Shown: one piece after another, positions 1 through 64,000 of the stretch | Layout: each line of letters begins with the position of its first letter | Position numbering within the stretch: position 1 is the stretch's first letter | DNA from: a virus | DNA: 64,000 nucleotides | IMG/VR virus record: IMGVR_UViG_3300022752_000024 | Location: 32,001-96,000 of that record | Reading direction: 5' to 3' (one strand) | Program-made: the position numbers and the translations under genes | Notes under the pieces: generated by a model | The model's input: only the letters and a program-made list of their open reading frames with translations | The model's database searches: none | What the model was told of the DNA's origin: nothing

Positions 1-780
1 CGTCATATCATGGTTAGATATTTCTTTAATCTCTGATTCTTTATCATTATAAATGACTTTATGAAACATTACATTAGGGTTCTCAACAAATACAAGGTGT
101 CGAGTATCAAGATCAAAAATATGGAAACCACGAGGATCCTTATAGTCTTGCCATGTAAGTTCATATGGGTTACCCAAGTAGTAAATCCCATTAGCAGAAG
201 ATTTATGATGATAGTGCCCACTAAAAGTAAATTCAAACTTGCGGAAAATTTCACGATTTAATCCTTCTTCTGATGGCATTCCTTTATGCATTGCAAACCC
301 TGCAATTTCAAAATGACCCATACAGATATCAGAAGTTGACTCTTTAATGAACTGCATAGCTTCATCATAATTATCTGAACATATCCATGGTATCATACAA
401 ATTTGATGTGAACCTACATGAATATGTTCTGGGCTATCAATCACATGAATGTTACCATATTCTTGTAGTAGCAAATCGACCGAATTAACATCATTGGTAT
501 TCTTGAAATATGTATCATGATTACCAGCTAACATGAATACTTCAATACCTTCTTCATTTAAAATATCGAAGAACATCTCTTTGGTTCTTTTTAATGTGTA
601 GAAGTTTACGTACTTTCTTCTATCAAAAGTATCACCAAGTATTAATACTTGGCGTATACCTTCTTCTCTTAATTTTGGAAAAAAAGTTTCTTTGTAAAAT
701 TTTTCATAATAGTCCAAAAATACAAGAGCGTCATTCCTAGCTCCAAAATGCTGGTCCGTGATTATTGCTACTTTCGACAT
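1..780 (-). CDS. gp47: Recombination endonuclease subunit (Mre11/SbcD-like metallophosphoesterase), 3'-partial
   Basis: Not in ORF track (runs off the window). Manual translation from ATG at 780: MSKVAIITDQHFGARND...LGDTFDRRK...AGNHDTYFKNTN...MGHFE...FSGHYH, the metallophosphoesterase motifs of T4 gp47; lies downstream of gp55. Confidence 0.93.
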   Translation of the reverse strand, partial: MSKVAIITDQHFGARNDALVFLDYYEKFYKETFFPKLREEGIRQVLILGDTFDRRKYVNFYTLKRTKEMFFDILNEEGIEVFMLAGNHDTYFKNTNDVNSVDLLLQEYGNIHVIDSPEHIHVGSHQICMIPWICSDNYDEAMQFIKESTSDICMGHFEIAGFAMHKGMPSEEGLNREIFRKFEFTFSGHYHHKSSANGIYYLGNPYELTWQDYKDPRGFHIFDLDTRHLVFVENPNVMFHKVIYNDKESEIKEISNHDMT

Positions 781-1229
781 TCATTATATTCCTTATTCAT
801 TTTTCGCAGTTTCAATGCTTCTGCATCATATACACGTTTACGTAAGGACGAACTACTGTAAGGATGTTCTCTTTCATGGTAATGTAATTCCATGCCATGA
901 TCTAGGCACCATTGTTTACCAGTAAAATCTTTTGTTTTGTATTCGTCACCAAGAAAACGAATATCAATATGTTGAGTCTTTAGAATATTCAGTAAATCTT
1001 CTTCGGTATGGTATACAATAACTTCATCTACGTAACGACATGCGGAAACACACACATGTCTTTCATATACAGACATGATTGGTTTATTTTTTGTGTCAGG
1101 ACGATCTACTGTTGGGTCAACTTGAATAGCCACGATCAAATAGTCACAATGTCTCTTTTCTTCTTTAAGCATAGTAACATGCCCAGCATGAAACAAGTCA
1201 AATGTGCTACAATTAAATCCAATTTTCAT
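768..1229 (-). CDS. Cytidylyltransferase (TagD/glycerol-3-phosphate cytidylyltransferase-like)
   Basis: N-terminal TFDLFHAGH (HxGH motif) and C-terminal YSSSSLR motif of the cytidylyltransferase family. Confidence 0.85.
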   Translation of the reverse strand: MKIGFNCSTFDLFHAGHVTMLKEEKRHCDYLIVAIQVDPTVDRPDTKNKPIMSVYERHVCVSACRYVDEVIVYHTEEDLLNILKTQHIDIRFLGDEYKTKDFTGKQWCLDHGMELHYHEREHPYSSSSLRKRVYDAEALKLRKMNKEYNECRK

Positions 1230-2007
1230 TATTCAACTCCTTAATGCATTCATCAAGAGATTCATCAGTTGATCTAATCTTATAAACAGATTCTAACTTA
1301 TCAGTATTCAAAACACAGTTAGAACGAGGTGCAATTACTGAATTTTTAAATTGTTCTTCAGTAAACCACTCTTTGTTTAAACCCATCTTATCAGAAATTT
1401 TCTTTGTTGTTGTAGATCCTACATTACACAAATTGTAAATTCCATAGTCTGGTCTATTCTTATAGAAGAATACGGCAACTTTTGCAATATCATAAACACA
1501 ACTCACGGAATTTTCTTTATCGATCAGTTTATTATATTTGCTTAATTTTGTCAATAGACTTTTTGGATTATTTGTGTCACAAAACGGCATTCTTACTCTC
1601 ATTAGGTAAGATTTTTCCATATAATGACTAAGCAGTTCTTGTGCAAGAGTTTTGGATGCACTGTAGAATGATGCATTGTCAAAATTAAAGTTTGGTGTAT
1701 CTGTCTCTAACCAACCACCATCTTTGTAACCAGTATAAACGCAACCGGATAAAATATGCATAATAGGAACAGATGTTGTTCTTTCCAGATTCAATGGAAA
1801 CAAAACATTGCCTTCAATGGTTGTTTGTTTGTTATGTTCGCAGGCATCTACATTTGGAACACCAGTGTATCCTGCACAATTAATAATGTAACTTGTATCT
1901 GTAGGAACAGAGTCTTTGTGAGAAATCCAGTTATATTCTAAACCTTCTTGTTCCAATTCTTTTTGTATAAAACTTCCAATATAACCATGTCCAATCAATG
2001 TAATCAT
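1213..2007 (-). CDS. NAD(P)-dependent nucleotide-sugar epimerase/reductase (RmlD / NRS-ER-like)
   Basis: Rossmann GHGYIG, NCAGYTGVPNVDACE, catalytic YxxxK (YSASK), RMP and PRSNCVL motifs. Confidence 0.82.
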   Translation of the reverse strand: MITLIGHGYIGSFIQKELEQEGLEYNWISHKDSVPTDTSYIINCAGYTGVPNVDACEHNKQTTIEGNVLFPLNLERTTSVPIMHILSGCVYTGYKDGGWLETDTPNFNFDNASFYSASKTLAQELLSHYMEKSYLMRVRMPFCDTNNPKSLLTKLSKYNKLIDKENSVSCVYDIAKVAVFFYKNRPDYGIYNLCNVGSTTTKKISDKMGLNKEWFTEEQFKNSVIAPRSNCVLNTDKLESVYKIRSTDESLDECIKELNNENWI

Positions 2008-2010
2008 AAA

Positions 2011-2553
2011 TCACCCTTCAATAAATTTTTCAAGTCCTTTTGGTTTTTTTGCTGCATCTTTTTCTGCTTTCTTTGCATTTTTGGCCTCTTCATAGCTTTC
2101 TATAAATTCAGAAATATTATCATATAATTCAAACTGTCTTGTAGTACCATCTTCAAATTCCATCATTTCATATTCATCTAAAATACCAACTTGTTCGGTA
2201 GTTTTATATTTGATATATAATTGCTTCTTTTCTTTTTGGATTCGGCGAAGAAACGCATAGTATATAATTTGAGTGAAATATGCGAATGGATTGGTTGACT
2301 TTTCTGGATTAAAATTTTCAAAGTACATCAAACAATTTTCAATGCCATCTGAAATCATCTCATCACGATAGGTATAATTGATGAAGTTTGGTTTGTGTGA
2401 GAGTCCTTCAGCGATTTTCATGAAACATTCACCAATATAGTTCGGTACAATTGGTTTTTCAGTTTCATCGATAAGTGCTTGTTTACAATCGGCTTTATAC
2501 TTAACTAGTGCTTTGAGAAAATCTTCATTGTTTACATAGTGCTTTTGTTTCAT
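2011..2553 (-). CDS. gp55: Late transcription sigma factor
   Basis: HYVNN..., YIGECFMKIAEGLSHKPNFINYTYRDEMISDGIENC, NPFAYFTQIIYYAFLRRIQKEKKQ. ATG at 2553 preferred over the TTG at 2580 given in the track. Confidence 0.96.
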   Translation of the reverse strand: MKQKHYVNNEDFLKALVKYKADCKQALIDETEKPIVPNYIGECFMKIAEGLSHKPNFINYTYRDEMISDGIENCLMYFENFNPEKSTNPFAYFTQIIYYAFLRRIQKEKKQLYIKYKTTEQVGILDEYEMMEFEDGTTRQFELYDNISEFIESYEEAKNAKKAEKDAAKKPKGLEKFIEG

Positions 2554-2573
2554 AAGTTTACCATAAAAAAGTG

Positions 2574-2602
2574 TTGACAAAGACTTGACAAGGTTATATA
2601 CT
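2574..2602 (+). promoter_or_regulatory. Consensus sigma70-type promoter oriented antisense to surrounding genes
   Basis: TTGACA (2574-2579), 17 nt, TATACT (2597-2602); a second TTGACA at 2585-2590. Confidence 0.65.
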
Positions 2603-2637
2603 GAGTATGTCCAGAATGATGCTAATAAAAGGATTAA

Positions 2638-3018
2638 TTAATGTAATGTGCTTTCACTTCTATCATCCATTGCTTCAATCATACTCGCAATCTCATCATC
2701 AGTTAGTTTAGCTACTTCTTCTCTCGCTTTATCTATATTGTGTACAGCTTTCAAAGTACCAAGATAGTGATCCACAAAAGTATCAGTAGGTTCAAATTTA
2801 GTTAAAATATCATTATCATAAATCTTACATTCATTTACTTTGATAATTGTTGATGGTGCCCAACTTGCAAGAGTTAGTATTTGTTTCTGGCTACGATGAT
2901 CTTCTTCCATTATGATACAGAAAGCATCTTTAATGTAGCAAGTAGCATAATCATCTTCAACAACAAAACCAATAAGATCCTCACCAGTCTTTAATCGAAC
3001 GATTTTAATTTGTTCCAT
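2638..3018 (-). CDS. Conserved hypothetical protein (Sm-like N-terminus) between uvsW and gp55
   Basis: IKIVRLKTGEDLIG start; overlaps the uvsW stop; usual syntenic position in aquatic T4-like phages. Confidence 0.7.
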   Translation of the reverse strand: MEQIKIVRLKTGEDLIGFVVEDDYATCYIKDAFCIIMEEDHRSQKQILTLASWAPSTIIKVNECKIYDNDILTKFEPTDTFVDHYLGTLKAVHNIDKAREEVAKLTDDEIASMIEAMDDRSESTLH

Positions 3019-4534
3019 CTTTGAGTCCTATCTTATAGAGTTTGTATTTGAAACCCTCATCAGTATATATCTTCACCCGTTCCACAAAGTGCCTTAACGT
3101 AAAATTCATATATTTGTTGATTCTGAGGTCGTCTGCGATGTCATATAGTGTTGCTCTTTCTTTTGTTTCTCCTTTGCGAAGTCCTCTGCCGATTGATTGT
3201 AGATTTCGGATTCTAGACTTACTTGGTGACGCAAAGATAATGTTATGTAAATTCCGTATATTAATACCGGTACTAAAAGTACCGAAAGAAGCAATAACAA
3301 TAGCATCATTTTCTTTCTCCATAATTCTTCTAATGTTTTCTCTATCGTCTGTGTCTGTTCCACCATGAACAAAAAAGACTTTACGATTGCCTATATTTTT
3401 GGCACTGGTAATCTTATCATACAGGACTTGCCCATGTTTGTCAACAAATTGATACAAAATTAATGTATTTGTACCAAGAGAAAGTGCTAGATTTTTAATG
3501 AATCGGTTTCTTGGTTCTGATGATATTAGATACTCTATTTCATCTTTATATTCTTTGCCTTTTAGTTCTTTTGCTTTTTCATCTGGATGTTTAAGAACAA
3601 GACATTTAATTTCAAATTCTGCTAATTGTTTATTGTCAATAAGTTCTTTGGTTGAAGTTACTTTCTCTACTGGTCCAAAAAGACCTTCAAGTACAAGTTT
3701 GTGTGTTTTTGTTCCATCTAATGTACCAGTAAGACCTATACGATATTTTGTATTAATACAAGAAGTCATAATAGTAGTAAGAGATTGTGCCTTAAATAGG
3801 TGAGCTTCATCTCCAATGATATAATCAAACTGCTCAAAGTATTCAGAAGGCATCTTATATAAAGATTGCCAAGTAGATATGATAAGTTTTTTATCAGAAA
3901 CTTTATCTTTACCTTGATATACTCGATGTATGTTCTTTTCTACATCAAATCCATTTTTTGATGAGTAGTCTGCAAAGTCAGTATATAACTGCTCCACTAG
4001 TGATGTAGTCGGGACTATAATTAACCCCTTGTAGCCCTTGTAGTCAAGGAATTGACGTATAAAAAGGTAGATGATAAGAGACTTACCCGAAGCAGTAGGA
4101 GACAGCAATAATGCTCTTTTATGTCGCATAGCATGAGTAAATGCTGCTAACTGATAATCTCTAGTTTCTATAGGTTTACCATGTGCATGTAGATCGAGTT
4201 CATCTACAAACTTTTTAGCTAAGTATAAAGAAAAGTCATCAGTCAAATCTGGTCTTGGATCACCATACTCGACGACATATTGTCTTTCTTCTGCAAAATT
4301 TTCAATGTATGGTAAAAGACCTAAGTATATGCTATTATTTCTTAGATCCATCAATCGAATCTTTCCGTCCCAGATTCGATTTCTAAATGCTGGAGTGAAT
4401 TGATGTCCCGGAACGTAGAACGTAAAGTATTCTGATAGTTCTTTAGCTAAATGTCTTTCACACTCAATAATGGCGTAAACTTCATTAGCTTTTGCAATTG
4501 TTATTTTATCTTGCGCCTTGGATAAATCGCTCAT
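3005..4534 (-). CDS. uvsW: SF2 DNA helicase UvsW
   Basis: RDYQ, SPTASGKS (Walker A), DEAH, GLTGT, QSIGRGLR; follows uvsY. Confidence 0.96.
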   Translation of the reverse strand: MSDLSKAQDKITIAKANEVYAIIECERHLAKELSEYFTFYVPGHQFTPAFRNRIWDGKIRLMDLRNNSIYLGLLPYIENFAEERQYVVEYGDPRPDLTDDFSLYLAKKFVDELDLHAHGKPIETRDYQLAAFTHAMRHKRALLLSPTASGKSLIIYLFIRQFLDYKGYKGLIIVPTTSLVEQLYTDFADYSSKNGFDVEKNIHRVYQGKDKVSDKKLIISTWQSLYKMPSEYFEQFDYIIGDEAHLFKAQSLTTIMTSCINTKYRIGLTGTLDGTKTHKLVLEGLFGPVEKVTSTKELIDNKQLAEFEIKCLVLKHPDEKAKELKGKEYKDEIEYLISSEPRNRFIKNLALSLGTNTLILYQFVDKHGQVLYDKITSAKNIGNRKVFFVHGGTDTDDRENIRRIMEKENDAIVIASFGTFSTGINIRNLHNIIFASPSKSRIRNLQSIGRGLRKGETKERATLYDIADDLRINKYMNFTLRHFVERVKIYTDEGFKYKLYKIGLKDGTN

Positions 4535-4943
4535 GTGTCATGTGTTCACGAAGTTGCCATGTTCTGTTAGCCAATTCTTTAAGAATAGCTGTGCAAACAT
4601 CAACGACTTCTTCATGATATACCTTTTTCTCTAGTAGTTTTATTAAATCGCCGTCCGATTCCAAATAGGTTGTCACGTCGGATTTGAGGGTAAAACGAAA
4701 AGGTTCCCACCCATATTCTTTAAGATCATCTTCATCCATTTTACCTGTATAGTATTCCCATTTGATTTTCTTCATTCTATGATAATCAAACGTAGCTTTC
4801 TTGACAGCAATTTTATGTTTAGTCATAATATTGAGATATTTGCTATGCAGATTTGGAATACGAATAATCTCACGAGAAGGTTCAGTCTCATCAACGACAG
4901 AATCTTTTTCCCATAACTTTAATACTTGCTCTAAGTTTTCCAT
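4506..4943 (-). CDS. uvsY: Recombination mediator UvsY
   Basis: IPNLHSKY, KWEYYTGK, NRTWQ motifs; between gp3 and uvsW; ATG at 4943 lies downstream of a sigma70 promoter. Confidence 0.88.
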   Translation of the reverse strand: MENLEQVLKLWEKDSVVDETEPSREIIRIPNLHSKYLNIMTKHKIAVKKATFDYHRMKKIKWEYYTGKMDEDDLKEYGWEPFRFTLKSDVTTYLESDGDLIKLLEKKVYHEEVVDVCTAILKELANRTWQLREHMTHERFIQGAR

Positions 4944-4973
4944 AATTAAATTTAAAAATAATATTAGACTCAC

Positions 4974-5002
4974 ATTATAACACAATAATTATAACTATGC
5001 AA
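4974..5002 (-). promoter_or_regulatory. sigma70-type (early/middle) promoter for uvsY-uvsW
   Basis: Minus strand TTGCAT, 17 nt, TATAAT, about 30 nt upstream of the uvsY ATG. Confidence 0.7.
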
Positions 5003-5010
5003 GCTTTTTG

Positions 5011-5538
5011 TTAATATCTGGTAACGTTGAAGTATGAGAATCTGAAAGAACAGTCGGCAGTAATGGTTGTAGTATTTTCATCCGTGGTACTAAAAATAAT
5101 AGATGATAGTGTGGTTGGAAACATATCCACAAATTGTAGACTTATTTTTGGATTGTTTAATGAAGAAAGAATGGTTAAGGTACCATCTGCATACTGTGGA
5201 GATGGACCGGTTGCAACTGGACTTAAATTTCTAAGATTTTTGTATTGATCAAAGTTGTTGGGAAAAGTCAAACCTTTAATCCAATCATGCAACTGCATCC
5301 ATGCTCTGAGTTCTTCATCGACAATAAATGTTATATTGAAAAGCTCATATTGAATCTTGTTTCCTGGTTTATATAGTTCCACAAAAGGAGTGTTTTGAGC
5401 TAATTCCGATAGAGAAACTCCTGGCATATTAACTTGTTGACAGAAGTATTGTGTATTATTAATTCTAGGAAAACTCAATACAAACTTTGTAGTTTGTAAA
5501 AAATTTGTATTATCTGGTTGCGGAATTAGTTGTGCCAT
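5011..5538 (-). CDS. gp3: Tail completion / tail tube terminator
   Basis: NFLQTTKF...YFCQQVNMPG...FIVDEEL...MFPTTLS; position after gp23. Confidence 0.85.
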   Translation of the reverse strand: MAQLIPQPDNTNFLQTTKFVLSFPRINNTQYFCQQVNMPGVSLSELAQNTPFVELYKPGNKIQYELFNITFIVDEELRAWMQLHDWIKGLTFPNNFDQYKNLRNLSPVATGPSPQYADGTLTILSSLNNPKISLQFVDMFPTTLSSIIFSTTDENTTTITADCSFRFSYFNVTRY

Positions 5539-5557
5539 TATATCTCCTTGTATTGAC

Positions 5558-5565
5558 TATTTATG
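5558..5565 (-). promoter_or_regulatory. gp55-dependent late promoter (CATAAATA)
   Basis: T4 late TATAAATA-like box upstream of the gp3 RBS (AAGGAG). Confidence 0.7.
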
Positions 5566-5570
5566 AAGAT

Positions 5571-5599
5571 AAAAAAAGAGAGTCCCGAAGGACTCTCTT
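5571..5599 (-). terminator. Rho-independent terminator after gp23 (cUUCGg loop)
   Basis: AAGAGAGTCC-TTCG-GGACTCTCTT followed by a T run on the minus strand. Confidence 0.9.
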
Positions 5600-5626
5600 G
5601 AAATACCACTCTTACTGGTGGTTTTA

Positions 5627-6958
5627 TTACATTAAATTTTTCACGCCGAATATTCTATAGTACACGTTAGTTCTGGCATTAAGTGCACCATTACCAACAG
5701 TTGCACCTTGAGCAAATGGATTTGCAACCATGCCGTAACGGGTTTTGAAACCAATCTTTGGCTGGAAGGTGTACTGATCAACAGCACGAACCATTTGCAG
5801 TGGAACGTATGGGCAATAGAACAGACCAGCGTCATAAGGCGAAGAACCTTTATAACCGACTGTGACTAGTTCTTGATTGCTTGTGTAACCACCAAAGTAT
5901 GGATCGATGTATACTTTGATACGACCATGCAACAGACCAGCAAAAGTATTGCCTGTATCGTCAACTTGCAGATCAGCTTGTAGAGCAGGTGTATACTGTA
6001 GTACACCAGCCATAGCCATAGCAGAAGCAACGTCAGAAGAAACGATCAGAACGTTACCTTTACCTCTACGAGTTTGCTTTGCGATAGTGTTAGCATCACG
6101 TTCGATTTGGAAAATTAGACCTTTGAAACGCTCAACAGACCAACGACCATTTGAGTCTGTATCTAAGTCAAAGTAACCAGCAGTAGTTGTTCCGTACTGA
6201 GCACCCGATACAGCAGTTGCATAAATTGTACGAATAACTTCACGGTTAATTTCAGCTAAGATTTCTGTCGAAAGAATGTTCGACAATTCTGTTTCAGCAT
6301 CCAAACCATGAATTGCTTTCAAGTCTTGTGCTAATTCTAGCGAGTATTCTGCTTTCAAAGCACGGGATTGAGCAGTTACGGAAACTTTCTCAATGCTGAA
6401 TGCCATCTGTTGAAATACAGAACCAGTATCAGTACCTAACAATTCAGCAGTGGCAGTTGGAATACCAATACCAGTAGTGAATGCATTAGCAGTCAAGTTT
6501 GCAACTGGATTTGTACCTGTATCACTAGTTGTTTGAGTGCCTCTGAAACCGTATGGGTTAGCAGAAGAATCTGTACCAGAAAATCGAGTGTTTGCTTCGT
6601 TATAGAAAGCTTCAGAACCAGTCGATTGATTGTCGTACTTTGCTCTCATAGCAAAGATCAAACCAGTTGGACCTGTCATTGGTTGAACGCCAGCAACATC
6701 ATAAGCGATCAAGTTAGGCAATGCACGACGAACTAACGAAATCAAGATTGGGTCAAAGTTCTGAACACCACCTGCAACGTTAGTAGGACCAGCAGAGTTA
6801 ACTTCGCTCAAGAGTTGACCATCTTGCATCATTGCCTGCTGTTGGTTCTCTAGAACCATTGCAGTAACGGCTTTCTTATATGGATCTGTAATGGATGCTA
6901 ATTCTGGATGATCCAGAACTGGCTCCCATTTTGCTTTAAGTTGTTCGGATAAGTACAT
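5627..6958 (-). CDS. gp23: Major capsid protein
   Basis: DPILISLVRR, GVQPMTGPTGLIFAMR, SRALKAEYSLELAQDLKAIHGLDAE, FYCPYVPL, FQPKIGFKTRYG. Confidence 0.99.
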   Translation of the reverse strand: MYLSEQLKAKWEPVLDHPELASITDPYKKAVTAMVLENQQQAMMQDGQLLSEVNSAGPTNVAGGVQNFDPILISLVRRALPNLIAYDVAGVQPMTGPTGLIFAMRAKYDNQSTGSEAFYNEANTRFSGTDSSANPYGFRGTQTTSDTGTNPVANLTANAFTTGIGIPTATAELLGTDTGSVFQQMAFSIEKVSVTAQSRALKAEYSLELAQDLKAIHGLDAETELSNILSTEILAEINREVIRTIYATAVSGAQYGTTTAGYFDLDTDSNGRWSVERFKGLIFQIERDANTIAKQTRRGKGNVLIVSSDVASAMAMAGVLQYTPALQADLQVDDTGNTFAGLLHGRIKVYIDPYFGGYTSNQELVTVGYKGSSPYDAGLFYCPYVPLQMVRAVDQYTFQPKIGFKTRYGMVANPFAQGATVGNGALNARTNVYYRIFGVKNLM

Positions 6959-6998
6959 CTGTATCTCCTTTTGTTGTTTTTATTTGAATTTTTTGTTA

Positions 6999-8135
6999 TT
7001 ATTTTGCCACGGATTTCGTAATGGCTTGTGCATAATAGTTCATCATAGGATCAGAAGACTTAACTGCGGGTTTGTCTTCATCGTCATATTGAACTTCTTC
7101 ATTCAGACCTGAAGTTTCAGAGTATCTAACTTGACTTGGAAAATAAGATTCTTTAATAGTCTCTAGTTTCTCTGCAAAATCTTCTTCAGTAGTAAAATCA
7201 ACATTCTCTGCGAGTGCTTTTATTTTTTCTACTTGCGTCTGAGTCAGGCCTTCACATGCTGCGTGGATAGCCTCTAATTTTAAGTGTTCATTGATTTGTG
7301 TTGCGTATTCGACATTCTTTTGAATTTCTTCATTTAAAGCGTCTTCTAATTCTTCAACACGTCCAACCAATTCTTCAACTGCATCAACTTTTTCTTCAGG
7401 AATGTCAATATACGATTCTTCGAATAGTGATTTTAGTTTGCCAATAAATTCTTCGGTAATCTCAGAACGCAAACCTTTTTCAATAGCTAATTCATTTTGT
7501 TCCATCCATTCTAGAACCATATAATTTAGGTACCCATCTAGCTTCTCAGTTAGTTCTTCTTTAACTAGATCAACTGCTACCTCAAATTCCTCAGTCAGTT
7601 TAGTCTCAATCTGTTCAGCAATTGCTTCTACACGAGACATAACAGCAGCTTCAAAAATTGTTGTTGCTTTATTTTTGAATTCTTCAGATAGATTTTCGCC
7701 TTCTAACAACGCATCAACATCGTCACCCATATTAAGGTCTTCATAGAAATTTGCATTTGCATTTTTCATGAATGTTTGAGTGTGTGGATTAATTTTTTTA
7801 CCGTCACGGTGTTCGTCATCGTAAGAAATAACGTCAGCTTTTTTGATGTCCAAAAGATCAGTACGACCATCTGATTGTTGTGGCTGACCAGATAATTTCT
7901 TCATTGGCTCTGATCCAACAGGTGGAGTTGCTCCTGGTGGTGTAGCGGTTGGAACACCTTTAGTTGGATTTGGTGCAGGATCTTTAGATGCCATAGTAAC
8001 AGCAAGACCGATGCTGTCTACTTCTCCTACGGGACCTGCTGGTAATTTTGCGGGTTTATCTTGACCACCTCTTTTAGACGATACAGATGCATCTAAAATT
8101 TCTTTAGCGGCTTCAGAAAGATTGAATTTAGACAT
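6999..8135 (-). CDS. gp22: Prohead core scaffolding protein
   Basis: LSEEFKNKATTIFEAAV, acidic coiled coil, IKESYF; between gp21 and gp23. Confidence 0.93.
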   Translation of the reverse strand: MSKFNLSEAAKEILDASVSSKRGGQDKPAKLPAGPVGEVDSIGLAVTMASKDPAPNPTKGVPTATPPGATPPVGSEPMKKLSGQPQQSDGRTDLLDIKKADVISYDDEHRDGKKINPHTQTFMKNANANFYEDLNMGDDVDALLEGENLSEEFKNKATTIFEAAVMSRVEAIAEQIETKLTEEFEVAVDLVKEELTEKLDGYLNYMVLEWMEQNELAIEKGLRSEITEEFIGKLKSLFEESYIDIPEEKVDAVEELVGRVEELEDALNEEIQKNVEYATQINEHLKLEAIHAACEGLTQTQVEKIKALAENVDFTTEEDFAEKLETIKESYFPSQVRYSETSGLNEEVQYDDEDKPAVKSSDPMMNYYAQAITKSVAK

Positions 8136-8166
8136 TTTAAAACTCTCCTTGTTTTTCTATATTGGA

Positions 8167-8174
8167 TATTTATA
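8167..8174 (-). promoter_or_regulatory. Late promoter TATAAATA (gp22-gp23)
   Basis: Exact T4 late consensus upstream of the gp22 RBS. Confidence 0.85.
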
Positions 8175-8175
8175 A

Positions 8176-8820
8176 TTAAAGTTTTTTGATGAAGTTTTCA
8201 AATATGCGAAGACTTACTTGTTCGATCTCTTTTTTGCTTGCGCTACGAATTTGCTGTATTGCTTGAGATTGATCCATTTCAGTCCATATGCCGTTTACTA
8301 ACATCCATTCTTTTCCTTCCATGATACCTTCAACAAATGCTCCTGGTGCAGAAGGATCTGCTACGATATCAGCCGCTGTGGCGAGAAGAAAGTCTGATTG
8401 TACAACATTAACTCCGTTGACAAATTTAAGAGAACCCATGCCTCTTGATGAAACACCTAAACAGGCTCCACCATCAATAAGGTTCTTTGCAATATTTCCC
8501 ATAGGAGTATCTAGCACCTTTGCTTTACCAATCCATTGATTACCATCTTCATGCAATCCAGTAATTAAAATTGCAACACGGTCCAAATTGATTGTAGGAG
8601 AGTCAGGATGACCTAATTCTCCAAAAGCACGATTTTTATTAACATATTCTTCAGTATATCTACTAACTTCTTTTTTCATTGTATTGAATTCATAAAGACG
8701 GCCGTTCTTGTTTTTTCTTTCTGCTACAAGAAATGGTCCTTGAATAAACAACTGTTTATTGCCATCTTTTTCTTCGGTAAGATATTCTACCGCATCGTGA
8801 ACTTCTTTAATTAGCTTCAT
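8176..8820 (-). CDS. gp21: Prohead protease
   Basis: NKNGRLY, GELGHP, GVSSRGMGSL, DIVADPSAPGAFV. Confidence 0.97.
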   Translation of the reverse strand: MKLIKEVHDAVEYLTEEKDGNKQLFIQGPFLVAERKNKNGRLYEFNTMKKEVSRYTEEYVNKNRAFGELGHPDSPTINLDRVAILITGLHEDGNQWIGKAKVLDTPMGNIAKNLIDGGACLGVSSRGMGSLKFVNGVNVVQSDFLLATAADIVADPSAPGAFVEGIMEGKEWMLVNGIWTEMDQSQAIQQIRSASKKEIEQVSLRIFENFIKKL

Positions 8821-9347
8821 GGCGTTAATCCATATGGTGGGTAGTTAAACGCTGCTGGATCATTAAACTGACCAGCTTGGAAGTATCTATTGTCTTTATG
8901 TAATTCGATAATTAGAGTATATGCTGCGTTTGCTGTTGTACCAACTGTTTGAATAGTAATATTTCCTGTTGGGGCAGTCGCATTGTTCCAAATAGCAGGT
9001 AAGTTGTCGTTAGGATTGGTATCACCAGCACCTACTCCAAGAGCAAGAATTGTTTTATCGTTACCTGTACCTGTTCCTTGCCATTTTAATTGAAGGTGAC
9101 CAACCTCAGCATCCACGTTATATACTACTCGTTTAATGGTTACACAGTTAGCACCAAAACCAGATGGTAGAGTATTTGCTATTGTCCATTGACGTCCATT
9201 GGCATCTAATGTACCGCTCAGATATCTCGGATCAATAATAACTGTCTGAGTTTCGTCTCCTCCAGTAGCATCAAAAATACCAACACGTTTAATAATGGTT
9301 CTTTTTGTGGTATCAATTATAGTTTGTTGCGAATTAGATGTTGCCAT
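8817..9347 (-). CDS. Hypothetical virion-associated protein
   Basis: 176-aa ORF translationally coupled to gp21 (ATGA overlap), with RBS. Confidence 0.7.
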   Translation of the reverse strand: MATSNSQQTIIDTTKRTIIKRVGIFDATGGDETQTVIIDPRYLSGTLDANGRQWTIANTLPSGFGANCVTIKRVVYNVDAEVGHLQLKWQGTGTGNDKTILALGVGAGDTNPNDNLPAIWNNATAPTGNITIQTVGTTANAAYTLIIELHKDNRYFQAGQFNDPAAFNYPPYGLTP

Positions 9348-9349
9348 TT

Positions 9350-9844
9350 TTAATCCTTAGCTTTATAAGTTGTATGTTTCCAGGCAAAATCAGCAACTTT
9401 CTTAAAGTGCGATTTGCTCTTATGAGCCATATCTGAAACTTTTTTCTTGTTTTCATTATTTAATGCGCCATGAACTTTCATAATTGCATTCGCTGTTTGT
9501 ACATCGACTTTCATAGAAGAACCATCTTTAAACTTCAAAGACTTTGCAGAATGATTATCAACAATAGACTTTAAATGATGCATTACATTTTCTTCGATTA
9601 CACCATCAGTTATTTCTAGTTCTTCTGCTGCCCATGCCATTTCACCATATGGAATAGTAACATATTTATTGAGTTTATCAACATAATACATTGCCACTCG
9701 TTGACCGTTTCCAAATTGGCGAATAGATTTTCTACGCATAATCAAAATAGGAGGAGGATCCATTGGTTTTGCCAATAGAGCCTGTTCGTCTTCCTGTAAA
9801 GAATCTTCTTCAGATTCATCAATAAAATCTTTTAGCGATTTCAT
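9350..9844 (-). CDS. Prohead core/internal protein candidate (gp68 position)
   Basis: Between gp20 and gp21; N-terminus MKSLKDFIDE resembles the T4 capsid-targeting sequence. Confidence 0.6.
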   Translation of the reverse strand: MKSLKDFIDESEEDSLQEDEQALLAKPMDPPPILIMRRKSIRQFGNGQRVAMYYVDKLNKYVTIPYGEMAWAAEELEITDGVIEENVMHHLKSIVDNHSAKSLKFKDGSSMKVDVQTANAIMKVHGALNNENKKKVSDMAHKSKSHFKKVADFAWKHTTYKAKD

Positions 9845-10014
9845 TCTTCTTCGTAATCTTCTTGGTCTTCGTTAGAAATAAAATTTCTTGCGATTTCTTG
9901 TTTTTTTGCTTCAATGTGTGAATTAACTCTATCCATAATTTCGGAGTATAGAGCATCACGCATTGCAACAGCGTTGTCATCATCCGCATAATCAATAATT
10001 GCTCTTGTAGTCAT
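9841..10014 (-). CDS. Small acidic prohead core protein (gp67-like)
   Basis: ATG at 10014 after AAAGGA; very acidic C-terminus; immediately downstream of the portal gene. Confidence 0.65.
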   Translation of the reverse strand: MTTRAIIDYADDDNAVAMRDALYSEIMDRVNSHIEAKKQEIARNFISNEDQEDYEEE

Positions 10015-10043
10015 TTTAATTCCTTTCAATACTGGTCATTTTA

Positions 10044-10051
10044 TATTTATA
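10044..10051 (-). promoter_or_regulatory. Late promoter TATAAATA
   Basis: Exact consensus overlapping the gp20 stop, upstream of the gp67-like gene. Confidence 0.8.
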
Positions 10052-11687
10052 ATATTCTAGAAAGTCTCTTTATTGTAGATTCTTCATTAGAACTTTGTTG
10101 CGATTTTTCTTGATCTTGTTGTTCCGGATCTTGTTGAGCATCCATTTGAGTCTGCATTATCATTTGTTGCTGAGTCACAGCATTTTTAATATCAGTTGGA
10201 ACTTCAAATCCGTTTTTCTTTTCTTTTTCGATTTCAATATCAATACTTCTAATTTCTTCATCATCCATTCTAAGAACATTTCTACGAATCCATCCCATAG
10301 AATAATATGTACCAGTATACGGATCAACTTGTTGCAGTAACGAAAGTCTTTCTTTCATTAACTCTGCGTCTTTTAACTCAGTAAAGTTGTTATCTTTAAT
10401 GAAGTCATAGAAAATATGTTCTTTAAATTCATTGTATTCTGCATCAGTACAGATACCTTTTAGTACACATTGAACTCTTAATGCTTGGTCAAATAATTCA
10501 GCAAATTTATTACGAAGTCTACCAATAAATTTTGAAAATTTTAATTCGTCTCTGGTAATCTCAGATGAACGACCAATACTAAAACCTGATGCTGACTCTA
10601 AACGAGAAGTCGGTACGTTTAAACACTTGTATAGCTTCTTTTCGAAATACTTAACATCTTCTAATTCACCAAGATTTTGACCTCCTGGCAATGTAGTGAT
10701 CTCTGTTCCTTTGCCGCCTTCTCTACGAGGTAACCAAAAATCTTCCATCATAGATAAGAACTTGCGGTCATCACGAACTTCACCAGTATTGGCATCGTAA
10801 ACTAATTTATTCTTGTATTTAACCATAATATCACGCAGGTATTGTTCAGCTTTAAGCTTAGGTAAATTACCTACATCAATGTAAAAAATTCTTCTTTCTG
10901 GTGCTCTAGAAATACGATAGATAACCGTAGCATCTTCAATCATACGCAATTGATTTAATGGCTTAATTGCTTTATGTAGATACGACAAAACCACTGCTCT
11001 GCGAGAATCCATTAGTCCAGAATTAATATTAATGATGGAATCTTTGGTAATTCTAGTACCTACTGGACCATAATTAGACTGTGATCCAGAAATAGCCTTG
11101 TCATTATAGATGTAATACTCATTGATTACATTCATAATATCTACACCAGATCGATCATCTTTCTTCTTTTTAATTTCACGAACTTTACGAATTTTGCGAG
11201 GATCAACATAGCGAAGTTCTTTAATACCTAAAGTTGGATTATCTCTATCAATAATAATATGATAAAATAATCTTCCATCAATATAGTATCTTCTGAAAAT
11301 ATCTTGTGCCATGTTGTTATAGTTCAACAGACGAAGAATAGTGTTAAATTCTTCAGTTATGGCTTTTTTAATTTTGTCAGGTTGTTTTAACGAGTCCATA
11401 ACAATCTTAATGTTTTTGCCGTCATCGTCTTGTACTATAGCTTCATTCATTATGTCATCAATAGCGGACTCTATTTCTGGCTGCATAGCCATCTCACGAT
11501 AGCGAGAGATTAATTCTACTTCATTCTTTGCAGTACCGTCTAAGTCAACATATGTACCATAATAAGCAGCAGATGTAATGGTGAGCGCACCGTCATCATT
11601 ATTAGGGACGGCAAACGACTGCTGAACTTTTGCATCATCTTCAGCAGTTTGTCTTGATATCGTAAAACCAAATAAACTTAGAGCCAA
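10047..11687 (-). CDS. gp20: Portal vertex protein
   Basis: LSYLHKAIKPLNQLRMIEDA, YRISRAPERRIFYIDVGNLP, EDFWLPRREGGKGTEITTLPGG; TTG start after GGAG. Confidence 0.98.
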   Translation of the reverse strand: MALSLFGFTISRQTAEDDAKVQQSFAVPNNDDGALTITSAAYYGTYVDLDGTAKNEVELISRYREMAMQPEIESAIDDIMNEAIVQDDDGKNIKIVMDSLKQPDKIKKAITEEFNTILRLLNYNNMAQDIFRRYYIDGRLFYHIIIDRDNPTLGIKELRYVDPRKIRKVREIKKKKDDRSGVDIMNVINEYYIYNDKAISGSQSNYGPVGTRITKDSIININSGLMDSRRAVVLSYLHKAIKPLNQLRMIEDATVIYRISRAPERRIFYIDVGNLPKLKAEQYLRDIMVKYKNKLVYDANTGEVRDDRKFLSMMEDFWLPRREGGKGTEITTLPGGQNLGELEDVKYFEKKLYKCLNVPTSRLESASGFSIGRSSEITRDELKFSKFIGRLRNKFAELFDQALRVQCVLKGICTDAEYNEFKEHIFYDFIKDNNFTELKDAELMKERLSLLQQVDPYTGTYYSMGWIRRNVLRMDDEEIRSIDIEIEKEKKNGFEVPTDIKNAVTQQQMIMQTQMDAQQDPEQQDQEKSQQSSNEESTIKRLSRIL

Positions 11688-11712
11688 AATATTTCTCCTA
11701 CATTATAAAATC

Positions 11713-11750
11713 AAAAAAAAAACATAGAGAGAGAACCAAAGTTCTCTCTC
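11713..11750 (-). terminator. Rho-independent terminator between gp19 and gp20
   Basis: GAGAGAGAAC-TTTG-GTTCTCTCTC then TATG and a long T run on the minus strand. Confidence 0.8.
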
Positions 11751-11762
11751 AAATAAATCAAA

Positions 11763-12305
11763 TTATGTTGTTGTGTTAGTTTCCCACCATTGATATGCAA
11801 AGGTGGCTTGATATTCTTCGATAGAATCATTATTACCCCAATCTAGATCAATTGGAGAAATATCTACTGGAAACATACCTACGAAGTTATAAGTTTTTAA
11901 CACATTACCTGCTTTGCCATATTGAGTAACTAAGGCATCTACAGTATATCCTGCAGGATTTGATGCAGCACCATTTCTAATGTTTCCTGCATTACTGTTG
12001 ATTGCATTCATCCACGACTCTAGAGAATTTCTAATAGTAAAATCTTCATCATTGATGATTGTTAGTGACCAGTCTGCAAAATTTCTATTTCCCGCAAACT
12101 TTAGTTCACGACCAAAATAAAATAATGGAGCAATACCAATTGATGATCCTGGTAATTGTGCTGATTTTGCCATAAATGTAGCTTTGGATCCAGCAACGGA
12201 TCCATTAGCCGCAATAGTTGGGAATGTTAATGTCACGGCAAATAGATTAGGACGGGCACCATCTCCCGTCATATTTGCTCTAAATTCTGATACGTTAAAA
12301 GCCAT
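11763..12305 (-). CDS. gp19: Tail tube protein
   Basis: GARPNLF, LPGSSIG, GRELKFAGNRNFADW, FPVDISPIDLDW, YQWW. Confidence 0.96.
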   Translation of the reverse strand: MAFNVSEFRANMTGDGARPNLFAVTLTFPTIAANGSVAGSKATFMAKSAQLPGSSIGIAPLFYFGRELKFAGNRNFADWSLTIINDEDFTIRNSLESWMNAINSNAGNIRNGAASNPAGYTVDALVTQYGKAGNVLKTYNFVGMFPVDISPIDLDWGNNDSIEEYQATFAYQWWETNTTT

Positions 12306-12326
12306 TATTGTCTCCTATTGTTCTTT

Positions 12327-12334
12327 TATTTATT
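12327..12334 (-). promoter_or_regulatory. Late promoter (AATAAATA) for gp19
   Basis: ATAAATA core upstream of the gp19 RBS (AGGAG). Confidence 0.65.
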
Positions 12335-14098
12335 AGATAGCGCCAGTGACTTCAGTAAACTGAACTCCAGTACCAACTGCAATAAAGTTTAGTCTGATAA
12401 AGTTAATAGAACGAGCAGGCTTAATATAAATGTCTCCAATGAATTGGTTGCTATCGATAACTTGTGGTGTGTTGTTTGTCGTGTCGCAAACTACTCGGAA
12501 ATCATAGATACCGCGGCGACCTTGAACATCACGCAAGAATGGAGCTACCAGAGCAACAAACTGCGCTCTAGTAAAGTCATCGTAAATTCAAATAGTGAAT
12601 ATTTTGCTGCTCTAGCGATTGCTTTCTCTAAAACAATAAACAGTCTACGAACATTGATTCTATCAAAAGCTGAAGGTTTAGCTTGTAGAGTTTTGTCACC
12701 ATACAGAACTGTACCATTTCCTGGGAATGAAACAATAGGATTAATACCTACTGGATATAAAATATCTCTTTGAGTTTGATTTGGATTCCAAGCAAGTTTA
12801 ACTGCATTCTTTACTGCACCGCGGTTAAAACCAGCTGGTGAGTACCAAGGATCACGAACAGAATCCGTGTATACGCATAGTCCAGCAACATCACCATTCA
12901 AAGGAATATAACGATATACACCATTATATTTGTCGTACATATACTTCCATCCGCTATCTGCAACAACGTATGAACTTGAACGAGACAGAGTATTTAACCA
13001 AGTTTGAATATTTGTAGTCTCATTACCGGTCTGGTTAACAACACTAGAATATGGTGGAGAAATAAATGCGATAGCATCTCCAGATCGACCAGTGACACTA
13101 CCAGCACTTGTTACAATGTTATCTATAACGTACTGTTGAACTGTAGTACTAGCATCTCCTGTTAGTACCAAAGAAACATCTACAGCGTCTTTATTTGCAA
13201 ATAAAGAAAAAGCAGATTGTAAATTGGCGTCAGAAATTGCTACATCAGTTCCTCCGGATAATGCTATAGTCGCATTTCCATTTGGATATGTATCTGTAGA
13301 GATTCTAGCAAAAGTCTTTCCTGCTGCTGTAGTGCCCCATGTTGCAACTGTATTCGAATAGTCAGCAGGATCCATAGCATGAACATACTTAGATTGTGCA
13401 GCTACTACATTTTTCCAGTAGGTAGTTTGATTGTTTCCGTCTGTTGCATCAAATGCTTTAGATACATACGAAAACACTTCTAAAACAGTACCTTTTGTTC
13501 CCGTAAACAGTCCACCTGCATCTGTGACTGCAATGTGAAATTCATCGTTAGCTCCACCCGCATTACTTACATATGTTGATGTTCCTGGTGCACCATTTAC
13601 CAAACCAGACCACGACTTTGATACGCTTCCAGTAGTAATAGTTGCGTTAGAAAACAGAGTTGTGTTACTAGAATCAAAAATGTCAACTTGAATTGAGTTT
13701 CCTAATGCACCAGGATATCTTGCTGCAAAAGGACCATAGGTGTTTGCATTATTATTAAAATGGTAGTTTGCTTCATAAACGTCATCATTAGCAATTTGTA
13801 TTTGGTTTGATGTATTAGCGTCAGCATTATACGTAACATTTGTGACTGCACGAACTACACGCAAATCGTTTCCGTATGCTAAAAAGCTTGCTGCTGTGTA
13901 GTATCCAATGTATGTGTTAGAGTTTGGTTGACCAAAAACACTAGCCAAAGTAGTTTCACTATCGATAGGCTTTATAACGTTCGCTGGACCCCAGGCAAAC
14001 CTGCCAGCAAAGGCACCGGTTGACGATGAGACCGAAGGAACAACGGTTGTTAAGTCGACTTCATTTACGACTACTCCCGGAGATAACTGAATTGCCAT
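12333..14098 (-). CDS. gp18: Tail sheath protein, split by a 1-nt frameshift near 12583
   Basis: SPGVVVNEVDLT...WYSPAGFNRG...FDRINVRRLF...YSLFEF, then the conserved continuation DDFTRAQFVALVAPFLRDVQGRRGIYDF...KPARSINFI is in another frame; TTT AC GAT where TTT AAC GAT is expected. Confidence 0.93.
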
Positions 14099-14150
14099 TT
14101 TTTTCTCCCTATTCTATTATAAGTTTGGCAGGTATTAAAACTATATTGTA

Positions 14151-14158
14151 TATTTAGA
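14151..14158 (-). promoter_or_regulatory. Late promoter variant (TCTAAATA) for gp18
   Basis: CTAAATA in the gp17-gp18 intergenic gap. Confidence 0.6.
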
Positions 14159-14163
14159 AAATA

Positions 14164-15849
14164 TCAATTTCTCATAATTTCTTTAAAATATTCTCCATAA
14201 ACGTCATCTTTTCCTCCAGCAACCCAAACATCTCCATCTTCAACTAAAAAAGGAACATCTAGTCCATTATCCATAATGAGTGAAGGAACATATTCATCTT
14301 CTATTTGTGACAGCTTTTCTAATTGAAGTTGTTTTCTCAGGTCATGGTTAACCACATCTTTAAAATATTTCTGTGTGGTCATCCATGCAAACATTACGTT
14401 AGTCATCACCATATCATCAGTCTTACCTTCTTCTGCTTTCCATGTTACTCCGTCGGAAACAAAAGATGTTAATTCTGAGATTGTATCAAAATCTTTAATT
14501 ATAAGCTTATTATTTTCAATAAGCATTTTTAAATTTGTGCAACCAATTCGTTTAACTTGGGTGCTCATTTTTAACCCAAGTTGAACACCTCTACCAAATC
14601 CTGCTGAGATTTGCTGTGCTTTTTTATTTCCGGTTTGAACTTTTATGAGGTTTTCATATTCAAGTTCACTGTGCAAAATTTCAGCAATTTGCGGAGTATT
14701 ATTAATTTCCACTAATACATGTGCATTATTATACAGTTTTGCAGCATTGTATATGATGGTAGGAAATAAAACCGGAGAGATGAATGAACTAGCATATTTA
14801 GCTACTTGCCTATATGGGGTTTCAGATATGTCAAATATTGAAAATGCCGACAAGTCCATGCTCTTGCCTTCTGCCACGTCCACGCACATTGCATAAGTAT
14901 GATCTTTTGTTATTTCTCCATCGCCAATAACTGGAGCCTCATAGACATCTAGTATTTCTTCTTTGGCAATTTTCTTTTTTTCGATAGGATCAGTATACGC
15001 TAGTTCTTGTAATTTAGATCCTGCAATTAAAGTATTTGTTGAACCCAAGAATTCTGTACAGAATTCTTGTTGGAATTGTCGTTCTGAAGTGTTTCGAATG
15101 GTTTCTTCACGCCACTCTGATGTTCTTCCTGGTACCATTGACCAGTGAATTTCAAATGTTTTATAGTTATTCTTCTTATTAATTGCATCCATCCACAACT
15201 TATAAAACAAATTCATTCCATTTGGAGTAGAAACAATAATAATCTTTGTTGTTTTACCAGAAGAAATGACGGGATAGACGGAGTTGAAGAATTCATGAGC
15301 AATACTAGATGGAACAAAAGCAAATTCATCAAGAAAAACAATATTAAATGATCCACCACGTACTGCTGAAGATGATGTTGCAGCAGCAATTACTTTTGAG
15401 CCATTTTCGAGTTCAATATTTCTTTTGTTCCATGTGATCACACCTTGCTGCAACCACATAGGAAGATTTTCGTATGCTAACTGATATTTTCCAAGGATAT
15501 CTTGAGCTAATTGTCCTTTGTTGGCTAGAACAGCAATACTCTGTGAGTCTTGAAATATTGATGCCCAGAGAAGATAAGCAACTGTAGTAGTAGTTTTACC
15601 AACTTGACGAGGACACTTGGTAATAGAAAAACGATTCTCGTGATATGTTTTAATCATATCTCGTTGAAAATTCCACATCTTAAAATCCATCAACCCTTCA
15701 TCAACGTTGACAATTTTAATATATTTTTCTGAAAAGTATATAGGATCCTTAGAGCATTTGATGTATTCTTCGATCTGCTCTTTCGTATATTCTAGTTTTA
15801 CTCCTGCTCGTTTAAGCAGAGGATTGTCTCTGTAAGCTGTTTTATCCAT
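14164..15849 (-). CDS. gp17: Terminase large subunit
   Basis: PRQVGKTT (Walker A), FLDEFAF (Walker B), STPNG, DVAEG nuclease motif, DDMVM. Confidence 0.98.
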   Translation of the reverse strand: MDKTAYRDNPLLKRAGVKLEYTKEQIEEYIKCSKDPIYFSEKYIKIVNVDEGLMDFKMWNFQRDMIKTYHENRFSITKCPRQVGKTTTTVAYLLWASIFQDSQSIAVLANKGQLAQDILGKYQLAYENLPMWLQQGVITWNKRNIELENGSKVIAAATSSSAVRGGSFNIVFLDEFAFVPSSIAHEFFNSVYPVISSGKTTKIIIVSTPNGMNLFYKLWMDAINKKNNYKTFEIHWSMVPGRTSEWREETIRNTSERQFQQEFCTEFLGSTNTLIAGSKLQELAYTDPIEKKKIAKEEILDVYEAPVIGDGEITKDHTYAMCVDVAEGKSMDLSAFSIFDISETPYRQVAKYASSFISPVLFPTIIYNAAKLYNNAHVLVEINNTPQIAEILHSELEYENLIKVQTGNKKAQQISAGFGRGVQLGLKMSTQVKRIGCTNLKMLIENNKLIIKDFDTISELTSFVSDGVTWKAEEGKTDDMVMTNVMFAWMTTQKYFKDVVNHDLRKQLQLEKLSQIEDEYVPSLIMDNGLDVPFLVEDGDVWVAGGKDDVYGEYFKEIMRN

Positions 15850-15851
15850 TA

Positions 15852-16250
15852 TTATCTTTGCGTTGTTCTCTCAACTTGATCGTCTTTCATATGCCAAGGA
15901 ACAGTAACTTTTCTTTGGTAATGAGTCTTTACATGCTCATATGGACTTGCACTTCTTGATCCTAAATGATATGATGCATGATGAGTGTATCCATCTTCAT
16001 CTTTTTTAGATGAAGCAACTTGAACTTTTCTTACCTTAAAGTTGTCATATGATTTGGTTTTAATTCTATAATGCAGATGTCCAGAACCACCATGTGCAAG
16101 ATCATGATTTGCTAATATTCTGTGTTCTTTGCTGGCATGAATTTGTTTAAGTGCAGTTTTAGGTATGTGTTTGGCTAAATCAGAACTTGACATCCATTCG
16201 GAGGTATGTTCATCTTCAGACTCTTTAACATACTCTATAAAATTTCTCAT
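15852..16250 (-). CDS. His-rich hypothetical protein, possible head-internal protein
   Basis: 132-aa ORF coupled between the HAD gene and gp17; N-terminus MRNFIEYVKE. Confidence 0.6.
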   Translation of the reverse strand: MRNFIEYVKESEDEHTSEWMSSSDLAKHIPKTALKQIHASKEHRILANHDLAHGGSGHLHYRIKTKSYDNFKVRKVQVASSKKDEDGYTHHASYHLGSRSASPYEHVKTHYQRKVTVPWHMKDDQVERTTQR

Positions 16251-16891
16251 TTGAGTGATCTAGTCGTTAAGACAACGTTACCTGTTTTTGGATCATGATC
16301 CACATGATGAGCATGAAGTTCTACATCAGGATGATCTTGTTTGAGACTCAAAAAATGATTTAAGTTTTGATGTGAATCATCATATAGATGAACTTTTTTA
16401 TATCCGTGTTTTTTGATGAGATTACTAATAACTTTTCTTTTGTTGTCACCAGGAGAATCACCAGATAAATTTCCTGCTCTACGAACATGAATCTCGTTTG
16501 GATCAATGCCATGCTTTTGCAAAGCACTCATAAAACCTTTTTTATCATCCATGTCAGACCGTGCAGTAACAATCTCTACATTCTTATTTTTTTTATGAAT
16601 AGCTTTTAGTTTAGAAATCATCTTATGAATAGGATGAGCAGACTGATTAAATACATGAGTTGATCTAAAATCTCCAAAATCATATGAGTGACCATGCTGT
16701 AATTTATGGTCATTAAATTCTTGATTGGTTAATGAATGTACTCGTTTACCTTTCTCATCATTTACATGAACTTTTACTTTAGTGTGATCGTGATGAAATA
16801 ATGTTTCATCCATATCAAAGGCATGGAGAGTTTTTGATTTTGGATCTTTTGTTTCTGAAATTTCTTCTCTTAAATACCTAAAGTATTTCAT
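16247..16891 (-). CDS. HAD-superfamily phosphatase-like protein
   Basis: Motif I AFDMDETL, motif II IVTAR, motif III K, motif IV LYDDS; inserted between gp16 and gp17. Confidence 0.75.
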   Translation of the reverse strand: MKYFRYLREEISETKDPKSKTLHAFDMDETLFHHDHTKVKVHVNDEKGKRVHSLTNQEFNDHKLQHGHSYDFGDFRSTHVFNQSAHPIHKMISKLKAIHKKNKNVEIVTARSDMDDKKGFMSALQKHGIDPNEIHVRRAGNLSGDSPGDNKRKVISNLIKKHGYKKVHLYDDSHQNLNHFLSLKQDHPDVELHAHHVDHDPKTGNVVLTTRSLK

Positions 16892-17307
16892 TCTTTACCT
16901 TTCAACATTTTGTTTAGGTCTGCTGTGCTGCCAACAAAAATAGCTTTATCTATTTTAGTCGTACCTGTTTCTTTTCCTGCTGCTTTATTCATCTCTCGCA
17001 TTTGTTTTTGCAGAATAATTAGTTTTTCGTTAGCATCAGCAACATTTTTAATCATAGTAGCTGCAACTTCAAATGCTCTTGGATGTTGAGAATCTCTTGC
17101 TATATCTAAGATAGTATCAATAGCGTCAACACCTTTCTCAATAATTTCTTCATAATTTTGGCGAACTTTGTTGTAATCTTTCTGCAAATCGCTATCTAAT
17201 CTTTCATTATCATTTGCAATAGGTTCTTTGACAACAATAGGATTTTCTTTTACAACTGTTGGTGATACATCAAAAATATCACTCATATTTTTTTCAAACT
17301 TAGACAT
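16888..17307 (-). CDS. gp16: Terminase small subunit
   Basis: DYNKVR, HPRAFEV, IFVGSTADL. Confidence 0.92.
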   Translation of the reverse strand: MSKFEKNMSDIFDVSPTVVKENPIVVKEPIANDNERLDSDLQKDYNKVRQNYEEIIEKGVDAIDTILDIARDSQHPRAFEVAATMIKNVADANEKLIILQKQMREMNKAAGKETGTTKIDKAIFVGSTADLNKMLKGKE

Positions 17308-17322
17308 TATTTTGTTCCATAA

Positions 17323-19731
17323 TTAAAATGTTGCATTACTTGGGAATCTCAATGTAGGAGATGAATTATATAATATTCGAACTGCACCACTAGATCCTGC
17401 AAGAGCAACATATGGTATATCTGGAGTTAAATTATATAAGCTGGTGCTTGTGCTATACTCAACATTAGCAGCATATCTATTTCCTGCACCATAGCCTGTT
17501 TGACCCGCACCAACATATGCATCTCTCAAACTACCATTTGGTGCGCTACCTACTGTAGTACCATATAGACCTATTCCTCCAGGAGAAATCAATTGACCTA
17601 TTGTTCCACCGCCACCTCCTCCAGAACCTAATGTAGCATTACCAAAACCAACACTATTAGATCCATCTCCTCCATTTCCTAAATATCCTGCTGCTCCACC
17701 GCCACCATAAGTTCTTCCTGTTCCTCCTACTGCTCCAACTACTCCAGAAATTCCGTCATATGATCCTCCTGGCTGATCTGCGGTATTTGCAACATCTCCA
17801 ACAGAAGATGAACTATAGTTAACTGTTCCTTGTGGAGCAGAAGAACCTCGATACGCTCTTACTATAACAGTACCATTTGGAGACACAAATCTAGTATTTG
17901 CGAGACTGCTAGAAGCATCACCTCTTCCGCTTCCGACTACAACTGTATAAATGTCTCCTTGATTTACTGATATATCATTAATATAAGCTAATCCACCTCC
18001 ACCACCAGCAGAATTTAATCTATAATTATTCGTATAATCAGGATCGGAACCTGTTTGATATGCTCCGCGAACTGAAGTATACCCTCCAGGTCCAACAGCA
18101 ACAATACTAACATTACTTGCACCAGTAGGAACAGTCCAAGAATATGTTCCTGGTGAATTAAATATTACTTCTCTTAAAAGAGTAGAAGTAGTAGTATATT
18201 GAAAAGTATTTGCAGCCGAGAAATTATTATAGAAATCATTCGCAGTATTTGCTGATACTGTTACTGTAATTGCAGTATTTAATGGTAAATCTACTCCTAA
18301 TGTCAAAGCATTAGAAGAAACAGAATTGCTAAGTATTGGATATATAGTTGCGCCGCTTGACACTACAATATTTTGTACATTTTTAGTGTTTATATTTCTA
18401 TTAAATTGAATAATGATGTTATTGTCGGGTGCTGCCGATAAAGATTTTCCAGGGTTAATGGCATTAGGAGTAAACGGACTGGTTGCATAAGAAGTTGTGA
18501 TACTTCCAGATCGTAGATTTTTTGTTTGCGTACCACCAACATAACTGTATCCTCCTGGTTGAACAGATATAGTTACACTACCATCTTGATTTGGTGGTGG
18601 AGTATAATCAAACAGATACGAAGTAGTATCATCAATTGCTTCTCTTAAATTTGAAATTGTTCCAACCGTAGCATTAAACTTACTTATTGCTATACTATTA
18701 CTAGTATTCATAAGATTTCTAGTAAAAAATGACACAGAAGGACTTACTCTATAAGTAACAGTAGTATTTCCTATTCCACTTGTACCAAAATTTGATGAAT
18801 AATTTAAAAAATTAGCACTTAATGTATCTGCTGCAACATATAATTTGAGTTTTTTTCCTATCTGATTAAATACACTGGTTCTTACGTTATCTCTAAATGA
18901 CGATGGATTAACATATATTGTTGCAATACCGGTTGCTGTACTAGTGGTAATTACGTTAAAAGTTCTTAATCCTGCAACTATTCCTAGTGTTGCAGCATTT
19001 GATATTCCTGTTCCCGTTGAACTCAAAATCATATCAGAAATATCAAAACTGTTTACACCAACACCACTGGTTATCCTAGCACCCATATCAGAAGGAAGTA
19101 TTCTGACATTGCAAGTGTATGTTCCTGAATTGAATATATATTGACCAACATTACGAGGCGGCTCTACTACTGCTGTTAAGAATGGATACAAATTTAATAT
19201 TGCTGTGTTTGATTCTTGATTATAATTGTTTCCATATTGTGCTGTAGATGTGGTACTATTTTTTGGTAAAACAATTGTTGCATTAAATCCATTTCGTATA
19301 CCACCTGCTATTTTTGGTGTTGGTTGGAAAGAACCAAAATCTTCCAAAGTATCCATAGTGAACACGGAAGTAAATGAACTCGATATTATACTTGGACTTA
19401 TCGATGATAGTGTACCATTGGTTACAATTACTTTATCTGCAATAAAAGGATTAACTAAAACCGGAGCATTATTAGCATCGGTAAAAGTAAAAGTTAAGTT
19501 TGCTTTCATTTGGTTACCGGATCTAATACCAGTAACTATTGAATCAGTTCCTTCACTTGTGCTATATAAATCATACGCATCTGACGTTATTGTACAAAAA
19601 ACATTAGATACTGATGCTGGTGGAATATATGTAAGACTAAGATCCCATGCCGAACCATTCCACGTATACACTCTTCCATTTAATGTATAAGTATCATTCG
19701 TTGCAGGGTTGCTAGGAAAAGTAAATGGCAT
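17323..19731 (-). CDS. Virion structural/fibre protein with Ig-like and C-terminal glycine-rich domains
   Basis: FPSNPATNDTYTLNGRVYTWNG N-terminus; S/T/N-rich beta content; FNSPGTYSWTVP...GGGGG glycine-rich domain. Confidence 0.65.
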   Translation of the reverse strand: MPFTFPSNPATNDTYTLNGRVYTWNGSAWDLSLTYIPPASVSNVFCTITSDAYDLYSTSEGTDSIVTGIRSGNQMKANLTFTFTDANNAPVLVNPFIADKVIVTNGTLSSISPSIISSSFTSVFTMDTLEDFGSFQPTPKIAGGIRNGFNATIVLPKNSTTSTAQYGNNYNQESNTAILNLYPFLTAVVEPPRNVGQYIFNSGTYTCNVRILPSDMGARITSGVGVNSFDISDMILSSTGTGISNAATLGIVAGLRTFNVITTSTATGIATIYVNPSSFRDNVRTSVFNQIGKKLKLYVAADTLSANFLNYSSNFGTSGIGNTTVTYRVSPSVSFFTRNLMNTSNSIAISKFNATVGTISNLREAIDDTTSYLFDYTPPPNQDGSVTISVQPGGYSYVGGTQTKNLRSGSITTSYATSPFTPNAINPGKSLSAAPDNNIIIQFNRNINTKNVQNIVVSSGATIYPILSNSVSSNALTLGVDLPLNTAITVTVSANTANDFYNNFSAANTFQYTTTSTLLREVIFNSPGTYSWTVPTGASNVSIVAVGPGGYTSVRGAYQTGSDPDYTNNYRLNSAGGGGGLAYINDISVNQGDIYTVVVGSGRGDASSSLANTRFVSPNGTVIVRAYRGSSAPQGTVNYSSSSVGDVANTADQPGGSYDGISGVVGAVGGTGRTYGGGGAAGYLGNGGDGSNSVGFGNATLGSGGGGGGTIGQLISPGGIGLYGTTVGSAPNGSLRDAYVGAGQTGYGAGNRYAANVEYSTSTSLYNLTPDIPYVALAGSSGAVRILYNSSPTLRFPSNATF

Positions 19732-19737
19732 AATATA

Positions 19738-21378
19738 TTAACCTAATTGAATCCAATTTTTAACGCTTGCAGAATCTGAAATTAATATATATTGTCTTCC
19801 TGTATCAGAATTAATCCACAAATCTCCAACTAAAGAAGATGCTGTTGATGGTGGTGAACTAGATGTAGTCACTCTTGTTTTGTTTTCAAATTTACTTCCG
19901 TTATATGTTAATACTTGACCAGCAGTAGGAAAAAAAACTGAAAAATCATCTATTTTGCCAATAGAAAGAGTAGGAACAGCTCCAATTGAAATTTGTCCAC
20001 CCGAATCTAATCCAGCAACTCCATTAAGAGCATTAATCGATGAAATTGCAATTCTTGGGGTGCTATCTACTGCATTGATTGTTATGTTTTGAGTACCGTT
20101 AAATGGGACTCCATTAATTGTTCTTGCTGTAGATAATAGATTCGCCGTATTTGATGCTTCTACTTTTAGAATGGTAATGTTTTGAGAACCATCAAACGAA
20201 ATATCATTAATTGTTCTTGGTGTAGATAATTTATTAGCTTGGTTAGCTGTGTTAGCTAGAATAGCTTGATTTGCTGTATTTGATGCTTCTACTTTTAAAA
20301 TGGTAATATTTCGAGAACCATCAAACGAAATATCATTAATTGTTCTTGCTGTAGATAATTGATTTGCTGTATTTGATGCTTCTACTTTTAGAATGGTAAT
20401 GTTTTGAGAACCATCAAACGAAATATCATTAATTGTTCTTGCTGTAGTTAACTGTGGTGCGCTAATAACGTTTGCTATTAATTGATTAGTATCATCAGAA
20501 TAGGTAAAAGTTATTTTTCCATTAATGTGACTTGAATGTGCTAATAACGGGGCAACGTAGTCTTGAACTTGTTCTTGAGTTAGTTGACCTTGTGCGGCTA
20601 ACAACAATGCTGTGTTTGCTGTGTTAAAAGCAGATTGAACGGAATCTCTTGCGTATTGATCTACTCCACTACCGCCGTTACCTCCATTACTGCTATTACT
20701 ACTCAAACTACTAATAACATTTGCTATTATTAAATTATGTACATCATCATATGTAAATGTTATTCTTCCACCATCATGATAATTGTGTGTGAATAGTGGA
20801 GCAACATAGTCTTGCACATCTTCTTGCGTTACTGATCCGCCAATACCACCGCTACTAGTAATTGCTATTACCGCAGTAATTGGATTTGAAGATACTGAAC
20901 TAATTCTTCCATTAGATTCTAAAGTAATCACTGGAACATGGGTTGAGTTTCCATAAGTTCCTGGTGCTACACTAATATTTGTCTTATCGGTGTTTGCAGT
21001 ATTGTAAGCTGCTTGTGCTAAAGTAGTTGCCGTATTACCTTGATTGAACGCTGACTGTGCAAGAGTAGTTGATGAATTTGCTTTATCAAAAGCTGCTTGA
21101 GAAGTTGCTCTAGCACTTAAATCTGCCGTACGAGTTTGTGCTGCGTTTGCTGCAATAAAAGCAGAATTTGCTGTGTCTCTTGCAGCTTGAGCGACTAATA
21201 GTGTTCTTTCTGTAGTTGCTCCACTATTTGCTGAAGATATTTCGTAGCCACCTTTAAAGACGCCATCGTGCAGTCTCAACGCCTTAGCTTGAAGATCGAC
21301 AAATATCTCACCTTCTTGTCCGGTAAGAGCATTTGCATCAGCAGTGGTACCTCTACGAAATTTAAATACTGATGTCAT
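19738..21378 (-). CDS. Tail/neck fibre protein with Mtd-N-like N-terminus and internal repeats
   Basis: FRRGTT...GEIFVD...LRLHDG N-terminus; ARTINDISFDGSQNITI repeats; GDLWINSDTG C-terminal motif. Confidence 0.7.
   Translation of the reverse strand: MTSVFKFRRGTTADANALTGQEGEIFVDLQAKALRLHDGVFKGGYEISSANSGATTERTLLVAQAARDTANSAFIAANAAQTRTADLSARATSQAAFDKANSSTTLAQSAFNQGNTATTLAQAAYNTANTDKTNISVAPGTYGNSTHVPVITLESNGRISSVSSNPITAVIAITSSGGIGGSVTQEDVQDYVAPLFTHNYHDGGRITFTYDDVHNLIIANVISSLSSNSSNGGNGGSGVDQYARDSVQSAFNTANTALLLAAQGQLTQEQVQDYVAPLLAHSSHINGKITFTYSDDTNQLIANVISAPQLTTARTINDISFDGSQNITILKVEASNTANQLSTARTINDISFDGSRNITILKVEASNTANQAILANTANQANKLSTPRTINDISFDGSQNITILKVEASNTANLLSTARTINGVPFNGTQNITINAVDSTPRIAISSINALNGVAGLDSGGQISIGAVPTLSIGKIDDFSVFFPTAGQVLTYNGSKFENKTRVTTSSSPPSTASSLVGDLWINSDTGRQYILISDSASVKNWIQLG
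20075..20450. repeat. About 93-bp (31-aa) tandem coding repeats, about 4 copies
   Basis: Repeated ARTINDISFDGSQNITILKVEASNTANQLST with near-identical DNA. Confidence 0.85.
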
Positions 21379-21379
21379 C

Positions 21380-22459
21380 TTATAATAGGTCTATAATTTG
21401 ATTACCTGGGTCATTAAGATCCAAAATAACGCTTTGTGGAACAATCGCTACTGTAGCATTAGCATTAATGTTTGGTGCCTCTGTAACTATAGTATTGATT
21501 GTGTGTGGAGTATTTATATTTGCTGTTAGTGGATTAACTGTCGTATTTGCTAATGCTAACTTTCCACCTTGTTGGTTACCTGAAATCAAATCTCTTTCGG
21601 CAAGACTATCGGCACCAATTATAACTGATCCAACTTCAAAGGTACCTGATATGTCCTTGAGTATTAGAACATTTGTTGATGAGTTAAAAGAAACTACAAC
21701 TCCGGTAGCCGTAGCACTATCTAGAGAGTATCCTTGATAGACAGTTTCACCTTGTTTAAAGTTTCCAAATCCAGTATTAGTGACATTAAATTCTACTGTT
21801 CCGTTTTGCGAAATATTTAAATTACTTAGTGATAATAAAGTTTGTTTAATTACTTTGCCTTCTTGTATAGCACCATATACAAAACCTTTAGCAGTAAATC
21901 CTAAAGTCCAAACAATTATTCGAGTAGGAGAAGGTCCTTCGCCTTCATAGTCTACACTATAATCTACTTTGTTTAACAGAATAGGAATTTCTTTTGTTAT
22001 TCCCATCGAAGGAATAAGATTTAATTTGATTGTATAATCTGGAGTAAAATATGGTAAAATATGTTCTATGATTTGAGTACCATCTTCTATGTTTCGAACA
22101 TAAAGATAGAGTTCAAAATTAAAATTATATGGTACTGGATTATACTGTGCTAATTTAGTATTTCCATTAGAAGAAGATGCAAAATTTTTTACGTTAGTAA
22201 CTTGTTTTCTTGTCGAGTCATACTGCATACTTGTTAAATCAAATGACATTCTAGGCAATGTAGTTTGAATTTTTTTATCGAGATCAGGATCACCAAGTAG
22301 TCTTGCAACATATTTCTCTTTAGGAGAATAGATAATAGGAACTTTAATTCTTCTATTTTCAGTATTATCCAAATTATAGCGAATTAAAGTTATGTTGTCG
22401 AATAAGTTACCAAAACCTATAACAAGTTTGCGAATAATTCTATGGTAGGTGTTTGACAT
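21380..22459 (-). CDS. gp15: Tail sheath stabilizer/completion protein with C-terminal extension
   Basis: FGNLFDNI, KVPIIYSPKEK, LPRMSF, PVPYN, QIIEHILPYFTP. Confidence 0.93.
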   Translation of the reverse strand: MSNTYHRIIRKLVIGFGNLFDNITLIRYNLDNTENRRIKVPIIYSPKEKYVARLLGDPDLDKKIQTTLPRMSFDLTSMQYDSTRKQVTNVKNFASSSNGNTKLAQYNPVPYNFNFELYLYVRNIEDGTQIIEHILPYFTPDYTIKLNLIPSMGITKEIPILLNKVDYSVDYEGEGPSPTRIIVWTLGFTAKGFVYGAIQEGKVIKQTLLSLSNLNISQNGTVEFNVTNTGFGNFKQGETVYQGYSLDSATATGVVVSFNSSTNVLILKDISGTFEVGSVIIGADSLAERDLISGNQQGGKLALANTTVNPLTANINTPHTINTIVTEAPNINANATVAIVPQSVILDLNDPGNQIIDLL

Positions 22460-23346
22460 TATATGTTACCAAATGGATTATTTTCTGTGAAATCGATAAT
22501 TGTATTGGCTTCATCGTGAAGGTGTTTATTATCATATTCAGCATGTAGTTGGCTTTGTAAATATTCATCAGTTGATGATATAGTTGATCTAGCATTAGAT
22601 AGTTGACCTCTAACTATATTTCCTAACAAGAATTCTCCTTGTATCTCATTTAATTCTAATGAGTTATTGACTGGATCATAGTAGGAAATAACTCCGCTGG
22701 CATATGAATTCGCAATAGTAATATCTGTACTTTGAAATGCAACTTCTCCAAGTTGATATCTTCCATTTGCCGAAGAAATAATAAATTTCTGAGAATATGC
22801 TTCAACATCTTGTATTATATCAATTCCTTCGATTCCTGTACTTATAGTTTCTTGTGAATACTTGAACTTCTCTAGCTCTATCTCGTAGAAATATGGAACT
22901 TTACGACCTAACATTGCCATGTCTTTATTTTGATTGACAAATTTGATTTCAAACAATTCACCTTGACCATTTAGAACTGGAACATAGATGAGATCGCCTT
23001 CTCTTGGTCGAGTAATTGTTGATCCGTTTGCAATTCTCTGAGCAAATGATCTTTTGGACACGATCATTGTCATCGTACTCTTTATTTCTAATCCAAATTT
23101 ACTAAAGAATTCTTTCTCTCCTCCATATTCCATCACATTGCTAGGATATAGTTCAATTGAATATACAGTAGTAAATGTTTTTAGTGGATCTTCACCGTAG
23201 ATTAAATCTCTAGATTCTTCGTTATTATTGGGAAGATAATAGCAATCCGTACCCATTATTTTAATGGATTCTGTAATTAAATCTTCAACTAAGCGTTGTT
23301 CTGTATATTTTGCGCCGTAGTTATTAAAATAGTGATTAGTTGGGAT
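22459..23346 (-). CDS. gp14: Neck protein; probable ATC start at 23346
   Basis: The frame is open upstream of ATG 23256 and encodes PTNHYFNNY...EQRLVEDLITESIKIMG (typical gp14 N-terminus); FSKFGLEI, RPREGDLIY, DFTENNPFG. Confidence 0.9.
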   Translation of the reverse strand: MPTNHYFNNYGAKYTEQRLVEDLITESIKIMGTDCYYLPNNNEESRDLIYGEDPLKTFTTVYSIELYPSNVMEYGGEKEFFSKFGLEIKSTMTMIVSKRSFAQRIANGSTITRPREGDLIYVPVLNGQGELFEIKFVNQNKDMAMLGRKVPYFYEIELEKFKYSQETISTGIEGIDIIQDVEAYSQKFIISSANGRYQLGEVAFQSTDITIANSYASGVISYYDPVNNSLELNEIQGEFLLGNIVRGQLSNARSTISSTDEYLQSQLHAEYDNKHLHDEANTIIDFTENNPFGNI

Positions 23347-23370
23347 TTTATTTACCTTTTTACTTGTATA

Positions 23371-24150
23371 TTAATTGAGGAAAAACTCAAGAGGAGCCCC
23401 AAAATTATTCTCCATCTCTTTCTCTAATCTCTCTATTTCGTCGGCAGCTTCTTGGTAAATCTTATCACCATTTAATGTTACACCACCAAGCAATTGAACA
23501 CCATCGAATTTCTTTAAGTTGTTTCCCCATGTTCTTTTTATAAGTGCTGTAGCATACTCTTTGAGCCAACGATCTTGCCATACTCCATGGTAAATATCAG
23601 GATTAATTATTGCATAACATTCTGCGATAACAACAGTTCCTGCAGGTGCTTGAGATGATCCCCATGCCCAATCAATAAACAATTTTTTCATATGTCTCTG
23701 ATAGCGAATAGGTACCTCTCCAGTGAACATTAATTCAAGACTACGAAGATGTTGTTGAGTAAGAGTGTAGTTGATGTATGACGCTGATGTGAAGTCGTAA
23801 AGCTCATTTAAACGCAATTGATAACGAAGATCGAACATATTGATTGTTGCCTGAGAATCTTGAATAGGAAAAATTCTAGATACACCAACAATTTCTAATT
23901 GATTATTTGCTGCGTCTTTGGTAACAGACGGGTCCATATTTACATATTTATTATTGACATCCTCTTGCGAAAGTGCTTTAATATAATACACTTTTTGAAG
24001 ACCATCAAAATGATAATCTTGCCAATATTGCAACGCATCGTCGATACGATCTTCCACTTGATCGTCATCCACGTTAATATCAATAACAGGAAACCCTAAT
24101 CTACGAAGGCAGTAGTCTTTAAAATTTTCTCTGGTTTGTATTGTAGCCAT
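23371..24150 (-). CDS. gp13: Neck protein
   Basis: YCLRRLGFPVIDINVDDDQVEDRIDDALQY, WLKEYATALIK, GGVTLNG. Confidence 0.96.
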   Translation of the reverse strand: MATIQTRENFKDYCLRRLGFPVIDINVDDDQVEDRIDDALQYWQDYHFDGLQKVYYIKALSQEDVNNKYVNMDPSVTKDAANNQLEIVGVSRIFPIQDSQATINMFDLRYQLRLNELYDFTSASYINYTLTQQHLRSLELMFTGEVPIRYQRHMKKLFIDWAWGSSQAPAGTVVIAECYAIINPDIYHGVWQDRWLKEYATALIKRTWGNNLKKFDGVQLLGGVTLNGDKIYQEAADEIERLEKEMENNFGAPLEFFLN

Positions 24151-24171
24151 ATAATTCTCCTGATTATACTC

Positions 24172-24179
24172 TATTTATT
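24172..24179 (-). promoter_or_regulatory. Late promoter (AATAAATA) for gp13
   Basis: ATAAATA core upstream of the AGGAG RBS. Confidence 0.65.
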
Positions 24180-25999
24180 TAATCAATAATATAGCCAAAT
24201 GTGTATCCGTTATTACCTAATTGCGCTGCGTTTGGATCATATGTGTATGTAATAACTAATAATCCTGATCCACCACGACCTATATCTCTTGATGAGTTCT
24301 CGAATCTTCCTCCTCCACCTCCTCCACCATATGCACCATTTGCCTGTGCCGCGGTTCCATTGTAACCTGCACTGCCAGGATAACCGGTATTGTTAGCTCC
24401 ACCGCCTCCTCCACCTGGTCCAACAGGTCCAACTATACCAATATATGTATCTGTGTACCAAGAAGCTACATTGTATATCGCTCCATTACCTGACTGTCTT
24501 GCTCCACCTTGTCCTGTAAATCCGCCACCACCTCCTCCACCATTTGTACCATCTCCTGCTATTGCAGCGGAAGTACCTCCAGTACCTCCAGAACCGCCAT
24601 TAGTTCCAGCATTTCCTCCAGCACCACCTACTGTTGCTGTTGCTGCACCTCCACTAGAACCTGCTGAACCTAATGGGCCTGTTGCGGCACCACCACCTCC
24701 GCCTCCAGGAAGAGAGCTTGTTGAAGTGGTATTGTTTGCGCTACTTCCGCTACCACCATCAAACCAATATGGTGCTCCTCCACCACCACCTCCTCTCCTA
24801 ACAGTTGTGGATTTTGTACCAGTAAATCCTAGTCCACCATCACCACCGTTTGCTACTCTTTGTCCTATGGAAGTTTTTATAGAATTAATTCCATATGCTG
24901 TTTTTGCAGTTACAGAAAAAGTACTTTGTGACGCTAATGTAGGTTCACCTGTGGATCCTATAGATGCGTATGTATTTGTTGTTACTGTGTTCCATGTAGC
25001 CGCCGGGGCAACTTGATATGCAATAAATGAACCAGTTGGAAAAGTTGTAGTATTTACTGTATTTGCGTAACCACCTGCTCCACCGCCATGTAAGTTATTG
25101 GTGGATGTACCTGATAACACAATGTTACCTTGACTTCCTCCACCAATAGCATCTATTGTTACTTTTGTAGTACCGGCAGGAAGAATTAAATACTGTTCTG
25201 TTGTTGTTGAAGATTTGAATACCCGGGTTACAGTAGTAGCACTAGATGGCTTTTGTCTGGTGTACGTAATTACAACTAAACCTTGAGAACCAGAGCCACC
25301 GCCTCCTCCATATAGGTCTGCTATGGGTCCACGACCTCCTAGATTACCACCACTACCACCTGACAGACCATAAGAAGTTCCTGTAACGTCCGTCCAAATA
25401 TAATCTACTGTTCCTTTGCTATTGACAGCACCACCATCTCCTCCAGTACTGCTGTTTGCTCTTTTTGTTCCTGGTGTAGTTAAATATGCATAAGTTCCTC
25501 CGTTTGCAGCACCACCTGCACCAGCGACTACTCCTGGTGTAGCATCACCACCATTACCACCTCGTCCATTTGGTCCCGCAGAACCTCCATTGCCACCAAA
25601 ATACGTTGATCCGCTTCCACTAGTTGGATTTCCTGCTACTCCACCATTCCACTTAACATTTCCTATACCATTACTTTCATTATAAACTCCTGAGCAACAT
25701 GCTGATACAGCGCCGTAATTATTAGGTACAGCGTAACAACCTTCTGATGTACTTGTAGGTCCTGTAAATGATACTTTGTTTACCCAAGAGCCGCCAGCAG
25801 CAGCACCAACTGAAATATATAACTTTGATCCTGGCGTTACCGAAAGACTATTTGTTTTGGAATATGCTGAACCGTCACCATCTACGAAAGCGTATCCTGT
25901 TCCACTCAGACACTCGATCTGAATAGAAGTGCAATCTTCAGGAACAATCCAACCATTAACTGAGGATTTAAAGACTACTACGGCTTTAGATGCTGCCAT
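24179..25999 (-). CDS. Glycine-rich fibre-tip/receptor-binding-like protein (two glycine-rich domains)
   Basis: Two repeats of a 'VFKSS...P...IE/D...G...GGGG...GLVVITY' architecture. Confidence 0.65.
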   Translation of the reverse strand: MAASKAVVVFKSSVNGWIVPEDCTSIQIECLSGTGYAFVDGDGSAYSKTNSLSVTPGSKLYISVGAAAGGSWVNKVSFTGPTSTSEGCYAVPNNYGAVSACCSGVYNESNGIGNVKWNGGVAGNPTSGSGSTYFGGNGGSAGPNGRGGNGGDATPGVVAGAGGAANGGTYAYLTTPGTKRANSSTGGDGGAVNSKGTVDYIWTDVTGTSYGLSGGSGGNLGGRGPIADLYGGGGGSGSQGLVVITYTRQKPSSATTVTRVFKSSTTTEQYLILPAGTTKVTIDAIGGGSQGNIVLSGTSTNNLHGGGAGGYANTVNTTTFPTGSFIAYQVAPAATWNTVTTNTYASIGSTGEPTLASQSTFSVTAKTAYGINSIKTSIGQRVANGGDGGLGFTGTKSTTVRRGGGGGGAPYWFDGGSGSSANNTTSTSSLPGGGGGGAATGPLGSAGSSGGAATATVGGAGGNAGTNGGSGGTGGTSAAIAGDGTNGGGGGGGFTGQGGARQSGNGAIYNVASWYTDTYIGIVGPVGPGGGGGGANNTGYPGSAGYNGTAAQANGAYGGGGGGGRFENSSRDIGRGGSGLLVITYTYDPNAAQLGNNGYTFGYIID

Positions 26000-26002
26000 A
26001 TT

Positions 26003-26212
26003 CTATAGTGTCTCCAAAGTAATGTTCTGCGGCCGCAAAGATTGTAGTTCTTCGTATGTTATAAATTTATTCATGTACCATACATATCCTTCGGGAATTA
26101 ATTTTTTTTCCCAACCGGCGGGCAATTCGAAATTTTCATCACATACAATGTTGTTTTGAAATTTATTATTTTCATCAAAAATAGCGTAATTAGGCATTAT
26201 CTTTTCCTTCAA
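26003..26212 (-). CDS. Small hypothetical protein (fibre-associated)
   Basis: YAIFDENNKFQNNIV pattern typical of small fibre accessory proteins; start may be the internal Met (MPNY). Confidence 0.55.
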   Translation of the reverse strand: MKEKIMPNYAIFDENNKFQNNIVCDENFELPAGWEKKLIPEGYVWYMNKFITYEELQSLRPQNITLETL

Positions 26213-26492
26213 ATATATTAATAAAAACAGTATTATCTTCCAATGCTTCTACTTCGTGCCATTCGTTTTCTTTTAGTATAATTGGTGGATGATCTTTATC
26301 CATTTCTTTGTAAATATTTTCTTTTCTTAATGCTGTTTTTCCGGAGACAGTAACAGTTAAATGTGGAAAAGTGTGTTCGTGTTTTGATAAACCTTCACCG
26401 GTATTTACGTTATATGAATTAAATGTCATATTTTTATATTGGAAGGTATACTTTGGACCAACATTAATTATGTTTTTGTTACTTTCAGACAT
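26190..26492 (-). CDS. Cupin-domain protein
   Basis: GEGLSKHEHTFPH...ENEWHEVEALEDNTVFINIF cupin motifs 1 and 2. Confidence 0.8.
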   Translation of the reverse strand: MSESNKNIINVGPKYTFQYKNMTFNSYNVNTGEGLSKHEHTFPHLTVTVSGKTALRKENIYKEMDKDHPPIILKENEWHEVEALEDNTVFINIFEGKDNA

Positions 26493-29400
26493 ATCGATGC
26501 TCTCGTAATTGTAGAAACAGTTTGCACATTATATGATAATATATTTGATGCTGCTATTGCTGTTGGTGTAATTAAAGTATAATTATTTTTTGATGCAGAA
26601 CTTGTTATAGAAATAGGAACACCAAAACTAATTTCATTTGTTCTTGGTAATGTTGATCCCCATGTACTATAATTCTCATTATATACGTTCATTCCTATAG
26701 TACCATTCTGGTCAGTCAAAATAGTCCAAGAGACAACATTACAGTTAAACGGTATTTCAAGTGAACCACGAAGTCCTGTAGATATAACAGATCCTCCACC
26801 ATCTATAACAAATACAATTTCTGAGTTTCCTGTTGCAGCTCCACCTCCACCAGAAACTGCGGTAGTAGAAACAGAACTTATTCTACCATTGGCGGCAACA
26901 GTAATTACTGGAACAAGACTACCACTACCATAAGTACCAGCAGTTGCATTGATATTGGTTACATCTGTATTGGCTTGATTGAATGCTGCTTGCGCCAATA
27001 CATTAGCACTATTAGCTTTATTAAAAGCAGCTTGAGCAACTACGTTAGCAGTATTGGCTTGACCATATGCCGATTGAGCAACTACGTTAGCAGTATTAGC
27101 TTGATTAAATGCAGCTTGAGCTAACACATTGGCGGTATTGGCTTGATCGTATGCTGCTTGAGCATATGTCAAAGAAGAAAAATATGTAGAGTCGTTACCG
27201 TCAAGTAAATCTGCATCTAGTCCTGATCCAGAACCATCGACTGTCTTGATACCTTCAATCAAAGCAGTATTTGATATTGCTGGTCCTGTTGATCCAGCAA
27301 CGCTTGTTACTGCTGACTGATTTGATATCTGAACAATTCTACCTTGTGCATCCACATTCAATAAAGGATATGTGTATTGTCCTGCTGTTATGGTTGAAAT
27401 TGTTTTTAAACCAATTGTTATGTCACCGGTGGTTCCTGTTGCAGAAAGAGTAGAATCATTAGCCAAACTGGTAACTGCACTAATTGAAGTATTAACAATG
27501 TTAGTTACTCTACCATTAGCAGCAACAGTAATTACTGGTATAGTTTTGTTATTACCATAAGTACCAGCAGTTGTACTAATATTGGTTACATCAGTATTAG
27601 CAGTATTAAAAGCAGCTTGTGCCTTGGTGTCTACATTGGTTATATTGGTATTTTGTGTTGCATTAATACCTACTTGCAAAGCCACATTAGAAGATAAGTT
27701 TGTTACTGTGGTGTTAGCTTGATCGAAGGCAGCTTGAGTATAGGTATTCTGTGTTGCATTAATACCTACCTGAAGTGTAACATTAGAAGACAAATTGGTT
27801 GCTACAGTATTAGCTGCATCAAAAGCAGCTTGAGTATAGGTATTTTGTGTTGCATTAATACCAACTTGTAAAGTAACATTGGATGATAAATTAGTAGCTG
27901 TGGTATTTGCTTGATCGAAGGCAGCTTGTGCTAACACATTGGCACTATTAGCTTTATCATAAGCAGCTTGTGCCTTGGTGTCTACATTGGTTATATTGGT
28001 ATTTTGTGTTGCATTAATACCTACTTGCAAAGCCACATTAGAAGATAAGTTTGTTACTGTGGTGTTAGCTTGATTAAAAGCAGCTTGAGCAACCACATTG
28101 GCTGTATTAGCAGTATCTCTAGCATATTGGTCTGTTGTACTGCTTCCACCAGATATGGCAGTATTTACTACAGACACTATCCTACCATTGGCGGCAACAG
28201 TAATTACTGGAACAAGACTACCACTACCATAAGTACCAGCAGTTGTACTAATATTCGTTACATCTGTATTTGCTTGATTAAAAGCAGCTTGTCCTATTGG
28301 TTCTGATGTTAGAACTAAGCTGCCTCCAGAATATACTGCACCCGCATATACATTACCAACAACTCCAAGACCACCTTTGACTTGCAAAGCACCTGTTGTT
28401 GTAGAAGTGCTTGTGTTTGTAGTTTTAATTACAACAGTATTTGCTGCTGTAATTCTCATTACTTCATTTTCTGTATTTAATCCACGAGTAGCAAATATAA
28501 TATCATTATTCAATCCAGTAGCAACAATTAAGTCACCGCCACCAGTGCTTGTGTTACCATATGCAAACAAATATCCATCGTTAGGACCAATTAAGGTATA
28601 TCCTGGATAATTATATGTACTTGATCCAATACCTAAATCAACATATCCATCGAGTTGTGTTCCATTATCTGCCGTTATAAACAAATCTGAAGATGAATTT
28701 GCTCCGGAGTTAATATTTTGCATATTAAGACCAGAATATCCATTATAATTGGAACTTATTTGAACTGTTATTTGTGGTTCGAGCAAGTATCCGGTTGGTA
28801 TACCAGCATAAAGAGCATTGAATCCATTAGATGCATATCCAAAGAATTGACCAGTATTACCTTTAACTGTAATCGAAGTAACATTACCAATAAAGTTGAC
28901 GTTTCCTTGTACCGTCAAATCATTTTGAACAGTAACTGATCCTGATACAGTACCGCCTCCAGTAACAAAGTTATATCCTGTGTTTGCAGTATTATATGCT
29001 GCTTGAGCTAAAACGTTAGCACTATTAGCTTTATCAAAAGCTGCTTGTGCTTTGGTGTTCGCATTAGTTATATTAGTATTTTGTGTAGCATTAATACCAA
29101 CTTGGAGTGTAACATTGGATGATAGATCAGTTACTGTAGTATTAGCTTGGTTAAATGCTGCTTGTGCTTTGGTGTCTACATTGGTTATATTGGTATTTTG
29201 TGTAGCATTAATACCTACCTGAAGTGTAACATTAGATGATAAATTGGTAGCTACAGTGTTTGCTTGATCAAAAGCAGCTTGTGCCTTGGTGTTTGCATTA
29301 GTTATATTAGTATTCTGTGTTGCATTAATACCTACTTGCAACGCCACATTGGACGATAGGTCGGTTACTGTATTATTAGCTTGGTTAAATGCTGCTTGAG

Positions 29401-30748
29401 CCTTGGTGTCTACATTGGTTATATTGGTATTCTGTGTTGCATTAATACCGACTTGGAGTGTAACATTAGATGATAAATTGGTAGTTACAGTATTTGCTTG
29501 GTTAAAAGCAGCTTGAGCAACTACGTTAGCGGTATTAGCAGTATCTCTAGCATATTGGTCTGTTGTTCCTCCACCACCACTACCAGATATAGCAGTATTT
29601 ACTACAGACACTATTCTACCATTAGCAGCAACAGTAATTACAGGAACGTAACTAGTATTGCCATAAGTACCAGCAGTTGTATTGATATTGGTTACGTCTG
29701 TATTTGCTCTATCAAAAGCAGCTTGAGTATATGTATTTTGTGTTGCATTGATACCTACTTGTAAAGCAACATTAGATGATAAATTAGTAGCTACAGTATT
29801 TGCTTGATCGTATGCAGCTTGTGCAAGTGTTGATATTCTTGTAGATCCATCATATACACTATCTGCTCTTACTGCTCCAGCAACTCCAACACCACCTTGC
29901 ACAATTAGAGTGCCTGTAGAATTACTTGATGATGCTACTTCAGCTTTTAATTTAAATCCACCACCCATAGAAAATCTTGCAATCTCATTATAATTTTCTC
30001 CTTGGATGAATACAATATCTCCAACTCGTGTTCCACCAACTAAAGTTCCGCTTCCTGTAGTACCATAATATACATTTCCACCAAAAGTTTGACCTTGATT
30101 TCCTACTAGCATAACATATCCATCATTTGGATATGCCATAGGCATAGAGTTGAATGATGTATTATTGTATACTGAACCTGTTATTCCCATATCAATATAG
30201 TTAACAGAATCAGTACCGTTATCTGAAGTAACAACAAAATCTCCACTGCCCAACCCAGATAAGTTTTGTTGATTGACTTGAGAGTAATTATCAGAATAGC
30301 CAGTAAACTGGGAAATCAAGTTAGGTAGAAGTACAAAGCCACCTCCACCAACAGATAATCTTTGCGTTACATTAGCTTGACCCTGAATGTCTAAATTTCC
30401 AGTTATTGTATCGCCTGATTTACTTACTTTGTTATTTGCTGTATTATATGAAGATTGGGCAATTACATTAGCAGTATTGGCTTTATCAAACGCTGCTTGT
30501 GCTTTGGTGTCTACATTGGTCGTATTGGTATTTTGTGTTGCATTAATACCTACCTGCAAGGTAACGTTGGATGATAAATTAGTAGCTACAGTATTAGCTT
30601 GATTAAATGCAGCATTTGATTGTGCATACGCAGCAGTTGACTGAATAATTGCAGTATTTACTGAATCTTGAACATTTGAAGCACCAGTAAATGTTGATGT
30701 TGAAAATACAGTTGCTCTTTGAGTTGGTTTGACTATAAAATTTGCCAT
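26468..30748 (-). CDS. Long repeat-rich tail fibre protein
   Basis: 1426 aa; coiled-coil-like AQAAFNQAN repeats, GINATQNT repeats, AGTYG...VPVITVAANGR modules, DGSGSGLDADLLDG fibre motif. Confidence 0.8.
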   Translation of the reverse strand: MANFIVKPTQRATVFSTSTFTGASNVQDSVNTAIIQSTAAYAQSNAAFNQANTVATNLSSNVTLQVGINATQNTNTTNVDTKAQAAFDKANTANVIAQSSYNTANNKVSKSGDTITGNLDIQGQANVTQRLSVGGGGFVLLPNLISQFTGYSDNYSQVNQQNLSGLGSGDFVVTSDNGTDSVNYIDMGITGSVYNNTSFNSMPMAYPNDGYVMLVGNQGQTFGGNVYYGTTGSGTLVGGTRVGDIVFIQGENYNEIARFSMGGGFKLKAEVASSSNSTGTLIVQGGVGVAGAVRADSVYDGSTRISTLAQAAYDQANTVATNLSSNVALQVGINATQNTYTQAAFDRANTDVTNINTTAGTYGNTSYVPVITVAANGRIVSVVNTAISGSGGGGTTDQYARDTANTANVVAQAAFNQANTVTTNLSSNVTLQVGINATQNTNITNVDTKAQAAFNQANNTVTDLSSNVALQVGINATQNTNITNANTKAQAAFDQANTVATNLSSNVTLQVGINATQNTNITNVDTKAQAAFNQANTTVTDLSSNVTLQVGINATQNTNITNANTKAQAAFDKANSANVLAQAAYNTANTGYNFVTGGGTVSGSVTVQNDLTVQGNVNFIGNVTSITVKGNTGQFFGYASNGFNALYAGIPTGYLLEPQITVQISSNYNGYSGLNMQNINSGANSSSDLFITADNGTQLDGYVDLGIGSSTYNYPGYTLIGPNDGYLFAYGNTSTGGGDLIVATGLNNDIIFATRGLNTENEVMRITAANTVVIKTTNTSTSTTTGALQVKGGLGVVGNVYAGAVYSGGSLVLTSEPIGQAAFNQANTDVTNISTTAGTYGSGSLVPVITVAANGRIVSVVNTAISGGSSTTDQYARDTANTANVVAQAAFNQANTTVTNLSSNVALQVGINATQNTNITNVDTKAQAAYDKANSANVLAQAAFDQANTTATNLSSNVTLQVGINATQNTYTQAAFDAANTVATNLSSNVTLQVGINATQNTYTQAAFDQANTTVTNLSSNVALQVGINATQNTNITNVDTKAQAAFNTANTDVTNISTTAGTYGNNKTIPVITVAANGRVTNIVNTSISAVTSLANDSTLSATGTTGDITIGLKTISTITAGQYTYPLLNVDAQGRIVQISNQSAVTSVAGSTGPAISNTALIEGIKTVDGSGSGLDADLLDGNDSTYFSSLTYAQAAYDQANTANVLAQAAFNQANTANVVAQSAYGQANTANVVAQAAFNKANSANVLAQAAFNQANTDVTNINATAGTYGSGSLVPVITVAANGRISSVSTTAVSGGGGAATGNSEIVFVIDGGGSVISTGLRGSLEIPFNCNVVSWTILTDQNGTIGMNVYNENYSTWGSTLPRTNEISFGVPISITSSASKNNYTLITPTAIAASNILSYNVQTVSTITRASICLKVTKT
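29020..29520. repeat. 117-bp (39-aa) tandem coding repeats
   Basis: QAAFNQANTVTTNLSSNVTLQVGINATQNTNITNVDTKA units; DNA matches 117 bp apart (e.g. 29043 and 29160). Related copies at about 27600-28080. Confidence 0.85.
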
Positions 30749-30751
30749 GCG

Positions 30752-31096
30752 TTACCTTGTTGCAGAAGGAGAGACAAAAATTTGACCTTCTAATACTCTT
30801 GTTATTGATCCTGAGAGGGTATCTGTTATAATAACGTCATACACTAATTTTTGCCTAGGTGATATGTTTGTAGTAACCGCAGAATTTGCGCTTAATTGAA
30901 TAATACCACTATTCGCATTATAGATTGAAGCATTAAAAACCAATGAGGCAGTATTTGAATAATAAGATGTTCTCGCTTGACTACGAACAGTAAATCCTGT
31001 CAAATTATAAGGTGCACCATTAGTATCGGAAAGAGTTGCTTGAGTGGTAAAAGTTGTACCTTGTTCGATGAATAAGTCGAGATATCCGGCAGCCAT
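30752..31096 (-). CDS. Small fibre adaptor/baseplate-upper-like protein
   Basis: LFIEQGTTF...YNLTGF...YDVII...RVLEGQIFVSP; a family recurrently found before fibre genes. Confidence 0.65.
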   Translation of the reverse strand: MAAGYLDLFIEQGTTFTTQATLSDTNGAPYNLTGFTVRSQARTSYYSNTASLVFNASIYNANSGIIQLSANSAVTTNISPRQKLVYDVIITDTLSGSITRVLEGQIFVSPSATR

Positions 31097-31112
31097 TGTT
31101 TGTCCTATAGAT

Positions 31113-31148
31113 AAAAAATCCTCTCATGTATTTAGCTGAGAGGATTTT
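31113..31148 (-). terminator. Terminator hairpin with a late-promoter box (CTAAATA) in its loop
   Basis: 12-bp inverted repeat AAAATCCTCTCA/TGAGAGGATTTT, loop 31127-31136, T tail on the minus strand. Confidence 0.75.
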
Positions 31149-31163
31149 AATAGTTTATCAATA

Positions 31164-34100
31164 TTATCTATTAATTTGAGATTTCAAATTATTAACTTCT
31201 GCTTTGAGTTCCTTAATAGCTTCAATCAACAAACCAATCATATTTGAATACATCACAGACTTACCATGTTCGTTTTCTGATATTAGATATGGTATAATTT
31301 TTTCAACTTCTTGTGCAATTAGACCCATACCTTTTGTACCATTATCTATCCATTCATATTCGACACCTCTTAGTCTATTAACTGTATCTAATGCGTTTGA
31401 AATTTCAACGATGTTAGTTTTTAATTTCTCATCAGAGGTTGATGTCATTACCGTCGAAGATAATGTTCCTGTAGATGCAACGTAAGTTAGTTTGGTACTT
31501 GATGTGTTTGCTAAAGTTAATATTCCACTGGTTAACGATGTAATTAATGGATATTGTGTTGTAGCTGTTGTGGTATCGTTATTTATTGTTGCTACAGATA
31601 TAGCAGTATTTACTACAGAACTTATTCTACCATTGGCGGCAACAGTAATTACAGGAACGTAACTAGTATTGCCATAAGTACCAGCAGTTGTGTTAATATT
31701 GGTTACATCAGTATTGGCTCTATCATAAGCATTTTGTGCAAGTGTTGTACTGATAGCAGTATTTACTACAGAACTTATTCTACCATTGGCGGCAACAGTA
31801 ATTACAGGAACGTAACTAGTATTGCCATAAGTACCAGCAGTAGTATTGATGTTGGTTACATCAGTATTGGCTCTATCATAAGCATTTTGTGCAAGTGTTG
31901 TACTGATAGCAGTATTTACTACAGACACTATTCTACCATTAGCAGCAACAGTAATTACAGGAACGTAACTAGTATTGCCATAAGTACCAGCAGTAGTATT
32001 GATGTTGGTTACATCGGTGTTAGCAGTATTAAATGCAGCTTGAGCTAACACATTGGCAGTATTGGCTTTATCGAATGCTGCTTGTGCAAGTGTTGTACTG
32101 ATAGCAGTATTTACTACAGACAATATTCTACCGTTAGCAGCAACAGTAATTACAGGAACGTAACTAGTATTTCCATAAGTACCAGCAGTTGTACTAATAG
32201 TGGTTACATCGGTGTTAGCAGTATTAAATGCAGCTTGAGCTAACACATTGGCAGTATTAGCTTGATTAAATGCTGATTGAGTATAGGTATTTTGGGTTGC
32301 ATTAATACCTACCTGAAGCGTAACACTATTTGCTACATTATTTGTCGCAGTATTAGCTTGGTCAAATGCTGCTTGAGCAAGTATACCAGCATTATTAGCT
32401 GTATTATATGCACCTTGAGCTGTTGCTCCTGATATAAATGTGTTTACTACAGACACCACTCTACCATTAGCAGAAACAGTAATTACAGGAATAATAGTGG
32501 AATTTCCATAAGTACCAGCAGTTGTACTAATATTGGTTACATCAGTATTAGCAGTATTAAATGCAGCTTGAGCTAAAACGTTAGCACTATTAGCTTTATC
32601 GAATGCTGCTTGAGCAACTACGTTAGCAGTATTGGCTTGGTTAAATGCAGCTTGAGCTAACACATTGGCAGTATTGGCTTTATCGAATGCTGCTTGAGCT
32701 AACACATTGGCACTATTAGCTTGATTAAATGCTGATTGAGTAAATATATTTAAAAGATTTGCTGCTTTAGAACTTGCAACTGTCGAAGAACTGGTTGATA
32801 CTATAGAATCGCTAATTAAATTTGCGGTTAATATCTTAGAGAAACTAGTTGAGTTATCAACATCTCGTATTGCAAAATACTTATTTGACTCATCCCAGCG
32901 AATTGTTGCATTTGCGCCAGATGTTCCTCTATTGACAGAGAAATCACTATTTTGTCCAATAGAGGAACCCGCATTAATTGTAAATGTGGGTGTGTTGTAT
33001 ACCGTTGTTCCATTAAGAACAAAATTTCCATCTACTGTTAATTGTCCAAACGCTCTAATATTATTAAATTTTGCCTGTGTGACGTTATTTGCATCAAATG
33101 TTGTATTTGCAAATATATTTTCTGCAAAAATAGTAGATGTATTGATTGTAGCAGTATTAACAGAAGTATTTGCTTGTAGTCTATTGGTAAAGGTATTTCC
33201 TGTTACACTCAAGATAGCGGTATTAACAGAAGTATTTGCTTGTAATCTATCAGTAAAAGTATTTCCAGTAACATATACTGTGACAGTAGCTTGTAAAGTG
33301 TTGGTAAATAATGTACCAGTAACATTTAAGTTACCTGTAGTAATATATGTGTTTGCTTGTAACTTATCAGTAAAAGTATTTCCAGTAACACTTAACGTAG
33401 CAGTATTAACAGAAGTATTTGCCTGTAAAGTATTGGTAAATGTGGTACCAGTAACACTCAAGGTAGCAGTATTTACATTTGTATTTGCCTGTAAAGTATT
33501 GGTAAATGTGGTACCAGTAACACTCAAGGTAGCAGTATTTACATTTGTATTTGCCTGTAAAGTATTGGTAAATGTGGTACCAGTAACACTCAAGGTAGCA
33601 GTATTTACATTTGTATTAGCTTGAAGTGCATTAGTAAATGTAGTACCTGTTACACTTAATGTTGATGTATTAACAGAGGTGTTTGCCTGTAAAGTATTTG
33701 TGAATGTAATACCAGTAACACTTAACGTAGCAGTATTTACATTTGTATTTGCTTGTAAAGTATTGGTAAATGTGGTACCAGTAACACTCAAGGTAGCAGT
33801 ATTTACAGAAGTATTTGCTTGTAATCTATTGGTAAAGCTATTACCAGTAACACTCAAGGTAGCAGTATTAACAGAAGTATTTGCCTGAAGGGTATCAGTA
33901 AAAGTATTTCCAGTAACACTTAACGTAGCAGTATTAACAGAAGTATTAGCTTGGATAGTATCAGTTATAGTTCTTAATGCAATAGTTGCATTTCCAGAAA
34001 CAACTGCTGATCCATTAACCAAAATGTTATTGGCAACATATAAACCAACATTAGCTCCATTAGCATATATGCCACCTGAAGCAATTAGAGCGGATCTTGT

Positions 34101-34370
34101 ATTTTGCAAATATACAAATCCATATTTAACTGCAAGATTATTATCTATGCTAACAGATGAACCAATACCTTCAACTGATAATTGTCCAGCAACGATAGCA
34201 TTATTGCCAACTTGTAGACTAAGAGGTGTAGAGTTTAGATAAAGAGTTCCTAAAGATTTAGTATAATTTCCTATAGCTAAATCATTATTTTCGTTGACGA
34301 GTTTGTTTGTTGTGACTACCCAATCACCAAATGTATTAGCATATTCTAGACGTATAACTGTATTAGCCAT
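31164..34370 (-). CDS. Tail fibre protein with C-terminal intramolecular chaperone (peptidase S74-type)
   Basis: SDEKLKTNI...LRGVEYEW...GLIAQEVEKIIP...YSNMIGLLIEAIKEL autocleaving chaperone motif; long repeats. Confidence 0.88.
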   Translation of the reverse strand: MANTVIRLEYANTFGDWVVTTNKLVNENNDLAIGNYTKSLGTLYLNSTPLSLQVGNNAIVAGQLSVEGIGSSVSIDNNLAVKYGFVYLQNTRSALIASGGIYANGANVGLYVANNILVNGSAVVSGNATIALRTITDTIQANTSVNTATLSVTGNTFTDTLQANTSVNTATLSVTGNSFTNRLQANTSVNTATLSVTGTTFTNTLQANTNVNTATLSVTGITFTNTLQANTSVNTSTLSVTGTTFTNALQANTNVNTATLSVTGTTFTNTLQANTNVNTATLSVTGTTFTNTLQANTNVNTATLSVTGTTFTNTLQANTSVNTATLSVTGNTFTDKLQANTYITTGNLNVTGTLFTNTLQATVTVYVTGNTFTDRLQANTSVNTAILSVTGNTFTNRLQANTSVNTATINTSTIFAENIFANTTFDANNVTQAKFNNIRAFGQLTVDGNFVLNGTTVYNTPTFTINAGSSIGQNSDFSVNRGTSGANATIRWDESNKYFAIRDVDNSTSFSKILTANLISDSIVSTSSSTVASSKAANLLNIFTQSAFNQANSANVLAQAAFDKANTANVLAQAAFNQANTANVVAQAAFDKANSANVLAQAAFNTANTDVTNISTTAGTYGNSTIIPVITVSANGRVVSVVNTFISGATAQGAYNTANNAGILAQAAFDQANTATNNVANSVTLQVGINATQNTYTQSAFNQANTANVLAQAAFNTANTDVTTISTTAGTYGNTSYVPVITVAANGRILSVVNTAISTTLAQAAFDKANTANVLAQAAFNTANTDVTNINTTAGTYGNTSYVPVITVAANGRIVSVVNTAISTTLAQNAYDRANTDVTNINTTAGTYGNTSYVPVITVAANGRISSVVNTAISTTLAQNAYDRANTDVTNINTTAGTYGNTSYVPVITVAANGRISSVVNTAISVATINNDTTTATTQYPLITSLTSGILTLANTSSTKLTYVASTGTLSSTVMTSTSDEKLKTNIVEISNALDTVNRLRGVEYEWIDNGTKGMGLIAQEVEKIIPYLISENEHGKSVMYSNMIGLLIEAIKELKAEVNNLKSQINR
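31598..32230. repeat. About 153-bp (51-aa) tandem coding repeats
   Basis: TDVTNINTTAGTYGNTSYVPVITVAANGRISSVVNTAISTTLAQNAYDRAN; DNA matches at 31601 and 31754. Confidence 0.88.
33140..33960. repeat. 66-bp (22-aa) tandem coding repeats, about 12 copies
   Basis: TLQANTNVNTATLSVTGTTFTN; identical DNA units start at 33421, 33487 and 33553. Confidence 0.9.
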
Positions 34371-34593
34371 TGTAACCTTTATCCAGTAGTTTTAGCATTA
34401 ACTGTTTAATTTCATACATATCATCTTTGATACTAGAAATCTCAGCCTTTACTGTATTTATTTCATCTTCCTGCGTCTTTAACATTCTAACTTTAGAATA
34501 GTATTCATTTCTTGCTGTTTCATCTATGTTCATAAGTGCCATATTATTAGTATCTCTAACAAAAGAGGTACCAGTTACTTTTACTAGAGCCAT
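34363..34593 (-). CDS. Small coiled-coil virion protein
   Basis: MALVKVTGTSFVRD...EINTVKAEISSIKDDMYEIKQLM; ATG at 34593 right after the upstream stop. Confidence 0.65.
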   Translation of the reverse strand: MALVKVTGTSFVRDTNNMALMNIDETARNEYYSKVRMLKTQEDEINTVKAEISSIKDDMYEIKQLMLKLLDKGYNG

Positions 34594-34594
34594 A

Positions 34595-37500
34595 TTAGAA
34601 TCCTGTTCCAGTTGGTAGTGCCAACGCACGCATGTCTGCTAAGAATGGTACAGCAGTCTTATCATTAGTTGTCATAACTATCTTAATTGCAAATTGATTA
34701 AATGTGGTATATGTTGTTTCATTTGTGCTAGTATATGCTACTTGATTGTTAGCAACATTTCCAACTCCAGGAGCAGCTTCAAATTCTAAAATATTTGTTC
34801 TAGAACTTGAGAACATGTTTCCAGTATTATTTAAGTATGTCATAAGTTGCCAAGAACCGTTTTCAAATGCTTGGTCATCATTTTGATTTTGTATGCGATA
34901 GAACACATAGATATTCGTTCCTGCTGGACGATAAGCAGAAAAGAACACTCTTAAATCTCCAGAATCATTTGTTGCCAATGTAGTTTTCTTAGTTACATAT
35001 GCTGACAAAGCGTTACCACCAGAAGAAGAATACTCAGATATTCCTGTAGCGGATGCTCCTGTTCCTGGTGTAGTATTTGCATCAATAATGCTATATGTTG
35101 GTGTGCTTAAATATCCACTACCAGAAGACGTTAAGTAAACAGACTGAACAACTCCTCCACTAATATTTGCTGCTGCATACGCTTGAGTTCCTCCTGATAC
35201 ATCTGGTGAAGAAATCGTAACGCTAGTAGTGTTTGCATTATATCCACTACCACCATTTACTAGCACGATATTATTATTAGATAACTCCAAATTATTAATA
35301 TTCCATTTTATATTAAATAGTGTTAATCCATCATCAGACAACACTGGACTAATATTAGTTGAACTTGAAGATAGTGTTGCATATAAGAAAAATGAGTTTG
35401 AATTATTAGCTTGAAGAACTCTTGGACCGTAGCCATCATTTAAATATATGTTATCAAAAGTAGGACATCCAAATTTTCCAGGGATAGCAGTCTTTTCTTG
35501 ACCTAATGTCAATGTTGATTTTATTGTTGGAATATAGCTATATGAAATATTAGTGCCTGTTGTTATAAGATCAGTTGTGCTGATGTTGAATGCATGACTT
35601 TCAACATCTTGTTTCGTATATACTCCTTGTACATTATCAGATAAGTCAGCAGAATAATATCCTTGAATACCTTTAATCGCAGTTTTTCTATTTGGTAAAT
35701 TTTTAGGAACAGAAAACTTAATTTTTGGTGTTTTGGTGATATCAAAGACACATCGACTGACAACAAACATCATAGCTTTTGTTTGATCTGCTGTCCAAGT
35801 AATGGCATTTTGAGACTCAAATAACGCACCAACATACGGCTCACTACCAATTTTAGTGACAGTAGTTGGAGTTACGTCTGTAGGTTTAACTTTGGCTGTT
35901 GACGGAAGTGCTATAGCATTTTTTGACGCAACATATACAGAGTAATCTTGCGATGCACTTTGCAAAACAAATGCATACAAGTTATTAGGTTGAATATAAA
36001 TTGGAGCTTCAAACGTAAATTCTGTCCAAGTTGTAGAATCCAAATAGTGAGGTGTGCTGGATACATTAACTTTATTTGGATGTAAAGTAACAATGGAGTG
36101 ATCTAATGTTTGACCGTTAGGATAACCATTTTGTGTTCCAACAACAGATAAGGTTATTGGAATGTCTGTTGTTGTTGGTTTGTTTTGGAAGAAAAGTTTC
36201 ACGGAGTTAATGAATACGCCGTTAGGATAGTCTACACCATTAATATTAAACGCTTGAGCAACAGGATCTAAAGTATTTAAAACTGTTGACTCGGTAGTAA
36301 TTTGAGTTTGAGTAACTGAATTTTGTTGTGCGTTTGTCTGTTTGAAAGTTTGTGATGCTGCATAAACTGAAGATGCAAAATTTCTTGATAAAGATTTTGA
36401 TGATAACCCAGTAGCATAGAACGTTGCTTCTGCCCAAGTGGTTGCACTATTTGCCGTATCATCCGCAGTTCTGTTATCTATACGGAAAACTCTTTCTCCA
36501 GTTTTGAATATTCCTTCAGGTACGTCAAATATTCCAACAAAGGCGCCTTTTTCGTCAGTAGATAACTTAGCAGTTCCGCCTTCAGATAACGTGAGTTTAT
36601 AGCTATCTTTTGTACCAGCTATCGAATACGATGAAGTTATTGAACCACCTACGAGGGTATTGTCTCCAATACTAACATTGATTGGTGTACTTAATGTGGC
36701 AACTTTAGTCGATCCATCGTATGCCGTGATTGTTGCAGTATACGTGTTAGTTACTTGAGATTTAAGGTACGTAGGAACTGCCCCAACATAAGCATTATAA
36801 TTATAATAGGTACTGCTTAATTTATTGTCAGTAGATCGAGTACCAAAATTATAGAGTGTTTCAGCATTTATGTATGTTGAAGTGACACTTATTTTACATC
36901 CTACATAAAAATCGTTGTTAGCTGATGCAACAGTACTTAATACTATTTGAGTTGCACCTGTGTAATATAATCCACCACCAACCATAGAAGCTGCTGTTCC
37001 TGAATTCAATGGAGCTGCCGTTTCTGTGTACTGGCTAGTATTGTATATCATATTTCCTGCGCTATCGGTGATAGTCATAGCCGCACATGAAGGATTTTTT
37101 GCTTGGGTTCCTCCTTTATTATTATTAGCAGTCAGACGAACCGTATGATTTCCTGCTGTTAATATTTTTGTCTGAGTATATTGTGTTTTATATGCTGTTC
37201 CATTAACTACTTGAGTACCATCCACATATATTTTTCCAATGTTATCAAACATACCATTAAATGTATATGTTCCTGCCGTTGGAAAATTAACTGTAAAGGA
37301 TACATCAAAAGGATTTGTTGAGGTAGAATTAGACCAAACCCCATATTTATTCATAAAGTCTGTCCAAGCTGGACTATTCACTCTATAGAGAATAAGAGAT
37401 TGTGTATTTGCATCTGTAAATGTTCCACCAACTGCACTAATTTTTCCGGAAAGATTTACTGTAATTGGATGATTTTCTCCGGCCGTTCCATATGCGGTGC

Positions 37501-40500
37501 TAGATACATAGGCACCATTTTGATCAAATATCGCATTGTATATTGTAGGTGTGTAATCTCTGAATCCCGAAAACGTCTGCGAGCAAACGTATAAGCGAAC
37601 ATTACTTGTACCAGCATATGCTTGTACAGAAGCAACTATTGCAATAGGATAAAAATTTCCACTTGAATCTTTATATCCAACTATGTCGTCTTCATTAAAT
37701 GTTCCTGTGACGTTGGTTAATTCAATAATATCAGGATTAGTAATATAATTATCTACACTAATTCCATCAAAGAATGTTTTAATTGGTGTATTAACTTTTA
37801 GTGATTTGGCTCTAATCAATAAAGACTGTTTACGAATATATGGTTGAATACTAGCATCTTTAATATAACCATTTATGTTTTCGTATGAAGTTCCCAAGTT
37901 AGTATACGCACCTTGAGTTGCTTGCTGTAATTGTGTTGGGGTTGTACCTGATGTTTTTGCTACCTGACTGGCAGTAGGAACTAATGTTGACGGAATAGAT
38001 TGCCAATTATTTACATTTATAGTGTTTAGTGAATCTGATGTCTGAGAAACTTTAGTAGTATTATCAACAAGTATTGCATTAGGTTCTCTTGTATCATCAA
38101 CCCAGTTATCCATAGGAGGATTTACGCTACAAACTCCTTGATAAACTGGTGTAGTAAATTGATTTGCAAATACTGTAGTACTAGCTAATTTTTGTTCAAC
38201 AAGTCCAGCAGTAGAATATGGTAAAGTAAAAATATTAGTTGATTTTCCAATAGTATGAACTTTATAACCCAATGTACTAGGACTTGTAGAAATTTGTCCT
38301 AATGCGCTTACAGAATCGACTGGTTGTAAAGGATAACTAGTTACACTTTGAGAAGAAGTCATCTGTTGTGTTACACGGTCGATAGCCGCATTAAAATCTG
38401 GACTTCCAGTATCAGAAACAACAGTTGAACTGAAGTTGTCAACGACAATACCATTTTTAAATCTATTTAATCCTCTAGAGTCTGCAACTTGTAATCTGTT
38501 GGCATTTTGTTCCAGTAAATTTAATGTAGTATAATATTCAATATTATTAACTTGATTTTGTAGAGTAGTAATATCATTCATCGTCCAACGACGGTGACGA
38601 ACTTTTTCTATCGATAAGTTTGGCGAAGTTCCTTGAGGTGCCTCACTAGGTAAATATACGGTATATGGATCATGAGTTAAATTTGCAATCTCCAATGCAC
38701 CATCCGGTTTAGTTGGAAATATTGGATTAGTTGCAGGATTACCTTGAATAATTTGAAAATTCTTATCTTTACTCAGAACGAGTTTATCTTTTCTTCCATA
38801 ATAGAAAGAATAATTACTAATAAAATTTGTCAAATCTTGAGGAATATATGTACCTGCGTCAGATGATGCCGGATCTGCACTCGTTTCCAAACCATAAGTT
38901 GCTGTTGCATTCTTGCGAGAAGGTCTAAAATCTAAACAGTCACGAAGATTATAGCTATTCCCATTAGTTGCAGTATATGTAGGTATTTCTCCATAAGATT
39001 CGCTGGTATATAATTGACCAGAAAAATATCCATCTGCGGCAGAATGACTATAAAAATCGAATATTACTAAAATGTTTCCTTTTGGTTTAGGTGCATTTGG
39101 TCTTAGTGTTAAGAATGCATGATCATAGAATGTATCTTTTTGACCATTATTAAATGCAAAAGATTTTGTAATATCATACGATGCTCCTGTTAACATACTG
39201 GTTGTAGGTACAGTACCTGGTGCACCGGTATCAATAATTTTTTTGATTTTCTTTACGTCAGTAACATATAAACTTTGTGTTTGTCCATAACCAACTAATC
39301 CAGCATTTTTAATATAAACTTGACCATTAGTTAAATCGACATATGTATTACTGTTAATAACACCACTAGGACCAGCATAACTTACTATTGATGTGTTTCC
39401 TGTTACTAGTGTTTTTCTTCTTTGAATAGCAGTAGTATCATCAGCATTAGTGATGTTAATATTTGAGATAACAGTAACAGATAATGGAGTTTTATATTTT
39501 GTTGATGAGAAAGTTACTGTGTTTTTATCAGAAGAAACCGTTACCGTGTTTCCTGATGTACAAAAGTCCATAATCGAACCTACGGTACCATTATTTGCAG
39601 TATCAGTCGTACTTGTGACGATAACGGTATAGTTTCTCTTTATTGCATCTGTACTTAATGTTCCAGTACCACCAGCAAAATCAACTAAACTTTGAATACC
39701 TACTGGTAGTGTAAGTGCCAAACTAACCGTGCCCGAACCGCTAAATGATTTATTTCTAAATGTTTTTGTCGATGAGTAAGAACTATCGCTTATTGTTGCA
39801 ATATATGGATTTCCTATTGGATAAATTAGTTCAGGCGACTGTGGATTATTTAAAATAGTAGATCCTGTAGCTACTCCTCCAACCTTTCCTGTAGTCACAT
39901 TAATATTTGAATTTGCAACAAGAGTATATGTTCCTGGCGTAGTGCTTACAACGGTCTCTACGTCTTTTGTAGTAAATCGTAAAGAGAATTTAGATGTAGT
40001 ATCTGGAGTGATAGGAAATATTGGATTAATAGTAGCTGTTTTTGTTGATCCAGTATATGAGGTGATTGTTCCTGTATATCCTGCACCAGTTCCAGAATCA
40101 ATAGTTAGAATAACTCCAAAGTATGCGTTTGTTGTTGCAGAAAATTGTCCTGTAGTATCATAAAAAACAATATTAGTAGCTGATGCAGAGGAAACGTTAC
40201 TACTTAACGTGTTTGCCGTAATGCTATAAACGTAAGACCTATAGACATATGAAGCTGTGTTTGCATCAGTTAAATTACGATCATATACTAGATTTCTGAT
40301 ATAACCTTTTCCAACTAACGTGGAATTATATGTTGTTGTATTAGTTGAGACAATATTGGTAACAGGAACAAGATGTAAATCAACAGCTTGTCCTACAGTT
40401 CCATCAAAAACGCCTTTAACGGTATCAACATAAAAATATGAACCGTAATCAGTATATACAGAATTATTATTGACACTTTCTGTTGCTCTGGAACGATCAT

Positions 40501-41581
40501 TATTTAAAACTATATCCGATTGATTTTCAATTCTATATCCACGAACATATGCAACACCTTTTCCAATTTTAATATTATATTTTGCACTATTGGTGTTATC
40601 TGCTGTAGTTCCTAAAGCAAAATCATTAACAATAAAATCACCATTTGTGTCAAATGTTCTCTTTGCAATATAATCATCAATAGTTGAATATACGGTACTA
40701 TCTACCTGCTTCACAATACTACCAGAATTAATGCGAACTAATTCAATAAATCCGTCATCGTTTCCTAGTTCAAGTGGTAATGTGGTCAATGTTAATATGA
40801 TAGTGTATCTATCAGCACCAGGTGCCTGATAGTTCGATGCGCCAATTGCAGGATCTAATAGAGAAGGATCATCAATATAGTCTGAAACGGTTTCGGTAAT
40901 ATTCAATCCAATACGATATGATGGTGTACTGGTGTATTTGTTTAAAATAATTGTTTGTGGTTGTACTGCAACAAAGTTACCAATGGTATACTTACTATAG
41001 CTACCATCATCATTTTGTGTTTTAGATGTATAATATCCATGTCTTACGTAAAAAACACCATCTGAAATAGATGCAACAGATGAAAGACCGGTACAAGTTG
41101 TCCCACCAGCAGTACCAGAAGTTAGCGCAGTATAGTTGGATCCATCTACTGGAAATATTTGAGTGGCATCACCAAACTGTCCACCAGAGAAGTAAGATAT
41201 AATGAGCGTTGGTGGATCACCGGCACCACCAGAAGAACCTGTTGCTTCGGCAGTTGCAATGACTTTAGCTAAAACTGTTCCTGTTGCGTTTGTAATGATT
41301 CTGTTTTTAAAATCACTTGCAACAACATCTACGCCATTATATTGACTAGTAAGTTTTAAATAATAACATTTCAAATTTACTGTGACTTTACCTCCACTTA
41401 CTGGAGTATTTCCAGCAAAAATATTATCAGCAAAACTAGAAATTTGTCTCTGTAATGAAGTCTGAAGCTGTGTTAGTTCACGAGACTGTACAGCGTATCC
41501 TGGTTTAAATAGAATGCGATGATAATTCTTTGATGGATCAAAATCATCAAAGTATGGTGCACCAGTAAAAGATATAGCCAT
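34595..41581 (-). CDS. Very large baseplate/virion structural protein (DUF4815-like)
   Basis: 2328 aa; PYFDDFD...ILFKPGYAVQSRELTQLQ, APGADR, NRFKNGIVVDNF, DPVAQAF motifs; follows gp8. Confidence 0.82.
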   Translation of the reverse strand: MAISFTGAPYFDDFDPSKNYHRILFKPGYAVQSRELTQLQTSLQRQISSFADNIFAGNTPVSGGKVTVNLKCYYLKLTSQYNGVDVVASDFKNRIITNATGTVLAKVIATAEATGSSGGAGDPPTLIISYFSGGQFGDATQIFPVDGSNYTALTSGTAGGTTCTGLSSVASISDGVFYVRHGYYTSKTQNDDGSYSKYTIGNFVAVQPQTIILNKYTSTPSYRIGLNITETVSDYIDDPSLLDPAIGASNYQAPGADRYTIILTLTTLPLELGNDDGFIELVRINSGSIVKQVDSTVYSTIDDYIAKRTFDTNGDFIVNDFALGTTADNTNSAKYNIKIGKGVAYVRGYRIENQSDIVLNNDRSRATESVNNNSVYTDYGSYFYVDTVKGVFDGTVGQAVDLHLVPVTNIVSTNTTTYNSTLVGKGYIRNLVYDRNLTDANTASYVYRSYVYSITANTLSSNVSSASATNIVFYDTTGQFSATTNAYFGVILTIDSGTGAGYTGTITSYTGSTKTATINPIFPITPDTTSKFSLRFTTKDVETVVSTTPGTYTLVANSNINVTTGKVGGVATGSTILNNPQSPELIYPIGNPYIATISDSSYSSTKTFRNKSFSGSGTVSLALTLPVGIQSLVDFAGGTGTLSTDAIKRNYTVIVTSTTDTANNGTVGSIMDFCTSGNTVTVSSDKNTVTFSSTKYKTPLSVTVISNINITNADDTTAIQRRKTLVTGNTSIVSYAGPSGVINSNTYVDLTNGQVYIKNAGLVGYGQTQSLYVTDVKKIKKIIDTGAPGTVPTTSMLTGASYDITKSFAFNNGQKDTFYDHAFLTLRPNAPKPKGNILVIFDFYSHSAADGYFSGQLYTSESYGEIPTYTATNGNSYNLRDCLDFRPSRKNATATYGLETSADPASSDAGTYIPQDLTNFISNYSFYYGRKDKLVLSKDKNFQIIQGNPATNPIFPTKPDGALEIANLTHDPYTVYLPSEAPQGTSPNLSIEKVRHRRWTMNDITTLQNQVNNIEYYTTLNLLEQNANRLQVADSRGLNRFKNGIVVDNFSSTVVSDTGSPDFNAAIDRVTQQMTSSQSVTSYPLQPVDSVSALGQISTSPSTLGYKVHTIGKSTNIFTLPYSTAGLVEQKLASTTVFANQFTTPVYQGVCSVNPPMDNWVDDTREPNAILVDNTTKVSQTSDSLNTINVNNWQSIPSTLVPTASQVAKTSGTTPTQLQQATQGAYTNLGTSYENINGYIKDASIQPYIRKQSLLIRAKSLKVNTPIKTFFDGISVDNYITNPDIIELTNVTGTFNEDDIVGYKDSSGNFYPIAIVASVQAYAGTSNVRLYVCSQTFSGFRDYTPTIYNAIFDQNGAYVSSTAYGTAGENHPITVNLSGKISAVGGTFTDANTQSLILYRVNSPAWTDFMNKYGVWSNSTSTNPFDVSFTVNFPTAGTYTFNGMFDNIGKIYVDGTQVVNGTAYKTQYTQTKILTAGNHTVRLTANNNKGGTQAKNPSCAAMTITDSAGNMIYNTSQYTETAAPLNSGTAASMVGGGLYYTGATQIVLSTVASANNDFYVGCKISVTSTYINAETLYNFGTRSTDNKLSSTYYNYNAYVGAVPTYLKSQVTNTYTATITAYDGSTKVATLSTPINVSIGDNTLVGGSITSSYSIAGTKDSYKLTLSEGGTAKLSTDEKGAFVGIFDVPEGIFKTGERVFRIDNRTADDTANSATTWAEATFYATGLSSKSLSRNFASSVYAASQTFKQTNAQQNSVTQTQITTESTVLNTLDPVAQAFNINGVDYPNGVFINSVKLFFQNKPTTTDIPITLSVVGTQNGYPNGQTLDHSIVTLHPNKVNVSSTPHYLDSTTWTEFTFEAPIYIQPNNLYAFVLQSASQDYSVYVASKNAIALPSTAKVKPTDVTPTTVTKIGSEPYVGALFESQNAITWTADQTKAMMFVVSRCVFDITKTPKIKFSVPKNLPNRKTAIKGIQGYYSADLSDNVQGVYTKQDVESHAFNISTTDLITTGTNISYSYIPTIKSTLTLGQEKTAIPGKFGCPTFDNIYLNDGYGPRVLQANNSNSFFLYATLSSSSTNISPVLSDDGLTLFNIKWNINNLELSNNNIVLVNGGSGYNANTTSVTISSPDVSGGTQAYAAANISGGVVQSVYLTSSGSGYLSTPTYSIIDANTTPGTGASATGISEYSSSGGNALSAYVTKKTTLATNDSGDLRVFFSAYRPAGTNIYVFYRIQNQNDDQAFENGSWQLMTYLNNTGNMFSSSRTNILEFEAAPGVGNVANNQVAYTSTNETTYTTFNQFAIKIVMTTNDKTAVPFLADMRALALPTGTGF

Positions 41582-41590
41582 TTTTTTTCC

Positions 41591-43003
41591 TTAATAACCT
41601 ATTACTAATTTAAATTGTTCTATGCCGTCAATACTTCTTTGAATTTCTGCTCTGTTGTCTAAGTATATAATGTTTCCAGATAAAGTTGAGAAGTCTGGAG
41701 TATTATATGATAGAAGTGTTCTTGCTGTTTGAGATGAAGCACCATAAACAGACTTATTATTTACTGGAACACCTTTAGTATTTATCACCTTAATTACATT
41801 GCCCGCAGCATCAAAATTAACTACTACTCCAGTAAATGTTGCTGTTTCCAATGATGTACCTTGATATACCACTTCATCTTGCACATAAACACCAAATCCG
41901 GAAGTAGCAATTAAATTTGTTGTTGTTGAGTATATGGCTCCATTAGCAATTAGTGATTTATCTGAATATGGAGGATTAAAAGATATTGCAGTAGGATTAA
42001 TCATTAATCCAATTTGATGATAGTTTATGTCTGTTGATATTACGTCATTTTCAGAACCATCAAACTCTACAGAATACATTACTGTTTGAACACCAAGATC
42101 GTTTGCAAGTTGTTGACCGTGACCACCAATAGGAGACACAGGAGCAACAGCAGTAGCATTAGCACCAAATGATGAAGTGATAGTTACATTGGCATAAGTA
42201 TAATTTTTTCCTGAATTTGTAACAACAATATCAGTTAATACTCCACCACCTGACACGACAGCATAAGCTAAAGCAGATGTTCCTGTTACACCATTTGCAG
42301 CAGTACCATCACCTACAATTTTAATAGTTGGAAGACTATTTGAGCGATATCCTGAACCACCATTGGTAACATTAATAACATCAATATTCCCTACACCAAT
42401 AGTGGAGTTTTTAATATATGGATTTGGAGCTGTTGTACTAATGGGAACAGGAATCCAATTTGAGTCCATAAATTTAATCTTTGAGCCTTGATCGATGGTG
42501 TACAAATATTTCCATTTGTATCCATCTGCATTTTGATATATGTTATTGGTATAGAATACGCCAGGTTCAAAAAATGGTTCATACGTAGAAGGTGCACCAT
42601 TATTGTTCCATAAGCACTTAAATACTTGATCGTAACGATTTCTTACATAGAAGTTATATACTGGATATTGATTAGCATCTTTTGCTAGAATATCAACATC
42701 ATCTCTATAATATGCATAGACTACTCCATTAGTCCAGTCAATTCTACGAGCAACAAGCGAAATATCATTGGATGTGACTTTCTTTACAGCAAAAATACTT
42801 TTCATCACATATTTCAAATATTTTTGATCTTGTGTTGGTTGCGGCGGATTGTCATTATCTGTCCAAGGATCAACTTTAGCTAAAAAAGCATAAATTGATT
42901 CGAGTGGTTGAGCCGCATTTATAAGATACGAGTTTGGAGCAAAGTAGTTTAACTGTGCAGTAATCGTCTTAGCGTAAGTCGTGAGTATATTTTTATTTGC
43001 CAT
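41591..43003 (-). CDS. gp8: Baseplate wedge subunit
   Basis: RRIDWTNG, VFKCLWNN, DGYKWKYLYTI, SPIGGHG, EQFKLVI. Confidence 0.9.
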   Translation of the reverse strand: MANKNILTTYAKTITAQLNYFAPNSYLINAAQPLESIYAFLAKVDPWTDNDNPPQPTQDQKYLKYVMKSIFAVKKVTSNDISLVARRIDWTNGVVYAYYRDDVDILAKDANQYPVYNFYVRNRYDQVFKCLWNNNGAPSTYEPFFEPGVFYTNNIYQNADGYKWKYLYTIDQGSKIKFMDSNWIPVPISTTAPNPYIKNSTIGVGNIDVINVTNGGSGYRSNSLPTIKIVGDGTAANGVTGTSALAYAVVSGGGVLTDIVVTNSGKNYTYANVTITSSFGANATAVAPVSPIGGHGQQLANDLGVQTVMYSVEFDGSENDVISTDINYHQIGLMINPTAISFNPPYSDKSLIANGAIYSTTTNLIATSGFGVYVQDEVVYQGTSLETATFTGVVVNFDAAGNVIKVINTKGVPVNNKSVYGASSQTARTLLSYNTPDFSTLSGNIIYLDNRAEIQRSIDGIEQFKLVIGY

Positions 43004-43007
43004 GTTT

Positions 43008-43015
43008 TATTTATT
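43008..43015 (-). promoter_or_regulatory. Late promoter (AATAAATA) 4 nt before gp8 ATG
   Basis: AATAAATA-AAAC-ATG, no Shine-Dalgarno. Confidence 0.65.
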
Positions 43016-44738
43016 ACTGGTAAATTACAGATACATATGTATTTGCTTGGTCACCACCAATACTAAAATATCTTAGGTATGCTGAATGTAAAGAATTTAA
43101 TGCAAAGAATGTTGCACCAATTGTTGAGTTATTAGCTAAACATCCGTGCGTGATATTATGATTTGAACCAGCACCAGTATCAGTATTTGTCACCCAAACT
43201 TCAACAATTTTACCCGTTTTGAAACCGCTTAGACTAATTGTTGTAGTTGCATTGGTTTTGAAATAATATAATGAATTATTTGCAATATCTATGTTCAGCG
43301 TTGTTGTGATTGCTGATAACACATTGGGAGTTAATACTAATCCTTTTTGTGGATTAACTTCACCAGTGAAAACTACAGAGGTACCGTTAAACTGTGCAAT
43401 ATTAGTTAATGTGTTTGAACCTATTGGTGTGTTCCACATTTCAAGTCTTGTACCACGAGCAGTATCGGTAAAATCTTCAGTTGCAACAATATCTAAACGA
43501 CCAGAACCAAATGGCGCATAACCTGTTGCACCAAAACCGTTTCCGGAGAATCTAGTTAATATATCACCAGCCTTAACACCAGAAGGATTTGCTACGTTAC
43601 CTCTTGCTGAACGACCGGCATATACAACATAGGTATTTGCACCATAAGAATCACCAACAATACGAGATACAACGTTTTGTTTGCCAGAAATATGAATCAT
43701 GTAACCATCGTTTGATGGTACTGCAACTGTAGGTGATGCGGAGATTGTTAGTGCTGATTCTGTGGGCAAGAAGTTTGTATTTTGTAGAACAACTTGTGCA
43801 TTTCCTGTGATGATGCCTGTTACTTTTAGTGTACCTGCAATGTTTGCAGTTCCATTCATTGATGTAGTACCATTAACAATCAGATTACCTGTGGTGATTG
43901 TACCAGTAGTTGATTGAACCCCTGAGGCAATAACATTACCAGTAAAAGTTAAATCACCAGCAAATGTTCCTGTAGTGTTTGCTAGAGCATTATTAGCTTT
44001 ATTAAATGCTGCTTGAGTATTGGTATTTTGTGTTGCATTAATACCTACTTGCAACGCCACATTGGATGATAAATTGGTTGCTACAGTATTTGCTGCATCA
44101 AAAGCAGCTTGAGTATATCCTGATGACGCTGCTGCTGTATTCTGAGAGGTGCCATCATCAAAGAAGATTTTTTTACCATTTACGAATTTCAATCCATCAG
44201 AGGTAATTTTATAGACTATGTTTGCTAAATTAGGTCCACCCACAATAAATTTGACTTCCGTATTTGCTGTAGTAGTACCGACAGTTAAGTTACCGCCAGG
44301 ACCACCAGGTGTACCAATTGCACCACCTTGAACATACAGATAACCATCAAGTGGATAAATTGATGTTCCTAAGTTATTAAATTCAGCTCCGGGTTGAAAA
44401 TCTTTATTAGCAAGACCTAAATCAACAAAATATGTTGAATCTGTTCCTGTATTTGCAGTAACTACAATATCAGCACTACCACCATTGTTCAAATTAACCA
44501 AATTAGTTTGAATATACGATTCGCCAGCTAACGAAAATTGTGCAATAGTATTAGGTAAGCTAACAATATTATTACCAACATTCAATATGTTCTTCGAATA
44601 TAGTTGTTGTGCTAAAGTTGTTGCTGTAAGCTTACCGGTTACTCCTGTAGGTAAATCAACACCTAGAAATAAAGTATTTGATGTATTTGCTGCAATTGAA
44701 GGTAATCCAGGTAATTGTGAAATCTTTACTGTTGACAT
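43014..44738 (-). CDS. Baseplate-associated fibre/structural protein
   Basis: VKISQLP N-terminus; shares the GINATQNT and ADIVVTA...VDLGL modules with the 26468-30748 fibre. Confidence 0.65.
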   Translation of the reverse strand: MSTVKISQLPGLPSIAANTSNTLFLGVDLPTGVTGKLTATTLAQQLYSKNILNVGNNIVSLPNTIAQFSLAGESYIQTNLVNLNNGGSADIVVTANTGTDSTYFVDLGLANKDFQPGAEFNNLGTSIYPLDGYLYVQGGAIGTPGGPGGNLTVGTTTANTEVKFIVGGPNLANIVYKITSDGLKFVNGKKIFFDDGTSQNTAAASSGYTQAAFDAANTVATNLSSNVALQVGINATQNTNTQAAFNKANNALANTTGTFAGDLTFTGNVIASGVQSTTGTITTGNLIVNGTTSMNGTANIAGTLKVTGIITGNAQVVLQNTNFLPTESALTISASPTVAVPSNDGYMIHISGKQNVVSRIVGDSYGANTYVVYAGRSARGNVANPSGVKAGDILTRFSGNGFGATGYAPFGSGRLDIVATEDFTDTARGTRLEMWNTPIGSNTLTNIAQFNGTSVVFTGEVNPQKGLVLTPNVLSAITTTLNIDIANNSLYYFKTNATTTISLSGFKTGKIVEVWVTNTDTGAGSNHNITHGCLANNSTIGATFFALNSLHSAYLRYFSIGGDQANTYVSVIYQ

Positions 44739-44741
44739 TTT

Positions 44742-47561
44742 TTATCCTAATAGAATGATGACGCCATCTTCTGTTGTTATTGTATCACCAGATTCTGTTG
44801 TTAACTCTGGGAAGTATTGTAATCCAATTGGTCCAAAAATCTTAATTTGATTTGCATTATATATTGTCCCACCAGCAAAGAATGTTCTATTGACTGCCAT
44901 TAGTGAGTTTGCATTTGCCGATAGATTTGCTGTCAGCGTAATTATACCTTTTATATAGTCAACGCTTTTTACAGTTTTTGCTGTGTTATTTGCAACAAGA
45001 ACTTGGTCTCCTGCATATACAATATCCATTAGAGGATTTGCAGTATTGCTGTAGATACCATTGTTGATAACATCATATGCACCGGTCAATGATCTTATAT
45101 TTATTGTGTTTGAACCAGTATTTCCTCTTACATAGGCAACATTAGCAAAAGTTAACCATGTGTTTGTTGCTAATGTTACTGTATTCGCTGCTGCATCAAT
45201 AGACACTATAGAAGAAAAAACTTCTTGTCCAGTACTGCCGTTAGTAGGTGTCAATCCAATTGAACTATTTGCAAAAATGAACTGTGCAATATTAACACCA
45301 GAACCTAACTCATTAAATTTGACAATGTTCGTACTCTTAGTGGTAAAATCTGTGGTCATTGTCACATTCGATGCAGCACGACCAGTATAATAATATAAAG
45401 TTTGTCCTTTATTGGTAGAGTTAACAGAGAAAGTATTCGCCAAAGCTTCTGATTTCAATGCAACCCTACCAATTATTTTTGTTCCGGCTGGATGTAACAA
45501 CTTCAATAAGGTGTCTCTATATTTTGCAATTTCTTTTTCTACTGTAACCTGATAGGTGAAGTTATTGTATTTTTCACTCTCTAGTTTTGCATATGAGCTT
45601 GGGTGACCTTGTGTTTTTATCCACTGACCTTGACTAAAACTTAATCCATTTAAGAACGATGCGGTTCCTTTGGCATTACCGTCACCATATACTCTTATTC
45701 CATTATCATTGTATCTTGGATCAGGATTATCAGGTGGATATGGAGCATTGTACATTTTATATGCTACACCAACAGTATCAGATTTTAATGGTAACGCAGT
45801 ATTTGGAGTTGAGTTATAATTAAAAACACGAAGTCTATAATATGGTTCTGCTAAGACAGAAACAGAGTCTACTGTTGCAACATAGGTGGCTACATTTAAA
45901 TTTGCACCTTGATATATGGTATCTAATCTATTTACAGTTGTTGACGACGAAACATTTGATACTACAATGTCTTCGATCTTAAATGATACATTAGGTTTTC
46001 CTATATAGTCTTCACCATAATTAGTAATATTGATTGTAGTAATCGAACCTGCTCTGTCAACAACGACCGAGAATGTTGCTCCATCACCAAGAATTCCAGG
46101 AACATAAACAATAGCATTTGCTGCTTGAGTATTCGCTGAGTTAACCGTGAGTGAAGGTAGACCATCTCTAGTATATCCTAATCCACCTAATGGGTATTTA
46201 AGTAATCCTGGCACATACGAAACTGATGTGATAGCACCTGTTCCAGAAACTGTAATGACATTCGCATAAGCACCATATCCTCTACCGCCAGAAAATACAA
46301 TCTGGTCGTTTGCTTGATATCCTGTACCGCCATTTGTAATTTGAATTGGTGCTAGTATTCCAAGATTTCTTAAATTTCCATACACATTAGGAACATTTGT
46401 TGGATATACTGAGTCTGCGGTTACGACAGGTACTTTGGTAATTCCTCCACCACCATTATCTACAACAACTGATGATATTGGGAAAGTAGAAAATGCTGCA
46501 AAACCAAATGCATTAATTAAGGATGTATTGGCGTTTGCTGATATATTATTTGAAAGAAAACTATAACTGGTGTTTCCAATTGTCGTATATCGTGATAATG
46601 TAATATCATCGGTTATGATAAGATTGGTGTTTGCAATACCATTAGGATCAAAAGAAGCTGCGTGAGCTACAGCATCTGGAGCATTTGTAATAGACAATAT
46701 AGTGTTTGGAATTTCTCTGTATCCATATCCACCATTAACAACATTAATACGTTGAATAGAACCGGAGGTTGTACTTCCAACCTCTGCTTCTGCACCAATA
46801 GGATTTTCAACCTCAGGACTCAGACCACCATAGACAATAACAGGATTGCCTGGTTCATATAAAAGACCTCTATTATTTGGATCAATATTAATTTGATTAA
46901 TTTGACCAACAATTTTTGCTCGTAATGGATTTCCATTAAATAAAATAGGTTGATTGCTATTATCAACGACTCTTACGAATTCTCCTGATTGAAATAGTCG
47001 TTCAATATTAGAAATAAAAACTTCAGTTTTTCCATTAACTTGTAATGTGTTTTCTATTGTCGCAATTGATTGTGATGTTTCTCCGAATAGTCTATAGTTT
47101 GCAGTATTCGCAAAATTTGAATCTAAAGAAGCTAATCTAAGACTTTTTGCGACAAACCATTCACTAGAAGATGCTTTAAATACTGCTTCTTTTGTGTTAA
47201 AAAAATCAAAGTCTGAATTATAAAGAACTCTAAACAAAAATTGATATGAAGCTGGTGTTCCTTTGGTTTCATATAATTGTTTAGCTGCTTTGATTAATTT
47301 TCTTTTATCTGCAAGAGCATCTTCTGGAAAGTTTGGAAGAAAATCGTTGACATAATATTGTATGAATTCGTCACTAGTTTTATCAACGTCTTTATAATTT
47401 AAAAGATTTTTAGTTCTTTCAGTTACTTTTCCATTTTGTTCCATCCACTCATAATATGCTTGAAGAAATTGAACAAATTTAGAGTAATCAGGATTATCCC
47501 GAATGAATTCAGGAAGCTGCGATGGAACTAATAACGATGTTTTGTGATTATTTTCGATCAT
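44742..47561 (-). CDS. gp7: Baseplate wedge initiator (gp7-like)
   Basis: QLPEFIR...FLQAYYEW, YETKGT...FLFRVLY, LLHPAGTK; follows gp6. Confidence 0.8.
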   Translation of the reverse strand: MIENNHKTSLLVPSQLPEFIRDNPDYSKFVQFLQAYYEWMEQNGKVTERTKNLLNYKDVDKTSDEFIQYYVNDFLPNFPEDALADKRKLIKAAKQLYETKGTPASYQFLFRVLYNSDFDFFNTKEAVFKASSSEWFVAKSLRLASLDSNFANTANYRLFGETSQSIATIENTLQVNGKTEVFISNIERLFQSGEFVRVVDNSNQPILFNGNPLRAKIVGQINQINIDPNNRGLLYEPGNPVIVYGGLSPEVENPIGAEAEVGSTTSGSIQRINVVNGGYGYREIPNTILSITNAPDAVAHAASFDPNGIANTNLIITDDITLSRYTTIGNTSYSFLSNNISANANTSLINAFGFAAFSTFPISSVVVDNGGGGITKVPVVTADSVYPTNVPNVYGNLRNLGILAPIQITNGGTGYQANDQIVFSGGRGYGAYANVITVSGTGAITSVSYVPGLLKYPLGGLGYTRDGLPSLTVNSANTQAANAIVYVPGILGDGATFSVVVDRAGSITTINITNYGEDYIGKPNVSFKIEDIVVSNVSSSTTVNRLDTIYQGANLNVATYVATVDSVSVLAEPYYRLRVFNYNSTPNTALPLKSDTVGVAYKMYNAPYPPDNPDPRYNDNGIRVYGDGNAKGTASFLNGLSFSQGQWIKTQGHPSSYAKLESEKYNNFTYQVTVEKEIAKYRDTLLKLLHPAGTKIIGRVALKSEALANTFSVNSTNKGQTLYYYTGRAASNVTMTTDFTTKSTNIVKFNELGSGVNIAQFIFANSSIGLTPTNGSTGQEVFSSIVSIDAAANTVTLATNTWLTFANVAYVRGNTGSNTINIRSLTGAYDVINNGIYSNTANPLMDIVYAGDQVLVANNTAKTVKSVDYIKGIITLTANLSANANSLMAVNRTFFAGGTIYNANQIKIFGPIGLQYFPELTTESGDTITTEDGVIILLG

Positions 47562-49636
47562 GTCTTAGGCGTAACTTTTACCAAAATAGAATTTGGATCG
47601 TAAGGATCAACTGTAATTATTCTATTTAATGATGAAGAAATAATAGTTGTTGTTGGTTTAGCTGAAACTGTAAATTGTCCTAATTCGTTATTTACCGCAA
47701 GAGGATTGAATCCGAGTAGAGTAATCACTCCTTCTTGGTAGTCAATTGTACCCGCATTAGGATTTAAAATTGTTTTTATTTGATTATTATTATAATAATA
47801 TGTTCTTAGTTTTCCATATCTACCTTGCAGAGTTACTATAGCACCAGCACCTTGACCTGTGGTGTCATTAGATTTTGCTGTTACTGTAGCTACTGCTGAT
47901 GTATAGTTATTTCCAGAATTTGTTACAGTAATTGACGCTAGAGTTCCGTTTGGATTAATTTTTGATGTTGCGGTAGCTCCTGAACCATCACCCAAAATTG
48001 TAATTGTTGGAGCAAATTGATATTTGAATCCTGGGTTTATGACCGATACGGATTCAACACCTCCGGTTGATACTGGAACTTCTTCAATATAAACTAAGTC
48101 GATAGTGCTAGTTAAATTAGCAGGATCTCTAAATTTTAAACTCGGAGAACTATTTACTCCACTTAATAGAACTCCTCTCTGTAGAGGTGTTCCATAATAT
48201 AATTTATAATCGCTAGGTGTAAATAAGTCTGGATAAAACTTTTTCTGTACTTGAATATTGATTTCATTTGCGATAATTGATCTATCAACTGCTTGAATTT
48301 TATTAGATAAGTCAGTAGCAGAAAATGTTGAGTTGAAAGAGTTTAGTGTTGTCGCAGAAAAACTTGATATAGCTGATTTTACATACAATTCTATTTGTGA
48401 AGCAGTTGATGTTGTTTTCTTTGGATCATACAAAACATTAGCGTTGATTTGTATATAGGCGTAATCTGGATCAACAATCGCAGGAGCAACCGTAAGAACA
48501 GAAATTGGTTTTAATACTTCATTAGTGATTCTTTGTTTTTGAACATCAGTTAAAGTGTATGCTCCAGCTGGCTTTAATGAAATGAATACTTGTCCATACA
48601 CCGGAGGATCATTTTCTTGTCCTCCCCAAACATTAATAGCATCAAAAGAAATACCTAATTTGTTTTGTTGAATTAGTGTAATATAATCTTCTTTAGATAC
48701 TGCCCGATTTTGTGCAGCATACGATTTTGGTGCTTGAAATTTAATTGAATCTATTGATTCTTTGGCTGCTCCAGTTGTTGCAGGAGATACTGAGTTGATT
48801 GTGGTGTTTGCAAAACCAGAAACTGGATCAAGTAAAACAAAACTATTTGCACTTGATGCCGAAGAACCTTCAGTAGAAATATAGGATACTCTAACAATAT
48901 TACCATCAAATAATGCCTTTCCTAATACTCCATCACCAAAATAGATTTCATAGTTACTATTCAGTCCTTCTTGTAAAAAATAGACTAAACTTGATGAATT
49001 TAGTGCTAAAAAATCTGTAGCGTTATTATAAATCTGTGTAGAAGTATTTGTTCCAGATTGTTGCACCGATACTGTCAATGTTGTGGTATCAATATTCTGA
49101 TCTGGAATTTCAAAAGTTGAACTAGGATTAGATAAAGTATCTACAGTAAAAGAATAATTTAATGGTGTTCCTTGTTTGATCGTAATATTATTAAATGTTG
49201 CTGTGTTATTGATTACATTTACTGTCGTAGAATCTGAAGTAACGAAGTTATAGTTGATTCCATTAATAGCTTCTGACACAAAACTAGTACCTTTAGGTAA
49301 TGTTAGTGCTGAGTCAGTAACTTGATTAACTATTAAATTTATCTTTGCACTTGGCGCAATAGCCGATCTTGGAATATAATTTAATGTTTTTGCTTGAGAT
49401 ACAACAGAACTTCTTTGAAGTGCAGTATCTAAAAACATTTCATTACCAACCATGTTCAAATAGTATGCATTATATTGAGTATTATATGCAAGAACATCAA
49501 GAAGAATAGACATGCCAGAACCGGAAAAATTATAGTCCTTAAATGTGTTCTGACTTCTTAGATAGTTAATTAGACTAGTTTTAACGTCTGCAAAATCTAA
49601 GTCTGCAAACTGAAATTGAGAATTGGCTCCAGCCAT
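47558..49636 (-). CDS. gp6: Baseplate wedge subunit
   Basis: LDFADVK, DYNFSGSGMSILLDVLAYNT, EMFLDTA, YEIYFGDG, AQNRAVSKEDY. Confidence 0.95.
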   Translation of the reverse strand: MAGANSQFQFADLDFADVKTSLINYLRSQNTFKDYNFSGSGMSILLDVLAYNTQYNAYYLNMVGNEMFLDTALQRSSVVSQAKTLNYIPRSAIAPSAKINLIVNQVTDSALTLPKGTSFVSEAINGINYNFVTSDSTTVNVINNTATFNNITIKQGTPLNYSFTVDTLSNPSSTFEIPDQNIDTTTLTVSVQQSGTNTSTQIYNNATDFLALNSSSLVYFLQEGLNSNYEIYFGDGVLGKALFDGNIVRVSYISTEGSSASSANSFVLLDPVSGFANTTINSVSPATTGAAKESIDSIKFQAPKSYAAQNRAVSKEDYITLIQQNKLGISFDAINVWGGQENDPPVYGQVFISLKPAGAYTLTDVQKQRITNEVLKPISVLTVAPAIVDPDYAYIQINANVLYDPKKTTSTASQIELYVKSAISSFSATTLNSFNSTFSATDLSNKIQAVDRSIIANEINIQVQKKFYPDLFTPSDYKLYYGTPLQRGVLLSGVNSSPSLKFRDPANLTSTIDLVYIEEVPVSTGGVESVSVINPGFKYQFAPTITILGDGSGATATSKINPNGTLASITVTNSGNNYTSAVATVTAKSNDTTGQGAGAIVTLQGRYGKLRTYYYNNNQIKTILNPNAGTIDYQEGVITLLGFNPLAVNNELGQFTVSAKPTTTIISSSLNRIITVDPYDPNSILVKVTPKT

Positions 49637-50028
49637 TATCTTGACCTCTCAAGAATTAGGTTAATTGATGTTGGTTCTGTGCTATTGCCGACAAAAAACT
49701 GCAACTCAACATAAAATGCATTTTGATCTTCTATTGACAAAACTTTTACTGAAATTAAATTGACTCTGGGTTCATAGTTTTTTATGACATTTCGTATTTC
49801 TGTCTCTAATGATGATGCAGTAATAGCAGTAGACGGTTCAAAGAGATATCCTTCTACGTTTGAACCTAGCCCTGGTTGAAACAGTCTCTCATAGAAGTTT
49901 GTCAACAACAGATTTCTCATTGATCGAATAACTGCCTGTTCATCATAACTAATAGAAACATCACCTGTAACTGGATTACGGGTAAATGTTAAATCTAAAT
50001 CTGAATAAATTTTTTGTAGTGTAGGCAT
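49636..50028 (-). CDS. gp25: Baseplate wedge subunit (sheath initiator)
   Basis: YSDLDLTF, NLLLTNFYERLFQPGLGS, IKNYEPRV. Confidence 0.95.
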   Translation of the reverse strand: MPTLQKIYSDLDLTFTRNPVTGDVSISYDEQAVIRSMRNLLLTNFYERLFQPGLGSNVEGYLFEPSTAITASSLETEIRNVIKNYEPRVNLISVKVLSIEDQNAFYVELQFFVGNSTEPTSINLILERSR

Positions 50029-50032
50029 CTCT

Positions 50033-50040
50033 TATTTATG
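50033..50040 (-). promoter_or_regulatory. Late promoter (CATAAATA) 4 nt before gp25 ATG
   Basis: CATAAATA-AGAG-ATG. Confidence 0.65.
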
Positions 50041-50044
50041 ACTG

Positions 50045-51016
50045 TTATTGTGGAGCACCTGTACTTCCACCTTGTGCATCCGGGTGTGTATGATTATCTA
50101 AGCTGATTCCGCCAGAAACTACATCTCCAGTAGCGGTTATTTTTCCGTTAACGCTCACATCACCAGTTACATTTACGTCACCAGTTAAGTTGAAAGAACT
50201 GGCAACTGCGGTAACTTTGCTTGCTTTTAAATTAACGTTGCCTGATACTGTAATGCTACACGTACCTTGAATATCTATAAAATCGTCACCTACAATAATC
50301 TCGTAATTCTTACCTAAAACTTTAGTAACTTTGCTACCATCTGGACGCATTTCAATATAAGTACCTGTTCTGTGTGCAAGATTTACTCGTTCCGAATCAG
50401 GAGTATCGTCAAACTCGATTACATGACCCGACTCCGTTTCTTTTACATCATTATATGGAGGTACTGCATTATATGGTGAAGCGGGTTCGCTCCAAGATAC
50501 TCCATCAGCAGTTGGAACATCTTTTGTTAATGATGCATTTCTACGACCAATAATGGTAGAACCAATGCCTTCATTTCTATATAATCTACTTGTTGTAGGT
50601 TCTCCGACATACCTAGGATATCGAGTTGCCAAACCGCCAAATGGTTTAGGAGCTGCTGTTAATTCTGCACTTGATCTTGGATCAGAGAAACCTTTTTGTG
50701 GATTATTTACGTATGGAGTAGGTATCCCAGGTAAAACACCAAAATATATAGGTACTTGACCTGAAGTACCATCGTAAAAGAAACCAATAACCCAATCACC
50801 TTCGACTGGTGTTGTGAATGTTTTTGAATTGTTGACAGGCAATACTGGTTGCGCCCACGGTAAATCAGCAGTAGGAATTAATGTTTTATTTTCTGTGTGC
50901 CAACCAAATATTCGTATTTGACACCGACCTACATTTAACGGATCTTTTCTGTTTTCAACGACACCCGTCCACCAGATGAATCCATTTAATCCTGCAAATA
51001 TGGTATTCTCATTCAT
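50045..51016 (-). CDS. gp5: Baseplate central spike (OB-fold plus beta-helix, HxH tip, no lysozyme domain)
   Basis: WWTGVVENRKDPLNVGRCQIRIFGWH, LPWA, ETESGHVIEFDDTP...HRTGT; ends NHTHP. Confidence 0.92.
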   Translation of the reverse strand: MNENTIFAGLNGFIWWTGVVENRKDPLNVGRCQIRIFGWHTENKTLIPTADLPWAQPVLPVNNSKTFTTPVEGDWVIGFFYDGTSGQVPIYFGVLPGIPTPYVNNPQKGFSDPRSSAELTAAPKPFGGLATRYPRYVGEPTTSRLYRNEGIGSTIIGRRNASLTKDVPTADGVSWSEPASPYNAVPPYNDVKETESGHVIEFDDTPDSERVNLAHRTGTYIEMRPDGSKVTKVLGKNYEIIVGDDFIDIQGTCSITVSGNVNLKASKVTAVASSFNLTGDVNVTGDVSVNGKITATGDVVSGGISLDNHTHPDAQGGSTGAPQ

Positions 51017-52452
51017 TATTTCTTCACTCCTGATACCGTAGCTTTATATATTGGCTTAGAGTTGTCCACATTAGAATAATTATTTGGTAAGCTATCTTTA
51101 ACTACTTCAACGACAGTATTATACGCACCAGTTTGAATGATATGACGAACCGCAGTAATTAAATATTTTCCAGAATAATATTTATCGGTTGTTTTTGGAT
51201 CTTTCTCTGAAGCAGGATCCTGTGATAACATTTTAAAATCTATTGTCATTCCAATAGTTAAGTTAGGATCTCCAGCAACATATAATTTCATTCGAGTATA
51301 GTTCGTTAATGCTAATTGAGATTTTCTTTGAGAAAATGTTGTCTCGACAAAAGAATCTTTAGTTACAGAATCTGGTTTATTTTTAATATAGTCAACTTTC
51401 GATTGATTTTTATTTGTTGATGTTAATTTAAAACAACCTTCAGGAGTCTCGTATAGAGTTTTCCCAAATCGATTCTGTAGATTGTTAACAACAGGATTTG
51501 AATTTAATGTTTTTGCTTTGAGGTGGTAATCCATATAATTAAAATCTGTTACTTCGTATCTATGAAGCAATGGATCAATAGTCAGCAAACGATTTGCAAA
51601 CATACCAGAAGATATACCATCTAATATATTAAATGAATCAATTAATTCGTATGCTAAAACATTAAAAACTTCTGTAGAACCTAAGTCACCATAATCCTCA
51701 GATTTTATATTTTTAGGACGATAATGATACGTCTGATATGGAGTTCTTTTGAATAATGTTTGTAATGAAGAAAAATTGTATCCTTCAGCATTTTCGAAAA
51801 ACAACATATCTGCACCAACATTTCCTTGTATTCCAGACTGAGAATAAAGTGTTAACCAATTTATTGCTTCGAATGGTTTAAAGTTTGGAACAATTATACT
51901 GTAGATTCCTTTAGTTTGTTCTATATTTCTCTGATTGTATTTGTGTTCTGGTGCTTTTATATAAACATTTAATATATCTTTAATGATATCTGAAATTTGT
52001 TTATTTGGATAAGATTTACTGATTCGATATTGTTCAGAGAGAACGAGTTCGTCAGAACAAAAATATATTGCATAAGATTCAGAATCAAATCCAGATGACT
52101 TTTGTCTTGGGGATATTTTATATACTCTGAATAGTTTATCTATTCTAATATTAGGATTATTATCTTTACCAAAAGCCAATCTTATATATTCATTTCCATG
52201 TAAACCAAGCTTCTCGATATAACCTTGTGCATCAGAAATCATTACTTGACCAGATACTGAATTATTATAAATGTCCTCAAAGTAAGATAATTCTACCATG
52301 CTAGGTTTTAAGTCTAGTGTGATAAATTGACCGGATAGAAGATTAATCGATATAAGGTTATAGTCTTTAGAGTAAACAATACCTTTTGTTTTATCTCCTA
52401 CGGTAGGATTACTTGTCTGTGCTTGTGTTGGACTAACTAAATTAATTGCCAT
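51016..52452 (-). CDS. Baseplate hub protein (gp27-like)
   Basis: FEDIYNNSVSG, PNFKPFEAINWL, FFEN, YSGKYLITAVRH; sits between gp53 and gp5. Confidence 0.7.
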   Translation of the reverse strand: MAINLVSPTQAQTSNPTVGDKTKGIVYSKDYNLISINLLSGQFITLDLKPSMVELSYFEDIYNNSVSGQVMISDAQGYIEKLGLHGNEYIRLAFGKDNNPNIRIDKLFRVYKISPRQKSSGFDSESYAIYFCSDELVLSEQYRISKSYPNKQISDIIKDILNVYIKAPEHKYNQRNIEQTKGIYSIIVPNFKPFEAINWLTLYSQSGIQGNVGADMLFFENAEGYNFSSLQTLFKRTPYQTYHYRPKNIKSEDYGDLGSTEVFNVLAYELIDSFNILDGISSGMFANRLLTIDPLLHRYEVTDFNYMDYHLKAKTLNSNPVVNNLQNRFGKTLYETPEGCFKLTSTNKNQSKVDYIKNKPDSVTKDSFVETTFSQRKSQLALTNYTRMKLYVAGDPNLTIGMTIDFKMLSQDPASEKDPKTTDKYYSGKYLITAVRHIIQTGAYNTVVEVVKDSLPNNYSNVDNSKPIYKATVSGVKK

Positions 52453-52453
52453 A

Positions 52454-53089
52454 TTATGTCATTAATAGTGATTTCAATTTATCTTCCATGTCATCAGCAT
52501 AGTTTTCATTGATAATTTTTGTCTCTCTTTTCATTTCATTGGTTTCTAATTCATAATCATATATGGTTTTTGTTTGACGAGATTGAGTAACTCTAGTATA
52601 GCTGCCTGAAGGAAAATATTTTGTGGTTATTAAATTTACAGGTAAGTTTGCATAGGTTTCTTGATCTACAATAAAAACATTTGTTGTGGTAATATTGGAT
52701 TGAGAATCATATGTCAATACAAGTTTTTCATATAGTTTTATTGTGGATTGAGTATATGCAATAACAGTTTGACTGTTGGCGTTTGCCGCTGCTTTATATT
52801 TGTCGTTAAGAAACGATTGAAAATTTCTTTGAGATAAAGGTAAATCCCATTGCGGATCAATAATATTGTTTCCATATAAAAATATCCAATAACGATATGG
52901 GTTATTGTAATATTTTGTTGCTATGATCTCTGGCGTGTCTCCATCTTGCACGGCATAGGTATAATATAATGAAGGATTGTTCACTAAATTTGGAACAATA
53001 TTAACTCTAGCCAATAAATTAGTTGCTAAAGTTGCTGTGCCTAAACCATCTGAATTAATTAATTTCGGAAAATTAGAAAAATATTTCAT
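52454..53089 (-). CDS. gp53: Baseplate wedge subunit (LysM-like)
   Basis: YFSNFP, YAVQDGDTPEIIATKYY...YWI, YDYELETNEMKR. Confidence 0.92.
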   Translation of the reverse strand: MKYFSNFPKLINSDGLGTATLATNLLARVNIVPNLVNNPSLYYTYAVQDGDTPEIIATKYYNNPYRYWIFLYGNNIIDPQWDLPLSQRNFQSFLNDKYKAAANANSQTVIAYTQSTIKLYEKLVLTYDSQSNITTTNVFIVDQETYANLPVNLITTKYFPSGSYTRVTQSRQTKTIYDYELETNEMKRETKIINENYADDMEDKLKSLLMT

Positions 53090-54291
53090 TATCTAACCTC
53101 TCCTTTTTCCATTCGTGTTCTGTCGAGAATTTCGATTTCTTTAAATGACAAGTTTAATCTAGTTTGTACAGGTGCGCCACCAGAATATGCTGCCCAACCA
53201 TTTGGAGCATAATCAACAGAAACATCTTCTAAAACACAATCTCCTACCTTATATAGTCTATCATTTTCATTTCCAGTTGATACTCCACCATTACCAGTAA
53301 TTGCGTTTCCCAAAGGAACATTAGGAATAATACTATTGCCTGCTTTCTGTAGCATATTTGTTAGTCCAGAAATTCCTCCAGACTTTGCCATTAAAAAATT
53401 CATATTAAAAATAGAAGGAGGAGTAAAATACATACCACCTTTACCTTGAACTCTAGGAGAAGATGCGTATATGAACGTATTGACTATTGCAGAAACTTGA
53501 TCTGATTCTTCTTTTGATTTTGGAGTAAACAGAAACTCCATGGTAAAAGTTCTAAACCCTACACCTTTATATATTAGTTGCAACTGAGGATTAATCGCCT
53601 TACCTAAAGCTTTTAATCCTAAATCTGTAAGGTTGGTATTAAACTGTCTGTCTGCTAGTCTCAATGCTGCTTCTGGTCCATATTCTTCTAAATTCTTAAT
53701 GACTGCGTTTTTGATATCAGCTCCACTTCCTCCACCAGCATTTAAATCTTCGATTATCGATCCTATCGCTCCAGCCGCTCTATTCATGCCATTAGTTGCC
53801 TCTATTAGAGTCAAGTCACTATATTCTGCATGATAATTCATAGCTAAAGTATCTGGCATATACAACGAAACAACAGTCTTTGTTTCTTTTTTGTTTGGTT
53901 TCAAATGAGCATTTAAGTTTGTCGCTAAGTCTGCGGCTTTTACTGTAGCTGATTTTAACTGGCTCGCACCTTTAGCTATTTGTGCTTTTGCGGCTTCTCT
54001 TGCTTTCTCGTCTAATGATACAAAATTCGCAGCACCAGCAGCAGCATTGTAAGTACCTGAAACAGAATCACTTACCGCATCATATAATTTTGTTTCTTCG
54101 AATTGTGTTGGAAGAATTTCAGAAATAGTGAATTGCACAATATGCATTTTTGAAGGATCATTACCTAAATCTGATGGATATTGGTACTTGTTTAGACCTG
54201 TTTTTGTCCCAAATAGCTTATCTAATGGTCCTTTAATGACTCCAGTCAAACTGCCTGTAGAGATCCCGCCTATTTGATTGATAATAGCCAT
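53089..54291 (-). CDS. gp48: Baseplate tail tube cap
   Basis: YPSDL, LYMP, INPQLQLIYKGVGFRTF, PKSKEES, CVLEDVSVDYAPNG, LSFKEIEI. Confidence 0.9.
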   Translation of the reverse strand: MAIINQIGGISTGSLTGVIKGPLDKLFGTKTGLNKYQYPSDLGNDPSKMHIVQFTISEILPTQFEETKLYDAVSDSVSGTYNAAAGAANFVSLDEKAREAAKAQIAKGASQLKSATVKAADLATNLNAHLKPNKKETKTVVSLYMPDTLAMNYHAEYSDLTLIEATNGMNRAAGAIGSIIEDLNAGGGSGADIKNAVIKNLEEYGPEAALRLADRQFNTNLTDLGLKALGKAINPQLQLIYKGVGFRTFTMEFLFTPKSKEESDQVSAIVNTFIYASSPRVQGKGGMYFTPPSIFNMNFLMAKSGGISGLTNMLQKAGNSIIPNVPLGNAITGNGGVSTGNENDRLYKVGDCVLEDVSVDYAPNGWAAYSGGAPVQTRLNLSFKEIEILDRTRMEKGEVR

Positions 54292-54327
54292 GAGTTGAAT
54301 ATATAATACAATTAACGTTAATGATTA

Positions 54328-54335
54328 TATTTATA
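54328..54335 (-). promoter_or_regulatory. Late promoter TATAAATA for the gp48-gp53-gp5 operon
   Basis: Exact consensus in the divergent gp48/gp4 gap. Confidence 0.8.
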
Positions 54336-54754
54336 TGGCATACTCTGGACGATTTAAACCTTCAAACCCACAAAAGTATATAGGTGACTATAATAATGTC
54401 ATTTACCGGTCATCATGGGAATGTAGAGTGATGAATTGGCTTGACAAAAATCCTGAAATATTACAATGGAGTTCTGAGGAACTTGTCATTCCATACAAGT
54501 CACCAGTTGACGGAAAATTTCATAGGTACTTTCCAGACTTTACAGTAAAGACAAAAAACAAAACACTGGTTATTGAAATTAAACCAGAAAGAGAAAAAAA
54601 AGAACCTAAACCTCGTAGTAGAATTACAAAACAATACATTCAAGAAGTTGCTACCTATGGAATCAATCAAGCAAAATGGAAAGCAGCAACGGAATATTGT
54701 CTTGATAGAGGTTGGGAGTTCAAAGTTTTAACAGAAAAAGACCTAGGAATATGA
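54335..54754 (+). CDS. gp4: Head completion nuclease (TnsA-like)
   Basis: YSGRFKPSNPQKY, YRSSWE, WSSEE, HRYFPDF, EIKP, NQAKW. Confidence 0.95.
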   Translation: MAYSGRFKPSNPQKYIGDYNNVIYRSSWECRVMNWLDKNPEILQWSSEELVIPYKSPVDGKFHRYFPDFTVKTKNKTLVIEIKPEREKKEPKPRSRITKQYIQEVATYGINQAKWKAATEYCLDRGWEFKVLTEKDLGI

Positions 54755-54762
54755 GATAAATA
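54755..54762 (+). promoter_or_regulatory. Late promoter (GATAAATA) 4 nt before gp2 ATG
   Basis: GATAAATA-GTAT-ATG, no Shine-Dalgarno. Confidence 0.65.
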
Positions 54763-54766
54763 GTAT

Positions 54767-55363
54767 ATGGCCTCTCAATTAACTAAAATCGCACAACAAA
54801 AATCCAATCTCGATCACGAAATATTATCGAGAGAGAGTATCAATTGGCTAAAACAAAAAATTAATACTATTCGTAACCCAATAGCAGTCGCAAGAGAAAT
54901 TACAAGAGAACAGCAAAGAAAACAAAGAACTGTACTAAGAGGTCATTTGTATTTCTATGCTTATGATCCAAAATATGCGGAGATTTTACCATATTACGAT
55001 ATCTTTCCTCTTACTCTGGTATTGGAAAAATATGGCGATGGATTTCTTGGATTAAATCTGCATTATTTACCAATACCATACCGTGCCGCATTTTTGGATA
55101 GATTGCTCGACTTTGCCAAATACGATGAAAATGAGGGTATAGAGAGGCTCAGAGTAACATATGACATTCTGAGAGCAACTAAGAATTTAAAGGCGTTTGA
55201 GCCCTGTCTGAAGCGTTATTTGTACGGTCAAATGAAAACTCCTCCACTAAAAGTAGAAAACCATGAGTGGGAGACAGCTTTATTTTTGCCAGTGGAAAGA
55301 TTTCAAAAAGCTAAAAAGTCTACGGTACATAAAGAATCGATAGAACAAATAAAGGAAATATAA
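54767..55363 (+). CDS. gp2: DNA end protector protein
   Basis: YDPKY...LPYYDIFPL, GFLGLNLHYLP, CLKRYL, LPVERF. Confidence 0.93.
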   Translation: MASQLTKIAQQKSNLDHEILSRESINWLKQKINTIRNPIAVAREITREQQRKQRTVLRGHLYFYAYDPKYAEILPYYDIFPLTLVLEKYGDGFLGLNLHYLPIPYRAAFLDRLLDFAKYDENEGIERLRVTYDILRATKNLKAFEPCLKRYLYGQMKTPPLKVENHEWETALFLPVERFQKAKKSTVHKESIEQIKEI

Positions 55364-56059
55364 ATGCCATCGTTAAACGAGTTCAAAGCCAGTTTTAAAA
55401 CTGATTTTGCCAGACCAGCTAGGTTTAATGTGGAAATTCCACTTCCACTAAAACTTGTGGCATATTTAAATACAGCAAGATTACTAACATTAAGATGCGA
55501 AAATGCTGAACTTCCAGGTAAAACTGTAGCCACAACAGATAGAAAAATTTATGGTCCTATCGAAAAGCAACCGTATCTAACTACTTTTAATGACTCTACA
55601 TTCACCTTCATTGTGAGTGACGACATGAAAGAGAAAAAGCTTTTTGATGCATGGATGGATTTAATTAATCCAAAAACCACATTTGACCTAAATTACAAAG
55701 GTGACTACATTACACCAATTACTGTGAATCAGTATGATGTAACAAATAAATTATCTTACTCAGTTACAATGATTGATGCATTTCCTGTTTCAGTAAACCA
55801 ATTGGACTTAGATTGGAGTAATGATAACACTCATCATAAACTATCGGTAACCTTTGCATATTATACTTGGGAAAATAATTCAATTCAAAGCTTTGCACAG
55901 GACCTCGTCAATGCTGGAATCTCAACTGGAGTTGATATTGCAACAGAAGCACTTTCGAAATTTAATTTTAAATCACCATTCAGTCCACTTACTTCTGACA
56001 CCGGAGGCGCCGTTTATGATATGAAAACTATCGCTAAAGGTTTTGAAGGAAAAAATTAA
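55364..56059 (+). CDS. gp54: Tail tube initiator (gp19 paralog, gp54-like)
   Basis: ARPARFNV, CENAELPG, FDAWMD, AFPVSVNQLDLDW, VTFAYYTW tube fold. Confidence 0.75.
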   Translation: MPSLNEFKASFKTDFARPARFNVEIPLPLKLVAYLNTARLLTLRCENAELPGKTVATTDRKIYGPIEKQPYLTTFNDSTFTFIVSDDMKEKKLFDAWMDLINPKTTFDLNYKGDYITPITVNQYDVTNKLSYSVTMIDAFPVSVNQLDLDWSNDNTHHKLSVTFAYYTWENNSIQSFAQDLVNAGISTGVDIATEALSKFNFKSPFSPLTSDTGGAVYDMKTIAKGFEGKN

Positions 56060-56076
56060 TATTATAGGAGATCATC

Positions 56077-56802
56077 ATGGGTTTGCCAAAAATAGATACA
56101 CCAATTTACGAACTTGATTTGCCGTTGTCTAAAAAACATATTCGTTTCAGACCTTTTCTAGTAAAAGAACAAAGAAACTTATTGATGGCTCTTGAAGCAG
56201 AAGATAATGACAGTATAGAGCAAAACATTAAACAAGTTTTGCATAATTGTACTTTGACTGAAGATATTGATATCGAAAAACTTCCTGTTACAGATGTTGA
56301 ATATTATTTTCTAAATCTTCGTGCCCGGTCAGTCGGAGAAGTTGCAGAAAACAAATATAGATGCAACAATGAGGTAGACGGAAAAGAATGCGGTAGCATA
56401 ATGGAAGTGAATGTGAATTTGCTGGACATCAAAGTAGATATGCCAGAAAATATTACAGATACCATTAAGTTGTCAAATAATATGACAGTTAAACTAAAGT
56501 ATCCTGAGTTTTCTATAGTTAAAGAAGCAAAAGATACTACGGATATTGGAGAGTTTGCAATTAAAATGATTGCAAGTAGTATTGAATATATTCACGATGG
56601 AGAACAATTCTATTATGCATCTGAAGTGGATCAGAATGAACTTGTTGAATTTATAGATTCTCTCAATCAACAACAGTTTGTAAAACTAGAAGAATTCTTC
56701 AACAATCTACCTAAGTTGCAAAAGACTGTAGATTTTACTTGTGGTAAATGCGAGTTCAATCACAAACTAGAACTTGAAGGACTCAACAATTTTTTCGTCT
56801 AA
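56077..56802 (+). CDS. gp26: Baseplate hub assembly protein / putative tail assembly chaperone
   Basis: LPKIDTPIYEL, RPFLVKE, LRARSVGE, CxxC pairs, ends LEGLNNFFV. Confidence 0.88.
   Translation: MGLPKIDTPIYELDLPLSKKHIRFRPFLVKEQRNLLMALEAEDNDSIEQNIKQVLHNCTLTEDIDIEKLPVTDVEYYFLNLRARSVGEVAENKYRCNNEVDGKECGSIMEVNVNLLDIKVDMPENITDTIKLSNNMTVKLKYPEFSIVKEAKDTTDIGEFAIKMIASSIEYIHDGEQFYYASEVDQNELVEFIDSLNQQQFVKLEEFFNNLPKLQKTVDFTCGKCEFNHKLELEGLNNFFV
56790..56796 (+). promoter_or_regulatory. Putative -1 programmed ribosomal frameshift site T_TTT_TTC
   Basis: Canonical X_XXY_YYZ heptamer in the gp26 frame, one codon before the stop; the -1 frame is the gp51 frame. Confidence 0.65.
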
Positions 56803-56819
56803 CCTTTCGTCATGATTCA

Positions 56820-56993
56820 TTGCAGAATTATTATAGAACAAATTTTGCATTGATGCAGCATCACAAATATAGTCTTGCGGAACTTGAGAATATGCTACCG
56901 TGGGAGAGAGATATTTACGTGAATCTCTTAATTCAACACATTGAAGAAGAAAATGAAAAAATAAAACAAAGAAACGCAGAAAGAAGAAAGTAG
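56820..56993 (+). CDS. gp51: gp51-like baseplate hub assembly protein (probably the C-terminal part of a gp26 frameshift product)
   Basis: Not in ORF track. LQNYYRTNFALMQHHKYSLAELENMLPWERDIYVNLLIQHIEEENEKIKQRNAERRK*; frame open from the slippery site; no SD before TTG 56820 or ATG 56853. Confidence 0.85.
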   Translation: MQNYYRTNFALMQHHKYSLAELENMLPWERDIYVNLLIQHIEEENEKIKQRNAERRK

Positions 56994-58688
56994 ATGATAC
57001 CATTACTAGGTAATAAATCTAGACCAGAACCATCAGAAGAATTAACAAACAATGCAGGCGGATTGATGAGTAAATTCAATCCGTCTAATTTGGTTCGAGG
57101 TTTGGTTGGAGGTAAACGATCAGGTTCTTCTATGGGTGATATGATTGGAACAGATAGACAGAAATTAAAATCTGCCGTAAGTCCAAAAAACAAAGATCCA
57201 GAACTAACAACGGTTGGAGCATCCGATATCTCTCCTGTTCGTAAAGGTGATTCTGTTGCAAACGTGGCTGCAAAAGTATATAACCTAATTAACGGAAAAT
57301 ATGATGAAAGAAAAAAAGAAATTAAACTCGAAAATAAGCTGACACAAGAGTTAGCAATAAAAAAAGAAAAAAGACATACGGAACTTTTGAGAGCATTGAG
57401 CGAGAGACCTAAGCAAAAAGTAACTGAGGTAAAGGTACCCAAAAAAGAAGAACCCAAACCAACTCCTCAAGCAGCACCTAAACCTAGTGCTCCTCAAGCG
57501 GCTGCTCCTAAGCCAACAACACCACAAGCTGCTGCTCCTAAACCAGCATCACAGGCAGCAGCCCCAAAACCTGGTGCTCCTCAAGCGGCTGCTCCAAAAC
57601 CTACTACACCACAAGCACCTCAGGCAGCAGCACCTAAACCAACAACACCACAAGCGGCCGCTCCTAAACCAACAACACCACAAGCACCACAAGCGGCTGC
57701 TCCAAAACCTGCGGCACCTACGGCTGCACCTGCTGCTCCAGCAGTTCCTTCGGCTGCTCCTATTACACAGGCAGCACCTGCGGTATCTACCGCAACTCAA
57801 GTAGCCGTAGGTACAGCATTAGTAGCAGCATCGTCATATTCTTTTGCGGCAGGACCTCTTGCTGAAAATATTGTTGCTCATGAAAGTAAAGTTTCTTCTC
57901 CATTGCGTAGAGATGGAAAAAAAATTACAACTAAATGGAAAAATGATAGCGAATATAATGCATATAATAAAGGAACTAAAATTGCTGCCGATTTTGATGA
58001 AAAAGGAGAATCTGTAATTGATTTCTCTAAGATGACAATAGAAGAATATTTGCAGAGAGGTTCTATTAAAGATCCTAAAAATCCTAAAAAGATATTTGCT
58101 ATGGGTAGATATCAAATCATTCCAGACACAATGAAATTTTTGGTTAAGAATTTAAATATAGATCCAAAAACAACATATCTGACAAAAGAAACTCAAGATT
58201 ATCTTTTCATGGCTGGAATCATAGGAACAAAAAGAAAAAAAGTAAAAGCGTATATTGATGGAGATGCAAAAGTAACTAGAGATGAAGCCATATTGGAATT
58301 ATCACAAGAATTTGCCTCAATTGGTGTACCATATGATACGAAATATAAAGGAAAAGTAATAAAAAAAGGACAATCGTATTATGGTCAAAACACAAAATCT
58401 GGTTTTGCTTTAAATCCTCCAGAAGAAGTTGGTAAAGCTTTAGATGCCGAAAGAGAAAGACAAACGAAACTAAAACAAAAATCAACACCATCGAATGTGC
58501 CAGGTCAAGGAAAAAAATTAGGTGAAGCATCAACAGAAAATGCAGATTTAAAGAAAACAGCATCATCAGGACAATCCACAATAATCATGAATAATAACAC
58601 TACAGTAGCAGCAATGTCACCAACAAATCAAACTATGGTAGCACCAAAATCTGATGCATCGAAATTCGTACAAGGAGTTGGAGCATAA
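56994..58688 (+). CDS. Baseplate hub/tape-measure-associated protein with Pro/Ala linker and lysozyme-like domain
   Basis: IVAHES...YNAYN...MTIEE...AMGRYQIIPDT...TQD...LSQEFAS muramidase-like motif order. Confidence 0.7.
   Translation: MIPLLGNKSRPEPSEELTNNAGGLMSKFNPSNLVRGLVGGKRSGSSMGDMIGTDRQKLKSAVSPKNKDPELTTVGASDISPVRKGDSVANVAAKVYNLINGKYDERKKEIKLENKLTQELAIKKEKRHTELLRALSERPKQKVTEVKVPKKEEPKPTPQAAPKPSAPQAAAPKPTTPQAAAPKPASQAAAPKPGAPQAAAPKPTTPQAPQAAAPKPTTPQAAAPKPTTPQAPQAAAPKPAAPTAAPAAPAVPSAAPITQAAPAVSTATQVAVGTALVAASSYSFAAGPLAENIVAHESKVSSPLRRDGKKITTKWKNDSEYNAYNKGTKIAADFDEKGESVIDFSKMTIEEYLQRGSIKDPKNPKKIFAMGRYQIIPDTMKFLVKNLNIDPKTTYLTKETQDYLFMAGIIGTKRKKVKAYIDGDAKVTRDEAILELSQEFASIGVPYDTKYKGKVIKKGQSYYGQNTKSGFALNPPEEVGKALDAERERQTKLKQKSTPSNVPGQGKKLGEASTENADLKKTASSGQSTIIMNNNTTVAAMSPTNQTMVAPKSDASKFVQGVGA
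57455..57790 (+). repeat. Pro/Ala/Gln low-complexity repeats (PQAAAPKPTT)
   Basis: About 8 imperfect copies of AAPKP units. Confidence 0.85.
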
Positions 58689-60220
58689 TGGAAAAGGCAT
58701 ATCAATATCAACAAGCAAGAAGAATTGGAAAAATATCCATTTCAGACCTTATTGCTAAAAATATTATTGAAGGTGAAAGTATTCCTGGTGCTATAGGAAA
58801 ATCAATCTCACAAAAATTCAGGGCAAGAGCAACTAGATTTAAAGAGAAATTTGATCTTTTAAACATTGCAAGTATGCTTGTGGGTAGAAGCAGATTAGGT
58901 ACTGCTATTCTTGGTAAATTGATGGGTCGTAGTGGTGAAGATATTGCATACTTTGCTAAAAAAGGAAGCAGAGCTGGTGGCGCAAAAAATCCATTTTATA
59001 CAAGAATTGGTGCTGGTTCAAGAGAGCCAGTAAAACGAAACGATAATGTAGCGGATGTATTTGCTAAAGTATACAACTTGATGGAGCGAACGTATGAGCA
59101 AGAAAAACGTTTAAAGGAAATACAAAGTAATTTTAAAGAAGAACAAGACATAGAAGATGAAAGACGCCATGAAGAATTACTAGAAGCAATCACTGGTAAA
59201 AAATCTACTAAGCCTAAGGCGACAAAAATAAAAGAAAAGAAAGAAGAAGGCGGTGGTATTTTTGATACGATCAAGAAGATGTTTGCTGATCTAGTATCAT
59301 CTTTGAGTCCATTCATTAATTTAGCTAAAACAATTATGACTGCTTTTGGTAATGGATTTTTGAGTGTGATTGCAAGACTTGGAGCATTCTTATTAAGTCC
59401 TGTTGGTATTGCCATACTAGGACTATTGACTGTTGCTGCACTAGGAAAATATATTTTCGATCTTTGGTTACAAAGAGATGAAGCTCAAACACAAAAAGCT
59501 TTAGCTAGTGGATATGGAGGTGAAGCAGAATATGAATCAATGAAAGAAAGTCAAGAAAAAGAAGCAGAAAGAGCAAAGATAATTAAAAAATTCAATAAGG
59601 ATAAGAAAGGTGATATCACCAATGCTACCTTACCTGAACTGAATGCCTTGCGTGATGATATTCTGCAATATGGTAATCCTAGATTTCTATTAAAGAGTAA
59701 TCCTACACCATTAATCAAGGAGACGTCAAAAAAACTTGATTCTATTGAAGCAGAAATTAAAAAGAGAAAAGAAAGTCAGTCAACTACTACACCTATACCT
59801 TCAGTAGCATCACCTGCTGCAATGAGTGAGAAGACTGCTGCACCTATACCTTCAGTAGCAACTCCTGCTGCTATGAGTAACCAAACTACTATGTCATCAA
59901 GTGCAGAGCCACAATCTAAACCATTACCTGCAGGTGTCAATCTTCAAGATAATGAAAGCAGACCATCTAAACCTATTCCTGTTTCAACTGTGCCTTCTAT
60001 TCCACCAGTAGAAAATATAATGAAGCAGAATTTTGAATTAAATCTTCAAGAGAATACTGGCGGTATGGCTGGTGCACCTATAGTTATCAATAAAAATAAT
60101 GTTGGTGGTTTAAATGTTGGAAATGGTGATACCGGAACTATAACTGGTGCTGCATCTGTTCGTGATTCTCCATTAGGTGACTTGATTGGTAGATTGCAGA
60201 AAAGAGCCTCTGTAATGTAA
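58688..60220 (+). CDS. Tape-measure-like / baseplate hub protein (gp29 position)
   Basis: Helical, charged, with a hydrophobic segment (FLLSPVGIAILGLLTVAALG); last gene before the convergent gp32. Confidence 0.5.
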   Translation: MEKAYQYQQARRIGKISISDLIAKNIIEGESIPGAIGKSISQKFRARATRFKEKFDLLNIASMLVGRSRLGTAILGKLMGRSGEDIAYFAKKGSRAGGAKNPFYTRIGAGSREPVKRNDNVADVFAKVYNLMERTYEQEKRLKEIQSNFKEEQDIEDERRHEELLEAITGKKSTKPKATKIKEKKEEGGGIFDTIKKMFADLVSSLSPFINLAKTIMTAFGNGFLSVIARLGAFLLSPVGIAILGLLTVAALGKYIFDLWLQRDEAQTQKALASGYGGEAEYESMKESQEKEAERAKIIKKFNKDKKGDITNATLPELNALRDDILQYGNPRFLLKSNPTPLIKETSKKLDSIEAEIKKRKESQSTTTPIPSVASPAAMSEKTAAPIPSVATPAAMSNQTTMSSSAEPQSKPLPAGVNLQDNESRPSKPIPVSTVPSIPPVENIMKQNFELNLQENTGGMAGAPIVINKNNVGGLNVGNGDTGTITGAASVRDSPLGDLIGRLQKRASVM

Positions 60221-60266
60221 AAACCCCGCACAAGGCGGGGCTAAACAAGACCGTCTAGTCTGTTTT
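60219..60266. terminator. Terminator hairpin(s) between convergent transcription units
   Basis: CCCCGC-ACAAG-GCGGGG with an A run on the left (terminates gp32 on the minus strand); a second weak hairpin AAACAAGAC/GTCTGTTT. Confidence 0.75.
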
Positions 60267-61152
60267 AATCTTCTGCTGCAAGTTTGGCAAAGTAATCCAT
60301 GTCATCATCTTCTGACTCCTCTAAGCTAGGTGCTGCTTTAGGTGCCACTTTCTTGATAACTGGTTCTGCATCTTCAACAGTTGTTTGTGGGAAAGAACTA
60401 CCACCGTCTAGACCTAGAACTTTATCTAAACGTGCTTTCACTTGTTCATATGATTTGAACTTACTTGGGTCAATGATCTCTTTAAGAGAGTATTCAGACT
60501 TCCATACTTTCTCAAGTGTATCATCATCGTCAAGTAAAGCGGCAGGTGAATCAAATTCACATTTGTCGTAGTTTTGATAACCATCGACTTTACGAATCTT
60601 CAGTTTGAAGTTTGCACCTTTCCACAAATCAAAAGGATTCATAGGCTTCTCATCTTCAAATTCTGGATTCATAGCACCATTGATTTTATCAAAAATGATT
60701 TTACCATATTTGAACAAAAAGACTTTACCATTGTTCTCTGGACGCTTAGGGTCTTCAACAACATAGATATTTGAAATATACGATAACTTACGCTTCTGAT
60801 CACGGGCAATCTTTTTGTTTGCTTCTATGCCTGAGTTCCATAGGTTTGTGTTGTGTTCACAAACTGGACACTTGTCATTGTTTGTAGTACGACAATCATC
60901 GATCAGCCAACCACCAGGACCTTGAAAGCCATGACGGAATACTTTGACCCAAGGTAAACCTTCATCGCCATCGGCAGGTGGCTCAGGTAGAAAACGAATA
61001 ACAGCATAACCATTACCAGACTTATCTAGTTCTGGTTTCCAGTAATTGTCATCGGATGAATTTGATTCAGAATTTTGATTGAGTGATTCAATCGCTTTGG
61101 AAAGTTTGTCTAGGTTAGACGAACTCTTTTTCAATTTAGAAAAATCTGCCAT
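60265..61152 (-). CDS. gp32: Single-stranded DNA-binding protein
   Basis: DKSGNGYAVIRFLP, HGFQGPGGW, CPVCE, FDLWKGANFKLKIRKVDGYQNYD, acidic YFAKLAAED tail; ATG 61152 after AGGAG. Confidence 0.97.
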   Translation of the reverse strand: MADFSKLKKSSSNLDKLSKAIESLNQNSESNSSDDNYWKPELDKSGNGYAVIRFLPEPPADGDEGLPWVKVFRHGFQGPGGWLIDDCRTTNNDKCPVCEHNTNLWNSGIEANKKIARDQKRKLSYISNIYVVEDPKRPENNGKVFLFKYGKIIFDKINGAMNPEFEDEKPMNPFDLWKGANFKLKIRKVDGYQNYDKCEFDSPAALLDDDDTLEKVWKSEYSLKEIIDPSKFKSYEQVKARLDKVLGLDGGSSFPQTTVEDAEPVIKKVAPKAAPSLEESEDDDMDYFAKLAAED

Positions 61153-61217
61153 AGTAATCTCCTTATTAAACGGCGTATAAACGGAATATAATCGACTTGT
61201 CCACAATGTATCTCATA

Positions 61218-61246
61218 ATATTAAACTATTTAGTCTCAAATTGCAA
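61218..61246 (-). promoter_or_regulatory. Composite sigma70 plus late promoter for gp32
   Basis: TTGCAA, 17 nt, TAATAT, with CTAAATA (61227-61233) inside the spacer. Confidence 0.55.
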
Positions 61247-61270
61247 GCACTATTTTACATATTTTTACTG

Positions 61271-61900
61271 CTAGGTAATGTATGCCGAACTAGCATACAA
61301 TTCTTTTAATTTTGCTTTGTACTTCATTTTATCATAAACAAGAAATGGAGTATACTTTTCTATCTTTTTTTGCCAAGTAGGCCAGATAATATCATCGTCA
61401 ATCTTTTTTTTCCACATTGGTAAGAAGTTCATAATATCATTGAGTATTACCATAGTCTCTATGCATATTTTACTTGATGCCAATTCAGAAAGCAATATTG
61501 GAAACATACCTTGTCTTGGTTTAATAAGTTCTTCAGGATTATAATTATCCAACAAATAGGATACTTGATTTTCAAAAAGATAGAACAATGACTGGTTACG
61601 TTTTTGCCATGTGCGGTATATTTCTTCTGCTTCTTCAGTAAGTAATTCTCCTACCCACTTAGAATCATTTACTAAAAAGTTTGCAACAAAAAAACTTCTA
61701 CATTCTTCTAAGGAATATTTTCTAGATAATTTGTAGAATGAGTATTTGTTTTTATTGGTAAGAAAAGATTCTTTGGAAGTATTAGTCTTACCGTTGTACT
61801 TAAAGTAATCATAGCTGTTGCTAATAAAATGCAACCTCAATGATTGATACATCATATAAACGGCTAGTCCTCCATTTTCACTCATAGGGGTAGTCTGCAA
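61271..61900 (-). CDS. gp59: Helicase loader
   Basis: LRLHF...YDYFKYNGK, FFVANF, ETMVIL, KYTPFL; upstream of gp32. Confidence 0.9.
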   Translation of the reverse strand: MQTTPMSENGGLAVYMMYQSLRLHFISNSYDYFKYNGKTNTSKESFLTNKNKYSFYKLSRKYSLEECRSFFVANFLVNDSKWVGELLTEEAEEIYRTWQKRNQSLFYLFENQVSYLLDNYNPEELIKPRQGMFPILLSELASSKICIETMVILNDIMNFLPMWKKKIDDDIIWPTWQKKIEKYTPFLVYDKMKYKAKLKELYASSAYIT

Positions 61901-62103
61901 GTTTTCTTTATTTGATTATTGCTTTCTGCTTGTTCACGAATCTTTGATTTTAAGTTGGGTGAGATTAAAGTTGAAGCGACTTCGATTTCTAAACCTGTTT
62001 GTGAACAATGGTGCAGAATAGCATCGATATAATCAGAACTTAGCCGACTTGATAGTTCCTCAATCAACAGACTGAAATCTTTTATTTCCTCTTTCGTTGC
62101 CAT
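61882..62103 (-). CDS. gp33: Late transcription co-activator
   Basis: YIDAILHHC...LEIEVASTLISPNLKSKIREQA...LPL. Confidence 0.9.
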   Translation of the reverse strand: MATKEEIKDFSLLIEELSSRLSSDYIDAILHHCSQTGLEIEVASTLISPNLKSKIREQAESNNQIKKTCRLPL

Positions 62104-62251
62104 ATTCTTTTAGTGTCCTTATTAATTCATCAATATCTTCATCATGCATAAAAATGGTAGAAGAAAATCTAAGACCATCTTCTCTTTCATCATCAATCTT
62201 AGTTAACAAAAACTGTTTACTGCCATATGGTGATATTTTAAATCTTATCAT
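62060..62251 (-). CDS. Hypothetical protein
   Basis: 63-aa ORF coupled to the hydrolase stop (ATGA) and overlapping gp33. Confidence 0.5.
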   Translation of the reverse strand: MIRFKISPYGSKQFLLTKIDDEREDGLRFSSTIFMHDEDIDELIRTLKEYGNERGNKRFQSVD

Positions 62252-62778
62252 GTGTTTGTATAAAATATGTGATTACCAATTTGCATTACAACATGCTTTT
62301 TATTCCAACCAGGACTAACATACTTTGCATGGTAAAACATTGCTTGAGTTCTAGCTAGTTTAACATGAGCGATAGGTTGTGTCAATGCTTTCATTGCAAT
62401 ATATTTGGATTCTTCCCAAAGATAGGCATTCTTTGCCGCAGGAACAGTCGTACATGTCCAACTAAACTGACAGACACTTTTGCCATTATAATTAGTTTTT
62501 TGATATACCACACCACATATGTTTACTGGATATTTACCTGAATTAGTTCGATTGATTGTCACCTGTGCTACTGCAAGCTTTCCTTCAAAAGATTCAGATC
62601 CTGCTTCATAGTAAATATTCTTAGCTAAACATTCCATTTCTTTGCTCATGTGTACTTGAATATCAGTATTGATATCTTGTCTCACTTGATATGGAAACGA
62701 ATAGATAAGAATTACAGTAAAAAATAATATAGTAGCTATAAGCAGGTTGACACTTGTGAATATTTTATTTTTAAGCAT
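62248..62778 (-). CDS. Cell wall hydrolase (SleB/CwlJ, Hydrolase_2 family) with N-terminal membrane anchor
   Basis: CLAKNIYYEAGSE...AVAQVTINR...ICGVVYQ...CQFSW...FYHA...IGNHIFY; hydrophobic N-terminus. Confidence 0.92.
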   Translation of the reverse strand: MLKNKIFTSVNLLIATILFFTVILIYSFPYQVRQDINTDIQVHMSKEMECLAKNIYYEAGSESFEGKLAVAQVTINRTNSGKYPVNICGVVYQKTNYNGKSVCQFSWTCTTVPAAKNAYLWEESKYIAMKALTQPIAHVKLARTQAMFYHAKYVSPGWNKKHVVMQIGNHIFYTNT

Positions 62779-62798
62779 TACTTCTCCTTAATAGTTAG

Positions 62799-62818
62799 GG
62801 AGAGACCGAAGTCTCTCT
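62799..62818 (-). other. cUUCGg RNA hairpin upstream of the hydrolase RBS
   Basis: GAGAGAC-TTCG-GTCTCTC without a U tail. Confidence 0.7.
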
Positions 62819-62826
62819 TGTCCCAA

Positions 62827-62892
62827 TCAGGTAGACTTTTTGCTAGTAGTCTTTTCTGGTATGATATTTGAAACGAATCCGTTTAAGGATTG
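62827..62892 (-). pseudogene. Start-less 3' remnant of a small gene (QSLNGFVSNIIPEKTTSKKST*)
   Basis: Protein-like tail fused directly to a CA-rich leader, with no RBS or ATG in frame; resembles from memory the C-terminus of a small protein common in aquatic T4-like phages (unverified). Confidence 0.45.
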
Positions 62893-62914
62893 TGTTGTGT
62901 GTAAAAAGTGTGGT

Positions 62915-62948
62915 AGTGAGTTTATTTCTCAGGTACTCACTCGACCTG
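62915..62948 (-). other. H-type RNA pseudoknot
   Basis: S1 CAGGT/ACCTG, L1 CG, S2 AGTGAGT/ACTCACT, L2 0 nt, L3 AGAAATAA. Confidence 0.7.
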
Positions 62949-62954
62949 TGATAT

Positions 62955-62961
62955 TATTTAG
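62955..62961 (-). promoter_or_regulatory. Late promoter box CTAAATA overlapping the pqqA stop
   Basis: CGCTAAATA, 6 nt upstream of the pseudoknot. Confidence 0.5.
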
Positions 62962-63032
62962 CGATTTGCAATATACATGGAAATTTCAAAACCAAAACGC
63001 ATATCTTGTGCTGAAGGTGTAGTCCATTTCAT
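62958..63032 (-). CDS. pqqA: Pyrroloquinoline quinone precursor peptide PqqA (24 aa)
   Basis: Not in ORF track. AAGGAG RBS then MKWTTPSAQDMRFGFEISMYIANR*; WxxP, D(M/L)RxGxE-x-x-x-Y and terminal NR are the PqqA signature. Confidence 0.93.
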   Translation of the reverse strand: MKWTTPSAQDMRFGFEISMYIANR

Positions 63033-63098
63033 ATCATTCTCCTTGATTTGTCATAGCAAAATACTACGACTATAATTATATATGCATAGTGTAACACG

Positions 63099-63128
63099 AA
63101 TGTAATAATTAAAACCATTAAAATGCAA
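63099..63128 (-). promoter_or_regulatory. Candidate sigma70 promoter for pqqA
   Basis: TTGCAT, 18 nt, TACATT; a further TATAAT box lies downstream. Confidence 0.4.
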
Positions 63129-63420
63129 GGTGATTGGGTAATAAGGACACCTTGCGAAACCCCAAGAGAATTAAGCCGCTAGGCGTTCATCTCCAAAATA
63201 TGCATCGTTTGCATTTACTTGTTTTGCTCGGATTACGTCCGTCGCCTTTCGTGTTGCCTTCTCTATTATCTCACCCTGTCGAAACCAGGTCATCCCCATC
63301 AGAAGTACACAATCCCCGCTAGAGCCCTAAGAGGTTTCTTTCATCTAGGACAACTATGCACTTCTGGTGGAGATGGAGGGAATCGAACCCTCGTCCAGAA
63401 TGCCTTCACTTTGAAGGAAT
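63125..63420 (-). ncRNA. ssrA: Circularly permuted (two-piece) tmRNA; tag ANDAYFGDERLAA
   Basis: Acceptor piece (about 63420-63365) ...GACGAGGGTTCGATTCCCTC-CATCTCC-A-CCA precedes the coding piece starting GGGGATG at 63297; stem with G3.U70; tag frame 63212-63171. Outer ends approximate. Confidence 0.92.
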
Positions 63421-63448
63421 TACAACAATTCTAATTCTTGTATTTTAT

Positions 63449-63541
63449 TTATTCATTGTAGCTATACAATAACCAAATACAAATGGATATCAAACAACCA
63501 ATAGCTAACCCGATACAGAATCCAGTTATGTATTGTATCAT
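63449..63541 (-). CDS. Possible 30-aa hydrophobic membrane peptide
   Basis: MIQYITGFCIGLAIGCLISICIWLLYSYNE*; weak RBS; its start overlaps a promoter. Confidence 0.35.
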   Translation of the reverse strand: MIQYITGFCIGLAIGCLISICIWLLYSYNE

Positions 63542-63560
63542 TCTTTATTGATTATGTCAA
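63532..63560 (-). promoter_or_regulatory. Strong sigma70 promoter upstream of tmRNA
   Basis: TTGACA, 17 nt, TACAAT with extended -10 TG; a late box AATAAATA also occurs at 63446-63453. Confidence 0.75.
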
Positions 63561-63563
63561 TGC

Positions 63564-64000
63564 TTATTTCGGTGTATTTTGGCGATAATACGTAATTACA
63601 TCAATTAAACCATCAATATGATCTTTGACTTTTTCTTTGAAGATTATTGGAGCAGAATCTTTTACTGCCATAATGATAACCAGATTATCAATTGGAGTAC
63701 CAATTAATTCTTCATACATCGAAGCATAAGCAGTAGTTTGCCAAAAATAGTCTAAAACATCTTCTTTTCTTTTTACTTTACTAGATGTTTTAAAGTCTAT
63801 TACAGAAAGTTCACCTTCATACTCTGCTATACAGTCAACACGACCTGCCATACCTAAAGTCTTAGACCACAATGCTTGTTCTTGATAATGAATGTTATCT
63901 ATGTTGTCTAAGAAAGGTTTAATAGAGAGAAAATACTCAACAGCATCAGGCATGATGCCTCTCATATAATATGGTTCATTGTTGAGATAATTCTCACAGA
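63564..64000 (-). CDS. PD-(D/E)XK exonuclease, 5'-partial
   Basis: E...AGRVDCI...VIDFKTS...YFWQTTAYA; frame continues past the window edge (CENYLNNEPYY...). Confidence 0.88.
   Translation of the reverse strand, partial: CENYLNNEPYYMRGIMPDAVEYFLSIKPFLDNIDNIHYQEQALWSKTLGMAGRVDCIAEYEGELSVIDFKTSSKVKRKEDVLDYFWQTTAYASMYEELIGTPIDNLVIIMAVKDSAPIIFKEKVKDHIDGLIDVITYYRQNTPK

Follow-up and report, generated by a model that had tools for sequence, protein, structure and literature searches.

Does a gene of 24 codons, carried by a virus assembled from a metagenome, encode PqqA, the peptide substrate of PQQ synthesis, and what might the virus gain from it? In PqqA the glutamate and the tyrosine of the motif ExxxY are cross-linked and become PQQ. 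The gene lies in a stretch of 64,000 nucleotides, referred to here as the window, which comprises bases 32001-96000 of a 142,881-bp IMG/VR virus record with a CheckV completeness of 86%.

Identification of the gene as pqqA

A reading of the sequence made without database searches (the sequence-only reading) had proposed a 75-nt open reading frame at 62958-63032 and left its strand unstated. The frame exists, but on the minus strand: the reverse complement of 62958-63032 translates as MKWTTPSAQDMRFGFEISMYIANR*, 24 codons and a stop, while the plus-strand reading is nonsense. The proposal that its product is PqqA agrees with both models available for the family, the peptide scoring 31.9 bits with Pfam PF08042 (curated cut-off 21.1, E 1.3e-7) and 31.8 bits with the NCBIfam equivalog model TIGR02107 (curated cut-off 20). 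When the entire record was searched for PqqA in six frames only this site was returned, at 29.9 bits, above the cut-off, and with an E-value of 1.6e-7, which places it well beyond chance even given the approximately 1000 small open reading frames of the window.

The peptide has the length and the leader of its type, 24 residues with W-x-x-P; the tryptophan and proline are kept in all of the host peptides retrieved, though the scan that retrieved them itself required the tryptophan. The core, EISMY, holds the two residues that would be cross-linked, Glu16 and Tyr20. In an alignment of seven sequences, the window gene and six from GenBank phages, W3, T4, P6, A8, M11, R12, F13, G14, F15, E16, M19 and Y20 are invariant, and across 73 unique viral sequences Glu16 and Tyr20 are without change, so that the pair on which the earlier proposal hinged is kept among the phage homologues. 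Two usual features are absent: the threonine two residues after the glutamate, which is Ser18 here, and an adjacent pqqBCDE operon, which is typical of the first copy in a genome and not required of PqqA. Judged by these scores and residues, and by the gene's surroundings described below, the frame is a genuine member of the PqqA family inside a phage genome.

The virus and the surroundings of the gene

The genes around pqqA are on the same, minus, strand. In the order in which that strand is read they are a Cas4-like exonuclease (63564 onward), a promoter, a tmRNA, pqqA, a hairpin, an endolysin-like gene of 176 residues (62248-62778, phrog_938), a frame of 63 residues, and the genes for the late transcription regulator gp33 (phrog_254), the helicase loader gp59 (phrog_269) and the single-stranded DNA-binding protein gp32 (phrog_224), with baseplate and tail genes, also identified by PHROG matches, further along. 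The gp32 is around 60% identical to that of cyanomyophages. Together these genes and this identity point to a T4-like myophage, on sequence a member of the Kyanoviridae-like group, to which Melnitz and the pelagimyophages belong as well. About 15 divergent viral contigs have the gene order exonuclease-(tmRNA)-pqqA-lysin-gp33-gp59-gp32 in common, with amino acid identities to the window ranging from 35 to 84%. Elsewhere in the window, the bases from 24001 to 26000 stand out with a GC content of 0.44, against approximately 0.35 elsewhere, and a strong negative GC skew; this stretch covers a minus-strand frame of 606 residues (24179-25999).

As is asked of an auxiliary metabolic gene, phage genes flank the host-type pqqA on both sides, the nearest being no more than 180 bp away on the downstream side and 530 bp away on the upstream side. 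A frame this short, on a metagenome contig estimated to be 86% complete, could be a chance product of the tmRNA trailer or the result of chimeric assembly with host DNA. The proximity of the phage genes on either side speaks against this. A chimeric host insert, which the sequence-only reading had itself raised against its claim of a phage-encoded gene, is ruled out by the finding of the same synteny in independent assemblies and by the lack of a tmRNA beside any of the bacterial pqqA genes examined. With the genome-wide E-value given above and the purifying selection described below, the conserved synteny effectively refutes an artefact.

Absence of the other PQQ genes

PqqB, PqqC, PqqD and PqqE were searched for in the whole record and none was found. 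The earlier statement that the window has no pqqB-G is therefore correct for pqqB, C, D and E, and extends to the whole record for these four. Nor does the record contain a detectable PQQ-dependent alcohol dehydrogenase. The same is seen in other IMG/VR records of more than 10 kb that bear pqqA, with PqqC in none of 43 and a PQQ dehydrogenase in none of 46. Since the PqqC model detects its target in five out of five Methylophilaceae genomes, the negative results for PqqC are meaningful. On its gene content, then, the phage contributes the substrate alone to the PQQ pathway.

Relatives in other phages and evidence of selection

A tblastn search of GenBank phages gave matches in Melnitz (every isolate, MZ577095-98), P19250A (KX815270), Venkman (MT375522), MEP301 (MW452941), MEP401 and MEP402 (OP830906/7) and MW202481, a freshwater podovirus-like genome. 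Inspection of the reading frame in all of these except MEP401, for which we have the tblastn match, showed pqqA to be intact, with its ATG, the ExxxY core and a motif resembling an RBS, in Melnitz, Venkman, P19250A, MEP301, MEP402 and MW202481, whose genomes range from 35 to 142 kb. Two further matches, labelled 'Acinetobacter phage MD-2021a', were discarded as they are bacterial chromosome contigs with pqqABCDE; one of them (CAKLQF020000010.1) carries fur, ppk, pqqA-B-C-D-E and a dipeptidase gene.

The genes of the cultured Methylophilales phages resemble that of the window in being frames of 23-24 codons with an RBS, a W-T-x-P leader and an E-x3-Y core, and their peptides are 59-71% identical to it. 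They differ in that the small cultured phages have a host-type peptide (…EVTMYVMNK, as opposed to …EISMYIANR in the window) and in that the Melnitz gene adjoins tRNA-Leu and gp5, away from its tmRNA, whereas that of the window is next to the tmRNA. In GenBank an antisense 'hypothetical protein' has been annotated over pqqA both in Melnitz (MelnitzEXVC044M_152, 2967-3062 of the extracted locus L002) and in MW202481 (UOF77531.1, 2067-2195 of locus L006), and in Venkman, P19250A, MEP301 and MEP402 the gene is unannotated.

A pattern scan of IMG/VR showed that at least 592 viral stretches encode a relative of PqqA. The closest to the window among the matches listed, L009, has the same peptide except for a threonine at position 18, and the two genes are separated by six synonymous changes and one non-synonymous change. 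At the nucleotide level the 73 unique viral sequences give a pN/pS of 0.225 and a pS of 0.61, and most of the residues that never change (W, P, A, M, R, F, G, F, E and Y) are coded by two to four synonymous codons. The low ratio, taken with the variation of codons at invariant residues, argues that the frame is translated and selected. These comparisons show that viral pqqA evolves under purifying selection and that it recurs across unrelated phage lineages. A jumbo phage record, L080 (IMGVR_UViG_3300023174_000036, 356,312 bp, rated 96% complete), carries an orphan pqqA as well, MWTKPTAQEMRFGFEITMYVMNR, so the gene is not confined to T4-like and small phages.

The serine at position 18

Threonine was said to be usual where the window has Ser18, and it is indeed present in 71 of the 73 unique viral sequences; among the bacterial peptides examined, only one lacks it. 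Cysteine and asparagine each occur once. The difference between Ser18 and the Thr18 of L009 is a single change of acc to tcc. Scanning with the back-translated pattern located EISMY in three further viral contigs, making four in all among the approximately 600 canonical viral PqqAs listed. The other three genes have 82-85% DNA identity to the window gene and their peptides differ elsewhere too; at such distances the recurrence of EISMY rules out an assembly error. Ser18 is, by these comparisons, a real, rare and scattered conservative variant, with no dedicated lineage.

The unusual residue had prompted the suggestion that the EISMY peptide is a decoy, which would tie up host PqqD and PqqE unproductively and so stop PQQ synthesis. 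Apart from the replacement of the usual threonine, the evidence runs the other way, and we regard an inhibitory role as very unlikely. The otherwise identical peptide of L009 has threonine, the serine is scattered inside a canonical family, a change from threonine to serine is conservative at a site where cysteine and asparagine are also found, and the peptide retains the glutamate and tyrosine and so resembles a substrate. In addition, the peptide of MW202481 is letter for letter the PqqA of low-GC Methylophilaceae genomes.

Hosts

That last peptide is also only one or two residues from those of Venkman and P19250A, and its identity with the host peptide fits a recent capture from the host. 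PqqA was found in all 121 of the Methylophilaceae genomes sampled, at 1-12 copies each, with most of the streamlined 1.3-Mb genomes having three. Many of these copies are orphans, orphan copies being the rule in the family, and pqqA dosage appears to matter in the likely hosts. One PQQ-producing methylotroph has five copies of pqqA (PMC9851590), and for dispersed orphan copies in methylotrophs that paper cites Ge et al (2015). Like the window gene, these copies stand alone, with their own expression signals and away from pqqBCDE. They differ from it in being chromosomal and never beside a tmRNA, whereas the window copy is viral and nearer to the type of Thauera and Burkholderiales.

The peptide type of the window, MKW…DMRFGFEI[ST]MYIANR, is common to many large T4-like contigs and differs from the Methylophilaceae type, which starts with MWT and ends with [CM]N[KR]. 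When bacterial genomes were scanned, the closest peptides were 83% identical to it and included those of Thauera, Limnobacter and other Burkholderiales. A beta two-piece tmRNA, the betaproteobacterial kind that the tmRNA next to the window gene fits best, scores 284 bits in Thauera and is above the cut-off in 1 of 61 Methylophilaceae genomes; searches of Comamonadaceae, Limnobacter, Rhodoferax and Hydrogenophaga genomes found none. The one Methylophilaceae example (L201, G106:C7:19114-22495, 89 bits) is in a genome with an ordinary, weak tmRNA match elsewhere, and the extra tmRNA might belong to a prophage or to a phage contig that was binned with the genome.

The sequence-only reading had favoured a betaproteobacterial or methylotrophic host, and in keeping with this every cultured-phage match infects Methylophilales. 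It would seem likely, from the sequence comparisons, that the host is a betaproteobacterial user of PQQ, and by analogy with Melnitz a host within the Methylophilaceae is plausible.

Expression signals

The strong ribosome-binding site noted earlier is present: a Shine-Dalgarno sequence, AAGGAG, occupies 63044-63039 on the minus strand, six nucleotides before the ATG, and AGGA or AAGGAG motifs of this kind also precede the phage homologues. In the spacer between the tmRNA and pqqA there is a TATAAT box (63075-63080, minus strand) within a block conserved in the alignment of this region, ATATATAAT, and this may be a promoter belonging to pqqA itself. Three relatives (L022, L029 and L034) have TTGACA or TTGAA[CA], an 18-nt spacer and TATAAT at this place. 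In the window the -35 element is poor, and the box was not called in a consensus promoter scan of the window, so pqqA may rely more on read-through from the promoter of the tmRNA. The latter, predicted by a consensus scan, is a sigma-70-type promoter at 63532-63560 (minus strand; TTGACA-17-TACAAT) that matches the consensus at 11 of 12 positions and has a TG before the -10 box. Given such a promoter, pqqA may also be driven by read-through.

Twelve nucleotides past the stop codon of pqqA a candidate hairpin (62912-62946, minus strand) has a 7-bp stem with three outer pairs and a 13-nt loop, and is followed by CUUUUU. Its predicted energy of -10 kcal/mol, with a z-score of -1.67, is weak taken alone, and a strict scan for intrinsic terminators between 62200 and 64000 called nothing. 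Hairpins or classic terminators with z-scores of about -3.2 follow pqqA in L029, L034 and L009, and the element in the window is probably a terminator or a 3' stabiliser. A second hairpin, with a UUCG loop on a strong 7-bp stem (GAGAGAC-UUCG-GUCUCUC, 62800-62817, minus strand), follows pqqA at a distance of around 140 nt and immediately precedes the RBS of the endolysin-like gene; it could act as another terminator or in the processing or stability of RNA.

Linkage to a tmRNA

Directly upstream of pqqA, and on the same strand, is a circularly permuted two-piece tmRNA with the tag ANDAYFGDERLAA (63080-63478). ARAGORN places it at 63080-63457, and the Rfam models beta_tmRNA (63097-63478) and tmRNA_permuted give 148 and 153 bits, respectively. 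The tmRNA was the only match in the Rfam scan of the window; unlike in Melnitz, there was no glutamine riboswitch.

At 19 of 80 viral loci, and at all three of the other EISMY loci, pqqA is preceded on its own strand by a permuted tmRNA. The spacing between the two genes varies from 51 to 4359 nt, with 51-73 nt at eight loci, that of the window among them; the wider gaps, of 0.4-4.4 kb, are filled by small genes. Other viral copies of pqqA lie within tRNA arrays, as in Melnitz. By contrast, a tmRNA was near none of 112 bacterial pqqA loci, for which up to approximately 6 kb of flank was fetched. The linkage is therefore specific to phages, and the idea that ssrA and pqqA were captured together from a host chromosome is ruled out. 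In two loci a near-copy of the 3' hairpin of the tmRNA stands behind pqqA, significant by local alignment (L029, 3283-3345, z 9.3; L034, 3163-3225, z 5.5), which suggests that in these two a duplication of the tail of the tmRNA led to the insertion of the cassette. No significant copy was seen in the window (z -1.3) or in L022, L024, L033, L037 and L038.

The simplest reading of the linkage is a shared hotspot for small, early-expressed genes of host type. A more elaborate one, which we put forward tentatively and think rather doubtful, is that, across a broad clade of T4-like phages from fresh and marine waters, the tmRNA and pqqA form a conserved early cassette for 'host maintenance' that is specific to phages, with pqqA expressed from, or processed out of, a highly transcribed tmRNA precursor. 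Were this the case, ribosome rescue and the supply of PQQ would be coupled in one unit, unlike in any bacterium examined.

The linkage also bears on whether the gene has some use other than as a substrate. The peptide could be a regulator or signal for the expression of host pqq or methanol dehydrogenase genes, or the pqqA mRNA could be coupled to the tmRNA as one processed precursor tied to ribosome rescue. The contrast between the viral and bacterial loci and the position of the best promoter, before the tmRNA, can be cited for this. However, a tmRNA is missing from the neighbourhood of most viral pqqA genes, and in Melnitz the two are at separate places (PMC9004378); in relatives a separate promoter for pqqA stands between it and the tmRNA; the residues conserved are exactly those of a PqqA that serves as substrate; and the shared hotspot explains the linkage more simply. 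We consider such a use improbable.

A hotspot in turn raises the question of whether pqqA is a neutral passenger, a small host gene acquired repeatedly in a plastic tRNA/tmRNA region without benefit to the phage. The gene is found in variable islands, beside tmRNA or tRNA genes, with a changing set of other small host-like genes, its distance from the tmRNA varies widely, as described above, and host genomes supply many dispersed copies for capture. Against this, purifying selection is strong while synonymous sites are saturated, the position of the gene is kept across contigs with core proteins that are only 35-50% identical, and several phage types that are unrelated but share a host group carry pqqA. 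It is thus unlikely that the gene is a mere passenger.

Role of the viral pqqA

The best explanation, in line with the main proposal of the sequence-only reading and in our judgement a probable one, is that the orphan pqqA works for the phage as an auxiliary metabolic gene and provides extra precursor for the host PqqBCDE after host shut-off, a role that we infer from the comparisons above. The scheme presupposes a host that has pqqBCDE and an enzyme that uses PQQ. Host RNA polymerase would transcribe pqqA early, from the sigma-70-type promoter before the tmRNA, the TATAAT box of the spacer, or both. The peptide of 24 residues would be bound by host PqqD and cross-linked by host PqqE, and the product trimmed and completed by one or more host proteases, PqqB and PqqC. 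PqqA is the only part of the pathway to be consumed, at one peptide per PQQ, and it is for this reason that a phage copy would keep PQQ flowing. In this way the gene may sustain PQQ for periplasmic dehydrogenases, such as methanol dehydrogenase of the XoxF or MxaF type, after host transcription has been shut off, and the PQQ so maintained would secure the energy supply for phage production.

A parallel is psbA of cyanophages, which codes for D1. There too the phage encodes the part consumed fastest and leaves the rest to host machinery. The product of psbA is a structural protein subunit, its expression has been measured and its fitness effect modelled, whereas viral pqqA encodes a RiPP substrate.

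There are some observations in the literature that bear on the supply of precursor. In a methylotroph, dispersed copies of pqqA are most highly expressed when PQQ synthesis peaks, and overexpression studies have given only modest gains in PQQ (PMC9851590). Media for OM43 receive added PQQ, at 1 nM in the standard medium (PMC9004378).

Several points count against the explanation we prefer. The slowness of PqqE or PqqC, rather than the supply of PqqA, could limit the output of PQQ. PQQ is stable, and the need for fresh synthesis within one infection is an assumption. In the window itself the -35 element and the terminator are weak. Finally, the peptide is closer in type to those of Thauera and Burkholderiales than to those of Methylophilaceae.

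Relation to earlier work and significance

A lone viral pqqA was published in 2020 and the gene is common in viruses; the window is a solid new example, which leaves the concept unchanged. Coutinho et al (2020, Microbiome, PMC7678222) described a T4-like Lake Baikal phage of 35% GC (population VP_266), with a predicted Methylophilaceae host, that carries PqqA; their rationale was that viral pqqA boosts PQQ for methanol dehydrogenase. Compared by the published description, the VP_266 phages share with the window an orphan pqqA on a T4-like genome of approximately 35% GC. They differ in that methanol dehydrogenase and radical-SAM/SAM-cycle genes are reported for the Baikal phages, whereas the present record is without a PQQ dehydrogenase, and in that the linkage to a tmRNA is undescribed for them (PMC7678222). 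A study of a reservoir from 2026 lists viral pqqA, pqqD and pqqE (PMC13188868). The Melnitz paper describes the phage tmRNA and leaves pqqA unmentioned (PMC9004378). Our search of the literature found no paper linking pqqA with cultured OM43 phages, and no published report on the expression of a viral pqqA or its effect on host metabolism.

The window pqqA is a well-supported case in a little-noticed class of phage helper genes, its contribution being solely a consumed substrate of 24 residues. As cultured systems exist, in Melnitz or Venkman on the OM43 strain H5P1, the idea that the precursor limits PQQ during infection is directly testable. The gene is systematically overlooked by gene callers or displaced by an antisense frame, and for that reason the influence of viruses on the oxidation of methanol and other C1 compounds in lakes and oceans is probably under-counted.
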